Source: an uncultured delta proteobacterium
GTDB taxonomy: Bacteria > Desulfobacterota > Desulfobaccia > Desulfobaccales > 0-14-0-80-60-11
Assembly: GCA_963812015.1 (NCBI GenBank)
Contig: CAWETI010000003.1
Coordinates: forward strand, 1,024,001 to 1,088,000
Length of the DNA: 64,000 nt
Direction of reading: 5' to 3'
Positions 1 to 64,000 of the stretch are shown here, piece after piece; position 1 is the stretch's first letter, and the number at the start of each line of letters is the position of its first letter. The position numbers were made by a program, and so were the translations under genes. Below the pieces are notes generated by a model. That model saw nothing but the letters and a program-made list of their open reading frames with translations, was not told the origin of the DNA and searched no databases.

Positions 1-172
1 GGGGACGAGAAGAAAGGTCAGGCGGGGTAGGGCAAGCCCCAGGAATTTTTATGAGAATGTCATGAGGTCCCTTGCCGGGGCGGGTTGGGGGCCTTATTTT
101 TCATACAAGAGCCCTGTGTGGGGCCGGGCGGCGGGCTCTGGCCGCCCCATTTCGCCGGAAGGAGTGATGATC

Positions 173-424
173 ATGAAACACACGCTGGACGAAGTTAAGG
201 CCAAGATCCACGAAATGTACCCGAAGATCGACAAGCACGGGGTGGCCGCCACGGTCACCTTTGACAAAGAGAAGAAAACCTACGTCCTGGAGTTGAAAAA
301 AGGCCCGAACCACCTGTCCACCTATATCGACAAGGCAGATGCGGACAAGTGTATGGAAGGGGTGGAATGTATCCACCTGGGGGTGCAGATCGGGCAATTT
401 CTGGAAAACTTCAAAAAGGTATGA
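173..424 (+). CDS. Small hypothetical protein (83 aa)
   Basis: GGAG RBS before ATG at 173; protein-like composition MKHTLDEVKAKIHEMYP...CMEGVECIHLGVQIGQF. Confidence 0.75.
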   Translation: MKHTLDEVKAKIHEMYPKIDKHGVAATVTFDKEKKTYVLELKKGPNHLSTYIDKADADKCMEGVECIHLGVQIGQFLENFKKV

Positions 425-685
425 TAATGATATATAATTAAACGTAAAGTAGCTTCAGTCGAAAAGGTATGAAAGTTAGGCGGGCCGGCGGGGAGGCCGG
501 CGCCGCCTTAAAAAAATGTAGGGACGGCGGGGTGAAGGGAGAAGTTGGCGCCGAAACATGCTCTCCCTCCCCCGTTAATCCGCAACCATCCGACATAAGG
601 GCACCGGTGCGGCGTCCCTGAAGCCCACGGGAGATATTACTCGGAGCAGAAAATGAGTTTCACCAGGTTTTTATAACCTGAATGA

Positions 686-775
686 AAATCCCCCTAAATC
701 CCCCTTTTTCAAAGGGGGACTTTCTGATGGATTTCGGAAAGTTCACCGCCTTTGGCAAAGGGGGGTAGGGGTGAT
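686..775. repeat. REP-like palindromic doublet, AAATCCCCCTAAATCCCCCTTT family
   Basis: 34 nt at 686-719 identical to 37203-37236; inverted degenerate unit at about 745-775. Confidence 0.8.
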
Positions 776-983
776 ATCTCTAAGGGTTTCAGGATGAACT
801 GCAATTTATTAAATGCTCCGATTAATAAGGAGGAATCCGGCGCCCGTTTCTCAAGGCCGGGATGGAGAAAAGGGCAAAATCCTCTGAATCCCCCTGATAA
901 AAGGGGGGGCGGTTCCGGAGCGCTCATTAAGGCGGAAGTTTCCCTTAGCGTTTTAGCCAAACGTCACTCTAACTTAGGCAGCC

Positions 984-3359
984 ATGAAATTTTTCAAGGA
1001 ACCCAGCCCTAACCGGCTGGAAAAATATCATCAGCAGCGACGTTGGGCCCGGCGCCTGACCTGGATCCTTTACGGCCTGGTGTTCACCGGGATTCTCGGC
1101 GTGGCCGGGGCCGGCGTGTTTGTGTACTACCATTTCCTGAAGGACCTGCCGGATTTTACCGCGGTCAAGACCTTCCGGCCCCCGGTGATCACCCAGGTCT
1201 TCGCCCGGGACGGCCAGCGCATCGGAGAGTTCTATTCGGAGCGGCGGATCGAGGTGCCTTACAGCCGCCTGCCCCGGCAGGTGATCCTGGCCTTTGTGGC
1301 GGCGGAAGACGCCCGCTTCTTCGATCACCCGGGGGTGGACGTCACCGGCATCGTCCGGGCATTTTTCCGCAACCTGGAGGCGGGGGAGGTGGTCCAGGGC
1401 GGCAGCACCATCACCCAGCAGGTGGTGAAGCGCATCCTGCTGACGTCGGAGAAGAGCTTCGCCCGGAAAATCCGGGAGGCGGTGCTGGCCTACCGGATTG
1501 ACCATTACATGACCAAGGAAGAGATCCTCAACGTTTACCTGAACCACATTTTTCTGGGTCACGGGGCCTACGGTGTGGAGGCGGCGGCCCAGGAGTACTT
1601 CTCCAAACATGTGGAAGACCTGAACCTGGCGGAGGCCACCATCCTGGCGGGCATCCCCAAGGCCCCCAGCCGCTATGACCCCTATCTCAACCCCCGGCGG
1701 GCCAAGGAGCGCCAGGCCTACGTGCTCCGGCGCATGGCCGAGGTGGGGTTCATCAGCAAGGCCGAAGAAGAGGCGGCCTTCGGGCAACCCATCAAGCTTA
1801 AGCCTTATCGGCCGGAGTGGGTCAAGAATTGCGGCTACTTCACCGAGCAGGTGCGGACCCAACTGGAAGACCGGTTCGGCCGGGAATCGGTGTATAGTCT
1901 GGGGCTGAGGGTCTACACCACGGCGGACGTGAACCTGCACCAGGTGGCCCACGCCGCCATCCAGCAAGGCATCGACGGCCTGATCCAGCGCAACGGTTAC
2001 CGGGGGCCGCTCAAGCACGTCCGGGGCAAGGAAATGGTCGCCTTCCAGGAGCACCAGGTGAAATATTACCGGAAATACCCGCCGCGCAAAGGCCTGGCGG
2101 TGACCGCCCTGGTGGTGGGCCCGCCGGGGCGGCAGCGGGGCGCTGGGGGCGGCTATTTCCGCCTGGGGGACCAGTGGGGCGTTTTGAGGGAGACCGGGGG
2201 GGACAAGTCCCGGGCCACTACTTCGGTGGCTTCCCTGAGGCCGGGGGATGTGGTCCAGGTCCGTCTGGTGGAGCGGGAGCGCCAGGGCAAGTGGACCGGG
2301 GAACTGATCGCCGCGCCCATGGTGCAGGCGGCCCTGGTCTCCATGGAACTGAAGACCGGCCAAGTCCGGGCGCTGATGGGGGGCAAGGATTTTGGGGACA
2401 GCTCCTTCAACCGGGCCACCCAGGCTCGGAGGCAGCCCGGCTCGGCCTTCAAACCCATCCTTTACGCGGCGGCGGTGGAAAAGGGCTACCGCCCGGATTC
2501 AACTTTGCTGGACTCCCCCATCTCCCTGCCGGGGGGCCAGCACGGACAGGTGTGGTCGCCGCAAAATTATGACCACCGGTTTTACGGGCCTATCCCCCTG
2601 TCCTACGCCCTGGCCCATTCACGCAACGTGCCGGCGGTGCGGCTGATGATGGCGATCGGCGTGCCGGCCACGGTGCAGATGGCCAAGACTCTGGGAATCG
2701 CCAGCCCCATCTTTCCCAATTACGCCTCCGCCCTGGGAGCCTCGGATGTCACCTTGATGGAGTTGACCCGGGCCTACTCCGCCTTTCCCAATGACGGCAA
2801 GTTGATTGAGCCCATTTTTATCGATCGGATTGAGGACCGGGACGGGCGGGTACTGGTGGAGAACCGGCCCACGGGTCAGCAGGTGATCAGTCCCCAAACC
2901 GCCGAGACCATGACCCAGCTGTTGACGGGCGTGGTGGAGCGGGGCACCGCCACCCGGGTGCAGGTCCTGGGGCGGCCTGTGGGAGGCAAGACCGGCACCA
3001 CCAACAAGACCCGGGACGCCTGGTTTATCGGCTTCACACCGTCGCTGATTACCGGAACCTGGGTCGGCATGGATGACGAACACAGCCTGGGCCCCAAGGA
3101 AACCGGTTCCCAGGCCGCGGCCCCCATCTTCATCGCCTATATGAAGGAGGCCCTGCAGGGGACGCCGGTGCAGCCATTTACGACGGCCACGGGCACGGTG
3201 CTGGCCAAGCGGGGCAGTGAAGAGGCCGGTCCCACCGATGATGAGGCGGCGGCCCCGGTGGATGAGACGTTCTACCCCGAGGATGAAGGCCTGAAGGAAA
3301 AAACCTCGAACCCCCAGGCCTCCAGCCAGCAATTCTACAAAAACGATCTGGATGACTAA
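984..3359 (+). CDS. mrcA: Penicillin-binding protein 1A (class A PBP)
   Basis: N-terminal TM; transglycosylase EDARFFDHPG and GGSTITQQ; transpeptidase SAFK, SRN and KTG motifs. Confidence 0.93.
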   Translation: MKFFKEPSPNRLEKYHQQRRWARRLTWILYGLVFTGILGVAGAGVFVYYHFLKDLPDFTAVKTFRPPVITQVFARDGQRIGEFYSERRIEVPYSRLPRQVILAFVAAEDARFFDHPGVDVTGIVRAFFRNLEAGEVVQGGSTITQQVVKRILLTSEKSFARKIREAVLAYRIDHYMTKEEILNVYLNHIFLGHGAYGVEAAAQEYFSKHVEDLNLAEATILAGIPKAPSRYDPYLNPRRAKERQAYVLRRMAEVGFISKAEEEAAFGQPIKLKPYRPEWVKNCGYFTEQVRTQLEDRFGRESVYSLGLRVYTTADVNLHQVAHAAIQQGIDGLIQRNGYRGPLKHVRGKEMVAFQEHQVKYYRKYPPRKGLAVTALVVGPPGRQRGAGGGYFRLGDQWGVLRETGGDKSRATTSVASLRPGDVVQVRLVERERQGKWTGELIAAPMVQAALVSMELKTGQVRALMGGKDFGDSSFNRATQARRQPGSAFKPILYAAAVEKGYRPDSTLLDSPISLPGGQHGQVWSPQNYDHRFYGPIPLSYALAHSRNVPAVRLMMAIGVPATVQMAKTLGIASPIFPNYASALGASDVTLMELTRAYSAFPNDGKLIEPIFIDRIEDRDGRVLVENRPTGQQVISPQTAETMTQLLTGVVERGTATRVQVLGRPVGGKTGTTNKTRDAWFIGFTPSLITGTWVGMDDEHSLGPKETGSQAAAPIFIAYMKEALQGTPVQPFTTATGTVLAKRGSEEAGPTDDEAAAPVDETFYPEDEGLKEKTSNPQASSQQFYKNDLDD

Positions 3360-3579
3360 GGGCGGTTGCCCGTGGCGTCGGTGCAGCAAGGCAGATACGT
3401 TCAAGCTTGGGTCCGGCGCAGCCAAGGAACTGAGGCAAAGTCGCCGGGGGACGCGGCAGCCATGCCGGTGAACTTCACCTGAGCGACTGACTTTCAACCA
3501 GCCAAACCAAAAGGGGGGAAGAGAGCGGGGCGTGGTTCGTCAAGCCCTGGCCTGCCCCCATCAATAATCAGGAGTATTT

Positions 3580-4419
3580 ATGCGAGAGATTGAGGTGGCG
3601 CAGGTCACCCAGGCCGTGAAAGCCGCGGCCATTGCAGCCAATTATGAGCCCGGGGCCGACCTGTTAGCCGCCCTAACCCGGGGGGCGGAGACAGAGGAAT
3701 CCCCCAGCGGCAAAGAGATCTTCCGGCAATTACTGGAGAACGCCCGGATCGCCAAAGAGGAGCGCATTCCCATGTGCCAGGATTGCGGTTTGGCCGTCGT
3801 CTTTGCCGAGGTGGGCCAGGACGTCCATCTGGTGGGCGGGGATTTTGAAGAGGCGATTCACGAAGGCATCCGCCAGGGATATGGCGAGGGTTACCTGAGG
3901 AAGTCCTCGTGCCATCCTTTGACCCGGGCCAATACCGGGGATAACACGCCGGCAGTCATCCATACCGAGATTGTGCCGGGGGACCGGGTCAAACTGACGG
4001 TGGTTCCCAAGGGCGGGGGCAGCGAAAACATGAGCCGGGTCTATATGTTGAAGCCGGCGGAAGGTTTGGCCGGCATCAAAGAGAGAGTGCTGGCCACGGT
4101 GGCGGAAGCCGGCCCCAACCCCTGTCCGCCCATTATCGTCGGGGTGGGCATCGGCGGCACGTTTGAGCGGGCTGCCTTGCTGGCCAAAAAATCCTTGCTG
4201 CGGGAAATCGGCCAGCCCAACCCCGACCCGGAAGTAGCTGACCTGGAGCGGCAGCTCCTGGAGGAAGTAAATAATTTGGGCATCGGACCCCAGGGACTGG
4301 GCGGCCGGATCACCGCCATGGCCGTACATGTCTTGATGAAGCCCTGCCACATCGCGTCGCTGCCGGTGGCCGTCAACATTCAATGTCACGCTTCTCGTCA
4401 TAAGGAAGTGGTGCTGTAA
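3580..4419 (+). CDS. Fe-S hydro-lyase (fumarate hydratase/tartrate dehydratase) alpha subunit
   Basis: PMCQDCG, KGGGSEN, NPCPP and CHASRH motifs; AGGAG RBS. Confidence 0.92.
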   Translation: MREIEVAQVTQAVKAAAIAANYEPGADLLAALTRGAETEESPSGKEIFRQLLENARIAKEERIPMCQDCGLAVVFAEVGQDVHLVGGDFEEAIHEGIRQGYGEGYLRKSSCHPLTRANTGDNTPAVIHTEIVPGDRVKLTVVPKGGGSENMSRVYMLKPAEGLAGIKERVLATVAEAGPNPCPPIIVGVGIGGTFERAALLAKKSLLREIGQPNPDPEVADLERQLLEEVNNLGIGPQGLGGRITAMAVHVLMKPCHIASLPVAVNIQCHASRHKEVVL

Positions 4420-4518
4420 TACGGTTTTCGGTTTTCGGTTAAAAGAAGATAGAAATATCAATAAGTAAACCATTTGGATTGCAGTATTTGCATGAAAAAC
4501 TGGCAAAAAAGGTGAATC

Positions 4519-5085
4519 ATGATCAAGACGGTGAAACTGACCCCGCCCCTGACTGACCAGGACGTGATCCAGCTGAGCATCGGCGATACGGTGCTGGTGA
4601 GCGGGGTGATCTATACCGCCCGGGACGCGGCCCACAAACGTCTGGTGGATATGCTGGCTGCCGGGCAGCCATTGCCGATGGATTTGCAGGGACAGATCAT
4701 GTATTACGTGGGCCCCAGCCCGGCGCGACCCGGCCGGGTCATCGGCGCCGCCGGTCCGACTACCAGCTACCGGATGGACTCCTACGCCCCCACCCTGATC
4801 AGATTGGGATTAAAGGCGATGATCGGCAAAGGCAAGCGCTCTCCCGAGGTCATTGCCGCCATGCAGGAATATAAGGCCGTGTACCTGGGGGCCACCGGAG
4901 GGGCGGGGGCCCTGATTTCCCAGCGTATCAAGGCTGCCGAGGTGATCGCCTTTCCCGAGTTGGGGCCGGAGGCGGTCCACCGCTTGGAAGTGGAAGACTT
5001 TCCCGTCATTGTCATCAATGATTGTCAGGGCCATGATCTCTACGAACAAGGGGTCGGGCAGTACCGGCGCACCGCAGCTCGATGA
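4519..5085 (+). CDS. Fe-S hydro-lyase (fumarate hydratase) beta subunit
   Basis: YTARDAAHKR, GPTTSYRMD, MIGKG motifs; follows the alpha subunit. Confidence 0.92.
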   Translation: MIKTVKLTPPLTDQDVIQLSIGDTVLVSGVIYTARDAAHKRLVDMLAAGQPLPMDLQGQIMYYVGPSPARPGRVIGAAGPTTSYRMDSYAPTLIRLGLKAMIGKGKRSPEVIAAMQEYKAVYLGATGGAGALISQRIKAAEVIAFPELGPEAVHRLEVEDFPVIVINDCQGHDLYEQGVGQYRRTAAR

Positions 5086-6518
5086 TCCCTGGGACCCCCA
5101 GGGATGAGGCGGGTTGGCGCATGACCCCGGACAAAGGACGCGATATGGTTTTCCCCATGGATCTGGCCGAGGTTTCGGCCCGGGTTAAGGAAAAAAGACA
5201 GATCTTTAAGGACTATAACTTCGGCCCCCTGAAGGACGATGCCTTAAAGACTTTCTATGACCTGGCCCAGGAATACGAGACCATAGAAAACTTTTACCGG
5301 GTCACAGTGAGCGTGATCAAGGAGTTCTTTGATCTGGAGGCACGCCTTTACCTGGTCTGCTCCGAGGGCCGGCTGGAGTTAACGTGCGACAGCCTCCGGG
5401 GGCTCTATCCTGAGAAGACCCTGCCTGCCGAGCAAATCCATCTGGCCAGTCAGGCCTACGCTGCTAACGATGCTCTGGTGATCCCCATCCGGGGCAACCT
5501 GCTCCTGGTCAACCAGTTGCCCTTTTACGCCAAGGAACAGATTATCGGGATGCTGGAACTGTATCCCGCGGACCGGATCTCGGAGGCGGACCGCTTTTTC
5601 TTTGAAAAGTATGCCAACCGTCTAGGTTACAACTTGCATGTGAAGATCATTGCCCGGCAGAATATTCAGCACATCCGTTTCATCAACAGCTTGGTGGCGG
5701 ATATCGAACACAATGTGATCATTCCCAATATCAGCCTCAGCCTCTACCTCCGGCATTTGCGGAAAAAGATCAAGAACCTGAAGGAACTGGAGTGCGTCTG
5801 CACCATCAGAAGCGATCAATGTGCCGAGCACCCGGATGCCAAGCAGACCTTTCGCGCCCTGATCGACGATCTGGAGGTCGACTATGAGAACCTCGAGCAG
5901 CACTACAAGGGGGTCAGCCTCTTCATCGAGTCCCTGTTCCGGCTGTCCCATTTTCAGAAAGGCCAGTTCGTGCTGCGGCGCCGCACCACCCGGGTGACTA
6001 AAGAAATCATCGAACCCCAACTGAACCTCTACCTGGATAAGCTCAAAGAACGCCACATCGAGATCGACACGGGGGCCGGGGTCATGCCCGATGAAGACCT
6101 GCCCCTGTCGGTGGACAAAGGCCTGATGGCCCAGGTCTATGCCAACCTCTTTTCCAACGCGGTGAAGTATGCCCGGCGCAACTATGAGGGGCGCAAGTAC
6201 ATGGCCTACGGCCGGGATCTGCTGAAAGACTATTTCGGACCGGGAAAAGACGGGATCAAGTTCAACGTCTTCACCACCGGGCCGCATCTCCCTCCGGAAG
6301 ATGTGCCTCACATTTTTGACGAGGGCTACCGGGGCACTAATATCGACGGTGAAGTGGGCACCGGGCGGGGGCTCTTCTTTGTGCGCACCGTGGTGGAAAC
6401 CCATGGGGGCGAGGTGGGTTACCAGGCCACCCCGGGGGGCAACAATCTCTACTTCGTGCTGCCTCTGGTGGTGACCCGGGAAGAACCGCTGCCCGTGGAC
6501 CTGGAGTCCTCTGACTGA
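5082..6518 (+). CDS. Cytoplasmic sensor histidine kinase, GAF-like N-terminus (start uncertain)
   Basis: N box NLFSNAVKY, G2 box GTGRGLF, HGG; ATGA overlap with the upstream gene. Confidence 0.8.
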   Translation: MIPGTPRDEAGWRMTPDKGRDMVFPMDLAEVSARVKEKRQIFKDYNFGPLKDDALKTFYDLAQEYETIENFYRVTVSVIKEFFDLEARLYLVCSEGRLELTCDSLRGLYPEKTLPAEQIHLASQAYAANDALVIPIRGNLLLVNQLPFYAKEQIIGMLELYPADRISEADRFFFEKYANRLGYNLHVKIIARQNIQHIRFINSLVADIEHNVIIPNISLSLYLRHLRKKIKNLKELECVCTIRSDQCAEHPDAKQTFRALIDDLEVDYENLEQHYKGVSLFIESLFRLSHFQKGQFVLRRRTTRVTKEIIEPQLNLYLDKLKERHIEIDTGAGVMPDEDLPLSVDKGLMAQVYANLFSNAVKYARRNYEGRKYMAYGRDLLKDYFGPGKDGIKFNVFTTGPHLPPEDVPHIFDEGYRGTNIDGEVGTGRGLFFVRTVVETHGGEVGYQATPGGNNLYFVLPLVVTREEPLPVDLESSD

Positions 6519-6532
6519 GGTCTGAGAAGAAC

Positions 6533-6730
6533 ATGACCATTCGCTATCTGGCCGAAGAACTCTACCGCTGGACCCGCAAGGTGGAAGAGTTGGAAAAGGC
6601 CCTGGCGGCCTTAGAGGCCGAAGCGCTCCCGGAGCGGAACCGGCTGGCCATGGAGCTTCTCCAGGCCAAGCAGGAAGTGGCCCACTTTCGGGCGGTCCTG
6701 GAGGCGAAAAAGGAGCATCCCCGGATCTAA
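6533..6730 (+). CDS. Small coiled-coil hypothetical protein
   Basis: 65-aa helical ORF directly after the kinase, host-like codons. Confidence 0.7.
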   Translation: MTIRYLAEELYRWTRKVEELEKALAALEAEALPERNRLAMELLQAKQEVAHFRAVLEAKKEHPRI

Positions 6731-6843
6731 TTTTGACAGTGCTCTTAGCCTGTCCCGACCACCTCGCACCTCGGCTATTACGTCACAATTTCCATCGGTT
6801 ATCGGGTAAGCGACGCTCCGCTACCTCCCTCCCCTAAAATAAA

Positions 6844-6871
6844 TTGTCTTTGACATTTATTCTGCTATAGT
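6844..6871 (+). promoter_or_regulatory. Putative sigma70 promoter of cstA
   Basis: TTGTCT-N16-TATAGT with extended -10 TG. Confidence 0.45.
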
Positions 6872-7045
6872 TTTTAGCCACAAGCAAAGAGGGGTACGTT
6901 TGCAGAGAGGCTGATTGTCTGGTTTTATGGGGAAAATCGGCCTTAAGCACCGAGGGTGACGGAGATGGGCGGGTTGCCGCCTGATCTCGGTCTTCATTAG
7001 CCCGGATGGGCAGGGCTTTTACCAAACCAAGAGGATGGGGCTCAT

Positions 7046-8857
7046 ATGAATGCATTAACCCTGGTTTTCGTGTCATTGTGCGTCTTTACCATCGGCTACC
7101 GGTTTTATGGCTTGTTTATCGCCAGAAAGGTCTTGGAACTAAAAGTCGAGCGGCTGACGCCGGCCGTAAAAATGGCTGATGGTCACGATTATGTGAAGAC
7201 GAATAAGTACGTCCTCTTTGGACATCATTTCGCGGCCATTGCCGCGGCCGGGCCGCTCATAGGGCCGGTCCTGGCCGCCCAGTTCGGTTATCTGCCCGGC
7301 GCTATCTGGATCATCTTCGGCGCGGTCCTGGCCGGGGCCGTCCATGATATGGTCATCCTGTTCGCCTCGGTCCGGCATAAGGGGCAAAGCCTGGCGAACA
7401 TTGCCTCAAGAGAAATCAACTCCACCATCGGCGGCGTGGCCTCCGTGGCCGTTCTCTTCATTCTCATTCTCACCCTGGCGGGCCTATCCATCGCGGTGGT
7501 CAACGCTATGTTCGCCAGCCCCTGGGCCACCTTCACGGTCTTTTCCACCATGCCCATTGCCTTATTGATGGGGATTTACCTCCACGTCTGGCGGCATGAC
7601 GATGTCCTGGGCGCCAGTATTATCGGCGTCGTCCTCTTGGCGGCCGCGGTAATTGCCGGTCCTTATGTGGTGGCTAACCCCGCCCTGGCCTCCATATTCA
7701 CCTTATCCAAAAACCAAATATCCGTGATTATTCCGGTGTACGGCTTTATCGCCTCGGCCTTGCCGGTATGGCTGTTACTCTGCCCCCGGGATTACCTGTC
7801 CACTTATCTGAAGGTGGGGACCATCGCTATGCTGGCCATCGGCATCGCGTTCATGCGCCCGACATTGCTGATGGAGCCGATCACCAAGTTTGTCAGCGGC
7901 GGCGGGCCGATAATTCCCGGGGCGGTCTTCCCCTTTGTCTTCATTACCATCGCCTGCGGCGCCTTGTCCGGATTCCATGCCATCATCGGGACCGGGACCA
8001 CCCCCAAGATGGTTGGCAGTGAACGGGACATCTTATTCATCGGGTATGGGGGCATGTTGTTGGAAGGCTTTGTGGCCATTATGGCTTTGATCGCCGCCTG
8101 CGTGCTGGTGCCGGCCGATTACTTTGCCATTAACTCCGTGCCGGCGGTGTTTGCCAAACTCGGCATGAACACCGTGCATCTGGCCGATCTTTCCCGGGAG
8201 GTGGGGGAAACCCTTCAGGGTCGGACGGGTGGCGGCGTCTCCCTGGCCGTGGGCATGGCATATATCTTTGATGGCATCCCGGTTCTGAAAGGCTTAATGG
8301 GCTACTGGTATCACTTCGCCATCATGTTCGAGGCCGTGTTTATCCTTACCGCGGTGGACACCGGCACCCGGGTCGGCAGGTTCTTTCTCCAGGAAATGGT
8401 GGGGAAATTCATCCCCAAATTTGCCGAAAAGAGATGGATGCCCGGCATTATCATCACCAGCGGCGTGTTCACCTTTTTCTGGGGATATCTGGTTTATACC
8501 GGGAATATCTCCACCATCTGGCCGTTGTTCGGCATGAGCAACCAGCTCCTGGCCTCCAGCGCCCTGATCATCGGTACCACCATGATCATGAGGATGAACA
8601 AAGTCAAGTACGCATGGATTACCGCGGTTCCGGGTATTCTCATGGCCTTTATCACCATGTACGCCGGATACCTGAATGTGGTCGGCAACTATCTCCCCAA
8701 GCATCTCTACCTGCTCATGGTCATGTCGATCATCATTATGATTCTCATGGTCATTGTGTTTGTGGGGGCCATCAAAAAGTGGTTTGAATTGCTGAAGGTG
8801 AAAACTACCGTGGTGGATGAATACGGGGAAAAGGTCTTGGAAATCGTGCCGGAGTAA
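7046..8857 (+). CDS. cstA: Carbon starvation protein A family transporter (peptide/pyruvate)
   Basis: VLFGHHFAAIAAAGP, ITIACGALSGFH, WPLFGMSNQLL; many TM helices. Confidence 0.93.
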   Translation: MNALTLVFVSLCVFTIGYRFYGLFIARKVLELKVERLTPAVKMADGHDYVKTNKYVLFGHHFAAIAAAGPLIGPVLAAQFGYLPGAIWIIFGAVLAGAVHDMVILFASVRHKGQSLANIASREINSTIGGVASVAVLFILILTLAGLSIAVVNAMFASPWATFTVFSTMPIALLMGIYLHVWRHDDVLGASIIGVVLLAAAVIAGPYVVANPALASIFTLSKNQISVIIPVYGFIASALPVWLLLCPRDYLSTYLKVGTIAMLAIGIAFMRPTLLMEPITKFVSGGGPIIPGAVFPFVFITIACGALSGFHAIIGTGTTPKMVGSERDILFIGYGGMLLEGFVAIMALIAACVLVPADYFAINSVPAVFAKLGMNTVHLADLSREVGETLQGRTGGGVSLAVGMAYIFDGIPVLKGLMGYWYHFAIMFEAVFILTAVDTGTRVGRFFLQEMVGKFIPKFAEKRWMPGIIITSGVFTFFWGYLVYTGNISTIWPLFGMSNQLLASSALIIGTTMIMRMNKVKYAWITAVPGILMAFITMYAGYLNVVGNYLPKHLYLLMVMSIIIMILMVIVFVGAIKKWFELLKVKTTVVDEYGEKVLEIVPE

Positions 8858-8922
8858 GGAGCCGGATCGGTCTACCACCCATACATGGCGCAATTCGTTC
8901 CCCCGATCAGGAGGAGAAGATC

Positions 8923-9408
8923 ATGTTTAAAAAGATTTTGGTGCCCTTGGACGGCTCGGACCTGGCGGCAAGCATCCTGCCCCAGGTCGAGGAGTTGGCC
9001 AAGCATACGAACGCCGCGGTAACCCTGCTCACCGTTGGGTCTTCGGATATCTGCGCGGGCGGCGGGGCGCCGGTCCCGCCCGTTAAGGAAGGGGCCTCCT
9101 GCCCCGAACTCCCCCTCGCCGCATATTTGGAGCAAACTGCCGGCAAGCTGCGGGCCCAAGGTGTGGAAGTGAATTGGGTCTATAAACAGGGACAGCCGGC
9201 CAAGGAAATCGTGGCCTATGCCTATGAGAATGAGATGGATCTCATCGCCATAGCCTCCCATGGCGGTGGCGAGATCGCCTGGGTCTTGGGAAGTGTGGCC
9301 AAGAAAGTTATCGCCCACACCCCGGTGGCCGTGTTGCTGATGCGGGTAACGGAAGCCAAAGCTCCTGGCCTGAAAAGCGAGATGTATTATTCCCTGCAGA
9401 CGCCGTAA
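8923..9408 (+). CDS. Universal stress protein
   Basis: MFKKILVPLDGS, DLIAIASHG, LGSVAKKV; AGGAG RBS. Confidence 0.9.
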   Translation: MFKKILVPLDGSDLAASILPQVEELAKHTNAAVTLLTVGSSDICAGGGAPVPPVKEGASCPELPLAAYLEQTAGKLRAQGVEVNWVYKQGQPAKEIVAYAYENEMDLIAIASHGGGEIAWVLGSVAKKVIAHTPVAVLLMRVTEAKAPGLKSEMYYSLQTP

Positions 9409-9541
9409 TTATCGCCATCCCGCAACATGGCCACGGCTTTTGCTTCCCCCCGGCCCACCCGGAGAGGACGATTTCGGGTGGGCGGGGGGCACCTGTCCGA
9501 CTGCATTCCGTGCGCTCAGGTTGCGTCCCAGCTAGATCTTC

Positions 9542-10321
9542 TTACTTTTCCACTCTTTCCAGCTCGTCCTGCCCGCCCGGGGCTAAATCTGACTTCAAGA
9601 ACCCCTGGTGTTCCGGCAGGCGCAGGGAGAAATTGGAGATGGCATCTATGGTCACCGTGGCCCTCTCCACCCGGCAGTCCAGGAGGTGGCCGCCGGCCCG
9701 GCGATCGGCGGTGATAATATGGCAATGGTAGCCGGCCAGGTTGACACCGGCCAGGCAAGCCGGGTAGCGGAAGGCCACGATGACGCCTTTGACCTTGGTC
9801 ATTTCAAACACCGACTGTTTTTTGGCCACCTCAGCCAGGGGCGGATAGGGTTTCTGCTGCCGGGGGACGCTCCTGGTCTTGACGTACGGGAAAAACCCCT
9901 CAATCTTAATGGCATAGAGGAGGTTGGGGCTGGGCAGCAGGAGGGTGACATAATCGAGCAGTTGCTGATAGTTCAGGGGCATCTCGAGCATATACGTCTT
10001 GCCGGCCCTGAAGAAAGTCACTTCGGCGAAGGGGGTTTTCATGGCGCCGGCCACGGGATAGACCCGGCCGTCGGCCTTGACCTGGTAAAAGGCGCCGTCC
10101 AGGGCGATCATTTCGCCGTCCAGTCCATCGAAGGTGCCCAGGCCGAAGTCGCCATGCCGGGCCAATTCCTCATAGGTCAGGTCGCCGTCGTAGACCCCGG
10201 CCATGAGGGCCTGGAGAGTGGAGGTTTGGAAGAGGGAGTGGTTCTCGGCGGCGTCAAGGTGACCGGTAATCAGGCCCAGGACCAGGAATAAGGCCAGAAT
10301 CAGGGCGCGGCAGGATTTCAT
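9542..10321 (-). CDS. budA: Alpha-acetolactate decarboxylase with signal-peptide-like N-terminus
   Basis: HGDFGLGTFDGLDGEM, RSVPRQ, GYHCH, GGHLLD. Confidence 0.88.
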   Translation of the reverse strand: MKSCRALILALFLVLGLITGHLDAAENHSLFQTSTLQALMAGVYDGDLTYEELARHGDFGLGTFDGLDGEMIALDGAFYQVKADGRVYPVAGAMKTPFAEVTFFRAGKTYMLEMPLNYQQLLDYVTLLLPSPNLLYAIKIEGFFPYVKTRSVPRQQKPYPPLAEVAKKQSVFEMTKVKGVIVAFRYPACLAGVNLAGYHCHIITADRRAGGHLLDCRVERATVTIDAISNFSLRLPEHQGFLKSDLAPGGQDELERVEK

Positions 10322-10331
10322 CAGGGTGAAA

Positions 10332-11084
10332 TCAATCCTTCCGGTTGATCAGGGCCGCCAGGTAGCCGGCGCCGAAACCGTTGTCGATGTTGACCACGGC
10401 CAGGCCGGTGGCGCAGGAATTGAGCATGGCCAGAAGCGCGGCCAGGCCGCCGAACGAGGCGCCGTAGCCTACGCTGGTGGGCACCGCGATCACCGGCTGG
10501 TCCACCAGCCCCGCCACCACGCTGGGGAGGGCCCCTTCCATGCCCGCAGCCACGATGAAGCAGGTGGCCTGGGCCAGCAGGTCCTGGTGGGCCAGGAGAC
10601 GGTGGAGCCCGGCCACCCCCACGTCGTAGAGGGCTTCGGCCCGGTGGCCCATGATCCGGGCGGTGACCAGGGCCTCTTCGGCCACGGGGATATCGGAGGT
10701 GCCGGCCGAGATGACCAGGATCAAGCCCCGGCCCCGGTGGGGAACTTCCCCCCGGCTGAGGGTGAAGGCCTGGGAATCGGGGTAATAGCTGGCGGTGGGA
10801 AAGTCGAGCTGCAACGCCGCGGCCTGGTTGGGGGCCAGGCGCGTTACCAGGATATGGTCGGCCCGGGCGCTGAGAGAGGTGAGAATGCCCCGGATCTGGT
10901 CCAGGCTCTTGCCGGCGGCGAACACCACCTCGGGGAAACCCTGGCGGAGCTGGCGGTGATGGTCCACCCGGGCGAACCCCAGGTCTTCAAAGGGCAGGGT
11001 CCGGAGGCGCTCCAGGGCTGCGTCCACCGCCAGCTTCCCCTCCCGAACCTCCTCCAACAAGCGCTCCAGAACTTTGCTATCCAT
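10332..11084 (-). CDS. larB: Nickel pincer cofactor biosynthesis carboxylase
   Basis: DHHRQLRQGFPEV, AGTSDIPVAEEA, AGMEGALPS, VPTSVGYG, VVNIDNGFGA. Confidence 0.92.
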   Translation of the reverse strand: MDSKVLERLLEEVREGKLAVDAALERLRTLPFEDLGFARVDHHRQLRQGFPEVVFAAGKSLDQIRGILTSLSARADHILVTRLAPNQAAALQLDFPTASYYPDSQAFTLSRGEVPHRGRGLILVISAGTSDIPVAEEALVTARIMGHRAEALYDVGVAGLHRLLAHQDLLAQATCFIVAAGMEGALPSVVAGLVDQPVIAVPTSVGYGASFGGLAALLAMLNSCATGLAVVNIDNGFGAGYLAALINRKD

Positions 11085-11197
11085 GCATCATTCCTTAACC
11101 GAGACCGGCGCGAAAGTCAAATGGAAGGGGAGGGTCTGGCCGGGACCTAGGCAGGGCGCGCCCCCTGCCGATCAGGCCTTCCCTGGGATTTATACTT

Positions 11198-11287
11198 ATT
11201 GCCAAAAGTCTTGTCTCAATTCACCCCTCACCCTGACCCTCTCCCCTCGAAGGGGAGAGGGAATAAGAAGAAAGGACTTTTGGCAAT
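11198..11287. mobile_element. MITE-like element with 13-bp terminal inverted repeats and palindromic core
   Basis: ATTGCCAAAAGTC / GACTTTTGGCAAT enclosing CCCCTCACCCTGACCCTCTCCCCTCGAAGGGGAGAGGG. Confidence 0.65.
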
Positions 11288-11295
11288 GGCGATAA

Positions 11296-12438
11296 TCATC
11301 GGGGCGCCAGTTTACCCTCCGGGGTCACCCGGTAAGAGCGCCCCCCCCAGGAGACCCGGCTACCCAGGAAGCTCGAAAGCCAGAGGCCGAAGGAGAGCAG
11401 GTCTTTCAGGGGCAGGAGGGCAAAGGCCCAAGGGGGCAGCTCGCCCTTGAGGCAACGGCGCTCGGAGAAAATCGCCAAAGTTCCCCGGAGGGCCAGGGTG
11501 GCCGCCACCAGCCCCCAGGCCCAGGGGGCCAGGCCTGCGGCCAGGAGAATGGCGAGGCTGTAGACCAGGGCGTGGGTGATGCCGTAGGCCAGATAACCAC
11601 CGGGGCGGCAAACCCGGTAGGTGCGGGCCCAGCGGAGCTGGTGGGCCAGATAGGCTGAAAAACTCATCTCCGGGTTATTGGTCTCCACCACGGTAGCCAG
11701 GATGTTGACCTGCAGTCCGGTTTGGGCGACCCTGAACCCCAACTGATAGTCGTCCGCCAAAAAGTCGGCCAGGGGGGCCAGGCCGCCGATGGCGGTGAGG
11801 GCCTGCCGGGTCAGGGCCATGGCGGCCCCCAGGGCGAAGCGGATGTCCTCCACCGATTTGGCTGCGGCTACGGAAGGGATGAAATCCCCGGCGATGGTCA
11901 GGGCCTCCAGTGCGGCCCCCAGGGTACGGATGCGGCCGGCCCGGTAAAGACAGCTCACCAGGCCCACCCCCGGCTGTCTGAAGGCCGCGGCCACCTGGGC
12001 GAGATAATCGGGGCCCACCAACACATCCCCGTCGGCAATCACCAGGAGGTCATACCGGGCCCGGGGCATGAGCTGGCGCAGGGTGCTGATCTTGGGATTG
12101 AGACCCAGGTCCTCCGGACAGATGACAATTTCCAGGTCGCACCGGGGATGGGCTCGCTGTAACTCCCGGAGGAGGTCCACCACGGGGTTGTCGGGGTGCC
12201 GGACCCCGAAGAGCACCTGGTAGGGATGGTAATTTTGGGTCAGAAAGCTGGTCAGGCACTCCCGGGAGAGGGGCTCCAGGCCTTTGAGGGGCTTGAAGAC
12301 GGTGATGCCGGGGCCGTTAGGGACCAGCGGGGCAGGGGAGGGGGGGCGGAAAAACCGCCCCAGGGAGACCAGGGCGAGGAACTGGTAAAACCAGGCTGCC
12401 GCCAGGAGGAAAAAAATCGGATAAGCCATGGCACCCAT
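11296..12438 (-). CDS. hpnI: Hopanoid-associated glycosyltransferase (ceramide glucosyltransferase-like, GT21)
   Basis: KPLKG, GLNPKI, ADGD, LADDYQLG, HQLRWART. Confidence 0.8.
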   Translation of the reverse strand: MGAMAYPIFFLLAAAWFYQFLALVSLGRFFRPPSPAPLVPNGPGITVFKPLKGLEPLSRECLTSFLTQNYHPYQVLFGVRHPDNPVVDLLRELQRAHPRCDLEIVICPEDLGLNPKISTLRQLMPRARYDLLVIADGDVLVGPDYLAQVAAAFRQPGVGLVSCLYRAGRIRTLGAALEALTIAGDFIPSVAAAKSVEDIRFALGAAMALTRQALTAIGGLAPLADFLADDYQLGFRVAQTGLQVNILATVVETNNPEMSFSAYLAHQLRWARTYRVCRPGGYLAYGITHALVYSLAILLAAGLAPWAWGLVAATLALRGTLAIFSERRCLKGELPPWAFALLPLKDLLSFGLWLSSFLGSRVSWGGRSYRVTPEGKLAPR

Positions 12439-12704
12439 CAAATCTCAGGTTCTCATGTAGGGGGGGGCTGCGGCCCCATCGCGCGCCGCGCCCGGTCAGG
12501 GAGTCAACTGCCCGGAAATGCTGGCCCATCATAGCATCTTCCCGGGAAAAAGCCACCAGATAGCATAACCGGCGCCTTGGGCTCTTGCCTTTGGTGTGAT
12601 CCATCTTATCTTAATGCCAGTATTGGCTGGAATTTGGGCCCAATCCGGGCGCAACCATTGCCAGCCGGTGGATCAGCGATAAACCCCTCAAGCACAGGAG
12701 GCAC

Positions 12705-13046
12705 ATGATGGGAGCAATAAACTGGCGGGATAACTGGCCCTCGGCCCTGGAAGAGGCCAAAAAGGAAAACCGCCGCGTGTTGCTGGAACTTTATATGGAC
12801 GGGTGCCCTCATTGTACGCACCTGCACAATGAAACCCATATCGATGCGGGTGTGGTCCAGGAGCTCAATTCCAAATACATCCCGGTTAAGCTGGAAGGGC
12901 GCAGTCACATGGACATCGTCAAACAATTCAACGTCACCGGGGCGCCCACCACCCTGGTCTTCGACTCCGACGGCAAAGAATTGCACCGGTTTCCCGGTTA
13001 TTACTCGCCGTTGGAATACTTGAAAGAACTGGAGAAGGCCCTCTAA
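12705..13046 (+). CDS. Thioredoxin-family protein
   Basis: CPHC active site, GAPT cis-Pro motif; AGGAGG RBS. Confidence 0.85.
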   Translation: MMGAINWRDNWPSALEEAKKENRRVLLELYMDGCPHCTHLHNETHIDAGVVQELNSKYIPVKLEGRSHMDIVKQFNVTGAPTTLVFDSDGKELHRFPGYYSPLEYLKELEKAL

Positions 13047-13251
13047 CGGCCCAAGGCTTCCCCGGGGCCGGCTTTGGCGACGGGCTCCCTGAACGGTTTC
13101 GGGGGGCCCGATTTCCCGGCCTGGGTCGGTTCCGGCGGCGCGGGGTTTCCGGGCCGGCGGGTTACCCCTGTTGGCCGGGTCGCCTTGCGGACGCCAGCCT
13201 CATTGAACGACGCTCACTGCGGATTTCCTACCTCATTCCGGCCATTCTGAA

Positions 13252-13280
13252 TTGCCAAGCGGGGAAAATTTTTATAGTAT
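13252..13280 (+). promoter_or_regulatory. Putative sigma70 promoter
   Basis: TTGCCA-N17-TAGTAT upstream of the carboxypeptidase. Confidence 0.45.
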
Positions 13281-13341
13281 AAGGCTGCACGTTGTTCCGA
13301 GGCCGGCGCCTCCGGAGATCATTAGCGCAGCAAGGGGATAC

Positions 13342-14343
13342 ATGAGTTTTCGCGCCAAGCATGCATTTTTGGTTTTGGTGGTTTTGGCAATTTTCACCGT
13401 GGCAGCAGGATTTGCAGCGGGCGAGGAGGAAGGGTTCGAGGTATCCGCCCGCTCCTTCGTCCTGATGGATGCCAAAACCGGCAATATCTTACTATCCCTC
13501 AACCCTCAGCTCTTTTGGCCTCCGGCCAGCACCCTCAAGGTCATGACCGCCATGTCGGTGGTGGAGCATTTGAAGATGGACGACAAGGTGAGCGTCAGCC
13601 AGTACGCGGCGTCGGCGTCGCCGTCCAAGATCGGCATTAAACCGGGAGAGACCTATACGGTGCGGGATTTGCTCTATGCCCTGCTGCTGAATTCGGCCAA
13701 TGACGCGGCCCGGGCCCTGGCGGAAAAGGTGAGCGGCAGTGAGCAAGCCTTTGCCCATCAGCTTACCCAGGAGGTGCGGCAGTGGGGCGCCTACCGGACT
13801 ACCTGCGCCACCGCCAACGGCCTGCCGGCGGACAATCAGTACTCCACCGCCCAGGACCTGGCCCTGATGTTTCGGCGGGCCATGAGCAACCCGGAGCTGG
13901 CCAAGATCATGTCCACCAAATATTACCTTATCCAGGGGGACCGGGAACTAAGGAACCATAACCGCTTCCTGTTCACCACGCCCATGGCCGTGGCGGGGAA
14001 AACCGGCTACACCCGGGCCTCCAAGCACACCTATGTGGGGATGTTTAAGAACGGCGACCAGGAGATCATCGTCGCCATGATGGGGAGCACGAAGAAATGG
14101 GCCGATCTGCGGCCGCTGATTGAAAAGGGGTTTGAACTGGACGGTGCGCCCATCGCCAAACTGCCGCCGGCGGAAGAGAAGCTCTGGTTCGGCAAAAGTG
14201 GCGGGGGGAAGGCCGCCCGGGCCTCGAAGCGGTCCAGCCGGAATCGGCGGTGCAAGGTGGTGATGGGCTCCGCGGCGTCGATGCCGGCCAAGAAAAAAGC
14301 GGCCAGCAAGAGAAAGTCCAAGAGCCGGCAGGAAGAGTCCTGA
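13342..14343 (+). CDS. D-alanyl-D-alanine carboxypeptidase (peptidase S11)
   Basis: Signal peptide; PASTLK (SxxK), SAN, KTG; basic C-terminal tail. Confidence 0.9.
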   Translation: MSFRAKHAFLVLVVLAIFTVAAGFAAGEEEGFEVSARSFVLMDAKTGNILLSLNPQLFWPPASTLKVMTAMSVVEHLKMDDKVSVSQYAASASPSKIGIKPGETYTVRDLLYALLLNSANDAARALAEKVSGSEQAFAHQLTQEVRQWGAYRTTCATANGLPADNQYSTAQDLALMFRRAMSNPELAKIMSTKYYLIQGDRELRNHNRFLFTTPMAVAGKTGYTRASKHTYVGMFKNGDQEIIVAMMGSTKKWADLRPLIEKGFELDGAPIAKLPPAEEKLWFGKSGGGKAARASKRSSRNRRCKVVMGSAASMPAKKKAASKRKSKSRQEES

Positions 14344-14359
14344 GACCCCGGAGAATCCT

Positions 14360-14656
14360 ATGGCTTTGGCCTCAAAAGGCTTATTCAATAAAGTGAAAAA
14401 CCGGCCAACCCGGCGGCGGTTCGTGGTGTCCACCATCCGCAAGGGCGAAGACAGTTTTGAAACCGCCATCTTCGAGGCCAATTTTTTCTATATCCCCCGG
14501 CGCTGGAACCAGCCGGACCTCACCGTGGCAACCTCTACCCCCGACGAGGCCTGGACCCTGCATTACCGGCTGACGGTTCGGTTCACCCAGGAGCATCCCC
14601 TCCGCCTCCTCCAGGAATACCTGGAGGACGCCAAGGCCGGGCCGACGTCCGGGTGA
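14360..14656 (+). CDS. Hypothetical protein (98 aa)
   Basis: GGAG RBS; follows the upstream gene by 16 nt. Confidence 0.7.
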   Translation: MALASKGLFNKVKNRPTRRRFVVSTIRKGEDSFETAIFEANFFYIPRRWNQPDLTVATSTPDEAWTLHYRLTVRFTQEHPLRLLQEYLEDAKAGPTSG

Positions 14657-14823
14657 CGTTTCTTCACGACCCGATACCCCTAAAATTTTTGGCGCAGCAT
14701 CCGAGGCGGCCGGCGCCGTCCGGCCCATCAGCACGTTCCGGGTTGGGAGGGCAGGGCCCCGGGTGGATAACCCACCGGCCCGGAGAGGCCCTCATTTCCC
14801 GGGTGTCCGCTTGCAGTGATTCG

Positions 14824-15504
14824 TCAGGTCAAATCCACCCGCTTGACGCCGGGGAGTTCAAAAACCTCCTGCAGCATCTGGCGGTCAGGGTGAGCGGTCC
14901 GAATTCGCAGGAGAAAGTTCGCGGTGACCTCCTGCCTTTCCAGGTCCTTTCTTAAACCGAAATTGATCACCTCAAAGGCATGTTTCTTGATGATCTCCTG
15001 GATGCGGCTGAACTGGCCGTCCAGATCTTGGGAGAGGATGGTCATTTCCTGATACCAGTCCTTCTTTAATCTCTTCTCAAAGAACTTGATACCCACCAGG
15101 GAGAAAACCGTCAGGCCAGACACCACGGAGCCATAAAGATAAAATCCTGCTCCGATGGCCAAGCCGATGGCGCATACAACCCAGACACAGGCGGCCGTGG
15201 TCAGGCCTCTGATGGTATCCTTATAGGTGAGGATCACCCCGGCTCCCAAAAAGCCGATGCCGGTGACGGCCTGAGCCGCAATCCGGCCGGGGTCCATGCG
15301 CAGGGATTCCGGTAGTAGCTTATCACCCATGTGAGTAGAGAGATAGATGGAAATGACCATGATCAAGGCTGAACCGAGGCACAGGATGAGATAGGTCCTG
15401 ATGCCGGCCGGCCGGCCGTGCACCTCTCGCTCGAATCCCACGAACGCTCCAAGGATTGCGGCCAAGAGCAATCTGAAAAGAATCTCCCCATCATGAGGCG
15501 TCAT
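14824..15504 (-). CDS. MgtC/SapB family membrane protein
   Basis: GFERE, PAGIRT, DPGRIAAQAVTGIGFLGAG, GLTTAA; C-terminal ACT-like domain. Confidence 0.9.
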   Translation of the reverse strand: MTPHDGEILFRLLLAAILGAFVGFEREVHGRPAGIRTYLILCLGSALIMVISIYLSTHMGDKLLPESLRMDPGRIAAQAVTGIGFLGAGVILTYKDTIRGLTTAACVWVVCAIGLAIGAGFYLYGSVVSGLTVFSLVGIKFFEKRLKKDWYQEMTILSQDLDGQFSRIQEIIKKHAFEVINFGLRKDLERQEVTANFLLRIRTAHPDRQMLQEVFELPGVKRVDLT

Positions 15505-15644
15505 GTCCCGTTCTCCTTTAACCTTGGGAACTCATAGTGCTGCGGATCATTGCGAAATTTTGACAGGTTGCTGACTGCCGTCAGCCCCAGGCCCCCTATG
15601 AACGTGAGGCTGGAGACCTGCGGGAAGAATGAGGGGTAGAGGTT

Positions 15645-16451
15645 CTATGAGAGGCCCCAGACCGCAATCCCGGCCTGGTCCGCGGCTTTGAGCATCTCCG
15701 GGCGGTCGAAGATCAGGGTCTTGCCGGCCTCGATGGCCAGCACCGCGGCCTTAACCTCCCGCATGGTGGCGATGGTGTCCAGACCCACGGCGGGCACGTC
15801 AAACCGGAGGTCTTGGTCGGGCTTGCTCACCTTGACCACCACGACGCCGGGACCGGCCAGGGCGGCGCCCCGGCGAATGGTCTCATCGGTGCCTTCGATG
15901 GTCTCCAGGGCCACCACTACCTGGCGCCGCACCACGGCGCACTGGCCGATGTCCAGACGGCCCAACTCCTTGGCCGTGTGAAGCCCCAGGTTGAGGTCCT
16001 CCATCTCCCCGGGGGTGGGAGGGCGGCGGCTGAGTTGGCCGGGGGTAGCCAGGAGGTCATCCATGAAGAGGGTGGAGGGGGCGATGGTGATGCCTTCCCG
16101 GGCCAGCTCGTCAGCCACGGCCCTGAGGAGTCGGTCGTCCCGGCCGGCGCCGGCCCGGCGGATGACGCTGAGGGCCCGCCAGTCCGGGCGCAACTCCCGG
16201 AACAGGCGGCCCCGGCTGATGCCGCCGGCCATGACCGCCTGACGGACGCCGGCGGCCTTGAAAATGCGGATGATTTTGCCCAGTTGGCCCACGTAGATCC
16301 AGTGGAGTTCGGCTACGAGGGAGGCCAGGGCCGGATCGGTTTCTCCCCGGTGGGCTACCGCGATGACCGCGGCGCCCTGCTGCCGGGCGGCCCGGGCGAA
16401 CAGGAGGGGGAACTGGCCCTTACCCGCGATTAAGCCGATGTTCTCGGACAT
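15645..16451 (-). CDS. lpxI: UDP-2,3-diacylglucosamine diphosphatase
   Basis: IGLIAGKGQFP, LDIGQ, EGTD, QDLRFDVP; directly after lpxA. Confidence 0.9.
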   Translation of the reverse strand: MSENIGLIAGKGQFPLLFARAARQQGAAVIAVAHRGETDPALASLVAELHWIYVGQLGKIIRIFKAAGVRQAVMAGGISRGRLFRELRPDWRALSVIRRAGAGRDDRLLRAVADELAREGITIAPSTLFMDDLLATPGQLSRRPPTPGEMEDLNLGLHTAKELGRLDIGQCAVVRRQVVVALETIEGTDETIRRGAALAGPGVVVVKVSKPDQDLRFDVPAVGLDTIATMREVKAAVLAIEAGKTLIFDRPEMLKAADQAGIAVWGLS

Positions 16452-17229
16452 CCGCCGGGAGCAGGCCCCGATCCGAAGCCTCCAGAAACGCCAGGAGGTG
16501 CTGAATCTCGGGGGTCTGAGGCAATTCTTCTTTAATCCGGGTGAGGGCCTCTTTCTGGTTCAACTCCGAGAGGAACAGGAGTTCATAGGCCCGTTTCAGG
16601 GGTTGCAGGGTAGAGTCCGTAAAGCCATGCCGTTTCAAGCCCACCAGGTTGAGACCCACCAGTTTGGCCCGGTTGCCCACCGCCATGGCGTAAGGGGGAA
16701 CGTCCCGATGCACCGCCGAACACCCGCCCACAAAGGCGTGACGGCCGATATGGCAAAACTGGTGGACCGCCGAGAGCCCCCCCAGGATGGCGTAGTCCTC
16801 CAGGGTGATGTGACCGCCCAGGGTCGCGGCGTTGGACATGATGACGCCGTTGCCCACCTGGCAGTCGTGGGCCACGTGGGTATAGGCCATGAACAGGTTG
16901 CCGTGGCCGATGCGGGTGGTGCCGGCGCCACCGGCGGTACCCCGGTGCAGGGTGGCGAACTCCCGGATGGTGTTGCCGTCGCCGATGATCAGGTGGGATT
17001 CCTCACCCTGGTATTTCAGGTCCTGGGGAATTTCGCCGATGACCGCGAACTGGAAAATCTCGCACTTGTTGCCGATGGTGGTGAGGTCTTTAATCACCAC
17101 GTGGGAGCCGATGTGGGTATCGTGGCCGATCACCACCCGGCCCTGAATGATGCTATAAGGGCCTACGGTGACGCCATTACCCAGCTCGACGGTTTTATCC
17201 ACCAGGGCGGTGGGGTGAACCTGGGCCAT
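16420..17229 (-). CDS. lpxA: UDP-N-acetylglucosamine O-acyltransferase
   Basis: Hexapeptide repeats, PQDLKY, HVAHDC, VHQFC. Confidence 0.95.
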   Translation of the reverse strand: MAQVHPTALVDKTVELGNGVTVGPYSIIQGRVVIGHDTHIGSHVVIKDLTTIGNKCEIFQFAVIGEIPQDLKYQGEESHLIIGDGNTIREFATLHRGTAGGAGTTRIGHGNLFMAYTHVAHDCQVGNGVIMSNAATLGGHITLEDYAILGGLSAVHQFCHIGRHAFVGGCSAVHRDVPPYAMAVGNRAKLVGLNLVGLKRHGFTDSTLQPLKRAYELLFLSELNQKEALTRIKEELPQTPEIQHLLAFLEASDRGLLPADVREHRLNRG

Positions 17230-17231
17230 GC

Positions 17232-17687
17232 CTATTCCTCCCCTTGACCCACCGCAGCCATGACCTCGCCTTCGGCTACCAGGGTTTGGTCGACAAGGGC
17301 CTGTGCCTTCATTTTCCAGAACTTTTTGCCGCTCCGGAGAACTTCCACCATGATCCGCAGTTGATCTCCCGGGATCACTGGCTGGCGGAAACGCACCTTG
17401 TCCATACCCAGGAGGAAGAGGGCAGGATTGCCCAGGTTTTCCGGGGTGGACAACAGGGCCAGGATGCCCCCCACCTGGGCCATGGCCTCGACGATGAGGA
17501 CCCCAGGCATGATGGGGCGGCCGGGGAAATGCCCCTGGAAAAAGGGCTCGTTGATGGTGACGTTTTTCAGCCCCTCTATCCGCTTGCCCAGCTCCAGGTT
17601 AATGACGCGGTCTACCAGGAGAAAGGGATAGCGGTGGGGGAGAACCCGTTGAATTTCTTCCAGACTCAGGGTCTGCGGCGGGGTCAT
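17232..17687 (-). CDS. fabZ: 3-hydroxyacyl-ACP dehydratase
   Basis: [29 protein letters not shown]. Confidence 0.96.
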
Positions 17688-18727
17688 GGTTCCGGCTCCA
17701 GCTTCAGTCTGGCGGAGAGTTCGCTCACGCTTTGTTCCAACCTTTTCAGCCGTTGATACATCTCAGGGAGTTGGGGGAGATGGCCCATGATCTGGAGCCA
17801 TTCCCGGTGAGGCCGGATCGGAGAGCCTGATACCGTCTGGCCGGGGGGAACGGAGTGGTTCACGCCGGATTGGGCTCCCACCTGAACCCCGTCTCCCAGC
17901 TCAAGGTGACCGGTTACCCCCACCTGTCCCGCCAGGGCCACCCTCTTGCCCAGTTTAGTGGACCCGGAGACTCCTACCTGGGCCACCAGGAAAGAATATT
18001 CCCCCACTTCGACATTGTGGGCCAGGTGCACCAGGTTGTCCAGCTTGACGCCCCGGCCCAACCGGGTGGCACCCAGAGCCCCCCGGTCGATGGCGCAATT
18101 GGCTCCGATCTCGACGTCATCCTCGATAACTACCGTCCCCAATTGGGGGATTTTGACGACGCCTTCATCTCCGGGGATAAATCCGAAGCCGTCGGAGCCG
18201 ATCACCGTGCCGCTGTGAATGATGCACCGGGCCCCCACCGTGCATCGCTCCCGGATAGTGACGTTGGGATAGACCAGGGTGTCGGCGCCGATCCGGACTT
18301 CATCGCCGATGACGCAGCCGGGCATAATGGTGACCCGGTCGCCTAGGTGGGCGCCGTCGCCGATAAAGACCAGGGGGGCGATGGAGACCTCCTGGCCCAG
18401 CGCCACTCCCGGTCCCAGGCAGGCCAGATCGCTGATCCCGGGCCAGCGGCGCAAGGGTGGGGCGAAGAGGCCGGCCACCCGGGCGTAGGCCAGATAGGGG
18501 TGAGGCACGATGATCAGGGGCCGGGGCAGCCGGGCGTATTCCGGGGAAACGATAAAGGCCGCGGCCCGGCTCTGATCTACCAGGCGGGCGAACCGCCTCT
18601 GGGTGATGAAGGTGATCTCCCGGGACGTGGCTTGATCGATAGGGGCAATGCCCTCAATGGCAAGATCGGGCGGTCCTTGGAGTTCGCCTCCCAGAAAGAC
18701 CGCCAGTTCGCCCAGGGTCCGTGTCAT
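17684..18727 (-). CDS. lpxD: UDP-3-O-acylglucosamine N-acyltransferase
   Basis: Hexapeptide repeats, [23 protein letters not shown]. Confidence 0.95.
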
Positions 18728-18734
18728 GAAGCCT

Positions 18735-19247
18735 CTATTGGCCGTAGTGGCTGCGCACCTTATCGGTGATATCCATTTTGGGATCCATGAAGAGGAGGCC
18801 GGAATTGCGCTTGTCCAGGATTAAATCCAGCTTCTCTTGCTGGGCTACAGCTTTGACGACGGTATCCAATTTCTGGAGTAACGGCGTCATTTGTTGTTCC
18901 TGGAACTGCTGCATTTGCTTCTCGCCATCGGCCTGCTTCTTTTCAAAGTCCCGCATCCTCTTTTCCAATGCTTCCGCCTTTTGCTTACGGGCATCTTCTT
19001 TCATCACGCCAGCCTGCTTTTGAAATTCTTCCACCTGTTTTTGCAGGTCCTGACGCTCCTGGGCAATCGGCCGGCCCAGTTCCTCGGATTTCCGTTTAAT
19101 TGCATCCTGGGCCCGTTTTCCATCGGCAGACTTGGAGACCACGTCCATACTGTCCACGATGGCGACTTTAAAATCGGCGTGCGCCGCCCATGCCGACGTC
19201 AGAATTAAAACCGCGGCTAACACTATTCCCACACCCAATTTAGACAT
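18735..19247 (-). CDS. skp: Periplasmic chaperone Skp/OmpH
   Basis: Signal peptide, KVAIVD, coiled coil, DITDKV; between bamA and lpxD; AGGAGG RBS. Confidence 0.88.
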   Translation of the reverse strand: MSKLGVGIVLAAVLILTSAWAAHADFKVAIVDSMDVVSKSADGKRAQDAIKRKSEELGRPIAQERQDLQKQVEEFQKQAGVMKEDARKQKAEALEKRMRDFEKKQADGEKQMQQFQEQQMTPLLQKLDTVVKAVAQQEKLDLILDKRNSGLLFMDPKMDITDKVRSHYGQ

Positions 19248-19327
19248 TACAACCTCCTGAGTTGATCGAATAAGGTAATTTCCCGGCGGGTTATCCCGCA
19301 CCAGAAAAATCTGCTTTTATCCCCTGC

Positions 19328-21985
19328 TTAGAATGACCCGCCCATGGTAAATTCCCAGGCACTGGAGCGTTCCCAAGGATGTTTCGATAAATTGTAACCC
19401 CATTCCACCCGGAGGGGACCCATGGGGGAGAACCAGCGGATGCCGAGCCCGGCGCTGGTGCGCAAAAACGGCCCAACCTCGTTGGGGCCGTAAACGTTAC
19501 CGGCATCGAAAAAGATGGTCCCATTGAGGCCCAATTTCTTATAGATCGGGAACCTGATCTCATCGTTCAATTGCAGGAAGCGGGGACCGCCGATGCGTTC
19601 ATTGGTGACGGGGTCCCGGGGGCTGATTTCAGCATATTTAAACCCCCGGATGGTGTCGATACCGCCCAGGTAGAACAGTTCGTAGGCCGGCATTTGCCCC
19701 CAATGCATCTTGTTCATCCCGCCGGCCCGGGCATGCAGCACCCCGACGAGATCCCATCCAAGGGGGAAATACCACCCACTTTCACCGATATAGCGCACAA
19801 AAGCCGTATCGCCTCCCAACCCGGCCAACTCGGTGGAGACGCTGTTGTCCGATCCCTTGGTGGGGGCGAACAGGGAATCCCGGGAATCCCGGCGGACCGT
19901 AAAGGAGGTGGCGCTGGTATTATGGATCGTGGCAGCCTGCTGCAGGACCTCGGCGGCGTTGGGTACCAGGTTGTTGAGGTGAACGTTCTCAAAGCGATAC
20001 ATCCAGAAGAGACGGGTGTACTTCCAGATCAACGGGTGGCTCAGGCGCATCGTGCTGCCCTTGCTGACCCGGGTATATTCACTGTATTGCCGCTCCCAGT
20101 TGTAGGCGTCGAGGCCGAAACCCAGGGGCCGGTCGAAGAGATAGGGCTCCACAAAGGAGAGCCGGATCCGGTGGGAAATGGTGCCGATGATTCCCTCGGC
20201 CTTGAGTGACTGGCCCCGCCCAAAGAGGTTGTTCTGGCTGATCTGCACCATCCCCACCGCTCGGTCCGCGGTACTGTAACCGGCACCGAGGCCGAAGGTA
20301 CCGGTGGGGCGCTCTTTGACCGAGATTTTCAGGTTCATGCGGTCGGGGGCGCTCCCGGGGGTGGTGGCGAAGTTCACATCTTCAAAATATTCCAGGCGCC
20401 TCAGGTTCTTGATGCTTTCTTTGAGGTTGGTGGCGTTGAACATGTCCTGCTCGTAAACCCGGAGTTCCCGGCGGATCACCTTGTCCCGGGTCTTGACATT
20501 GCCGGCGATGTCGATGCGTTCGAAATAGACCTTTTGCCCCTTATGGATGTCAAAGTTGACGTCCACCACCAATTTTTCAGCGTTCTCCTTGATGAGGGGC
20601 ACGACATCGGCATTGGCAAAACCGTGGTCGGCGTAGTAATCGGCCAAGGTCGTCAGGTCCTGCTGCAGGAGCTCCCGGCTGTAGACCTTCTCTTTGGGGA
20701 TAGCCAGCAATTTTAGAATCTTATCCTTGTCTTCCAGGAGATCGCCGGACAAATCAATCTTGCCCACCAGATATTCGGGGCCTTCTTGTATAGGGATGGT
20801 GACATAAATCCACCCACCCTTGATGTCGACCTTGGGTTCCCCGACCTTGGCCTTGATATAGCCATGGTTGTAATAAAACGCGGCGATTTTTTCCAGGTCC
20901 CGTTCCAGGACATCACGATTCAGCTTGCCCGCCCCGGTGATTAAGGAAACAAGATACACGCCCCGCTCCTTGGTTTCCATCACTTTCCGGAGTTCTTTGG
21001 CCTTGAAGGCCGTGTTGCCCTCGAACTCAATATCCTTGATGGACATTTTGCCGCCTTCATTGACATGGAGCACCAGATTGACTTCGTGTTCGGCCACCGG
21101 GACCAATTCATAGGTGATTTGGGCCTCATAAAACCCCTTTTCCCGATAGGTCTGCTGGACTTTATTGAGATCTTCCTTGATGGCGCCTTCCGAGGCCACG
21201 GAGAAGGGTTTGAGATTCATGACCTCGATGATTTTGTCCTTCTTCAGCTTGTTGTTGCCCTCCACGTGAATCTCGCGGATGGCGGGTTTTTCTTGCACCA
21301 GGACGGTCAGGACCCGCCCTTCCGGGGTGTCGTTGACATCCAGCCGGACGTCGGTGAAATAGCCCATTTTATAGATGGCTTTCAAATCTTCCCGGATGTG
21401 GGCCGGCGCCAGGGTTTCGCCTTCCCGGGTCTGCATCACGCCCAGGATGGCATCCTTTTCGATACGGCGGTTGCCCTTGACCACAATGTGGGCAATCCGT
21501 TCTTTCCCTAAAATTTTTAGACTCAGTTCCTGGGCCATTTGGCGAGAAAGGCCGGTTAAGGACTTGATTCCGGTCCCCTGGAGTTTCGTGCTGGTGGCCC
21601 CTTTCCGGCCGGTGAGGTCCAGGACCCGGCCTTCCAGGGAGAGCATGTCCCCCACCTTGAGCAAGGTGCCCCAAATGGCCATATCCGCCCCCAGCTTCCG
21701 GGCGATTTCTTGAGCCTGGGCGTCATCCAAGGGTTCCGTCAGTTGGGAGAGTCCCTTATGGAGATCTTCCTGGGAAATCATAGTGAAGCCGTCGGCTTTC
21801 AAGCGCTCTTGAATTTCCTGGCTGATCTTTACTCCCAGGTTATCCAAGGGTTCTTTGCTGGTGACGATAAAGGGGAAGACCGCGACTTTCTTAAAAACCA
21901 GTCCCTGCTCCTGGGCCCGGGCCGGCCCGCCTGCCGCCACAGCCAACAGCACCAGGAGCAATGCCACTATCAGGCGTTGTGCCAC
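19328..21985 (-). CDS. bamA: Outer membrane protein assembly factor BamA
   Basis: POTRA repeats (GNxx), KTRDKVIRRE, IRGF, SPMGP, terminal F. Confidence 0.95.
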   Translation of the reverse strand: MAQRLIVALLLVLLAVAAGGPARAQEQGLVFKKVAVFPFIVTSKEPLDNLGVKISQEIQERLKADGFTMISQEDLHKGLSQLTEPLDDAQAQEIARKLGADMAIWGTLLKVGDMLSLEGRVLDLTGRKGATSTKLQGTGIKSLTGLSRQMAQELSLKILGKERIAHIVVKGNRRIEKDAILGVMQTREGETLAPAHIREDLKAIYKMGYFTDVRLDVNDTPEGRVLTVLVQEKPAIREIHVEGNNKLKKDKIIEVMNLKPFSVASEGAIKEDLNKVQQTYREKGFYEAQITYELVPVAEHEVNLVLHVNEGGKMSIKDIEFEGNTAFKAKELRKVMETKERGVYLVSLITGAGKLNRDVLERDLEKIAAFYYNHGYIKAKVGEPKVDIKGGWIYVTIPIQEGPEYLVGKIDLSGDLLEDKDKILKLLAIPKEKVYSRELLQQDLTTLADYYADHGFANADVVPLIKENAEKLVVDVNFDIHKGQKVYFERIDIAGNVKTRDKVIRRELRVYEQDMFNATNLKESIKNLRRLEYFEDVNFATTPGSAPDRMNLKISVKERPTGTFGLGAGYSTADRAVGMVQISQNNLFGRGQSLKAEGIIGTISHRIRLSFVEPYLFDRPLGFGLDAYNWERQYSEYTRVSKGSTMRLSHPLIWKYTRLFWMYRFENVHLNNLVPNAAEVLQQAATIHNTSATSFTVRRDSRDSLFAPTKGSDNSVSTELAGLGGDTAFVRYIGESGWYFPLGWDLVGVLHARAGGMNKMHWGQMPAYELFYLGGIDTIRGFKYAEISPRDPVTNERIGGPRFLQLNDEIRFPIYKKLGLNGTIFFDAGNVYGPNEVGPFLRTSAGLGIRWFSPMGPLRVEWGYNLSKHPWERSSAWEFTMGGSF

Positions 21986-21995
21986 CTTATTCCCC

Positions 21996-22697
21996 CTATA
22001 AAACTACTGCCTTACCTTCCAGCAGAGTGATCTGTCGGTCCAGAGTTCGGGCCATCTCCAAGTTATGGGTGACGATAACCGAGGTGAGGCCCCGTTCGCG
22101 GTTCAGGTTGAGGATGAGTTCCTGCACCCGGGCCCCGCTTTTGGGATCCAGGTTACCGGTGGGTTCATCCGCCAGGAGCACCTCCGGTTCCAGCACCAGG
22201 GCCCGGGCCACCGCTACCCGCTGCTGCTCGCCACCGGACAGGGTGGAGACGCGGTGGGTCAAACGCTCTTTGAGCCCCACCCGGACTAGAATCGCCTCGG
22301 CCTTCTCCCGGGCGACCGGTTGGGGGATCCGGGCGATAAGCCCCGGCATCATTACATTTTCCAGGGCATTGAATTCAGCCAGCAGATGGTGAAACTGAAA
22401 CACGAACCCAACCTTGCGATTGCGAAAGGCCGCCAGGGAACGGTCGTCCAGGGAGAAGACGTCTTCGCCGTCCCATCGGACCTCTCCGCCGCTGGGGCGC
22501 TCCAGGGTCCCCAAGATGTGAAGCAGCGTGGATTTTCCTACCCCCGAAGCCCCCACCACGGCCAGGGTTTCTCCCTGGCGGATATCCAGGTCCACCCCGG
22601 AGAGGACTTCCACCTGGATGCCGTTATGCCTGAAGGTTTTGACCAGCTTTCTGAGCTCGATCTTAACCGGGGCCTGAAGTGTTGCCTGTTCTGTCAT
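21996..22697 (-). CDS. lolD: Lipoprotein-releasing ABC transporter ATPase
   Basis: GASGVGKST, GFVFQFHHLL, LSGGEQQR, DEPTGNLD. Confidence 0.92.
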   Translation of the reverse strand: MTEQATLQAPVKIELRKLVKTFRHNGIQVEVLSGVDLDIRQGETLAVVGASGVGKSTLLHILGTLERPSGGEVRWDGEDVFSLDDRSLAAFRNRKVGFVFQFHHLLAEFNALENVMMPGLIARIPQPVAREKAEAILVRVGLKERLTHRVSTLSGGEQQRVAVARALVLEPEVLLADEPTGNLDPKSGARVQELILNLNRERGLTSVIVTHNLEMARTLDRQITLLEGKAVVL

Positions 22698-23009
22698 GAG
22701 CTTTGCTGATTGGTAAGCCACCTTATCACTTATCCCAGGGAGCGTCAATGTGGGTTTTCGGTTTTCAGTTATCCGTTTTCGGGGGCAAATTTGCGCCTTT
22801 TTTAGCACCCTCTGGGTTATTGGATAATCCGAATCAAGAACTGTTAAATCTTATACTCTGAGAGCGAGACCCGGGGCAACCCCTGGCCGACATAAATCAG
22901 CTTACCCTGCACACCAAAACCGAATACGTCCCTCATCTTTTTTCGCAGGCGAGACATGCGACGCTAACTTACGGATAATTCAGATTTTAACCGAAAACCG
23001 AAACGAGCT

Positions 23010-24245
23010 TTACTCATAGCGAATCGCCTCCACCGGGTCCAGACGGGCTGCCTGCCAGGCAGGATAGAGGGTGGCGACGAAGCTGATGGCCATGGCCGCA
23101 ACGATGATGGCCAGCACATCCAGCCCCTGGACCGTCACCGGCAGGGTGGAAATATAATAAACATCACGGGGTAGCTTGATGAACTGGTACTTTTTCAGAA
23201 TGGCGCAGAGTCCCAGGCCCAGCCCCAGGCCGCCGGCCGTGCCCAGGGCCCCGATGACCAGACCGTTAATCATGAAAATCTGCATGATGCTCTGGCGGGT
23301 GGCCCCCATGGACTTGAGAATGGCGATGTCCCGGGTCTTCTTCATGACCATCATGAAGAGGGTGGAGGCGATGCCGAAAGCCGCCACCAAAATGATCAGG
23401 GTGAGGATGATGAACATGGCGATCTTCTCAAGCTTCAGGGCGGCGAAGAGGCTACGGTTCATCTGCATCCAGTTGCGGGTATAGAAGCCGGGGCCGAGCT
23501 TTTGCTCGATGACCGTCCCGAGCTGCTCCGCACCATAGATATCCTTGATTTCCACTTCCAGGCCGGTGACCCGATGCCCCAAACCCAGGAATTCCTGGAG
23601 GGCCGGGATGCTGGTGTAGACCAGGGAGGAGTCGAACTCGTACATGCCCGAGTGAAAGACGGCGGTGACCCGAAAGGCCTTCATCCGGGGCAACCTGCCC
23701 ATGGGCGTCAGGGTGCCCAGGGGGGAGATGATGTTCAGGTAGTCCCCCACTTTGAGGCTGAGGTTTTTGGCGAGCTCGTTGCCGACGCCGATCCGGGGCG
23801 GTTCGCCGGGTTCGCCCCCGGCCAGGTCGGCGAACTTACCCGCCACCACGTCCAGGGCCTTGGGCCCACCCTGGCGGATGGAGGCAAGGTCCAGGCCCCG
23901 GATGACTCCGCCGGAGACATTTCCCGGGGCGGAGTACATCACCTGGGTGTAGATGAAGGGGTCAGCCGAAACCACCCCAGGCATCTTCTGGATGGTGGCG
24001 GCCAGCTGGGGGGCGTCCGTGAGGCTGGCCCCGTGTTTGAGCACAATGATGTGGGCGTTGACGCTGAGGATCTTCTTCTTCAGGTCCAAATCAAAGCCGG
24101 TCATCACCCCGATGACCACGATGAGGGCCATGACCCCGACCATCACCCCGGCTACGGAGATGAAGGTGGACAGGGACAGAAAACCTTTCTGGCGTTTGAC
24201 CCCCTTGAGCAGCCGCAGGGCCACGAAAGACTCAAAGAACCCCAA
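23010..24245 (-). CDS. lolE: Lipoprotein-releasing ABC transporter permease LolC/E
   Basis: VMTGF, FHSGMYEFD, IAILKSMGA, YPAWQAARLDPVEAIRYE. Confidence 0.88.
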   Translation of the reverse strand: MGFFESFVALRLLKGVKRQKGFLSLSTFISVAGVMVGVMALIVVIGVMTGFDLDLKKKILSVNAHIIVLKHGASLTDAPQLAATIQKMPGVVSADPFIYTQVMYSAPGNVSGGVIRGLDLASIRQGGPKALDVVAGKFADLAGGEPGEPPRIGVGNELAKNLSLKVGDYLNIISPLGTLTPMGRLPRMKAFRVTAVFHSGMYEFDSSLVYTSIPALQEFLGLGHRVTGLEVEIKDIYGAEQLGTVIEQKLGPGFYTRNWMQMNRSLFAALKLEKIAMFIILTLIILVAAFGIASTLFMMVMKKTRDIAILKSMGATRQSIMQIFMINGLVIGALGTAGGLGLGLGLCAILKKYQFIKLPRDVYYISTLPVTVQGLDVLAIIVAAMAISFVATLYPAWQAARLDPVEAIRYE

Positions 24246-24250
24246 GTCCC

Positions 24251-25735
24251 TTACCTCTCCGGCCTAAGGAGCGGAAATAAAATGACGTCCCGGATCGAGG
24301 GGGAATCGGTGAGGAGCATCACCAGGCGGTCGATGCCGATGCCCTCCCCCGCGGTGGGCGGCATGCCTTGCTCCAGGGCGGTGACGAAGTCTTCATCCAG
24401 GGCGTGGGGCATCTCTTCATCGCCGGCGGAGTGAGCGGATAGTTGGGCTTCGAAGCGCTGCCGCTGGTCCAGGGGGTCGTTGAGCTCGGAGAAGGCGTTG
24501 GCCATCTCCCGCCCATTGATGAAGAGTTCGAACCGGTCCACCACCTCCGGGTCGGTATCGCTGCCCCGGGACAGGGGCGAGGTCTCCCGGGGGTAGCCCA
24601 GGATAAAGGTAGGCTGCTGGAGGCGGGCTTCCACCTTGAGGTCGAAGAGTTTCGTAAGGGCCCGGCCGTAGCCTTCACCGGGACGCAGGGTGACCCCCTC
24701 CTCGAGGGCCAAATCCACTAAAGCCTCCCGGTCCCGCACCACCTCAGGGGGAATGCCCCCGATCTCGGTGAGGGACTCCCTCAGATCCAGGCGTCGCCAG
24801 GGCGGGGTGAGGTCGATCTCGACGCCCTGGCAGGTGAGGCTAAGGGTCCCCAGAACCTCCTGAGCCACATAGGCGATTAGCTCTTCGGTTAGCCGCATCA
24901 GGTCTTCGTAGGTGGCGTAGGCCTGGTAGAACTCCAGCATGGTGAATTCGGGATTGTGCTGGATGGAGAGCCCTTCGTTGCGAAAATTCCGGTTGATTTC
25001 GAAGACCCGGTCGAAGCCGCCGATGACCAGGCGCTTCAGATAGAGTTCCGGGGCGATCCTCAGGTACAGGGTCATGTCCAGGGCCTGGTGGTAAGTGACG
25101 AAGGGCTTGGCCGTGGCGCCCCCGGGAATGGGCTGCATCATGGGGGTTTCCACTTCCAGGAAGCCCCGGGCTTCAAAAAACTTTCGCATCAGCGTTATGA
25201 TGGCGGCCCGCCTTATGAACACCTCCCGCACCTGGGGGTTGACCATCAGGTCCAGGTAGCGCTGGCGATAGCGAGTTTCTATGTCGGTGAGCCCGTGAAA
25301 CTTTTCCGGCAAGGGCAGCAGGGACTTGGTGAGCAGGACGAAACTGCTCACCGCCAGGGTGAGTTCCCCGGTTTTGGTGCGAAAGAGCGTGCCGGTAAAC
25401 CCCACGATGTCGCCCAGGTCCAGGCGCTTGAATTGGGCGAAGGCCTCCGGGCCCAGCACCTGTTTCTGGACGTAAGCCTGGAGGCGGCTGGTGCCGTCCT
25501 GGAAGTGGCAGAAGGTGGCCTTGCCGAACTCCCGGAGCAGCATCAGGCGGCCGGCCAGACGGAAGGTCTGGTTGAGGGCCTCCAGTTCGGGGCCGGCTAG
25601 GGCGCCGAATTCCTCCAGGATGGGGGCGATGGCGTGGGTGGGGACGAAGCGGTTGCAGAAGGGGTCGATCCCCTGCTCCCGCAGCTCATTAAGCTTCTGC
25701 AGACGCTGGTTGCGGATGTGGTCTGATTGAGCCAT
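24251..25735 (-). CDS. lysS: Lysine--tRNA ligase (class II)
   Basis: RYRQRYLDL, LRIAPELYLKRL, FRNEG, HNPEFTMLEFY, GIGIDRL. Confidence 0.97.
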   Translation of the reverse strand: MAQSDHIRNQRLQKLNELREQGIDPFCNRFVPTHAIAPILEEFGALAGPELEALNQTFRLAGRLMLLREFGKATFCHFQDGTSRLQAYVQKQVLGPEAFAQFKRLDLGDIVGFTGTLFRTKTGELTLAVSSFVLLTKSLLPLPEKFHGLTDIETRYRQRYLDLMVNPQVREVFIRRAAIITLMRKFFEARGFLEVETPMMQPIPGGATAKPFVTYHQALDMTLYLRIAPELYLKRLVIGGFDRVFEINRNFRNEGLSIQHNPEFTMLEFYQAYATYEDLMRLTEELIAYVAQEVLGTLSLTCQGVEIDLTPPWRRLDLRESLTEIGGIPPEVVRDREALVDLALEEGVTLRPGEGYGRALTKLFDLKVEARLQQPTFILGYPRETSPLSRGSDTDPEVVDRFELFINGREMANAFSELNDPLDQRQRFEAQLSAHSAGDEEMPHALDEDFVTALEQGMPPTAGEGIGIDRLVMLLTDSPSIRDVILFPLLRPER

Positions 25736-26001
25736 GCGATATCAGCCTAACTATGGTGCCGATGAATTGGTCCTCAAACTATAATTTTTAGATTATTCCC
25801 GGCCCTTAGTCAAGGGTTAATGGCCGACCAAGAGGGCAGCGCCTCGGCCTGGCCCGGCCCGGCTTCTGCCTTCAACGCCGGGCCAACCGGGTTTTTCTGA
25901 CCCGGGCCAGCTGATCTCCAGGAAAGATTATCCGATAATTTTCGCCTAAGTACGCAAAACTTGTGGACAGCTCGGGTTTTTGTTACTATTGGACAGCAAT
26001 T

Positions 26002-26439
26002 ATGTTTTTCTTAGAAACCTTTACCCTTGAGGTCATGACCACGGCCGGCACCGACATCCCGGACCTCACCGAGGCGGTGGCAGCGCGGGTTGAACAAACC
26101 GGGGTGGCGGAGGGGTTGCTCACCCTGTTCATCTCAGGGTCCACCGCGGCCTTGAGCACCATTGAGTTTGAGACCGGCGTGGTCAATGATTTGCGGGCGG
26201 CCATCGAGCGCCTCTTCCCCCGGGACATGCCCTATGAACACGACCGCCGTTGGGGCGACGGCAACGGTTACGCCCACGTCCGGGCCGCATTTCTCAAGCC
26301 TTCCCTCAACATTCCCGTCGCCGGGGGCCGCCTCCAATTGGGGACCTGGCAGCAGATCGTTTTGCTGGACTTTGACAACCGGCCCCGGCAGCGCCGCATC
26401 CAGGGGCAGGTTATGGGACTCAAGCCGGACCAGGGTTAA
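26002..26439 (+). CDS. yjbQ: YjbQ family (UPF0047) protein
   Basis: GSTAA, NGYAHVRA, LQLGTWQQI. Confidence 0.88.
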   Translation: MFFLETFTLEVMTTAGTDIPDLTEAVAARVEQTGVAEGLLTLFISGSTAALSTIEFETGVVNDLRAAIERLFPRDMPYEHDRRWGDGNGYAHVRAAFLKPSLNIPVAGGRLQLGTWQQIVLLDFDNRPRQRRIQGQVMGLKPDQG

Positions 26440-26465
26440 CCTCCACTCATCGTAAAATCCACCCC

Positions 26466-27452
<987 letters not shown>

Positions 27453-27505
27453 GTCGGAATGCAGGGGAGGCCCGGGCACGGCGCCCGGACCGTTGGAGCA
27501 ACCTT

Positions 27506-29935
27506 ATGTCTGATAAAGACGTACCCAAAGCCATCAGCCGAATCTTTGGCATGGGACGCAGCCTGCGCGCCAGGTTGCCCAAGACCTTCAGCCACAAAAC
27601 CGTTCTGTCCCCCTGGCAAGACCTGGGCGCCAAGGTGGCGCTGCTCCTGTTCTTAAGCCTGGTGCTGGCCCTCATCCTGTCGCCCCGGATCTCGGAGTCG
27701 CTGCACGATTACCGGTTGGGGGATGTGGCCCAGGAGAACCTCAAGGCCACCGGCCGATTCCTGGTGGAGGACGTGGAGACCACGGCCAAGCGGGAGCAGG
27801 AGCTAATGAGGCAAATGCCCCCGGTGCTTGATTTGCAGGAGCAGTTGGGGGACCAGGTGCAGCAGCGGCTTCAGCAGGCCATGGACTATATGCGGCGCAT
27901 CGCCCAGGAAGCCGTGGCGTCCCCCCAGGGGGCCGGCGCCAAATCCAAGTCCCCGGTGCCCTATAAGGTCTTCCTGGAGCACAAGTCCGAATTCGACCGC
28001 ATCCTGGGGGTCACCATCCCCAAGCCCACCTTCCACCTCCTGGCCAAAGCCGAGTTCTCCCCCTACCTGGAAGCCATGGTCAGCCAGGTGTTGGGGCAGT
28101 TTTTCCGGCAGGGGGTGATTAGCAGCCGCACCTTCCTCCAGACGGAGCCTCGGGAGATCCTGGTGCGCCGCCTGCCCTCCCGCAAGGAGACGGTGGAGCG
28201 TCCGCCCTTTGGCTTTATTGAACTGGATGAGGGGCGGAAATCCGCGGCGGGATATTGCCGGGACGTGTCCGTAGAAGTGTCCCCCGCCGACCGGTGGTTG
28301 GTGTGCGATCTGACTCAGCTCCTGCTGGTGCCCAACGTCTCCCCCAACTGGGCCGAAACCCATGAGCGCCAGCAGGTCCGCCTGCAAGAACTAAAGCCCG
28401 TTTATTTCAAGGTGAAGCGGGGCGAGATGCTGGTGCGGGAAGGCGAGCGGATTACCCCCCTGCACCTGGCCAAGTTGCAGGCCCAGAGCAAGATCTACCC
28501 CCGCAGCCGGGGCGTCCTGATATTCCTGGGGCTCTTCCTCTGCCTGGCCGCCCTCCTGGGAGTCTCCTATCACCTGGGCCGCATCACCTTGCGGCGCTTT
28601 TCCACCCGCTGGCGGGACCTGGCCTTTGTCGCGGCCCTGCTCCTGGCTGGTATCGTGCTGAACAAGGGGCTCCTGGTGCTGGGGGACAACCTGTCCCGAA
28701 ACCTCACCCTGGTGGGGGAAAACCTGGTGTACGTTCTGCCCCAGGGATTGGCCGCCATCTTTGCCGCCATGTTTATGGGGTTGGAGATGGGGGTGGGGGT
28801 GGCCTTTCTCTGCGCCACGTTCGCGGCCCTGGCGGTGGGGAAGCCCTTCCCCCTGTTCATCTACTTCGTCATTGCGGGCCTGGTGGGGGTCTGGGGGGTG
28901 AAAAGTTGCCGCCGCCGCAGCGCCTTGATCCAAACCGGCTTGTGGATCAGCCTGGCTAATATGGTCCTGGTAGTGGCCTTTAAATTGCTGGAGTTTCCCT
29001 TCACCGGCAACGACCTGCTCATCGGGGAGGCCTTCGCCCTGGGCGGCGGGGTCCTCACCGGCATCCTGGCCCTGGGGCTGACCCCCATCATGGAGTCGTT
29101 GTTCCGCTACTCTTCCAATATCCGCCTGCTGGAGCTCCTGAACCTGGACCAGCCCGTGCTCAAAGAGCTGATGCTCATCACCCCGGGGACCTATCATCAC
29201 TCCATGGTGGTGGGCCAGATGGTGGAAGCCGCGGCGGAGACCATCGGGGCCAATCCCATGCTGGCCAAGGCCGCCGCCTATTACCACGATATCGGCAAGA
29301 TCAAGAAGCCGGGCTATTTTGTGGAAAACCAGATGGGCGGGGAAAACAAGCACGAGAAGCTGGCCCCCTCCATGAGCAGCCTGATCCTTACCTCCCATGT
29401 CAAGGACGGGGTGGACCTGGCCCGGAAACACCGGCTGGGGGAGGCCATCTCGGATATCATCCGCCAGCACCACGGCACCAACATGATCAGCTACTTTTTC
29501 CACAAGGCCAAGACCCAGGCGGCCAACCCCAACCAGGTCAAGATGGAAGATTACCGCTACCCCGGGCCTCGGCCCCAAACCAAGGAAGCCGGGCTGGTGC
29601 TTCTGGCGGACCAGGTGGAGGCGGCCTCCCGGACCCTGACCGACCCGACCCCGGCCCGCATCCAGGGCATGGTCCAGAAGATCATCAACAATGTCTTCGC
29701 CGACGGCCAGTTGGATGAATGTGAGCTTACCCTGAAGGACCTGCATCACATCGCCAGGAGCTTCAACAAGATCTTGAGCGGCATCTTTCACCAGCGTATC
29801 CACTACCCCCAGTCCGTGGACAAGAAGAAGCCTCATGAAGATTTGGATAAACAACCGGCAAAGAAAAACAGTCTTAAGTCAGGAGAAGCTCAGGAAAAAA
29901 GCCGCGAAGATCTTAAACGCCTTGGGATGGCCTAA
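27506..29935 (+). CDS. 7TM-HD phosphohydrolase (PgpH-like, putative c-di-AMP phosphodiesterase)
   Basis: Extracellular domain plus TM block; PGTYHHS, YYHDIGK, HHGT, LADQVEAA; phoH-ybeY context. Confidence 0.88.
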   Translation: MSDKDVPKAISRIFGMGRSLRARLPKTFSHKTVLSPWQDLGAKVALLLFLSLVLALILSPRISESLHDYRLGDVAQENLKATGRFLVEDVETTAKREQELMRQMPPVLDLQEQLGDQVQQRLQQAMDYMRRIAQEAVASPQGAGAKSKSPVPYKVFLEHKSEFDRILGVTIPKPTFHLLAKAEFSPYLEAMVSQVLGQFFRQGVISSRTFLQTEPREILVRRLPSRKETVERPPFGFIELDEGRKSAAGYCRDVSVEVSPADRWLVCDLTQLLLVPNVSPNWAETHERQQVRLQELKPVYFKVKRGEMLVREGERITPLHLAKLQAQSKIYPRSRGVLIFLGLFLCLAALLGVSYHLGRITLRRFSTRWRDLAFVAALLLAGIVLNKGLLVLGDNLSRNLTLVGENLVYVLPQGLAAIFAAMFMGLEMGVGVAFLCATFAALAVGKPFPLFIYFVIAGLVGVWGVKSCRRRSALIQTGLWISLANMVLVVAFKLLEFPFTGNDLLIGEAFALGGGVLTGILALGLTPIMESLFRYSSNIRLLELLNLDQPVLKELMLITPGTYHHSMVVGQMVEAAAETIGANPMLAKAAAYYHDIGKIKKPGYFVENQMGGENKHEKLAPSMSSLILTSHVKDGVDLARKHRLGEAISDIIRQHHGTNMISYFFHKAKTQAANPNQVKMEDYRYPGPRPQTKEAGLVLLADQVEAASRTLTDPTPARIQGMVQKIINNVFADGQLDECELTLKDLHHIARSFNKILSGIFHQRIHYPQSVDKKKPHEDLDKQPAKKNSLKSGEAQEKSREDLKRLGMA

Positions 29936-30308
29936 AGGGGAACTGAGCCTCACCCTGATGAACGACCGGACCATGGCGCGCCTCAACCGGGAAACCTTTG
30001 GGCGGCGCGGCCCCACCAACGTCATTTCCTTCCCGGTGGACGACGTCCCTAGCCCCATTGGTCCCCCGGCGCTCCTGGGCGAAGTGGTGATTTGCCTGGA
30101 GACCACCCGCCGTCAGGCCCAGGAATTTGGCTGGCCCTGGCAAGAACTCCTCGATTTTTTTCTGATTCACGGTATATTACATCTGTTGGGCTACGACCAC
30201 GAAGAGCCCGCGGCCGCGGCGCGCATGGATGCCAGGGCCTGGGAGTTGATGGACCGGCTCTACCCCGGCCGGTCCTGGGACTTGGAGGCGACCGGAGAAA
30301 AGGTCTGA
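29835..30308 (+). CDS. ybeY: rRNA maturation endoribonuclease
   Basis: PTNVISF and HGILHLLGYDH. Confidence 0.93.
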   Translation: MKIWINNRQRKTVLSQEKLRKKAAKILNALGWPKGELSLTLMNDRTMARLNRETFGRRGPTNVISFPVDDVPSPIGPPALLGEVVICLETTRRQAQEFGWPWQELLDFFLIHGILHLLGYDHEEPAAAARMDARAWELMDRLYPGRSWDLEATGEKV

Positions 30309-30314
30309 AGCGCG

Positions 30315-30372
30315 CCGGAGGGGCGGACCTCGTTGTCCGCCCTCCGGGGGAAATCCACAGGTGCGCCCCCAT
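30315..30372. repeat. Degenerate REP doublet
   Basis: CCGGAGGGCGGAC-loop-GTCCGCCCTCCGG followed by GGTGCGCCCC; resembles 53708-53765. Confidence 0.55.
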
Positions 30373-30419
30373 TATGAAGAAAAAGATAAGCGAAGAATGA
30401 GTTTTCAAGGAGGATCTGC

Positions 30420-31136
30420 GTGCCCCGACTGGAAGTAAACGTTGATCATGTGGCCACCCTGCGCCAGGCCCGTCTCGGCAACGAGCCGGACCCGGTGACG
30501 GCCGCGGCCCTGGCGGAGCTGGCCGGGGCCGATGGCATCATCGTCCACCTCAGAGAAGACCGGCGCCACATCCAGGACCGGGACCTGGAGCTGCTGCGCC
30601 AGACCATCAAGACCCGCCTCAATCTGGAGATGGCCGCCACCCCGGAGATGCTCACCATTGCCCGGGAGATCAAGCCCGACATGGTGACCCTGGTGCCGGA
30701 GAAACGCCAGGAGCTCACCACCGAAGGGGGCCTGGAGGTGGCGAAAAACATGGCCTTTCTTAAAAATTACCTCCAGGACGTGAAAGAAGTGGGCCTGCGG
30801 GTCAGCCTCTTCGTGGACCCGGTGACCCCGCAGATCGATGCGGCCAAGGAAGCGGGGGCCGAGTGGGTGGAGCTGCACACCGGCACCTACGCCGACGCCC
30901 TTACCCGGGCCGAAGCCACCCGGCTCTTTCAGGAGATTCTCAACGCCGCCCGGCATGCCCGGAGCCTGGGGTTGAAGGTCAAATGCGGCCACGGCCTCAA
31001 TTACCAAAACATCAAGCCGTTCCGGGGCCGGGAGGAGTTCGCCGAGTTCTCCATCGGGCATGCCATCATGGCCCGGGCCATCCTGGTGGGGATCGACCGG
31101 GCGGTTCGGGAGATGGTGGCGCTGATCAGGGGTTAA
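30420..31136 (+). CDS. pdxJ: Pyridoxine 5'-phosphate synthase
   Basis: [36 protein letters not shown]. Confidence 0.96.
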
Positions 31137-31184
31137 CATAACGGTCAGCGATCAGCGGCCAGCCAAGCATTCAGCTTGGCGAAG

Positions 31185-31323
31185 CCTATCAGGCTGTTGA
31201 AAAACCACAATTTCCCCAGTTTGTCATTCTGACCGAAGGGAAGAATCTCGTATTTTCAGGTAGATGAGATCCTTCGCTGCGCTCAGGATGACAAAAAAGC
31301 CGATTTTTCAACAGCCTGATAGG
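31185..31323. mobile_element. MITE with 20-bp perfect terminal inverted repeats
   Basis: CCTATCAGGCTGTTGAAAAA (31185-31204) / TTTTTCAACAGCCTGATAGG (31304-31323); internal TGTCATTCTGA...TCAGGATGACA palindrome. Confidence 0.75.
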
Positions 31324-31389
31324 GTGTGTCCGGTGCACCAGCTTCTCGTTGCCAAGTTCATTCCCGGGCACGAGGGGCGGCAAGGTCCT

Positions 31390-31935
31390 ATGGAAAATCT
31401 TGATAAGCCTAAGGGAAGCAATGGGAAAAAAGAAAGGGAGCAGATGAAATCGCTCTCTTTCGGCATGGCCAGCGATATCAGCCGGATGCTGGCGGATCAA
31501 GGTTTTGGTCAAAAGCCCATTGACATCGTGGAAGCCCTGGTCTTCGCCATGTTTATCATCGCCGATACGTATGCTTTGGCCAAACCCGACAAGGACCAGG
31601 CTTTAGAAGTGATCCATGGTTTTTATGACGATATGCAAAGCTATTTCATTCATAAGGTCATCATCGCTGATCATAAAATTGCCGATGCCGCCGAGATTCA
31701 GTCGGTCGCTGATAAATTTTATGATCTCAGCCGAGGCAGATATGCGCAGTATGGGGAAAAATTCAAACAGGATATCTCCGACCCCATAGCCCTGTCATGC
31801 CCGACTACAGTGAGCTATCTGTTGGATAACCTTTTTATCCAGCCCCTCAATCAGGAAGAAAAAATTCACTTGATGGGCCCAGTGTCGGATAAAGTCCTCT
31901 ATTTCTGGGCCGGCTGCGTGCAGAATTTTAAATAG
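31390..31935 (+). CDS. Hypothetical protein
   Basis: About 180-aa helical ORF; GC lower than the flanking core genes. Confidence 0.7.
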   Translation: MENLDKPKGSNGKKEREQMKSLSFGMASDISRMLADQGFGQKPIDIVEALVFAMFIIADTYALAKPDKDQALEVIHGFYDDMQSYFIHKVIIADHKIADAAEIQSVADKFYDLSRGRYAQYGEKFKQDISDPIALSCPTTVSYLLDNLFIQPLNQEEKIHLMGPVSDKVLYFWAGCVQNFK

Positions 31936-32011
31936 ATAATCAATTATAAGTTAGCACGGGTATACTCGCTTTCCGAGCAGGAGCTTGGGAGCGAGGGGAA
32001 AAATATTCATT

Positions 32012-33271
32012 ATGAATAAAGATACTTTTTCAGCTAAATGGCAGGATATCGCGAATGATGGCAGCATAGATACATTTGCCCATTTAAATAATCTTTGTTC
32101 TGAGAAACTGAAATTATCCAAAAACGATGCTCTCGTTATTCCTAATAATACATTTTTTACAAATAACTTATCAGATTATAATTTATTCTCTGAATGTAGT
32201 AAAAATGTAATTCAGGTATTTAATGAAGGAGGAATTAAAGCGCAACTGTATTCTGATGAGAAGGAAAAAAGGGAACTAATACTTAAATCTACCGATATTG
32301 TCTTGCCAATTCTTTTATTTTTAGGTTCAAATGTAGTCAATCTTGGCTTAAATATATTAGCTAATATGATTTATGATAAATGGGTAAAAAATAATGTAGC
32401 AAAAATACCAAAATTAAAAGCTGAGTATTTAGAAATTGATAATAATGGTTCCATCATTAGGTGGCGCAAAATAGAAGGAGCTGCTAATGAAGTGCAAAAA
32501 CTGCTAATTGAGGAGTCACAGAATTTAAAAAAAAAGACATATAAAATTGATAAGACTATTAATAATCGTAAAGATGAATCATGGTGGATTGCCCATTGCG
32601 ATAAAATGGCAAAAGAGGCGATAATAGAAGCCAAAAAATTAATTAGAGAGTCTTCTGACGCTACCTCAGAAAATGAAAGAGACAATTGCGAAGAACTTTT
32701 AAGAAAAAGTTTGGTAAAAATTCGTGAAGCAGTGCTTTGGAAACCTGATGTTGAATCGTATAAGATATATCTCCATCAAGTTGGACACAAAATTCATGAT
32801 ATTTTCGGATGTAAACTTGATTATAGAGAAGAAATGTATTGGGTGACATGCCCTGTATTATTGTCACATTCAAAATGAGTATTTAGTGTTGGCGGTTCTG
32901 GAAAAGCTATTTGTTCAATATGTGGAAACAATATCATTGATTGTGATCATGTTAAGGGGGAAATATATAATAATGTAGTTGCGAGGCATTTTGATGAAAT
33001 TTGTAATATTTGCGGAACCCATGAATGTGAACATATTGATGGAAATATTTACAATAAAGTAAACGCATTTGCCATAATATTGGAAGCTAACCTTGATCAT
33101 GTATCATTTGTTGAAAATCCTGCAAATCCGTTATGCGTTGTCCACAAGTATTCTCTCACGAAAACAGATCTTATGAAAATGCTTCCCAAAGATGAGATCG
33201 ATCAATTTATATATGGAAAATCAATAGTTACATGTCATCATTGTTTAATCTGTAATGAAATTAACGGATAA
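32012..33271 (+). pseudogene. AT-rich foreign gene with one in-frame TGA (32876-32878); TM segment plus Cys/His-rich C-terminal domain
   Basis: ORFs 31985..32878 and 33080..33271 share a frame that stays open for 130 codons after the TGA. Confidence 0.75.
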
Positions 33272-33284
33272 TATCAAAAAATTT

Positions 33285-34151
33285 ATGAAACTCATCGACC
33301 TGCACGTTCATTCCACGGCCTCGGACGGCTCGTTTGCGCCGGCGGAGGTGGTGCGCCAGGCTAAAGAAGGGGGCCTCACGGCCATGGCCCTCACCGACCA
33401 TGACACCGTGGACGGCCTGTCCGAGGCCGTGGCCGAGGGGGAGAGAATCGAGCTGGAGGTCATCCCCGGGGTGGAGATCAGCGCCCAGTTCCCCGGCGGC
33501 ACCATGCACATCCTGGGCCTGTTCGTGGATTACCACAACGGCCGCCTGGACGAGCGCCTGGCGGTACTCAAGCAGGCCCGGATCGACCGCAACCCCCAGA
33601 TCATCGCCAAACTCAACACGCTGGGGATCCCCGTCACCATGGCCCGGGTGGAGGAAATCTCCGGGGGCGGCCAGGTGGGCCGGCCCCACATCGCCCGGGC
33701 CCTCCAGGAAGCGGGGTTTGTCACCAGCATCCAGCAGGCCTTTGATATTTACCTGCGCAAAGGCGGTAAGGCCTACGTGGGCAAGTTCCGGTTTCCCCCG
33801 GGCCAGGCCCTGGCCATGATCCGGGAGGCGAAAGGCATCCCGGTCCTGGCCCATCCCTTCACCCTGGGCCTGGGCTCGGCCTATGCCCTGAAGAACCTGG
33901 TCATCGAACTGAAAGGCCTGGGGCTGGCGGGACTGGAGGTCTTTTATTCGGAGCACACCCGGGAGCAGGAAGCCCTGTACCTGAAGCTGGCCCAGGAATT
34001 GGGTCTGTTGATCACCGGCGGCTCCGACTACCACGGCCTCAACAAGCCGGAGATCACCCTGGGGAACATGCCCTGCCAGGAGAAGCTCACCTACAACCTG
34101 GTGGAAGCCCTGAAGGCCTGGCACCGGCAAGCGTATCCTTTGCCCCGGTAG
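33285..34151 (+). CDS. PHP domain phosphoesterase (TrpH/YciV-like)
   Basis: DLHVHSTASDG, ALTDHDT, GRPHIA, VLAHP, GGSDYHG. Confidence 0.92.
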   Translation: MKLIDLHVHSTASDGSFAPAEVVRQAKEGGLTAMALTDHDTVDGLSEAVAEGERIELEVIPGVEISAQFPGGTMHILGLFVDYHNGRLDERLAVLKQARIDRNPQIIAKLNTLGIPVTMARVEEISGGGQVGRPHIARALQEAGFVTSIQQAFDIYLRKGGKAYVGKFRFPPGQALAMIREAKGIPVLAHPFTLGLGSAYALKNLVIELKGLGLAGLEVFYSEHTREQEALYLKLAQELGLLITGGSDYHGLNKPEITLGNMPCQEKLTYNLVEALKAWHRQAYPLPR

Positions 34152-34175
34152 CGGCCTCCGGCCGTCCACCGACAA

Positions 34176-34209
34176 TACTCTTGACAAATCGCCCCATCCG
34201 GAGTAAAAA
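34176..34209 (+). promoter_or_regulatory. Putative sigma70 promoter of the cbiM operon, with overlapping inverted repeat
   Basis: TTGACA (34181)-N17-TAAAAA; TACTC (34176-80) / GAGTA (34201-05). Confidence 0.55.
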
Positions 34210-34261
34210 AGGGATAATCCGGGGATGAACCCCGGGAAGTCAAGAAGATCGACACGTCCAG

Positions 34262-34314
34262 AAAGCCACGAAGGCACAGGTGCTTGAAAGCGCCGGGTAG
34301 TCGTGGTTTTTTTT
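34262..34314 (+). terminator. Leader terminator/attenuator hairpin upstream of cbiM
   Basis: AAAGCCACGA / TCGTGGTTTT stem with inner hairpin and U-tract, between the promoter and start codon. Confidence 0.65.
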
Positions 34315-34419
34315 GTTCCTGCACCAGGGGTTGCCCAGCCACCGGGCTGGGGAGCGGCCGGGCCGGCCGCCTGAAGCCGGGGGCGCAACCCTCATATACC
34401 GATTTAGGGAGATTTGCTT

Positions 34420-35454
34420 ATGCACATGGCGGATGCCTTGATATCCCCCGCAGTGGGCGGCACTATGTGGGCCGCCACCGCCGGGCTCACCTTATACAGC
34501 GCCAGGAAGCTCAAGCAGGACATGGACGACCGCAAGCTCCCCCTCATGGGGGTCCTGGGGGCCTTTGTCTTCGCGGCCCAAATGATCAACTTCACCATTC
34601 CCGCCACCGGTTCCAGCGGCCATCTGGTGGGCGCCATTATTCTGAGCATCTTGTTGGGACCTTATGCCGCCTTTATTACCCTGGCCTCCGTCATCACGGT
34701 GCAATGCCTGTTTTTTGCCGATGGCGGCTTATTGGCCCTGGGGTGCAATATCTTTAACATGGGATTTTTTGCCTGTTTCATCGCTTATCCGTTCATTTAT
34801 AAAAAGATCGCGGGAGACCGACCGGCCCCGGGCCGCATCCTGCTGGGCGCCATGGCCGCGGCCCTCGTCAGCGTGGAGCTGGGCGCCTTCTCGGTGGTTA
34901 TCGAGACCTTGCTGTCCGGCATCTCGGAATTACCCTTTTTCACCTTTGTGCTCTTGATGCTGCCGATCCACCTGGCCATCGGCGTGGTGGAAGGCCTCAT
35001 CACCGCGGCGGTGGTGACCTTCGTCTGGAAGGCCCGCCCGGAGTTGGTGGAGGCGGCGCCAGCCGCGGCGCCGGGCGCGCCGCGCTCCTTTAAACCGGTC
35101 ATCCTGGGGTTGGTGGCCCTGGCCATTTTCACCGGCGGCCTCCTCTCCTGGTTCGCCTCCACCCACCCGGACGGCCTGGAGTGGTCCGTCAAGGGCGTAA
35201 CCGGCAAGGAGGAGGTTCAGGCGCCCAAGACCGGGGCCCACGGGGCGCTGGCTGCGCTCCAGGAGAAGCTCGCCTTCCTGCCGGACTATGACTTCAGGAA
35301 GCCGGCAGGCGAAAAAGAGGCCAAGAAAGAAGAGAGCTGGCCCGAGGTCAATCCCGGCAAATCCCTGGCAGGGGTGCTGGGGGCCGGCATTACCCTGCTC
35401 CTGGCCGGGGCCATCGGCTTTGGCCTGAAAAGGTATGCTTCGCGCCACGGCTGA
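34420..35454 (+). CDS. cbiM: Ni/Co ECF transporter S component, CbiM/NikM fused to a PDGLE (NikN-like) domain
   Basis: MHMADALI N-terminus, GSSGHL, FADGG, ASTHPDGLEW. Confidence 0.9.
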   Translation: MHMADALISPAVGGTMWAATAGLTLYSARKLKQDMDDRKLPLMGVLGAFVFAAQMINFTIPATGSSGHLVGAIILSILLGPYAAFITLASVITVQCLFFADGGLLALGCNIFNMGFFACFIAYPFIYKKIAGDRPAPGRILLGAMAAALVSVELGAFSVVIETLLSGISELPFFTFVLLMLPIHLAIGVVEGLITAAVVTFVWKARPELVEAAPAAAPGAPRSFKPVILGLVALAIFTGGLLSWFASTHPDGLEWSVKGVTGKEEVQAPKTGAHGALAALQEKLAFLPDYDFRKPAGEKEAKKEESWPEVNPGKSLAGVLGAGITLLLAGAIGFGLKRYASRHG

Positions 35455-35533
35455 TCCCGGGTTTTCCCGGGCAGGCACATCCGGGGCGGGGTGCGCAGTT
35501 CGGCCCCGCCCCCGGTCTTGCTAAGGCGGCAGC

Positions 35534-36346
35534 ATGGGCACCATCGAAAATTCTCTCTATAATATCGGCTATCTGGAGACGCTGTCCTACCAGGCGACCG
35601 TCATTCACCGGCTGGACCCCCGGGTGAAACTTTTGACCGCCATGGTCTTTATTGTCGCGGTGGTCTCCTTCCCCAAGTACGCCGTCGCGAGCCTGATTCC
35701 CTTTTTTCTCTATCCGGTGGCGCTCATCGCCTTGGGCAATGTGCCCCTTAAGTACCTGGGGAAGAAAATCTTGATCGCCGCGCCCTTTGCCTTTTGCATC
35801 GGCATCTTCAATCCCCTGCTGGACCGGCAGGTCATGGTGCACCTCGGGCCCCTGGCCATTTCCGGCGGTTGGGTCTCCTTTGCCTCCATCATGCTCCGGT
35901 TCATCCTGACGGTGAGCGCCGCCCTGATTCTGGTGGCCGTCACCGGCTTTCACAAGGTCTGTTTTGCCATGGAGAGGCTGGGGATGCCCAGGGCCTTCGC
36001 GCTCCAACTCTTGTTCCTCTACCGCTATCTGTTCGTGCTGGGGGACGAAGCCGCCCGGATGGTGCGGGCCCGGGCCTTGCGGACCTTTGAGGGCCGCGGC
36101 TTGGGCTTTGGGGCCTACAGTTCTATGCTGGGCCACCTGCTGTTGCGCACCCTGGACCGGGCCCAACGCCTGCATCAGGCCATGCTTTCCCGGGGGTTTG
36201 ACGGCGAAATCCGCCTGCTCCGGCCCTTACACCTGAACCGCCGGGATGTCGGGTTTTTCCTGGGTTGGTCCGGTCTGTTCGTGCTGCTCAGGCTGTATAA
36301 CATCTCCCAATGGTGGGGGACCTGGGTAATGGGGCTGGTAAAATGA
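35534..36346 (+). CDS. cbiQ: Ni/Co ECF transporter T component
   Basis: HRLDPRVK, YRYLFVL, AMLSRGF. Confidence 0.9.
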   Translation: MGTIENSLYNIGYLETLSYQATVIHRLDPRVKLLTAMVFIVAVVSFPKYAVASLIPFFLYPVALIALGNVPLKYLGKKILIAAPFAFCIGIFNPLLDRQVMVHLGPLAISGGWVSFASIMLRFILTVSAALILVAVTGFHKVCFAMERLGMPRAFALQLLFLYRYLFVLGDEAARMVRARALRTFEGRGLGFGAYSSMLGHLLLRTLDRAQRLHQAMLSRGFDGEIRLLRPLHLNRRDVGFFLGWSGLFVLLRLYNISQWWGTWVMGLVK

Positions 36347-37095
36347 GTCACCATATCATTGAGTTGGAAGATCTGTGCTATGCTTACCCGGATGGCAACC
36401 AGGTTTTAAAGGGGATCTCATTCCGGATCACCCATGGGGAGAAGGTGGCCCTGGTGGGGGCCAACGGCGCGGGCAAGTCCACCCTGCTCCTCCAGTTCAA
36501 CGGCTGCCTGCTGCCGGAGTCCGGGCGGGTGCGCATCGGCGATTTGCCCGTGACCAAAAAGACCCTGACGCACGTGCGGCGCACCGTGGGCCTGGTCTTT
36601 CAGGACCCCGACGACCAGCTGTTTATGCCCCTGGTGTTTGACGACGTGGCCTTCGGCCCCTTAAACCTGGGCCTGAGCCCGGAGGAGGTGGAAAGGCAGG
36701 TGACGAAGGCCCTGTCCGCGGTGGGCGCCGTCCATCTGAAGGACCGCCCGCCTTACCACTTGTCCGGCGGGGAAAAACGGGCGGTGGCCATCGCCGCGGT
36801 GCTATCCCTGACCCCGGCCATCCTGGTGATGGATGAGCCGAGCTCCAATCTCGACCCCAAGACCCGCCGCCAACTCATCGAGCTTTTAAAGACCTTCGAG
36901 CACACCCTGATCATCGCCACCCACGACCTGGACCTGGTCCTGGACCTCTGCCCCCGCACCCTGGTGCTCAAGGAAGGCCGTATCGCCGCGGACGGCCCCA
37001 CCCGAGAGATCATGCAGGACGAAGACCTGCTGGAGTCCTGCAACCTGGAGAAGCCCCTGAGGATGCAGGGCTGCCCCCTGTGCCACCCGGCTTGA
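36343..37095 (+). CDS. cbiO: Ni/Co ECF transporter ATPase
   Basis: GANGAGKST, FQDPDDQLF, LSGGEK, DEP; ATGA overlap with cbiQ; C-terminal CPLCH. Confidence 0.9.
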   Translation: MSHHIIELEDLCYAYPDGNQVLKGISFRITHGEKVALVGANGAGKSTLLLQFNGCLLPESGRVRIGDLPVTKKTLTHVRRTVGLVFQDPDDQLFMPLVFDDVAFGPLNLGLSPEEVERQVTKALSAVGAVHLKDRPPYHLSGGEKRAVAIAAVLSLTPAILVMDEPSSNLDPKTRRQLIELLKTFEHTLIIATHDLDLVLDLCPRTLVLKEGRIAADGPTREIMQDEDLLESCNLEKPLRMQGCPLCHPA

Positions 37096-37157
37096 TTCGG
37101 GCCAGTTGCTGGTGGTGTGTTTCAAATTAAAGTAACAAGGTAAAAAACGGTCTTTTA

Positions 37158-37236
37158 CCCCCCCTTCCTGAAGGGGGGCCAGGGGCGGGTTATAAGCGTT
37201 TGAAATCCCCCTAAATCCCCCTTTTTCAAAGGGGGA
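37158..37236. repeat. REP-like palindromic doublet (same family as 686-775)
   Basis: 37203-37236 identical to 686-719; inverted degenerate unit upstream. Confidence 0.8.
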
Positions 37237-37326
37237 TTTACCTGCCAAGTCCGGTGCTCCGACCCCGATTTTATGTCCTGTTAATGGTGAAACGCTCCAA
37301 TAGTTCCGCTGGTTTAGGCTGGGTTC

Positions 37327-37358
37327 GTATTGACGACAAACGGACTAATGCTTATTTT
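37327..37358 (+). promoter_or_regulatory. Putative promoter/operator of the His-rich micro-ORF
   Basis: TTGACG-N17-TATTTT overlapped by imperfect palindrome GTATTG-N13-TAATGC. Confidence 0.5.
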
Positions 37359-37394
37359 TATTTAATAGATAAGGAAAAGGGAGGTGAATCTTAG

Positions 37395-37556
37395 ATGTGT
37401 TGCCACGACAAAGACAAGCATGAGCACGAGCATAGCCACGAAGGTTGTAGCCACAGCCATGACGGGCACGAGCATAAGCACGAGGCCGGGGTCCATAGTC
37501 ATGAGCATACCCACGCTGATGGGCACCATCAGCACGATCACAAGTGCTGCCATTAA
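37395..37556 (+). CDS. 53-aa His/Cys-rich metal-binding micro-protein (not in ORF track)
   Basis: MCCHDKDKHEHEHSHEGCSHSHDGHEHKHEAGVHSHEHTHADGHHQHDHKCCH*; GGAGGTG RBS 8 nt upstream. Confidence 0.88.
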   Translation: MCCHDKDKHEHEHSHEGCSHSHDGHEHKHEAGVHSHEHTHADGHHQHDHKCCH

Positions 37557-37583
37557 CGGAAAGCCACGGGTCCGCTAACCATC

Positions 37584-37643
37584 AAGCCACGAAGGCCGTA
37601 TCCGGTGTGAACGCCGGAGAGAGCGTTCGTGGCTTTCTTTTTT
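37584..37643 (+). terminator. Terminator-like hairpin, second copy of the cbiM leader motif
   Basis: AAGCCACGAA / TTCGTGGCTT stem, inner TCCGGTG-TGAA-CGCCGGA, U-tract. Confidence 0.7.
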
Positions 37644-37724
37644 GCCGTTCCGTATCGTTTTCTCGAAGGGGGTGGCGCCAGGCCGGCGTGAGGCCGGGGC
37701 CGCCCTCCGCCGTGTGGTCCGCCC

Positions 37725-38133
37725 TCAGCCCCCCAGGGGATGGGGCACGGTTTCGGGATCGGTGGGGCCGGGGCCGGCAACTTCTCGCCAGGCCATGAGG
37801 TGGAGGATCCCCGGCCCGGGGTTGGTGATGGCGTGGGCGCAGCCCGGCGGGATGCGGATCAGGGTGCGGTCCCCGGAGATGATGCGCTCCCGGACCTGGC
37901 CGGAGGCGGTTTCCCAGGTGAAGACGCCGACGCCGTGGAAGGGGTAGAGCCACTCTTCATGACCGGGGTGGAGGTGGTGTCCCCGGGTCTGGCCCGGAAT
38001 GGGTGGAGATCAGATGGAAGGTGGACAGCACCCCCCCGGGGACCTTCCGCCGAGCCTGCCAGGGGAAAAAGCTCATGCCCCGGGCGTCGGCCTTGATTTC
38101 GCCGCTCAGATCGATGAAATGAACTTCTGCCAT
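37725..38133 (-). pseudogene. Cupin (RmlC/WxcM-like sugar isomerase) with a 1-nt frameshift
   Basis: MAEVHF..DARG..FHLIS continues in the +1 frame as IPGQTRGHHLHPGHEEWL...IPPGCAHAITNPG...PLGG*; span 409 nt = 3n+1. Confidence 0.8.
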
Positions 38134-38263
38134 CCGGTCTCCCCCCTCAAGCCACTCCGGCTGAAACTCCTTAATCTTGCATTTTTGCCGTGATTTGGTA
38201 GAGTGATGCCGCCGGTCCATGCTGAAGAAAAATTCCGGGCCGGCCAGCCGCGAACAGACAGCT

Positions 38264-38566
38264 ATGGCCACGATCAACGATTTAGTGCTGGTCCACCTGG
38301 ACCGCAAACCCGCGTTTTACGCCCGCATCAACGATGTTAGCCCGGACGTCAAGCGGGGGTGGTATCAGGTGGAATTTCTGGTGCTCTCCCTGCCCTCTCA
38401 GACCCTGGTATGGATCCTGGAAGAGTCGCACCTCCAGGGAGAAGAGTTCAGCATGGGGGGGCGGCCGGTGCAACTAACGCTTATTCCCCCCAAAGCCCCA
38501 CCCCAACCGGGCTCGCCCCCTCCGGCAGGCAAGGCCAAGGTGATCCCCCTGGTTCGGAAGACCTGA
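38264..38566 (+). CDS. Hypothetical protein
   Basis: MATINDLVLVHLDRKPAFYARI...GEEFSMGGRP; C-terminal KVIPL. Confidence 0.75.
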   Translation: MATINDLVLVHLDRKPAFYARINDVSPDVKRGWYQVEFLVLSLPSQTLVWILEESHLQGEEFSMGGRPVQLTLIPPKAPPQPGSPPPAGKAKVIPLVRKT

Positions 38567-38575
38567 GCCCGGGGT

Positions 38576-39466
38576 TCACCGGCCGGACTCCCGCGGCTGG
38601 TACATCCAATATTTCTGCCACCAGGGCATTTTGCGCCAGATGAACAGCAATTTCAGGTAATAGAGGTGCCGGTGGCGGGCAATGGCCCCCATGACCTGCC
38701 GGGCCACCCGGGGGTCCACCCCCGGCTGGGTGGGGGGGCCGGGTCGGGCCAGCACCTGGAAGGCATCCCGGCGCCACACCTGAAGCTGGTGCTGTTGCCA
38801 ACCGGCCTTCAAGAGCAGCCAGTCAAGGGTTTGGGGGGCGAAGTAAAAGTTGTGGGCCGGGGAAAACATCCGCCGGAAGCTGACCTTTGGGGCCAGGATG
38901 TTGGGGGTTTCCAGGAAGAGCCAGGTTTCCGGGTGGGCATAGGTCCGGGCCTGGCGCAAGAAGGCCAGGGGGTCGGGAAAATGCTCGATCACGTGGGAGG
39001 CCAGGATCAGGTCGAAGGGTCCAGCTTCGAAGGCCGCGGCCTCGAACCGGCCCGGAAAAACCGTCAGGCCGAAGTGATCCCGGGCATGGGCGGCCTGATC
39101 CGGGTCGGGCTCCACCGCCCGCACTTGGGCCCCCAGGCTTTTCAGCCTGCCGCCCACCAGGCCCAGGCCGCAGCCGACCTCCAGGATACGCCAGCCGGGT
39201 TGGAAGAGAGGCTGGAGCATGGGCCATTGCAGGTTCCAGCGTTTCTCCAGCTTGCGGAGTTGGCGGGGCAACCCCGCATCACCCGTGTGCCAGGTTCGAG
39301 GACTCACATCCAGCTCGAGGCGATCCTGATCCTCGATCACGGGGTTGTGATAGACGAGGCCACAATCCCGGCACCCCACCGTGGTGACGGTGAGGCCCCG
39401 TTCCCGACGCCGGACCACCAAGGCGGTGTGGTCATGCTCACAGAGAGGGCAAAGGATAGTACGCAT
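38576..39466 (-). CDS. Class I SAM-dependent methyltransferase with N-terminal Zn ribbon
   Basis: CPLC...CRDCG; ILEVGCGLG; HVIEHFPDP. Confidence 0.88.
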   Translation of the reverse strand: MRTILCPLCEHDHTALVVRRRERGLTVTTVGCRDCGLVYHNPVIEDQDRLELDVSPRTWHTGDAGLPRQLRKLEKRWNLQWPMLQPLFQPGWRILEVGCGLGLVGGRLKSLGAQVRAVEPDPDQAAHARDHFGLTVFPGRFEAAAFEAGPFDLILASHVIEHFPDPLAFLRQARTYAHPETWLFLETPNILAPKVSFRRMFSPAHNFYFAPQTLDWLLLKAGWQQHQLQVWRRDAFQVLARPGPPTQPGVDPRVARQVMGAIARHRHLYYLKLLFIWRKMPWWQKYWMYQPRESGR

Positions 39467-39627
39467 AGGGTCATCCACAGAGATGTCACCATATATGCCG
39501 ATAACGGCCCTGAAGTCAACCTTGCACCGGCTGGGCCGGAATCTTATAGGTTGTAGTTAACTGACGATTTTCATAAACTAACTACAGAGATGGCTTGCTG
39601 CCCTGGTTTTTGCGGCCGGAGTTTTTC

Positions 39628-40941
39628 ATGAGAGTTTTACTGGTTCAACCCACTACCAAATATTCTCATCTAAAACCCCTGCGCAGTAAAACCCGATGGC
39701 TGGTGGGAATCACCCTGCCGTATCTGGCGAGTCTTACTCCCAAAGGCATCCGGGTGGACCTGGTGGATGACCGCCTGGCGCCGATCCCCTACCACCGGGA
39801 ATATGACTTGGTGGGAATCACCGCCACCTGCGCCACGGCGGAACGGGCTTACGAAATTGCCGCGGAGTTCAGGCAGCGAGGCCGGCAGGTAGTGATGGGC
39901 GGGTTTCACGTGTCTCTCCATCCGGAAGAGGCCCTGCCGCATTGCGACGCGGTGGTGGTGGGTGAAGCGGAGACGGTGTGGACGGAAGTGTTGGCGGATG
40001 CCCGGGTCAAACGCCTGAAGCCCCGTTATCAGACGCCGGGGTTTCACGATCTGGCGGGGCTCCCCCGGCCGCGCCTGGAGCTGGTAGATTACCGGAGCTA
40101 CCGGGTCAAGATCATCCCTACCCAGACCTCCCGGGGCTGCCCCTATCACTGCGCCTTCTGTGAAGTCCCCATTGTATACGGCCATACCTACCGCCGCCGG
40201 CCCCTGGGCGAAGTGATGGAAGAGATCAAGGCCAACGTGCGGATTACCGGCTTGAAGAAGATATATTTTATTGACGACAACCTCACCGGCCACCGGGAGT
40301 ACGCCAAGGACCTGTTCAAGGCCCTGCAGCCCTTGAACCTGAAGTGGAGTTGCCTCTGGACCATCAACACCGCCCGGGACGAAGAGCTGCTGGACCTGGC
40401 CAAGGAGTCCGGCTGCAACCACGTCAATATCGGCATCGAGAACGTCTGCCCGGAGAGCATCTCCTCCATCGAGAAGGTGCAGAATCCCGTGGCCGAATAT
40501 GAGTGGCTCCTGGGCCGACTGCGGCAACGGGGTATCTTCTACTCCCTGAACTTCATGTTCGGCCTGGATGGGGACCACCGGGAGCTGTTCGACGAAACCC
40601 TGGCCTTTTTGGACAAGATCAAGGCGCCCATGGCCTTCTTCAACGTGGCCACGCCGCGGCGGGGCACTCCCATGTGGGGCCGGCTCAAGACTGAAGGCCG
40701 GGTTCACAACCCGGACGCGGAGAGGTATCTGGGGATGGTATGCAACTTCTTTCCCCGGCACATGACGCCCGATGAGTGCGAGGCTGGAGTCTGGCGCTGC
40801 TTTCAAAAATTTTATTCGTTTGCCTCCATCTTCCGCCGTCTGTGTATGCCACCGACCCGCTATATCTTTCAGGGATTGCCCAGCAACCTTTTTTTCCGTT
40901 GGTCGGCGATGCGCAAGATTGATCCGGTGGATTTTTATTAA
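39628..40941 (+). CDS. B12-binding radical SAM enzyme
   Basis: VVMGGFH, VVVGEAE, SRGCPYHCAFC, FIDDN. Confidence 0.9.
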   Translation: MRVLLVQPTTKYSHLKPLRSKTRWLVGITLPYLASLTPKGIRVDLVDDRLAPIPYHREYDLVGITATCATAERAYEIAAEFRQRGRQVVMGGFHVSLHPEEALPHCDAVVVGEAETVWTEVLADARVKRLKPRYQTPGFHDLAGLPRPRLELVDYRSYRVKIIPTQTSRGCPYHCAFCEVPIVYGHTYRRRPLGEVMEEIKANVRITGLKKIYFIDDNLTGHREYAKDLFKALQPLNLKWSCLWTINTARDEELLDLAKESGCNHVNIGIENVCPESISSIEKVQNPVAEYEWLLGRLRQRGIFYSLNFMFGLDGDHRELFDETLAFLDKIKAPMAFFNVATPRRGTPMWGRLKTEGRVHNPDAERYLGMVCNFFPRHMTPDECEAGVWRCFQKFYSFASIFRRLCMPPTRYIFQGLPSNLFFRWSAMRKIDPVDFY

Positions 40942-40942
40942 G

Positions 40943-41246
40943 CTAGTGATGCAGGAAAGGGAAGGCCGCGCCCAGGCCCTCGAGGAAGAATTGCACCGCC
41001 AGGGCGGCCATGATCAGGCCATGAGCCGGGAGAGCAGGAGAAGCGCCCCACCACAATGAACAGGGCCAGGATGAGGAAGGCGTAGAGGCAGGCCCGCCAG
41101 GCCAGGCCCCGGGCAATGGCGGGGGCATATCCCTCCGACAGGGCCAGATAAGGAAAGATGTTGCCCGGCGGGTCCATAATGATGAACAGAGAGATCAGGC
41201 TGGTGATGAGCAAGGCCCCTGTAGGACCGAGAAAACTATGTTCCAT
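40943..41246 (-). pseudogene. MarC family membrane protein remnant (internal deletion plus frameshifts)
   Basis: N-terminus SLFIIMDPPGNIFPYL joined out of frame to C-terminus LSRLM-GLIMAALAVQFFLEGL. Confidence 0.78.
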
Positions 41247-41279
41247 GAGTGAAATCGCCTCGCGGCAGAAGGGTAAATT

Positions 41280-42488
41280 ATGGCCAACTACCAAGTGAAT
41301 AAAACCTACCAGGAAATTAATGACAAAATTAAGCAAGGGCAAGCGGTGGTGGTCACCGCCGAAGAGATTATCGATATCGTCCGCCGCAAAGGCGCGGTGG
41401 CCGCGGCCCGGACCGTGGACGTGGTGACCACCGGGACCTTTTCCCCCATGTGCTCTTCGGGCGCCTTCCTTAATTTCGGCCATGCCAAGCCCCCCATCAA
41501 GGCCTCCAGGGTGTGGCTCAATCACGTGCCGGCCTACGCCGGCATTGCGGCGGTGGATATCTATCTCGGCGCCACCGAGCCCTGCGAGGAAGACCCCCTG
41601 AACAAGGTCTACCCCGGGGAGTTCAAATACGGCGGCGGCCACGTTCTCCAAGACCTGGTGTCCGGCAAGTCCGTTCACCTGGTGGCGGAGGCTTACGGCA
41701 CCGACTGCTACCCCAACAAGCGCCTGGAGCGGGATATCACCCTGAAGCAGATGACCAACGCCATTTTGTGCAACCCCCGGAACTGCTATCAGAACTACAA
41801 CGTGGCGGTCAACCTGTCGAACCGGACCATCTATACTTATATGGGGCCGCTCCGGCCCGGGGCCGGCAACGCCAATTACTGCACCGCGGGGGAACTCAGC
41901 CCTCTGTTCAATGATCCCTACTACCGCACCATCGGCATCGGCACCCGTATTTTCCTGGGAGGGGGGGTGGGCTACGTGGCCTTCCCCGGCACCCAGCACA
42001 ATCCGCAAAAACCCCGGGCCGAAAACGGGGTGCCGTTGGGTCCGGCTGGGACCCTGATGCTGGTGGGGGACATGAAGCGGATGGACCCCCGCTACCTGGT
42101 GGGGGTGAGCTTTTTGGGTTACGGCTGCTCCCTGGCGGTGGGGGTGGGGATCCCCATCCCCCTGTTGAATGAGGAGATGGCCCACTTCTGCGGGATCAGC
42201 GACGCCGATCTCCTGGCTCCCATCGTCGATTACGGCGGCGATTATCCTGCCGGCACGGGTCAGACTTTGGGGCAGGTGAGCTATGCCCAGCTCAAGAGCG
42301 GCACGCTCACCCTGAACGGCAAAGAGGTGCCCACCGTGCCTCTGTCCAGCATGGTCCGGGCCCGGGAGATCGCCCAGCACCTGAAAAAGTGGATCGAATC
42401 CGGCCGGTTCCTCCTGGGGGAACCGGTGGAGCCCCTGCCCCTGAATGATGAGGGCCCCTGGCTCAGCACCGCCGGCCACGATAGCTGA
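41280..42488 (+). CDS. Homocysteine biosynthesis protein (L-aspartate semialdehyde sulfurtransferase, MA1821/DUF39 family)
   Basis: VDVVTTGTFSPMCSSGA, YGGGHV, NPRNCYQNY, GIGTRIFLGG. Confidence 0.88.
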   Translation: MANYQVNKTYQEINDKIKQGQAVVVTAEEIIDIVRRKGAVAAARTVDVVTTGTFSPMCSSGAFLNFGHAKPPIKASRVWLNHVPAYAGIAAVDIYLGATEPCEEDPLNKVYPGEFKYGGGHVLQDLVSGKSVHLVAEAYGTDCYPNKRLERDITLKQMTNAILCNPRNCYQNYNVAVNLSNRTIYTYMGPLRPGAGNANYCTAGELSPLFNDPYYRTIGIGTRIFLGGGVGYVAFPGTQHNPQKPRAENGVPLGPAGTLMLVGDMKRMDPRYLVGVSFLGYGCSLAVGVGIPIPLLNEEMAHFCGISDADLLAPIVDYGGDYPAGTGQTLGQVSYAQLKSGTLTLNGKEVPTVPLSSMVRAREIAQHLKKWIESGRFLLGEPVEPLPLNDEGPWLSTAGHDS

Positions 42489-42529
42489 GGGAAGCGGCGC
42501 AGCGTCAGGGGTATGGTCCGGGAGATGAG

Positions 42530-43285
42530 GTGGTCAATCCTTTAGAAGAATATCTCCGGCGCCACCGGCGGGCGGCCCTGCTGTTCTCCGGGGGGCTGGA
42601 TTCCAGTCTCCTGCTGGCGGCGGCGGCGAAGGTATTGGGACCGGGGTTGACCGCCATCACCTTTACCGGGCCTCACACCGTGCCGGGGGAGTTGGCCGCA
42701 GCCTGGGCCCTGGCCCGGCGCTGCCGGGTCGACCACGTGGTGCGGAAGTTTGATCCTTTGGCACTGCCGGAATTCCGGCATAACCGCCGGGAGCGTTGCT
42801 ATGCCTGCAAACAGGCCATTATTACCCGGGCCTGGGAGATTGCCGCCGCCCGAGGGCATGCGGTGCTGTGGGACGGCACCAACGTCGACGATTTGGCCGA
42901 TTTTCGCCCGGGGTTCCGGGCCCTTCGGGAACTGGGGGTCGAGAGCCCGCTGCTCACGGCGGGACTGGGCAAGGCGGGGATTCGCGCCCTGAGCCGGGAC
43001 CTGGGCCTCGATGACCAGCGCCCGGCCCAGAGTTGCCTGGCCACCCGCTTCCCCTATGATACCGAATTAACTGAGGCAGACCTGGCCCGGGTGGGCCGGG
43101 GGGAGGCCTGGCTCAGGCGGCGGGGCTATTCCCGGGTGCGTCTGAGGGTCCGGGGGGACCGGGCCCGCCTGGAACTGGCCCCGGAAGAGTGGCCGGCCTT
43201 CATGGCCCCGGCCGTGCGCCGCCGCTTCACCGCTCTTATAACGGGTCTGGGTTTCACGGAACTTTGCCTGGATGGGACCAAGTGA
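42530..43285 (+). CDS. larE: ATP-dependent sacrificial sulfur transferase, LarE-like
   Basis: PP-loop SGGLDS, RCYACK, DGTNVDD, RPG, SCLATRFPY. Confidence 0.85.
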   Translation: MVNPLEEYLRRHRRAALLFSGGLDSSLLLAAAAKVLGPGLTAITFTGPHTVPGELAAAWALARRCRVDHVVRKFDPLALPEFRHNRRERCYACKQAIITRAWEIAAARGHAVLWDGTNVDDLADFRPGFRALRELGVESPLLTAGLGKAGIRALSRDLGLDDQRPAQSCLATRFPYDTELTEADLARVGRGEAWLRRRGYSRVRLRVRGDRARLELAPEEWPAFMAPAVRRRFTALITGLGFTELCLDGTK

Positions 43286-43365
43286 ACCGGAGTTAAGGCC
43301 ATCGCCTGACCTGGCGGATCTCCGGCGCAGGAATAACCGACCGAGGCTTGGCCTCGGGGGGTGTC

Positions 43366-43788
43366 ATGCTCAAAGTCCTCTTTCTGTGCACCGAAAACGC
43401 CTGCCGCAGCCAGATGGCGGAAGGGCTGGTGAACCACTTCCTGGCCGGGAAGGTGGAAGCCTTCTCCGCCGGGGTGGCGCCCAAAGAGGTCAATCCCCGG
43501 GGCATCCGGGTGATGGCGGAGTTAGGCGTTGATCTCAGCCGCCACCGCGCCAAGTCGGTCTCCGAGTTTGCGGGGCAGCAGTTCGACCTGGCCATCACCC
43601 TGTGCGACTCGGCGCAGCAGCAGTGCCCGTTTTTCCCCGGGGCGGCTCAAATGCTCCACGTCGGTTTTCCCGACCCGGGGCGGGCCCAAGGCACTGAAGA
43701 TGAGATTATGGCGGTCTTTCGCCGGGTGCGGGACGAAATGCGGGAGAAGCTCATACCCCTGCTGGCAGAACACGTGGCCCATCCTTGA
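43366..43788 (+). CDS. arsC: Arsenate reductase / LMW-PTP family protein
   Basis: VLFLCTENACRSQMAEG, ITLC, CPFFPG, FPDP, FRRVRD. Confidence 0.85.
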   Translation: MLKVLFLCTENACRSQMAEGLVNHFLAGKVEAFSAGVAPKEVNPRGIRVMAELGVDLSRHRAKSVSEFAGQQFDLAITLCDSAQQQCPFFPGAAQMLHVGFPDPGRAQGTEDEIMAVFRRVRDEMREKLIPLLAEHVAHP

Positions 43789-43964
43789 GCAGTGCGGCCC
43801 CAAGGAAGACCAGCCCCGGCCAGGCCGGTTCGGGGCGCGCCGGTACCCCTTTCCTGACTTTCCGCGTTGAGACGTTCTCCCCAGGCCGCCCATCTCCCCG
43901 GTCCAAACAAGCGGGAGGGCAGGGGGGAGAAATTTTTCAGGCTTTACGGCTGGACCTCTATCTT

Positions 43965-44146
43965 ATAGGAAATGCCAAAAGTTTTTTCCGTTATGACACA
44001 TGCTCTAAGAACCCAAATCCCCCCTAACCCCCCTTTTCCAAAGGGGGGAACTTAGCGAAATTCCTTTGAAAGTCCCCCTGTGAAAAAGGGGGATTTAGGG
44101 GGATTTAAAAACCAGCAATCAGAAGGAATTTTTGGCAAACGCTCTA
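43965..44146. mobile_element. MITE-like element: TGCCAAAA/TTTTGGCA envelope around an AAATCCCCC REP doublet
   Basis: Imperfect terminal inverted repeats; inverted pair of REP units at 44015-44106. Confidence 0.6.
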
Positions 44147-44186
44147 TGAGCAACTACCCTTACGGTAAATCGAAGTTACCTTGACC

Positions 44187-45170
44187 ATGACCAAGATCAT
44201 CCGGGCCCTGGGGCTCTTTTCCGGAGGGCTGGACAGCATGCTGGCCGCGGCGGTGCTGCGCGACCAGGGCATCGACGTCACCCTCATCTGTTGGGTGACG
44301 CCGTTTTTCGGGGCGGCCCGAGCCCGGGAATCCGCCGCCCACCTGGGCCTGCCCCTCCTGGAGGTGGACTTCAGCGACAAATTTCTGCCCCTGATCTATG
44401 ATCCGCCCCATGGCTGGGGCCGGGGCCACAACCCCTGCATCGACTGCCATATCCTCATGCTCCGGGAGGCCGGGGCGCTCATGCGGGCGGGGGGATTTGA
44501 TTTTCTCTTCACCGGGGAAGTCTTGGGACAGCGGCCCATGAGCCAGAACCGGGGCTCCCTGAACCTCATCGCCCGGGAATCGGGGTTTGCCGACCTGGTA
44601 CTCCGGCCGTTGAGCGCCAAATCCCTCAAGGCGACGGCCCCGGAGGTGCAGGGCTGGGTGGACCGGGAACGACTGCTGAATCTGAGCGGCCGGGGGCGCA
44701 CCCGCCAGATGGCCCTGGCCGAGGCCCATGGCATCACCCGGTATCCCGCCCCGGCCGGGGGGTGTTTGTTGACCGATCCGAGGTATGCGGTCCGGCTCAA
44801 GGAGTTGCTGGGCCACGTTCAGGTGGCTTCCCGGCAAGATCTGGAACTGCTCAAATGGGGCCGGCACTTTCGCCTGCCTGGCGGGGCCAAAGTGGTGGTG
44901 GGCCGCACCGAGCGTGAGAATGACGCGATCCTGGCCTTGAAGTTGCCGGGGGATGTGCTGCTGAAAGTGGATGACTATCCCGGCCCGCTGGTGCTGGTGG
45001 GCGAGGCTGCAGCCGGGGAAGACCTGGAGAAGGCGGCGGGGCTGGCTGCGGCCTACAGCGATGCGCCCCCGGGGGCTCCGGTGACGGTGACCACGGAACC
45101 GGCCGGTGAGGGCCGGGTCTTTCGCCTCACCACCCCCGGGAAAGACCGGTTTAAACCCTGGCTGGTGTGA
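44187..45170 (+). CDS. tRNA thiouridylase-like PP-loop protein (ThiI/MnmA-like)
   Basis: SGGLDS, NPCIDCH, TGEVLGQRPMSQ, PAGGCLLT, GRHFRL. Confidence 0.85.
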   Translation: MTKIIRALGLFSGGLDSMLAAAVLRDQGIDVTLICWVTPFFGAARARESAAHLGLPLLEVDFSDKFLPLIYDPPHGWGRGHNPCIDCHILMLREAGALMRAGGFDFLFTGEVLGQRPMSQNRGSLNLIARESGFADLVLRPLSAKSLKATAPEVQGWVDRERLLNLSGRGRTRQMALAEAHGITRYPAPAGGCLLTDPRYAVRLKELLGHVQVASRQDLELLKWGRHFRLPGGAKVVVGRTERENDAILALKLPGDVLLKVDDYPGPLVLVGEAAAGEDLEKAAGLAAAYSDAPPGAPVTVTTEPAGEGRVFRLTTPGKDRFKPWLV

Positions 45171-45285
45171 TGGGCAGAGAGCGAGACGACCGGAAGAAAG
45201 TTGAGGGGGTGATGGCCGGGGGACATTTTCGTCATTTTCGTCTTTTCGTAAGGGTCCCCCCCCTCCCCTCAGCTTGCAACTGCGG

Positions 45286-45501
45286 TTAATGTGCCGTGAC
45301 GGGCTGATAGAAGGCCAGGTCCCGGTCACGCCAGGTCAGGGCGTAACGCACCCCCTCCAGGGAGATATTGTGGGTCACCATCAGCATAAATCGTTCCACC
45401 AGCCGGCCGTGGATGGGATGCGGGAAGATCGCGGTGATAAAATTCACGGCCTCGGGAGATTCCGGGCCATCTTCAAGGCTTTGACCAGTCTCAGTTAACA
45501 T
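45286..45501 (-). CDS. Small hypothetical protein (71 aa)
   Basis: AAGGA RBS upstream of ATG; plausible codon use. Confidence 0.55.
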   Translation of the reverse strand: MLTETGQSLEDGPESPEAVNFITAIFPHPIHGRLVERFMLMVTHNISLEGVRYALTWRDRDLAFYQPVTAH

Positions 45502-45682
45502 CAGTTTATCCTTTTCAGCGCACCTGAATCCAGGTCCACTTTCTCGGTGAGATTATCTTCCGCAGCCAAAAACCCTGCCGGGGAAGATATCAGGTTCGCC
45601 TTTCTTTATTATATACAATAATCATCGGGACCGGCAGGCGCCAGCGGGCGCCTGGCGATTTTTCGCCGGGATGATTGAGTCT

Positions 45683-45810
45683 AAGCCATCTCAAAACCTG
45701 CTTTGTTGTCATCCTGAACGGCGTGAAGGATCTCAACTCATTAAAAATACGATATTCTTCGCTCCGCTCAGAATGACAATTCTCTATCAATCCAGGTTTG
45801 GCAATGGCTT
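45683..45810. mobile_element. MITE-like element with TGTCAT...ATGACA palindromic core
   Basis: AAGCCATCTCAAAACCTG / CAGGTTTGGCAATGGCTT imperfect TIRs; core similar to 31222-31292. Confidence 0.65.
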
Positions 45811-45954
45811 CTCATGTTCTGGGTGGTTGGCCCAGGGGGGCGGCGCTCAGCCGGGCACACCCTTCGGGGCGCGCCCTCATGAAAAACATGAAAAAAACCA
45901 GGAATTGGGGGTTCAAGGGGAGGGGCGGGGTTTCCCCACCCCTACTATTGGTGC

Positions 45955-47382
45955 TTATCGGCCTTTTCCGCCCAAGGCTTCACAGAGGCGGACCACCAGG
46001 TGGTCGAAGTCGCCGTTGGACATCACCAGAACGACGTCGCCGGGGCGCAGGGTCCGGAGCAGGCCCTGCAGGAGCGCATCGGTGTCGGGGAAATAGAGGG
46101 CTGCCTGGCCTGCGGCCGACAGGTCCGCCACCAGTTGCCGGGAGGAGAACTGTTCTTCGGGTTCAACTTTCCACAGGTCCGGGGGTTCCCGCAGCAGGAT
46201 GAGGTCCGCATCTTTAAAGGCCCGGGCGTAGGGCTCCTGAAAGATCTTGCGCCGGGAAGTGTTGGTGCGGGGCTCGAACGCGGCCACCAGGCGCCGGGTT
46301 GGGTAGGCCTGGCGCACCGCGGCCAGGGTCACCCCCACCGCGGTGGGATGGTGGGCAAAGTCTTCCACCACCAGCACCCCCTGGAATTCCCCGGCCACCT
46401 CCTGGCGCTTCCTGACCCCCTTAAACCCGGGCAGGGCTTTTTGTAAGGGCGGGGCCGCGGCCCCCACCTCAGCCAGGACCGCCAACGCCGCCAGGGCGTT
46501 CAGCACGTTGTGCTCACCCACCATTGGCAGGAAAAAATCGCCCCACCGGGCGCCCTCCTTCAGGACAGTGAAGTTCATGCCGCCGGGGACGGGGGTGATG
46601 GCCGCGGCCTGCCAGGCGACGTCGCCGCCAAGACCATAAAAAGAAACCGGGGCGTGGTTCCGCCCGCAGACCTCACGGATCAGGGGGGCATCCCCCCAGG
46701 CGAAGACCCGGCCGCCGGGAGCGACGGTGCCCAGAAAGGTCTCGAAGGCCTGGATGATGACGTTGAGGTCCGGGTAGATGTCGGCGTGGTCGAACTCGAT
46801 GGAAGTGAGCACCGCCACCCGGGGGTGAAAATGGACGAACTTGGGGCGCTTGTCGAAAAAGGCGGTGTCGTATTCGTCCCCTTCCAGGGCCACAAAGCGG
46901 CCGCTCCCAACCCGGTAATTGGTCTGGAAATTTTTGGCGATGCCCCCCACCATGAAGCCGGGGTCCAGCCCCAGGGCAAAGAGCAGCCAACTGATGAGGG
47001 CCGTGGTGGTGGTTTTGCCGTGGGTGCCGGCCACCACCAGGCTTTGGCGGTCTCCCACCAGGAAGCGGTTCAGGGCCTCGGGCAGGGAGAGGCGGGGGAG
47101 GTTCTGGGCTAGCACCGCCTGGGCCTCGGGGTTGTCCCGGCGGATGACGTTCCCCACCACCACCAGGTCGGGAACGGGGTCCAGGTTAGCGGGGCTGTAA
47201 CCGTTTTGGATGGTTATCCCCAGGCCTTCAAGTAAGGTGCTCATGGGCGGGTAGACGTGTTCGTCGGAGCCGGTCACCCGAAAGCCCTGTTCCTTCAGGA
47301 TGCCGGCCAGGGCGGCCATGCCGGTGCCGCAGATGCCCAGGAGGTGGACGTGGGTTGCAGAATGCTTTGACATTTCAGACAT
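45955..47382 (-). CDS. mpl: Murein peptide ligase (start approximate)
   Basis: HLLGICGTGM, GTHGKTTT, EGDEYDTAFFDK, EFDHADIY, DFAHHPTA, EPRTNTS. Confidence 0.93.
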   Translation of the reverse strand: MSEMSKHSATHVHLLGICGTGMAALAGILKEQGFRVTGSDEHVYPPMSTLLEGLGITIQNGYSPANLDPVPDLVVVGNVIRRDNPEAQAVLAQNLPRLSLPEALNRFLVGDRQSLVVAGTHGKTTTTALISWLLFALGLDPGFMVGGIAKNFQTNYRVGSGRFVALEGDEYDTAFFDKRPKFVHFHPRVAVLTSIEFDHADIYPDLNVIIQAFETFLGTVAPGGRVFAWGDAPLIREVCGRNHAPVSFYGLGGDVAWQAAAITPVPGGMNFTVLKEGARWGDFFLPMVGEHNVLNALAALAVLAEVGAAAPPLQKALPGFKGVRKRQEVAGEFQGVLVVEDFAHHPTAVGVTLAAVRQAYPTRRLVAAFEPRTNTSRRKIFQEPYARAFKDADLILLREPPDLWKVEPEEQFSSRQLVADLSAAGQAALYFPDTDALLQGLLRTLRPGDVVLVMSNGDFDHLVVRLCEALGGKGR

Positions 47383-47556
47383 GGTTGGGATCAATTCGCC
47401 AAAAATATGGAGTAGCGGCGGAACTGTGGGTCCGCCGGAATCGGGCGCGCCGCCGATACTGATAAGCGTCAGGGCGCATGATATGGCGCCCTAAAAAGGC
47501 GTGATAAATTCCGCCCTTACAAAAACAGAAACTGGTGTAACTGAGGCCCTGATAGG

Positions 47557-48672
47557 CTAACAGAGACCCAAGGCCCGGGAGGCGGCCTCGTGGAAGCGGG
47601 GGCGGAAGGCCTGAATTTTGGTCTTATCATCCCGGCCCAGGTGTACCCGGTTCGTCAGTAAGACTACCATCTGGCCGGTCTCCAGGTCCAGCCAAAAAGA
47701 GGTGCCGGTGAAGCCCAGGTGCCCGACGCTCCTGGGGGAAAAGTACCGCCCGGCGGCCCGGAGGGCCGGGTCCGGGCCGGGGGTGTCGAAGCCGTAAGCC
47801 CGGTCGGCGGTGGGGGGAACCGTTAAAAAGAGCTGTACCGCCTCCGGGGTGAGGGGGCCGGTCTTTTCTCCACGATAAGCCTGCCAGAGGCTGGCCACCA
47901 TACGAAAGACCTCACGGCCGGGGCCGAAGAGGCCGGCATGGCCCGCCACCCCACCGGCGGCCCAGGCGTTTTCGTCGTGGACTTCACCCCCGCCGGGGCG
48001 TCCCGGGATGAGGCCCGGCTCGGTGGCGGCATAAAGGCGGTTTTCGGTTGTCGGAACAGTTTGGCCCGGTTTGGGCAAGGGGATGAAGCCCAAGGTGTTC
48101 AGCCCCAGGGGTCGGTAAATTTCTTCCCGGCAGAACTGATCCAGGCTCTCCCCGCAGACTATCTCCACCACCGCTTTGAGCAGCATGAAGCCCAGGTCGC
48201 TGTATAGGGTTGCCGTGTCCGGGGGGTGCTCCAGGGGGGTGGCCGCGGCCAGGCGTTCCAACAGGGTAGGGCGGGCTTCAGGCGGGGCCGCCAGCAGTTC
48301 CTGGTAAAAGGGCCGCCAGGCCGGCAGCCCGGCCCGGTGGGTGAGGAGGCTTTTGAGGGTCAGGGGCTGCTTGTCCGGGGGGAGCCAGGCGGAGGGCAGA
48401 ATCTCTCCCAGGGAGGCGGCCGGGTCTAGCCGCCCCCGGTCCATCAGGACCATCAGGGCCAGGGCCGTGGCCAGGGGTTTTGTCAAGGAGGCCAGGTCGA
48501 AGACCGTGTCCAGGGTCGCGGCCGCCGCCCCCGGGTCTTGGGACAAGGCCCCCGCAACGCCTTCCCACCGGAGTTTTCCCCTAAGCCCCACCAGGGCCAC
48601 CGCCGCGGTAAAGACGCCCTGGCTGACGCCAGCTTCCAACAGCTGCTGCAGGGGGGGCCAACGGTCCGACAT
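47557..48672 (-). CDS. Serine hydrolase, beta-lactamase (class C-like) family
   Basis: FDLASLTK, LLTHRAGL, YSD, VHDENA, GHAGLF, GHLGFTG. Confidence 0.9.
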   Translation of the reverse strand: MSDRWPPLQQLLEAGVSQGVFTAAVALVGLRGKLRWEGVAGALSQDPGAAAATLDTVFDLASLTKPLATALALMVLMDRGRLDPAASLGEILPSAWLPPDKQPLTLKSLLTHRAGLPAWRPFYQELLAAPPEARPTLLERLAAATPLEHPPDTATLYSDLGFMLLKAVVEIVCGESLDQFCREEIYRPLGLNTLGFIPLPKPGQTVPTTENRLYAATEPGLIPGRPGGGEVHDENAWAAGGVAGHAGLFGPGREVFRMVASLWQAYRGEKTGPLTPEAVQLFLTVPPTADRAYGFDTPGPDPALRAAGRYFSPRSVGHLGFTGTSFWLDLETGQMVVLLTNRVHLGRDDKTKIQAFRPRFHEAASRALGLC

Positions 48673-48697
48673 GGGGAGCCTCGCTAAACAATGTTGA

Positions 48698-48840
48698 TGG
48701 GGGAAGGGGCTAGGGCCGAAGCCCCTACCCCTTCCCCCAAACCCCCATCCCCAAGCCCTTATAGGGAGTTAGGAGGGGAGTTTGAGGGGAGGGCGGGGGA
48801 ATTTTTCGTAAGGGCTTCCCCCGGCCCTCCCCTCAAATTT
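48698..48840. repeat. Intergenic palindromic hairpin cluster
   Basis: GGGGGAAGGG...CCCTTCCCCC and TTTGAGGGGAGGGC...GCCCTCCCCTCAAA. Confidence 0.5.
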
Positions 48841-48850
48841 ATCCACTCAA

Positions 48851-49783
48851 CTACTCTTTCTCCAACGCCAGGGTGATCAGGGTGTCCAGGAGGGTGGGAA
48901 AATCGATGCCCGCGGCCTTGGCCCCCTGGGGGAAGAGGCTGGTGGCGGTCATGCCGGGAATGGTATTGGTTTCCAGGACAAAGATCTCCTGGTCCCGGAT
49001 CATCATATCGGTGCGGGAATATCCCCGGCAGCCCAGGGCCCGATGGGCGGTAAGGGCGCACCCCTGGGCGCGCCGGGTCAGTTCCGGGTCAAGTCTGGCC
49101 GGGCAGATCTCATGGGAAGCCCCGGGTTGGTACTTGGCTTCGTAATCGAAGAAGTCATACTTGTCGGTGGGGATGATCTCCACCAGGGGCAGGGCCTGGA
49201 GGATAGCGTTGCCCAGCACCCCGCCGGTAACCTCGGTGCCCTGGATGAACTCCTCCACCAGCACCCGGTTATCCAGGGCAAAGGCGGCGGCCAGGCCGGT
49301 TTTTAGGGCCTCCGGGGTCGTGGCCTTGGAGATGCCGATGCTGGAGCCTTCGTTGACCGGCTTGATCACCACTGGCAGTCCCAGGCCTGCTTCGATTTCC
49401 CGGGGAGAGGGCGCCGCAACTCGGTCAAAGGTGAGGGCCCGGGGCACCTTAAGGCCGGCCTGTTGATAAATGGTCTTGGTCAGCTCTTTGTTCATGGCCA
49501 GGGCCGAGGCCAGGACGCCGGAGCCCTGGTAAGGGACCTCCAGGAGGTCCAGGAGCCCCTGCATGGAGCCGTCTTCCCCGCCCCGGCCGTGCATGATGAT
49601 GAGGGCCACGTCAAGCTCTTTGGCCTCCCGCACCAGGGCCTCCAGATCGGACAGGGGATCATAGCGCCGGATGTCGTATTTGTTTTGATTGAGGGCCTGA
49701 TAAACCTGGTTGCCGCTTTTCAGCGAGACTTCGCGCTCCGAGGATTTGCCCCCGGCGATGAGGGCCACCCGCAATTTTCCCAT
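48851..49783 (-). CDS. ddl: D-alanine--D-alanine ligase
   Basis: GGKSSEREVSL, HGRGGEDG, GSSIG, FDYEAKY, ETNTIPGMT. Confidence 0.96.
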   Translation of the reverse strand: MGKLRVALIAGGKSSEREVSLKSGNQVYQALNQNKYDIRRYDPLSDLEALVREAKELDVALIIMHGRGGEDGSMQGLLDLLEVPYQGSGVLASALAMNKELTKTIYQQAGLKVPRALTFDRVAAPSPREIEAGLGLPVVIKPVNEGSSIGISKATTPEALKTGLAAAFALDNRVLVEEFIQGTEVTGGVLGNAILQALPLVEIIPTDKYDFFDYEAKYQPGASHEICPARLDPELTRRAQGCALTAHRALGCRGYSRTDMMIRDQEIFVLETNTIPGMTATSLFPQGAKAAGIDFPTLLDTLITLALEKE

Positions 49784-50358
49784 GATTCCCTCCGGCTGTG
49801 GTTGAGGTGCAACAGGTTGGCTGGATCGACGGCCAGGGAGGCGAAGATTTTCTCCTCCAGGGCCCGGCTCTTGACTGCCGTGGCAGCGATGCGGGCCAGG
49901 GCCTCGGGAGTGCGCCCGTAGCGCACCTTGAGGTCGGCAAAGCGGACCTCAAGGGTGACCACCTCTTCGTGGAGCACCCGCTTGTCGGCGTAATTGACCA
50001 CCTCGGCCTCCCGCAGCGGCCTGGGGTCAATGATGTTGACGTCGAGATAGACGTGTTCCCGCACCACCTGGGCCACGTGGGGATAGCCCAGGGTGTCCAG
50101 GATGCCGGCCCCCAACTCGGCGTGATTCTCCAAAGTCCCCAGGCACGGGGTTTTGCCCAGGTCGTGGAGAAGGGCGCCGATGGTAACCAAGGGCAGGTGC
50201 AGATCGAAGCCGGCCGCCGCCAGGGCCTCGCCCAAAAAGACCGCCACCTCCATCACCCGGAAGCTGTGCTCCCGGATATTGGGCAGCATGCCGTGGGCGG
50301 CCATTAACTCCACGCATTGATTATGAGAAGGAAGGAGTATTGAGTCTCGTTTTTCCAT
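49720..50358 (-). CDS. HD domain protein
   Basis: NIREHS, ALLHDLGK, HAELG, YADKRV. Confidence 0.85.
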   Translation of the reverse strand: MEKRDSILLPSHNQCVELMAAHGMLPNIREHSFRVMEVAVFLGEALAAAGFDLHLPLVTIGALLHDLGKTPCLGTLENHAELGAGILDTLGYPHVAQVVREHVYLDVNIIDPRPLREAEVVNYADKRVLHEEVVTLEVRFADLKVRYGRTPEALARIAATAVKSRALEEKIFASLAVDPANLLHLNHSRRESWENCGWPSSPGANPRSAKSR

Positions 50359-50465
50359 CGGTGTTATTTTAGGGCGAAAAGGGGAAAAGGGTAAAAGGCG
50401 AAAGGGGAAAAACCAGAACCCCATTTTTACTCCTTTGCGCCTTTTCCCCCGTGATCAAATTAGGT

Positions 50466-50939
50466 TCAGGTTTTCGTAACCAGGACCACCGCATACGCGG
50501 CCATGCCTTCGCTCCGGCCGGCGAAGCCCATGTGCTCGGTGGTGGTGGCCTTGACATTGACGTCGGCCGGGGTCAGGCCCAGGATGGGGGCCAGGTGCGC
50601 CTGCATCGCCGGGATGTGGAGGGCCAGCCGGGGCGCTTGGGCCACGATGGTGGCGTCCACATTCACCGGGGCAAAACCCCGGTCCCGTACCACATTCATG
50701 ATCCGTTCCAGCAGGATGAGGCTGGAAATGCCTTCGTAGGCCGGGTCCCGGTCGGGGAAATGCGTCCCCAGGTCGCCGGCCCCCACCGCGCCCAGGAGGG
50801 CGTCGCCGATGGCGTGGCTCAGGACGTCGGCATCGGAATGGCCCAACAGCCCCTGGGCATGCGGGATTTCCACCCCGCCCAGGATCAGGGGGCGTCCCGC
50901 CACTAGCCGGTGGGCGTCATACCCCAGGCCGACTCGCAT
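50466..50939 (-). CDS. ispF: 2-C-methyl-D-erythritol 2,4-cyclodiphosphate synthase
   Basis: GLGYDAH, GHSDADV, VNVKATTTE. Confidence 0.96.
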   Translation of the reverse strand: MRVGLGYDAHRLVAGRPLILGGVEIPHAQGLLGHSDADVLSHAIGDALLGAVGAGDLGTHFPDRDPAYEGISSLILLERIMNVVRDRGFAPVNVDATIVAQAPRLALHIPAMQAHLAPILGLTPADVNVKATTTEHMGFAGRSEGMAAYAVVLVTKT

Positions 50940-51639
50940 GTTTTTTCCTCCGCCGCATAGAAAAGATGGCCTCGGCCAGCAGCAGGTCTTCCGGGGTGGT
51001 GATCTTCAGGTTAAAGGGCGACCCGGTTACCACCGCCACCGGCTGGTGCAGTTCCTCGAGCAAGGAAGCCTCATCGGTGCCATAGAAATCGCGGCTGTAG
51101 GCCTCGGTGAAGGCGCGCCACAACAGGGGCGCCTGGAAGGCCTGGGGGGTCTGAATCTGCCAGATATCCGTGCGTTCCAGGGTCTGGTGCACCTTGCCTT
51201 CGGGAGTTACTCTTTTCAGGGTATCATGGGCCGGCAGCCCCAGGACCGCGCCCCCATGCCGGCGGGCGGCGTCGATGACCTGGCGGATCTGCTCCGGGGT
51301 CACAAAGGGCCGGACCCCGTCGTGCACCAGGATGATTTCCAGCTCATCCTCGTTTTGCAAGGCCTTGAGGGCGTGATAGACGCTGTCCTGGCGTTCTTTG
51401 CCGCCGGGCACCAGGCGCAGGACCTTCTTGAGGTTGTAGGGGGCGATGACGGTTTCCTGGCAGTAGTCCAGATCTTCGGGGTGGACCACCACCGTGACCT
51501 CCCGGATTTCGGGCATGGCCTCGAAGATTTTCAAGGTGTGGGCCAGGATAGGTTTCCCGGCCAGTTGGAGATAAGGCTTGGGGATGTGGTGCCCCATGCG
51601 CTTTCCCACCCCGGCGGCGGCGATAATTGCGGCAATCAT
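50917..51639 (-). CDS. ispD: 2-C-methyl-D-erythritol 4-phosphate cytidylyltransferase
   Basis: AAGVGKRM, GGKERQDSV, VHDGVRP, QTPQ, KITTPEDL. Confidence 0.95.
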   Translation of the reverse strand: MIAAIIAAAGVGKRMGHHIPKPYLQLAGKPILAHTLKIFEAMPEIREVTVVVHPEDLDYCQETVIAPYNLKKVLRLVPGGKERQDSVYHALKALQNEDELEIILVHDGVRPFVTPEQIRQVIDAARRHGGAVLGLPAHDTLKRVTPEGKVHQTLERTDIWQIQTPQAFQAPLLWRAFTEAYSRDFYGTDEASLLEELHQPVAVVTGSPFNLKITTPEDLLLAEAIFSMRRRKKHASRPGV

Positions 51640-52559
51640 GAGGGACGCGCCTCTGGTAATCCCTGGCAGGAGACGTAACCGGCCCGCCCGGGCAGACGTT
51701 GGGAGTTGACCTGGGCCACCGGCAGGCCGGCCGGTTCCTTCAGAAGTTCCCGGGCCCAATCCTCCAGCCGGAAAAACTCCACCCGCCGTTCCCGGCAGCG
51801 GGCCAGGAGCCGGGCAAATTCACCCAGGAAGGGCCCGCCTTCCACTTCGGCGTGGATCGTCAGAACCTGGGGCAGCCCATTGTCCAGGCGGGAGAGGACC
51901 AGGCTGGTAAAATCCTGGGAGCGGCAGCCGTGAAAACCCAGGAGTTCATCCAGGGTGGGTAGGGTGGTGGGGATTTCCAGGACCGAGGTCACCGTGTCCC
52001 CGAAAGCGGGAAAGTACGGGGCGGCGCCCCGGGTGTCGCTGGCGTAAAGAAAATTTTGAGCCGCCAGATTGGCGCGGCTGCTCAAACTGCACTGCCAGCC
52101 GGGCGCGGCAAAAGAATAGGCCCGGCGTCCCATAAAGGAAGTATAGGCGTCCTGGGCCAGCGTGATCTCCTGGGCCACCTTGGCCGGGGGGAGGTTGTAA
52201 AGGTGATCGTGCCAGCGCACGTGGTCGTAGCCGTGCAGTCCCACCTCGTGGCCTGCCGCGGCCAGGCGCGGCAGCAGGTGCGGGGCGGCGGCGCCGATCT
52301 TGGGGCCCGGCAGCAGGGTGCCGTAGCACATGGTCTTGAAGCCGTAAAGGGCCGGAGCCCGGGTGCGCCACATCTTTTCCAAAAAACCTCGCTGCCGGAA
52401 GACCCGGAAGATGGCCCGGCCGGAGTGGTCCGGGCCCAGGGCCAGAAAGAAACTGGCCTTGACCTCATGATTGGCCAGGACCTCCATGAGGGCGGGCACC
52501 CCCTTACGAAAACCCTCCAGGGTGTCCACGTCGATTTTTAAACCCAACCGAGGGGCCAC
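51636..52559 (-). CDS. arnD: Undecaprenyl-phosphate-L-Ara4FN deformylase (polysaccharide deacetylase fold)
   Basis: LKIDVDT, GPDHSGRA, YGTLLPGP, PTTLPTLDE, TIHAEVEG. Confidence 0.88.
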   Translation of the reverse strand: MAPRLGLKIDVDTLEGFRKGVPALMEVLANHEVKASFFLALGPDHSGRAIFRVFRQRGFLEKMWRTRAPALYGFKTMCYGTLLPGPKIGAAAPHLLPRLAAAGHEVGLHGYDHVRWHDHLYNLPPAKVAQEITLAQDAYTSFMGRRAYSFAAPGWQCSLSSRANLAAQNFLYASDTRGAAPYFPAFGDTVTSVLEIPTTLPTLDELLGFHGCRSQDFTSLVLSRLDNGLPQVLTIHAEVEGGPFLGEFARLLARCRERRVEFFRLEDWARELLKEPAGLPVAQVNSQRLPGRAGYVSCQGLPEARPS

Positions 52560-52585
52560 ATTATCTCCTGCCGGGCTTCTCCCCG

Positions 52586-52614
52586 GTAGGGGCGGGTTTT
52601 AAACCCGCCCCTAC
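52586..52614. repeat. GTAG-type REP
   Basis: GTAGGGGCGGGTTTTAAACCCGCCCCTAC palindrome. Confidence 0.75.
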
Positions 52615-52615
52615 G

Positions 52616-53647
52616 CTATACCGGCGCCGTCTTGGCCTCTTTGAGGAAGGCGTCCAGGGTGATCTGAAGCGACGTGGTCAGGTCGGTAACGGGCTCCCAG
52701 CCCAGGAGTTCCCGGGCCTTGGCGATGGACGGCTTGCGGCTGGTAATGTCCTGGTAGCCTTTGCCGTAATAGTCCTCATGGCGCGTCTCCACGATCTCCG
52801 AGTAGCCCCCGTCATGCTTATGGTCCGGGTGAGCCTTGAAGAGGTCTCGTAAGAGATGAGCCAGCTCTTTGACCGAGGCTTCGTTCTCGGGGTTGCCGAT
52901 GTTGAAAATCTGGCTATCGGCGACGCCGCCCGGGTTTTCGATGATCCGCATCAGGCAGTCGATACCGTCTTCCACATAGGTGAAGCAGCGTTTCTGATGG
53001 CCGCCATCCACCAGCAAGATGGGCTCCCGCTGGAGGAGGTTGAGGACGAACTGGGTCACCACTCGGGAACTCCCCTCTTTAGCGGCGTAGAGGTCGTCCA
53101 GCTTCGGGCCGATCCAGTTAAAGGGTCGGAAAAGGGTGAACCGGAGCTGCCCGGCCTCGCCGTAGGCCCAGATGACCCGGTCCAGGAGCTGCTTGGAACA
53201 GCTGTAAATCCAGCGCTGCTTGTGGATGGGACCCAGCACCAGGGTGCTGTGGTCTTCGGAAAACTCCGCGTCCGGGGACATGCCGTAGACTTCGGAGGTG
53301 GAGGGAAAGATGATGCGGGTGCCATATTTGACGCACTGGCGGACGATGCGCAGGTTTTCCTCAAAGTCCAGCTCGAACACCCGCAGAGGCTGCTTGACAT
53401 AGGTCATGGGGGTGGCGATGGCCACCAGGGGCAGGACTACGTCGCACTTCCTGATGTGATATTCGATCCACTCCTTGTTGATGGCAATGTCGCCTTCCAG
53501 GAAGTGGAACCGGGGGTGGTCCAAGGACTCATCCAGCTTGTTGGAGTGGAGGTCCATGCCATAGACCTCCCAGTCCCGGGTAGTGAGGATGCGCCGGGTC
53601 AGGGCGTTGCCGATGAAGCCGTTGACGCCTAAGATCAGGATTTTCAT
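52616..53647 (-). CDS. arnA: UDP-glucuronic acid oxidase/decarboxylase (stand-alone ArnA C-terminal domain)
   Basis: [44 protein letters not shown]. Confidence 0.92.
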
Positions 53648-53670
53648 GCGTTCCCTATTCAATTGTAGTC

Positions 53671-53765
53671 ATGTAGGGTGGGCACTGCCCACCCTACATT
53701 TTCTTTTGTAGCGGCGGACCCATGTGTCCGCCCTTTTGAGGGCGCACCCGCGGGTGCGCCCCTAC
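53671..53765. repeat. Cluster of GTAG-type REPs
   Basis: GTAGGGTGGGCACTGCCCACCCTAC plus doublet GTAGCGGCGGAC...GTGCGCCCCTAC. Confidence 0.78.
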
Positions 53766-54703
53766 GAAAAATTTTGCCCCACCAGGTGTTCCCAGGTGGC
53801 CAACACCGGCCCCAAAAATTCCGGTTCGCCCTCCCATTGGGCCTGGGTGATGAGGAAGTGCCCCGCGCCCGTGGCCACCAGCAAGCCCTCTCCCGGCACC
53901 CCGGCCGTCACCTGGCCGGGCTCAACCGGCCCCGTGACCGGGGCTGCCATGATCTGGCCGGCCCAGACCAAGAGCTTCCGGCCCTGGAAAAAAGTAAAGG
54001 CGCCGGGGTAGGGATGGGTCACGGCCCGGACCAGATTATAGGTTTGCAGGGCCGAATGCCGCCAGTCAATGAGGCCGTCCCCGGGGGTGCGGCCGCCGTA
54101 ATAGGAGGCCCGGGCGTGGTCCTGGCTCAGGCGAGGGGCGGCGCCGGCCCGCAGCAAAGGGTAGGCTTCCCGCATCAGCGCCTGGGCCGCCACCGTCATT
54201 TTGGCGAACAGGGTCAAGGCCGTGTCTTCGAAGGTGATGGGGACGCGCTGAAAGCCCACGATGTCGCCCTGGTCGGCCTTGGCCTCCATATAGTGGAGGG
54301 TCACCCCGGTTTCGGCCTCGCCGTGGACCAGGACCCAGTTGAGGGGGCAGCGGCCCCGGTACCGGGGGAGGAGGCTGCCGTGGAGGTTCAAGGCCCCCAG
54401 GCGGGGGAGGTCCAGCAGGGGCGGTTTCAGCATGTGGCGATAATAGCACGAAAAGAGCCAATCTGGTTGTAAAGCCTGCATGACGGCCACGAAGGCCGGG
54501 TCATTGGGATTGGCCGGCTGGTAGACCGGCAGGTAGTTCTCGAAGGCCAACTGCCGCACCGAGGCGAACCAGATATTTTCCTTGGGGTCGTCAGCGTGGG
54601 TGACCACCGCGGCGATCTCATCGCCTAACCTGCGGCTCAGCTCGATCAAGGCTTCCAGGCAGACATAGCCGATATTGTGGTAACCCATAAAGATGATGCG
54701 CAT
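53762..54703 (-). CDS. UDP-L-Ara4N formyltransferase (stand-alone ArnA N-terminal domain)
   Basis: YHNIG, THADDPKENIWF, NLHGSLLPRYRGR, RAVTHPYPGAF. Confidence 0.9.
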   Translation of the reverse strand: MRIIFMGYHNIGYVCLEALIELSRRLGDEIAAVVTHADDPKENIWFASVRQLAFENYLPVYQPANPNDPAFVAVMQALQPDWLFSCYYRHMLKPPLLDLPRLGALNLHGSLLPRYRGRCPLNWVLVHGEAETGVTLHYMEAKADQGDIVGFQRVPITFEDTALTLFAKMTVAAQALMREAYPLLRAGAAPRLSQDHARASYYGGRTPGDGLIDWRHSALQTYNLVRAVTHPYPGAFTFFQGRKLLVWAGQIMAAPVTGPVEPGQVTAGVPGEGLLVATGAGHFLITQAQWEGEPEFLGPVLATWEHLVGQNFS

Positions 54704-54841
54704 GTGGCGATAAGTCTCCGGTCGGATGGTGAGGGCACCGCTGGGGTTAAGGAGAAGCGCTGCCCCTTACGTGTCCCGGCCATGGCTGCGATCTTCGCCC
54801 TTATTATACCGGATTTTATGGCAGGGGAAAGCAGAGATTCC

Positions 54842-55813
54842 TCAGGGCTCCGGTCCTAGGGTCTGGCGGATGATGAAGCGGGGGCGGCCGCGCACCTCCC
54901 GGTAGATGCGGCCGACGTATTCACCGATGAGGGCCAGGGCCAGGGTGTTCAAGCCCACAAAGACGAAGAGGATGGCGAAAAGAGTGAACACCCCGCCCAC
55001 TTCCGGTCCCACGAAGATCCGCCGGATGATCAGGAAGAGGCCGAAGAGCAGCCCCAGGAGGGCGATGGCCATCCCCATGAACCCCACCAGGTGAATGGGC
55101 AGATTGGAGAACCCGGTCATCAGGTCGAAGTTGAGGCGGAGGAGCTTGAAGAGGCTGTACTTGGACTGGCCCCGCTCCCGCTCGGCGTGGCCCACGGGGA
55201 TTTCCGCCACCCGGTGGGAAAACAGGTTGGCCAGGGCGGGGATGAAACTGGAAGATTCCTGGCACTGGTTGATGCTGTCCACCACCCCCCGGCGATAGGC
55301 CCGGAGCATGCAGCCGTAGTCCCGGAGTTTGACCCCGGTGACCCGGGACATGACGTAGTTCACCAGTTGGGACGGAAGTCTCCGGAAAAGGGAATCCTGG
55401 CGGTCCTCCCGCCAGCCCCCCACGGTATCGTAGCCCTCTTCCAGCTTGGCCACCAGGCGGGGAATCTCCTCGGGGGGGTTTTGCAGGTCGGCGTCCAGGG
55501 TGACCATCACCTGGCCCCGGGCCGCCTGAAACCCGGCAAATATGGCCGGGTGCTGCCCGAAGTTGCGGTGGAATTGCAGGGCCCGGATGTACTGCGGATA
55601 TTGTCCGTTCAGCTCGGTCAAGAGTTCCCAGGAGCGGTCGGTGGAGCCGTCGTCCACAAAGATAATTTCAAAGGGCCGGCCCATGCCGGTGAGGGTGCGG
55701 ATCAACCTCTCCCCCAACTGCCGGAGATTGTCTTCTTCGTTGAACACGGGGATAACCACGGAGATATCCGGGAGAGGGGAAGGCTCGCTCAAGGGGAGGA
55801 TTTGAGTGGACAT
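54842..55813 (-). CDS. arnC: Undecaprenyl-phosphate Ara4FN transferase (GT2)
   Basis: VVIPVFNEE, DDGSTD, RNFGQH, DADLQNPPEEIP, DYGCMLRAY. Confidence 0.88.
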   Translation of the reverse strand: MSTQILPLSEPSPLPDISVVIPVFNEEDNLRQLGERLIRTLTGMGRPFEIIFVDDGSTDRSWELLTELNGQYPQYIRALQFHRNFGQHPAIFAGFQAARGQVMVTLDADLQNPPEEIPRLVAKLEEGYDTVGGWREDRQDSLFRRLPSQLVNYVMSRVTGVKLRDYGCMLRAYRRGVVDSINQCQESSSFIPALANLFSHRVAEIPVGHAERERGQSKYSLFKLLRLNFDLMTGFSNLPIHLVGFMGMAIALLGLLFGLFLIIRRIFVGPEVGGVFTLFAILFVFVGLNTLALALIGEYVGRIYREVRGRPRFIIRQTLGPEP

Positions 55814-56003
55814 GGCTCCTTACCTTTTCGGACCGGATGAGGAACTGGGAGACCGATTTCTCCGCAAGGCGGCCGGGCCGCCGCCCCCACCAAGGGGAAT
55901 GCTTGCATCTTATGCGGCGGAGGGCTTCATGTAAAGGGGGAACCGGTTTTCAGTCCGAAAAAAAAATCCACCGGCACTGATGGACCGGTGGTCCCAAAGG
56001 AGG

Positions 56004-56368
56004 CGCGAAGCAGGCCGTAAGCCGAGTTCTGTCCCGGGTTGCCCCGGTGATGATCATTCCTCTAGGACCCCGGTTACCCGGGGCCTCCAGCAACCTACCC
56101 GGGAGCTTCGGGCGGGCCACCCTCAAACGCTCCCCTATTTGGTCTTGCTCCAGGTGGGGTTTTCCAAGCCGGCAATGTCGCCACTGCCGCTGGTGAGCTC
56201 TTACCTCACCCTTTCACCCTTACCGTGGACGTACCACGGCGGTCTGGTCTCTGAGGCACTTTCCCTAGGGTTGCCCCCGCTGGGCGTTACCCAGCACCCT
56301 GCCCTGTGGAGCTCGGACTTTCCTCCGGCGGCTCAAAGGCCGCCGGCGATCATCTGGCCTGCTTCGCG
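56004..56368 (-). ncRNA. rnpB: RNase P RNA (type A)
   Basis: Minus strand has GAGGAAAGTCC, AGTGCC.CAGA, GGAGCAAG and ACAGAACTCGGCTTAC; the ends pair as P1. Confidence 0.95.
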
Positions 56369-56424
56369 ACCCTGTGGGGTCAAAAATTTCGGGGCGCCGG
56401 GAAAAATTACCCCATTATTATATT

Positions 56425-56976
56425 TTACCTCACCGCCGCCTTTTGGTCAATGGCCCGGTTAGCCGCCTCGTCGGCCAGGCGGTTTTCCTCCCGGGGCACA
56501 TGGGCGATGGCATAGGCGGCAAAATTTTTCAGGGCCTGGAGAGCTTCGTGCCACAAGGGGAGGAGGTGGGGGCTTTTCACCCGGTAACGGCCGGTGAGTT
56601 GCTTCACCATGAGTTCGGAATCGGCGAAGATCCGGAGCTTCTGCACTTCCAGCTTCCGGGCTTCTTCCAGGCCCAGGAGCAGGGCCTGGTATTCCGCCAC
56701 ATTGTTGGTGGTTTCTCCCAGGTAGCGCCCGGTGTCGACCCGGAGGCGCCCCTGGGGGTCATGCAAGACTATCCCGGCGCCGGCGGGCCCGGGATTGCCC
56801 CGGGAGGCCCCGTCACAGTGGAGGCGCCAGAAGCCCTCCTCCCGCACCCGATAGAGATCGGCGGCATCCCGGAACAACTCCTGGAGAGTTTCGGGGGTCA
56901 GTCCGAAGCGCTCCCGGACCCCGGCAAGGTCCAGTCCCTGGGCCAGCGCGGCAAAGATGGCGGCGCGCTTGCTCAA
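56425..56976 (-). CDS. rnhA: Ribonuclease HI family protein with N-terminal extension
   Basis: DGASRGNPGPAG, TNNVAEY, DSELMVKQ, HVPREEN..AD. Confidence 0.88.
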   Translation of the reverse strand: MSKRAAIFAALAQGLDLAGVRERFGLTPETLQELFRDAADLYRVREEGFWRLHCDGASRGNPGPAGAGIVLHDPQGRLRVDTGRYLGETTNNVAEYQALLLGLEEARKLEVQKLRIFADSELMVKQLTGRYRVKSPHLLPLWHEALQALKNFAAYAIAHVPREENRLADEAANRAIDQKAAVR

Positions 56977-56994
56977 CCCGCCTCCCTGGCCGCC

Positions 56995-57738
56995 TCAGGA
57001 GGCATGCTGTTCGCTAGCTTCCCCTTCTTCGCCCTCATCGGCCCAGTAGAGGATGCGCTGACAATGGGGGCACTGCAAAATCTCCAGCCCTTTCTGCAGG
57101 TCAATGAACTGCTGGGGGAGAATGTTCATGTGACAGCCCAGGCAGACGCCTTCATGCACCGGGGCGACGGCGTTGCCGTCGCGCCGCTGGCGGATGAATT
57201 CATAGCGTTTCAAGAGGGAGGCGGGCACCCCTTTGCGCTGCTTTTTGCGCTTTTCCTCCAGTTTGGCGAGCTCCCGCTGCAATTCGCCCAACTGGGCCGC
57301 CACTTCCTGGCGAAGTTTGGCCAGGACCGTATCCTGTTCCTCCACCTGGCCTTGCAGATCGGCGATGAGGCGGTTCTGGGTTTCCATGAGATCCATGAAT
57401 TCCAGGAGCCGGGTCTCCCGCTGGTCCCGCTGATCCTCTTTAAAGGCGATCTCCTTGATCATCGCTTTGTATTCGATGTTGCTCTTGATCTCCATGAGGC
57501 GCTGGCGGCTGGTTTTGATGCTTTCCTCCATTTCCGCCATTTCCATTTCCGTGTCCCGGCGCCGGGCCTTAATATCCTCCAACTCCTGGAGCAGAGCGGC
57601 CTGCCCGGCTTTCAGCTCTTCTAAGGCTGCCTCGCCGGCCTTCAGTTCTTCAGGGAGCCGTTCCAACCCCTGGGTGACTTCCCGGATCACCTTGTCGATT
57701 TCCTGGACATCGATGAGTTTACTTAACTCCGTAAGCAA
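56995..57738 (-). CDS. Coiled-coil C4 zinc-ribbon protein (DUF164/CT398-like)
   Basis: Long coiled coil, CLGCHM, CPHCQRIL; GGAGG RBS. Confidence 0.88.
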   Translation of the reverse strand: MLTELSKLIDVQEIDKVIREVTQGLERLPEELKAGEAALEELKAGQAALLQELEDIKARRRDTEMEMAEMEESIKTSRQRLMEIKSNIEYKAMIKEIAFKEDQRDQRETRLLEFMDLMETQNRLIADLQGQVEEQDTVLAKLRQEVAAQLGELQRELAKLEEKRKKQRKGVPASLLKRYEFIRQRRDGNAVAPVHEGVCLGCHMNILPQQFIDLQKGLEILQCPHCQRILYWADEGEEGEASEQHAS

Positions 57739-57856
57739 GTTTCAACCTCCGTATTTCGTCACGCTGTTTGGCATTATTCCCCGGTGGGGCCGGGCGCTGG
57801 GGGCGCGGCCGCCGGAAATCATGGTTACAGTCATGGTTATCAACAATAGGGTCGCC

Positions 57857-58975
57857 TCACCGGTAGCAGCATGGGGGGGCCTGGGTGGCCGCCACCATGA
57901 CCTCGAGCCGCAGGTTCGCCTCCTGGAACAGCTCCCGGAGCTGCCGGGTCCAGGGTTCCATAAACACCACTTCGCTGGCAAAATGGCCCACCGCCACCAC
58001 GGCAAAGTCCTCGGCAAGCCCCGGTGGGACTTGGTGATGGCGGACTTCCCCGGTCAGGTAGATCTGGGCGTCCCGGCCCAGGGCGTCGGCCAGGAGGTCG
58101 CCGCCACTGCCGCTGCACAACGCCAGGCGCTGCACCTGTTGGGGGGGGCTCCCCCAGACCTGCACGGTTTCAACCCCGAAAATCTGCTTCACCGCGGCGA
58201 TCACCTGGGAAAACGGCCGTGGTTCGGGCCAGGCGCCGATGCGGCCCAAACCCAGGGGGGTGCCTGGATGCCGCACGGGATAGAGGTCGTAGGCCACTTC
58301 CTCGTAAGGGTGGACCTCCTTCAGGCGCGCCAGGGCCCCGGGCAGCAGGGACTCGGGGGCCAGGATTTCCAGGCGGAACTCCTCGGCCCGGGATAGTTGC
58401 CCGACCTCGCCCTGGAAGGGCTGCGCCCCCGGGAGGGGACGATAGGCGCCCTGTCCCGGAGAGGTAAAAGAACAGTGGGAATACCGGCCGATGACCCCCA
58501 GGCCGGCGTCCCCCAGGGCCTGGCGGACCCGGTCCTCATAGCCCGCCGGCACGAACACCACCAGCTTGTACCAGGGGTCCCGGGTGGTGGGCGTCAGGAC
58601 CTCCACCCCGGTCAGTTCCAGTTTCTGGGCCAGGTAGTCGTTGAGCCCGCCGGGGGCGATATCCAGATTGGTGTGGCAAGACACCATGGCCAGCCCGGCC
58701 CGGAGCAGAGCGGCCAGCAGCCGGCCCCCGGGGCGATCTTCCCGTACGTCTTTAAGGGGCTGGTAGAGGAGGGGGTGGTGGGTCAGGAGCAGTTGGGCGC
58801 CCCTGTGGCCGGCCTCGGCGACAATGGCCGGGGTGGCCTCCAAAGCCACCAGGATGGCCTCAACCTGGTGCCCGGGATGTCCCACTTCAAGCCCCACCCG
58901 GTCGCCGGTTACGGCCCACGCCGATGGATAGCGGCTTTCCAGCAGGTTGACGATGTCTTGCAGCAGCTCGCTCAT
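57857..58975 (-). CDS. Nif3-like dinuclear metal protein with PII-like insertion (YqfO type)
   Basis: DRVGL, THHPLLY, HTNLD, KLVVFVP, HPYEEVAYD, GHFASE. Confidence 0.92.
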   Translation of the reverse strand: MSELLQDIVNLLESRYPSAWAVTGDRVGLEVGHPGHQVEAILVALEATPAIVAEAGHRGAQLLLTHHPLLYQPLKDVREDRPGGRLLAALLRAGLAMVSCHTNLDIAPGGLNDYLAQKLELTGVEVLTPTTRDPWYKLVVFVPAGYEDRVRQALGDAGLGVIGRYSHCSFTSPGQGAYRPLPGAQPFQGEVGQLSRAEEFRLEILAPESLLPGALARLKEVHPYEEVAYDLYPVRHPGTPLGLGRIGAWPEPRPFSQVIAAVKQIFGVETVQVWGSPPQQVQRLALCSGSGGDLLADALGRDAQIYLTGEVRHHQVPPGLAEDFAVVAVGHFASEVVFMEPWTRQLRELFQEANLRLEVMVAATQAPPCCYR

Positions 58976-58982
58976 AGAACAT

Positions 58983-59009
58983 AAAAAAGGGGTGCGCAAA
59001 GAGCACCCC
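58983..59009 (-). terminator. Rho-independent terminator-like hairpin after the tRNA
   Basis: Minus strand GGGGTGC-TCTTTGC-GCACCCC followed by TTTTTT. Confidence 0.55.
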
Positions 59010-59074
59010 CGGGGATAAACCCCTGTGGAATTGCGGCTCTAGATTGTTCTCGCAAAATACTGCTCCCGGAAGCC

Positions 59075-59150
59075 TGGTGGGCCCACCCGGATTTGAACCA
59101 GGGACCGTCCGGTTATGAGCCGGTTGCTCTAACCGCTGAGCTATGGGCCC
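59075..59150 (-). tRNA. tRNA with CAT anticodon, probably tRNA-Ile2 (lysidine)
   Basis: GGGCCCATAGCTCAGCGGTTAGAGCAACCGGCTCATAACCGG...GGTTCAAATCC...GGGCCCACCA; lacks the initiator C1:A72 mismatch; downstream of rpoD. Confidence 0.92.
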
Positions 59151-59278
59151 GCGTATGGCAGTCACCGGGGGGGCACCCCTTCAGGGTCTGGCCCATGTGC
59201 CTGCGTCTGCCCCCCACCTGAGTTATTATACCTCTCCTCCCCAATTCTTCAAGAGCAAGACCCTAGTCAGGGGCAAAA

Positions 59279-61006
<1,728 letters not shown>

Positions 61007-61022
61007 CCATTCTCTCCTTTTG

Positions 61023-62777
61023 CTATACAGCCGATAGGTCTTTCAATTGCTGATCGATTGCCCGCCACTGAACCTGCAAGGCCACCAGGTCGTCATCCCC
61101 GAGCGCCTTTGCCATCATGGCTTTCAACCTGGTCTGGGCATTCTTGAGGTGCCTTAACTTAAGATTCCGACGCCATTTGTCGGCCAGAAAATCCCCCAAG
61201 GGACCGCGTGAGTCGTCCTCCTCTAAGGTCAGCGCACAGATGTGCTGCCGTTGGGTTTCTCCCGGCGCCTGCTGGACCAGGAGGCCATGATCCAATCTGC
61301 CGTGTTCCCGATAACTATTGATGATTAGTTCTAAAAGCCCTTTTAAATCAAGGTTCTTGAACTCCGCAACCCACTCTTCCAACTCCTCCGGGGTCACGGC
61401 TTCCGGGTGGCCCAGGACCCATCGCAGCAGCTTTCTCTCCTGGTCTACGAGAATGCCCCGGGTTGGGTCCAGCCGGGCGGCCGAGATGGGGGCCAGGGAG
61501 GTGAGGCTCCGGCGCAGGGCCGCCTGGTCCACCCCCAACCGCTCGCCGGCCTTCTTAAGCCACAGGTCCTGTTCCACCGGGTCCGTCAGGGCCTGGACGT
61601 AGGGGCGCAGTTCCTCCAAGACCCGCACCCGGCCTTCGATATCCAGGCCGTGGGTGGCGATGAGGTCTTCCAGGAGGTAGCTGAACCAGGGGTGGGCCGA
61701 CTCCCAGGCCGTGCGGAATAATTCCGCCCCGTGGGCCTGGGCGTAACTGTCCGGGTCCAGCCCGGCCGGCAGGGGCAGGGCCCGCACCGCCAGGTTCTCC
61801 TGGGCGAACAGGGGGAAGGCCCGCTTCATGGCCCGGGCTCCCGCCGCGTCGCCGTCATAGACCAGCACCACTCTTTCCGCCAGGGACTTCAGGAGCCGGG
61901 CCTGCTCCCGGGTCAGGGCCGTGCCCAGGGTGGCCAAAACATTGCCGATGCCGTGCACCTGGAGGGCGATGAGGTCGAGATACCCCTCCACCACCAGGGC
62001 CACCCCGGTGGCCCGCAGGGCCTCGGCCGCCTGGGGTAGCCCATAGAGGGTGCGCCCCTTGGAGTACAAAAAACTTTCCGGGGAGTTGAGGTACTTGGGC
62101 TCACCCTCGCCGATGATCCGGCCGCCGAAGGCGATGACCCGGCTCTGCCGGTCGAAGATGGGGAAGATGATGCGGTTCCGGAAGCGGTCATAAAAACCGC
62201 CATGGGTCCGGGGCGCCAAGAGCCCCACTTCCTGGGCCAGCTCCAGGGAGATGCCCCGGTTCTGGAAGTGGCGGCGCAAAGCGTCCCACTCATCCAGGGC
62301 ATAGCCCAATTGAAAGGCCCGGATGATCTCAGGGGTGAGGCCGCGTTTTTTGAGATAGGCCCGGCCCGGGATGCCCTGGGAACTCGCCAGGGTGGCGGCA
62401 TAGAAGGCCGCGGCCGCGGCGTTGGCCTCATACGCCTGGGTGCGTTTTTTGGCCTGCTGGGCCCCCTCCGGGCCCAATTCCTTTAAGGACAAAGGGATGC
62501 CGTAGCGCCGGGCCAGCTCCTGGACCGCCTCGGGGAAGCTCAGGCGGTGGTACTGCATGAGAAAGGAAAAGACGTTGCCGCCGGCGCCGCAGCCGAAACA
62601 GTGGAAGATGCCCTTCTCCGGCGCCACCGTGAAGGAGGGGGCGGTGTCGGCATGGAAGGGGCAGAGGCCCAGGAGATTTTTGCCCTTTTGGGTCAACTTG
62701 ACGTACTGGCCCACCACCTCCTCGATGGAGGCGGCGTCTTTGATCTCCAGGAGCTTGTCTTCCGGGATGAACGCCAT
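61023..62777 (-). CDS. dnaG: DNA primase
   Basis: CPFH...FHCFGC Zn finger, [20 protein letters not shown]. Confidence 0.96.
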
Positions 62778-62815
62778 GGTTAGTTGCCAGTATTCAGTGG
62801 CCAGTGGCCAGTTGA

Positions 62816-62915
62816 AGGGGCGGGGTAACCCCGCCCTTACGGGGTTCCTGTTTCTTCTTGGTGGGTCGGGCCTCCGTGCCCGCCTCATCAATGGTGGGCA
62901 GTGCCCACCCTACAT
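62816..62915. repeat. REP cluster upstream of dnaG
   Basis: GGGCGGGGTAACCCCGCCCTTAC and GGTGGGCAGTGCCCACCCTACAT (same family as 53671). Confidence 0.7.
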
Positions 62916-63286
62916 CTTAATATCCTCTTCATCTTTATTTTCGTTTCCAAGCACAGCTTGGGAACCAGGGGTGAAATTTCATTCTTTTCTGGTCATGATT
63001 GATCCGGGTTATCACCCGAGCACAATGACCGATCATGAAATAAACTAGTCTATCTCTGTTGGTCTTTCTGAACAAAATCCCTACTTGACAATTACATCGG
63101 ATGAATCGTGAGCTATCTTTAGTACTGAATATAACCTTATCAAAAATAACTTTGCTACTTTTTTCTGGTCTGATAATATCTCTTTCACCGCGCCATTAAG
63201 GAGCTCATCATTGCTTTGGTCTCTCAAACAGGAGCATGGAACACAGGGTTAAGCAGGTGGCGTTTGCTTCCTCTTCGCCTTTCCCC

Positions 63287-64000
63287 CTATTCTTTCAAAT
63301 CCACCACCGTCACTCCGGGGTTGGCGTCGGCGTGGAGTTCCTTCACCAGACCGTGGTTCTTCAGGTGGTCCCAGACGGCCCGTTTCAACCGGCCGGTGCC
63401 CACCCCGTGGATGATGTCCACCTTCTCCTGGCCGTGGAGCACCGCCTGGTCGATGAGCCGGTCCACCAGGGGCAGGGCCTCGTCCACCCGGAGGCCCGCC
63501 AGGTTGAGGCTGGGGAGCCAGGCCGGGGGCCGGTGGTAGCCCGAGGCGGTGCCGCCTCGGATGGCCTTGGCCGCGGCGCCCCCGACGGGACTGACCTCTT
63601 CCGGGCTGACCCGGAGTTTGACATTTCTTGCCTGGACCTCCAGGCGGCCGTCCCGGGGGTCAATGGCCAAAATATTGCCGGTCAGGCCCAGGGCCGGCAG
63701 GAACACCTGCTGGCCGGTCCGGAACCGGGGCATTGCGACCGGGGCCGGGGCGGGTCCGGGGGACAGGTCCGCCAGCAAGCGGGCTTGGTGTTGGGAAAAC
63801 TCCTGGCGCAGCTTACCCCAGGGCTCACTGCCGGCTTTGAGCCTCCGGACAATAGCTTTGAATTCGGCCTCGGCTTCCTTGATGCGCTCCAGGGCCGCCT
63901 GCCTGGCTTCGTTGACCAGCCGGGCGCGCTCCGCCTCTAACTCGCTTTGTCGCGCTTCCAGCTCATGCTGATGCTGCGCCAGTTCCGCCTCCCGCGCCTG
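63287..64000 (-). CDS. mutS2: MutS2 family protein, C-terminal part with Smr domain (continues beyond the window)
   Basis: Frame open to the window edge; coiled coil, LNLAGLRVDEA, IIHGVGTGRL. Confidence 0.85.
   Translation of the reverse strand, partial: QAREAELAQHQHELEARQSELEAERARLVNEARQAALERIKEAEAEFKAIVRRLKAGSEPWGKLRQEFSQHQARLLADLSPGPAPAPVAMPRFRTGQQVFLPALGLTGNILAIDPRDGRLEVQARNVKLRVSPEEVSPVGGAAAKAIRGGTASGYHRPPAWLPSLNLAGLRVDEALPLVDRLIDQAVLHGQEKVDIIHGVGTGRLKRAVWDHLKNHGLVKELHADANPGVTVVDLKE

Follow-up and report, generated by a model that had tools for sequence, protein, structure and literature searches.

A conserved His/Cys-rich microprotein family tied to a candidate RNA-level nickel regulon in Desulfobaccales

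The window analysed here is a stretch of 64,000 nucleotides from the genome of an uncultured delta proteobacterium of the order Desulfobaccales (GenBank assembly GCA_963812015.1). Its part of interest contains the three genes of an ECF-type metal transporter with a leader in front and, further 3', a small gene for a His- and Cys-rich peptide that has its own promoter-like sequence and is followed almost directly by a conserved RNA element (Table 1). The gap that separates the ATPase gene from the peptide promoter contains two inverted copies of a short, dispersed C-rich/G-rich hairpin repeat. By a relaxed pattern, the genome has 135 such repeats, six of them in the window, and several close relatives have a shorter gap at this point. 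Elsewhere, the window carries an RNase P class A RNA, a tRNA, and two ORFs, one of them small, that are flanked by pdxJ-like and PHP genes and were possibly acquired.

Table 1. Features of the window that are discussed in the text (position 1 is the first base of the window)
Feature	Position	Strand	Remarks
ORF and small ORF	31985-33271		AT-rich codon content
nik operon leader	34181-34314	+	-35 box, AUGAA-loop hairpin (34219-34235), core (34263-34275), inner hairpin, 3' arm, U-tract
ECF S component	34420-35454	+	CbiM/NikM domain fused to PDGLE domain; likely nik(MN)
ECF T component (CbiQ/NikQ)	35534-36346	+	
ECF ATPase (CbiO/NikO)	36343-37095	+	
Hairpin repeats	37158-37240		two, inverted, C-rich/G-rich
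Sigma-70-type promoter	37330-37358	+	-35 TTGACG, 17 nt, -10 TATTTT
Antisense hydrophobic ORF	37362-37553	-	63 aa
Shine-Dalgarno sequence	37380-37384	+	GGAGG, 10 bases 5' of the ATG of the peptide gene
His/Cys microprotein gene	37395-37556	+	53 aa; Cys pair at both ends, four HxH-rich segments
Extra arm (copy 1)	37558-37570	+	1-2 nt past the stop codon; predicted pairing with 37626-37638
Core (copy 2)	37584-37596	+	AAGCCACGAAGGC; small GCC-ACGAA-GGC hairpin or 5' arm of terminator
Inner hairpin	37602-37617	+	UGAA loop; compensatory changes in relatives
3' arm and U-tract	37626-37643	+	of intrinsic terminator
RNase P class A RNA	56003-56365	-	
tRNA	59078-59150	-	

The peptide gene consists of 53 codons and a TAA stop. 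Its translation has 19 His and 5 Cys, with His written by both of its codons (CAC 10 times, CAT 9 times), just as a preliminary description of the locus had reported. The alternating HxHxH runs named in that description are also there (11 HxH steps, the longest His run being a single HH). It further called the ends symmetric, with CCH at each; CCH does occupy residues 2-4 and 51-53, but as a direct repeat with no mirror arrangement, the Cys pair being the part that is conserved. The predicted product has a mass of 6.2 kDa, with no signal or hydrophobic segment and neither an HMA domain nor a CxxC motif. The ribosome-binding site and separate promoter-like sequence that had been proposed both hold up. 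A single sigma-70-like site lies 5' of the ORF, compared with 0.4 expected from shuffles, and the signals are conserved across the family: GGAGG or GGGGG precedes 48 of the 48 family genes with upstream sequence, and a promoter-like site precedes 43 of the 48 (versus 6.5% of shuffles). As for the terminator that had been reported, a terminator-like hairpin occurs at 37606-37631, in a scan that found three versus 2.4 expected and is uninformative taken alone. An intrinsic terminator is indeed present, but it is part of a larger conserved element (37558-37643) that is common to the leaders of uptake genes.

The genome has 128,641 frames that run from start to stop with 25-120 aa, and only the peptide ORF and a 53-aa paralogue exceed 30% His (both have 36%, and the next frame 28%). 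Because its His content is matched only by the paralogue, the ORF is not a chance frame. A six-frame search found matches in 33 of 41 related genomes, nearly all of them full length and 68-91% identical. With a 29-row profile, matches were found in 56 of the 83 genomes of the order Desulfobaccales (42 of the 58 high-quality ones); the gene looks dispensable, since the same profile finds no match in the other 27 genomes, 16 of which are high-quality. In a search of 301 genomes of the phylum, the peptide was found only in the order and in four genomes of one other genus.

The preliminary description had counted a frame not conserved in relatives as grounds against the peptide; the frame is conserved, and third-position differences dominate. 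In 36 gapless genes of 53 codons, pairwise differences at the three codon positions are 0.13, 0.16, and 0.44, with pS 0.78 versus pN 0.14, and the median dN/dS is 0.10 (based on the 163 of 630 pairs that are unsaturated). Purifying selection acts along the entire peptide sequence, and these 36 genes share 16 invariant His positions and an invariant C-terminal Cys pair. The length is exactly 53 aa in 46 of 49 distinct genes; the last residue is His in 42 of the 49, and Cys18 is not conserved. It should be noted that an N-terminal Met-Cys-Cys was the criterion for collecting the genes, so its conservation is by construction, whereas that of the C-terminal pair (present in 49 of 49) is not.

We weighed whether the ORF might be open by chance or be the shadow of another frame, with the antisense hydrophobic ORF, or nothing, as the real product. 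The antisense frame is open, and the codon score of the peptide ORF is slightly negative under a genome-trained model. However, pN (0.27) exceeds pS (0.17) in the antisense frame, which marks it as the shadow, and start, stop, ribosome-binding site, and promoter are conserved on the sense strand. We give this reading a negligible chance. One other frame has pS greater than pN, and it contains stops in 36 of 36 sequences. The peptide ORF is a real conserved gene. There is also a weak sign of transcription: contigs from RNA libraries cover relatives' copies of the ORF (80% likeness) in all four of the runs examined as contigs, which come from four studies and belong to 14 metatranscriptome runs that share 5-10% of the words. 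The runs were selected with this same stretch, and the low cover of the nik genes in them is no evidence.

The paralogue is 81% identical to the peptide and lies on the reverse strand of another part of the genome (G000:C3:2127718-2127876, L039). It has its own promoter and 3' element; an exbB-exbD operon led by the element lies upstream of it, and a TonB receptor gene in divergent orientation is nearby. In one relative, a degraded copy without in-frame start or stop lies beside a porin operon (L231, G020:C4:168022-168177), and an intact copy is present elsewhere in that genome.

The peptide has no match in Pfam (E 1e-6), NCBIfam, or PHROG (E 1), and a search of PDB sequences with the family profile gave zero hits. 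The exact peptide and all four of the relatives tested are missing from a collection of 15 billion proteins. A word-index protein search returned only three frameshifted fragments, a scarcity that we attribute to missed gene calls, not absence, and the profile gave 10 hits among 1.84 billion representatives, all of them apparently fragments, frameshifts, or HMA fusions of the peptide family. The ESM Atlas contains the peptide as a hypothetical protein, near two 53-aa clusters (50 and 76 members). Gene callers mostly miss this gene. An AlphaFold2 model has four short strands, at low confidence (pLDDT 59, pTM 0.27), and its quality is too low to build on. No paper on the peptide or the RNA element came up in the literature searched, although RNA-motif catalogues in supplements could list the element. 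The peptide represents a real, undescribed microprotein family.

The transporter upstream had been named cbiMQO, a name we would replace with nik(MN)QO. The S component matches TtNikM2 (4M58) at E 2e-25 and the cobalt CbiM chain 5X3X at 8.5e-6, and besides its CbiM domain and a weak CbiN match it has a fused PDGLE domain, which presumably is the N part of nik(MN). None of the five cobalamin riboswitches of the genome is at this operon. Taken together, these sequence features suggest that the transporter is likely nik(MN)QO more than cbi. The M-Q-O gene order, the N-terminal MH motif, and the fusion of M to a second domain are likenesses to the Nik(MN)QO/CbiMNQO systems as described in parts of PMC545781 and PMC3945884. 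In the same excerpts, nik operons of delta-proteobacteria carry NikR boxes and cbi operons are B12-regulated, whereas the window operon has neither a NikR box nor a cobalamin riboswitch and is led by an uncatalogued element.

The preliminary description also joined the peptide and the ECF transporter in an uptake-plus-storage module, and named synteny with cbiM as a check. The linkage to Ni/Co uptake stands, in that a metal-uptake gene lies within 3 kb of 37 of 46 distinct peptide genes (counting nik/cbi, DUF4198, porin, CbiK, DUF3842, and TonB-system genes, with reference proteins from these same loci), a count that stands without a random-gene comparison. Of the nine others, six have less than 500 nt of contig on one side; at L018, L221, and L224, none of these gene types occurs within 1.5 kb on each side. 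A fixed module is not what we found, however: most of the genes have their own promoter (43 of 48, as above), arrangements vary and include divergent ones, and in many relatives the peptide gene is beside porin, DUF4198, CbiK, or TonB genes instead. The gene next to the window's copy is convergent, and usually no same-strand gene follows. Two other genes without Pfam matches recur at such loci, one for an exported-looking protein of about 150 aa with a Cys-Pro-Tyr repeat (L045:3958-4413) and the other, after cbiK, for an 85-aa protein (L040:7147-7401).

The peptide could be a nickel chaperone that passes the ion from the ECF importer to HypAB, CooT/CooC, or ACS maturation proteins, with little storage. 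A second type of peptide, without Cys pairs and sometimes tandem-duplicated to about 96 aa, occurs at the ends of or inside DUF4198/porin/nik uptake operons, and this is in line with such a role. So are fusions of the His module to an HMA domain with CxxC (14 database proteins), which together with the operon-internal forms without Cys pairs point to delivery rather than storage, and the interaction of Hpn, a small His-rich nickel protein of Helicobacter, with HypA/HypB (described in part of PMC4671568). However, the window gene has its own promoter and no attenuator, and would not be co-induced with uptake; a standing buffer fits this arrangement better than a co-induced chaperone. Only one of the 83 order genomes has an HMA fusion, and there is no obvious maturation-gene neighbor at the uptake loci listed. 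We consider the chaperone unlikely on balance, while giving it serious weight. The fusion proteins are P0006, P0008, and P0015-P0027. In the fusion gene that lies between DUF4198 and porin genes (L232, G370:C312), the last His strand continues into the CxxC region. Rare relatives fuse the His module to a domain of the HMA/CopZ type of metallochaperone (PF00403), which the window peptide lacks. A scan of the genome for further His-rich chaperone genes, judged by eye, found nothing convincing.

The element behind the peptide gene has the core AAGCCACGAAGGC, then an inner hairpin, a complementary arm, and a U-tract, and the same arrangement is found in the nik leader (34263-34314) and in a porin-like leader. 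A relaxed scan of the genome gave nine sites versus one in a reversed control. Two are after peptide genes, one is apparently spurious, and six are in leaders, namely of nik, porin, exbBD (two, one running on to DUF3842-cooT), and TonB-receptor-like operons. Three elements lead exbBD-DUF3842-cooT and two TonB-receptor-like genes (G000:C2:1659565-1662955 and 1087795-1088380); no element was found at a second DUF3842-cooT pair, after a coaD-like gene. The exact pattern was matched in 36 of 41 relatives, with zero control hits. GTDB has at least 120 loci with it, most of them carrying the label Desulfobacterota or Nitrospirota. Among 64 ORFs 3' of the element, the named matches belong chiefly to metal-uptake families, which include CbiM, CbiQ, DUF4198, TonB receptors, ExbB, porins, binding proteins, and CobN; 15 have no Pfam match, and a few are methyltransferases or unrelated. 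In more distant genomes, other, apparently unrelated His-rich ORFs of 85-91 aa adjoin the element (L119 2049-2550, L138, L139), and one of them has it on both sides (L119).

Part of the core can form a small hairpin, whose loop is the 5-nt ACGAA in 36 of 38 cases. When the nik leader is folded in full, the terminator forms, and when it is truncated, the small GCC-ACGAA-GGC hairpin forms, so both states are supported by folding. A second hairpin with a GAA loop lies upstream in 49 of 123 leaders (versus 5% of shuffles). A leader peptide in frame through the core was considered and is not conserved in the part of the loci compared. No Rfam 15 family matches the element at the gathering score in the window or in 20 other loci, and the four weak hits obtained at E up to 10 over 33900-37900 do not overlap it.

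Two known kinds of RNA regulator invite comparison. The dual-hexaloop targets of ANTAR proteins such as EutV are alike in that a small hairpin overlaps a terminator arm and a second hairpin is upstream, but according to the portion of PMC8934654 that treats them they have a hexaloop with A1/G4, compared with the 5-nt ACGAA here. By loop size, the element is not an ANTAR target; a search for ANTAR domains gave no match in this genome, and control genomes gave none either. The NiCo (czcD) riboswitch likewise acts at the RNA level on Ni/Co/Fe transport genes in anaerobes, but in the sections of PMC11672702 and PMC9294342 that describe it, it is a four-way junction preceding efflux genes, whereas the element precedes uptake genes and has no Rfam match. 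The element is not a NiCo riboswitch. The portion of PMC11247825 that treats cable bacteria makes no mention of Hpn or riboswitches.

In other delta-proteobacteria, nik operons are under NikR control (PMC545781, in part). No NikR is found in the 83 order genomes, and this genome has neither NikR nor a NikR box (with up to two substitutions allowed). Across the 301 phylum genomes, NikR is present in one of the 34 with the exact core pattern versus 141 of the 267 others, and DUF3842 in 34 of 34 versus 82 of 267, bearing in mind that kin are not independent and that the exact pattern misses variants.

The element has an addition where it follows the peptide gene. In 43 of 49 genes, the stop codon is no more than 2 nt from the start of an extra arm, which is another copy of the 5' arm, and 47 of 49 retain the small hairpin. 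The 3' arm is lengthened by CC, matching the extra arm, in 27 of 30 peptide-linked elements versus two of 125 others, and an upstream complement of at least 12 bp is present in 26 of the 30 versus one of the 125, which is itself a cut peptide gene. RNAalifold, run on 30 sequences, independently gives a stem of the extra arm that encloses the small hairpin and the inner hairpin. In this stem, 95.8% of cells pair and four pairs have changes in both partners, values that exceed those of shuffles and slid controls. Conservation extends to the ordinary pairing of core and arm, in which the core covaries with that arm in two of these events; the compensatory changes represent only about three to four independent events. 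The extra arm has been lost in a single clade, of four genes. From these alignments, both predicted folds appear to be maintained, each ending in a stem before the U-tract and one of them leaving the small hairpin free. They are close in energy: the window copy has pairing probabilities of 0.32 for the extra-arm fold and 0.68 for the ordinary one, and the extra-arm fold is preferred in 27 of the 35 copies that were folded (four of 39 were unmatched by the pattern and not folded).

The proximity of the arm to the stop codon raises another reading, in which the ORF is regulatory: its translation would be the sensor, and a ribosome at the stop would cover the extra arm, set the 3' fold, and control read-through or release of a decoy. 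The spacing (within 2 nt in most genes) and the conservation of two folds of similar energy suit this idea, as does a locus at which a second element and a TonB receptor follow the peptide gene and its 3' element with no promoter-like site between, a possible read-through unit (L225 62-508). However, a same-strand gene is usually absent downstream, and here the next gene is convergent; at L228 and L229, the receptor has its own element and TTGACA box. Moreover, purifying selection covers the whole length of the protein, variants exist without the element, and other leaders, in the part of the loci compared, have no conserved leader peptide through the core. We regard this reading as very improbable. 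A HisL-type attenuator leader has consecutive His codons and lies upstream of a histidine operon. That comparison was rejected, as the His codons here alternate, the next gene is convergent, and no his gene is downstream in the loci listed.

Hpn is the closest counterpart among known proteins that the preliminary description had offered, as analogous and probably unrelated, and we also find the two apparently unrelated. According to the excerpts of PMC4671568, Hpn and Hpn-2 are, like the peptide, tiny and His-rich with two Cys pairs, often missed by annotation, and found where nickel enzymes are present. Of the 60 residues of Hpn, 28 are His, mostly in stretches; the protein is described there as confined to gastric Helicobacter, is induced through NikR, and serves urease. 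Hpn proteins also bind several Ni(II) per chain and form multimers. In the peptide, by contrast, 19 of 53 residues are His, arranged in an HxH pattern, and the length is nearly fixed (46 of 49 genes); no NikR is found in the 83 order genomes, and there is no urease alpha in this genome. Set against the features described for Hpn, the peptide shows no His-run pattern, NikR control, or urease link, and is therefore not placed in the Hpn family. By analogy, it nonetheless likely works like Hpn.

Which metal would be bound? It may be that the peptide buffers cobalt, zinc, or copper, or any of them. Among the genes at element-led or peptide loci are those for CbiK, tetrapyrrole methylase, CobN, and ZnuA, and the HMA domain with CxxC that is fused to some relatives is usually a copper-type domain. 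In addition, poly-His proteins bind Zn, Co, and Cu as well (PMC4671568, in part), and NikM and CbiM can each bind both Ni and Co (PMC3945884, in part). On the other side, the element and NikR are nearly mutually exclusive, one of the element-led operons in this genome encodes CooT, the transporter operon has no B12 riboswitch, and the S component is nearer NikM2. We judge the other metals improbable. Nickel is favored over cobalt on account of the last two points and of the [NiFe]-hydrogenase and acetyl-CoA synthase (ACS) domains encoded in the genome.

The reading that we prefer, with a probability of roughly 0.55, is that this is a conserved gene with its own promoter whose product belongs to a new protein family and probably serves as a small nickel buffer in the cytoplasm; the gene would be part of a likely nickel regulon, with predicted control by an RNA element that takes the place of NikR. 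The peptide would bind several Ni(II) ions through its alternating His and terminal Cys pairs, and the alternating His may line one face of short beta-hairpins, as the low-confidence AlphaFold strands hint. Imported nickel would be held for [NiFe]-hydrogenases and acetyl-CoA synthase. In the leaders of uptake genes, the element would act by attenuation, with the terminator and the small ACGAA-loop hairpin as competing folds, and a putative factor would promote read-through at metal shortage. Behind the peptide gene, the extra arm would close the terminator with or without the small hairpin, so that the mRNA always stops, while still displaying the site of the factor; this may alter the stability of the mRNA or titrate the factor as a decoy. 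There is a precedent in EutX, a decoy RNA that sequesters the antiterminator EutV (PMC8934654, in part).

Extending this, one RNA hairpin might coordinate nickel uptake and storage in anaerobes without NikR, as a 5' gate of importers and as a terminator-proof 3' decoy on the mRNA of the storage peptide, for a nickel-sensing antiterminator (DUF3842-CooT being the candidate). This is speculative, and we think it rather doubtful as a whole. The proposed hairpin would resemble the iron-responsive element of animals in coordinating uptake and storage, but with the positions reversed.

If the nickel-buffering reading is true, an independent His/Cys nickel buffer in environmental anaerobes would be a case of convergence with Hpn, and a compact peptide of nearly fixed length may be usable for studying or engineering nickel capture. 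The main interest, though, is the tie of the peptide family to a candidate RNA-level nickel regulon. How nickel import is controlled in cells without a NikR match (159 of the 301 sampled phylum genomes) is not addressed in the literature found; the shared element and its two-arm variant make this control testable with short RNAs and a reporter.
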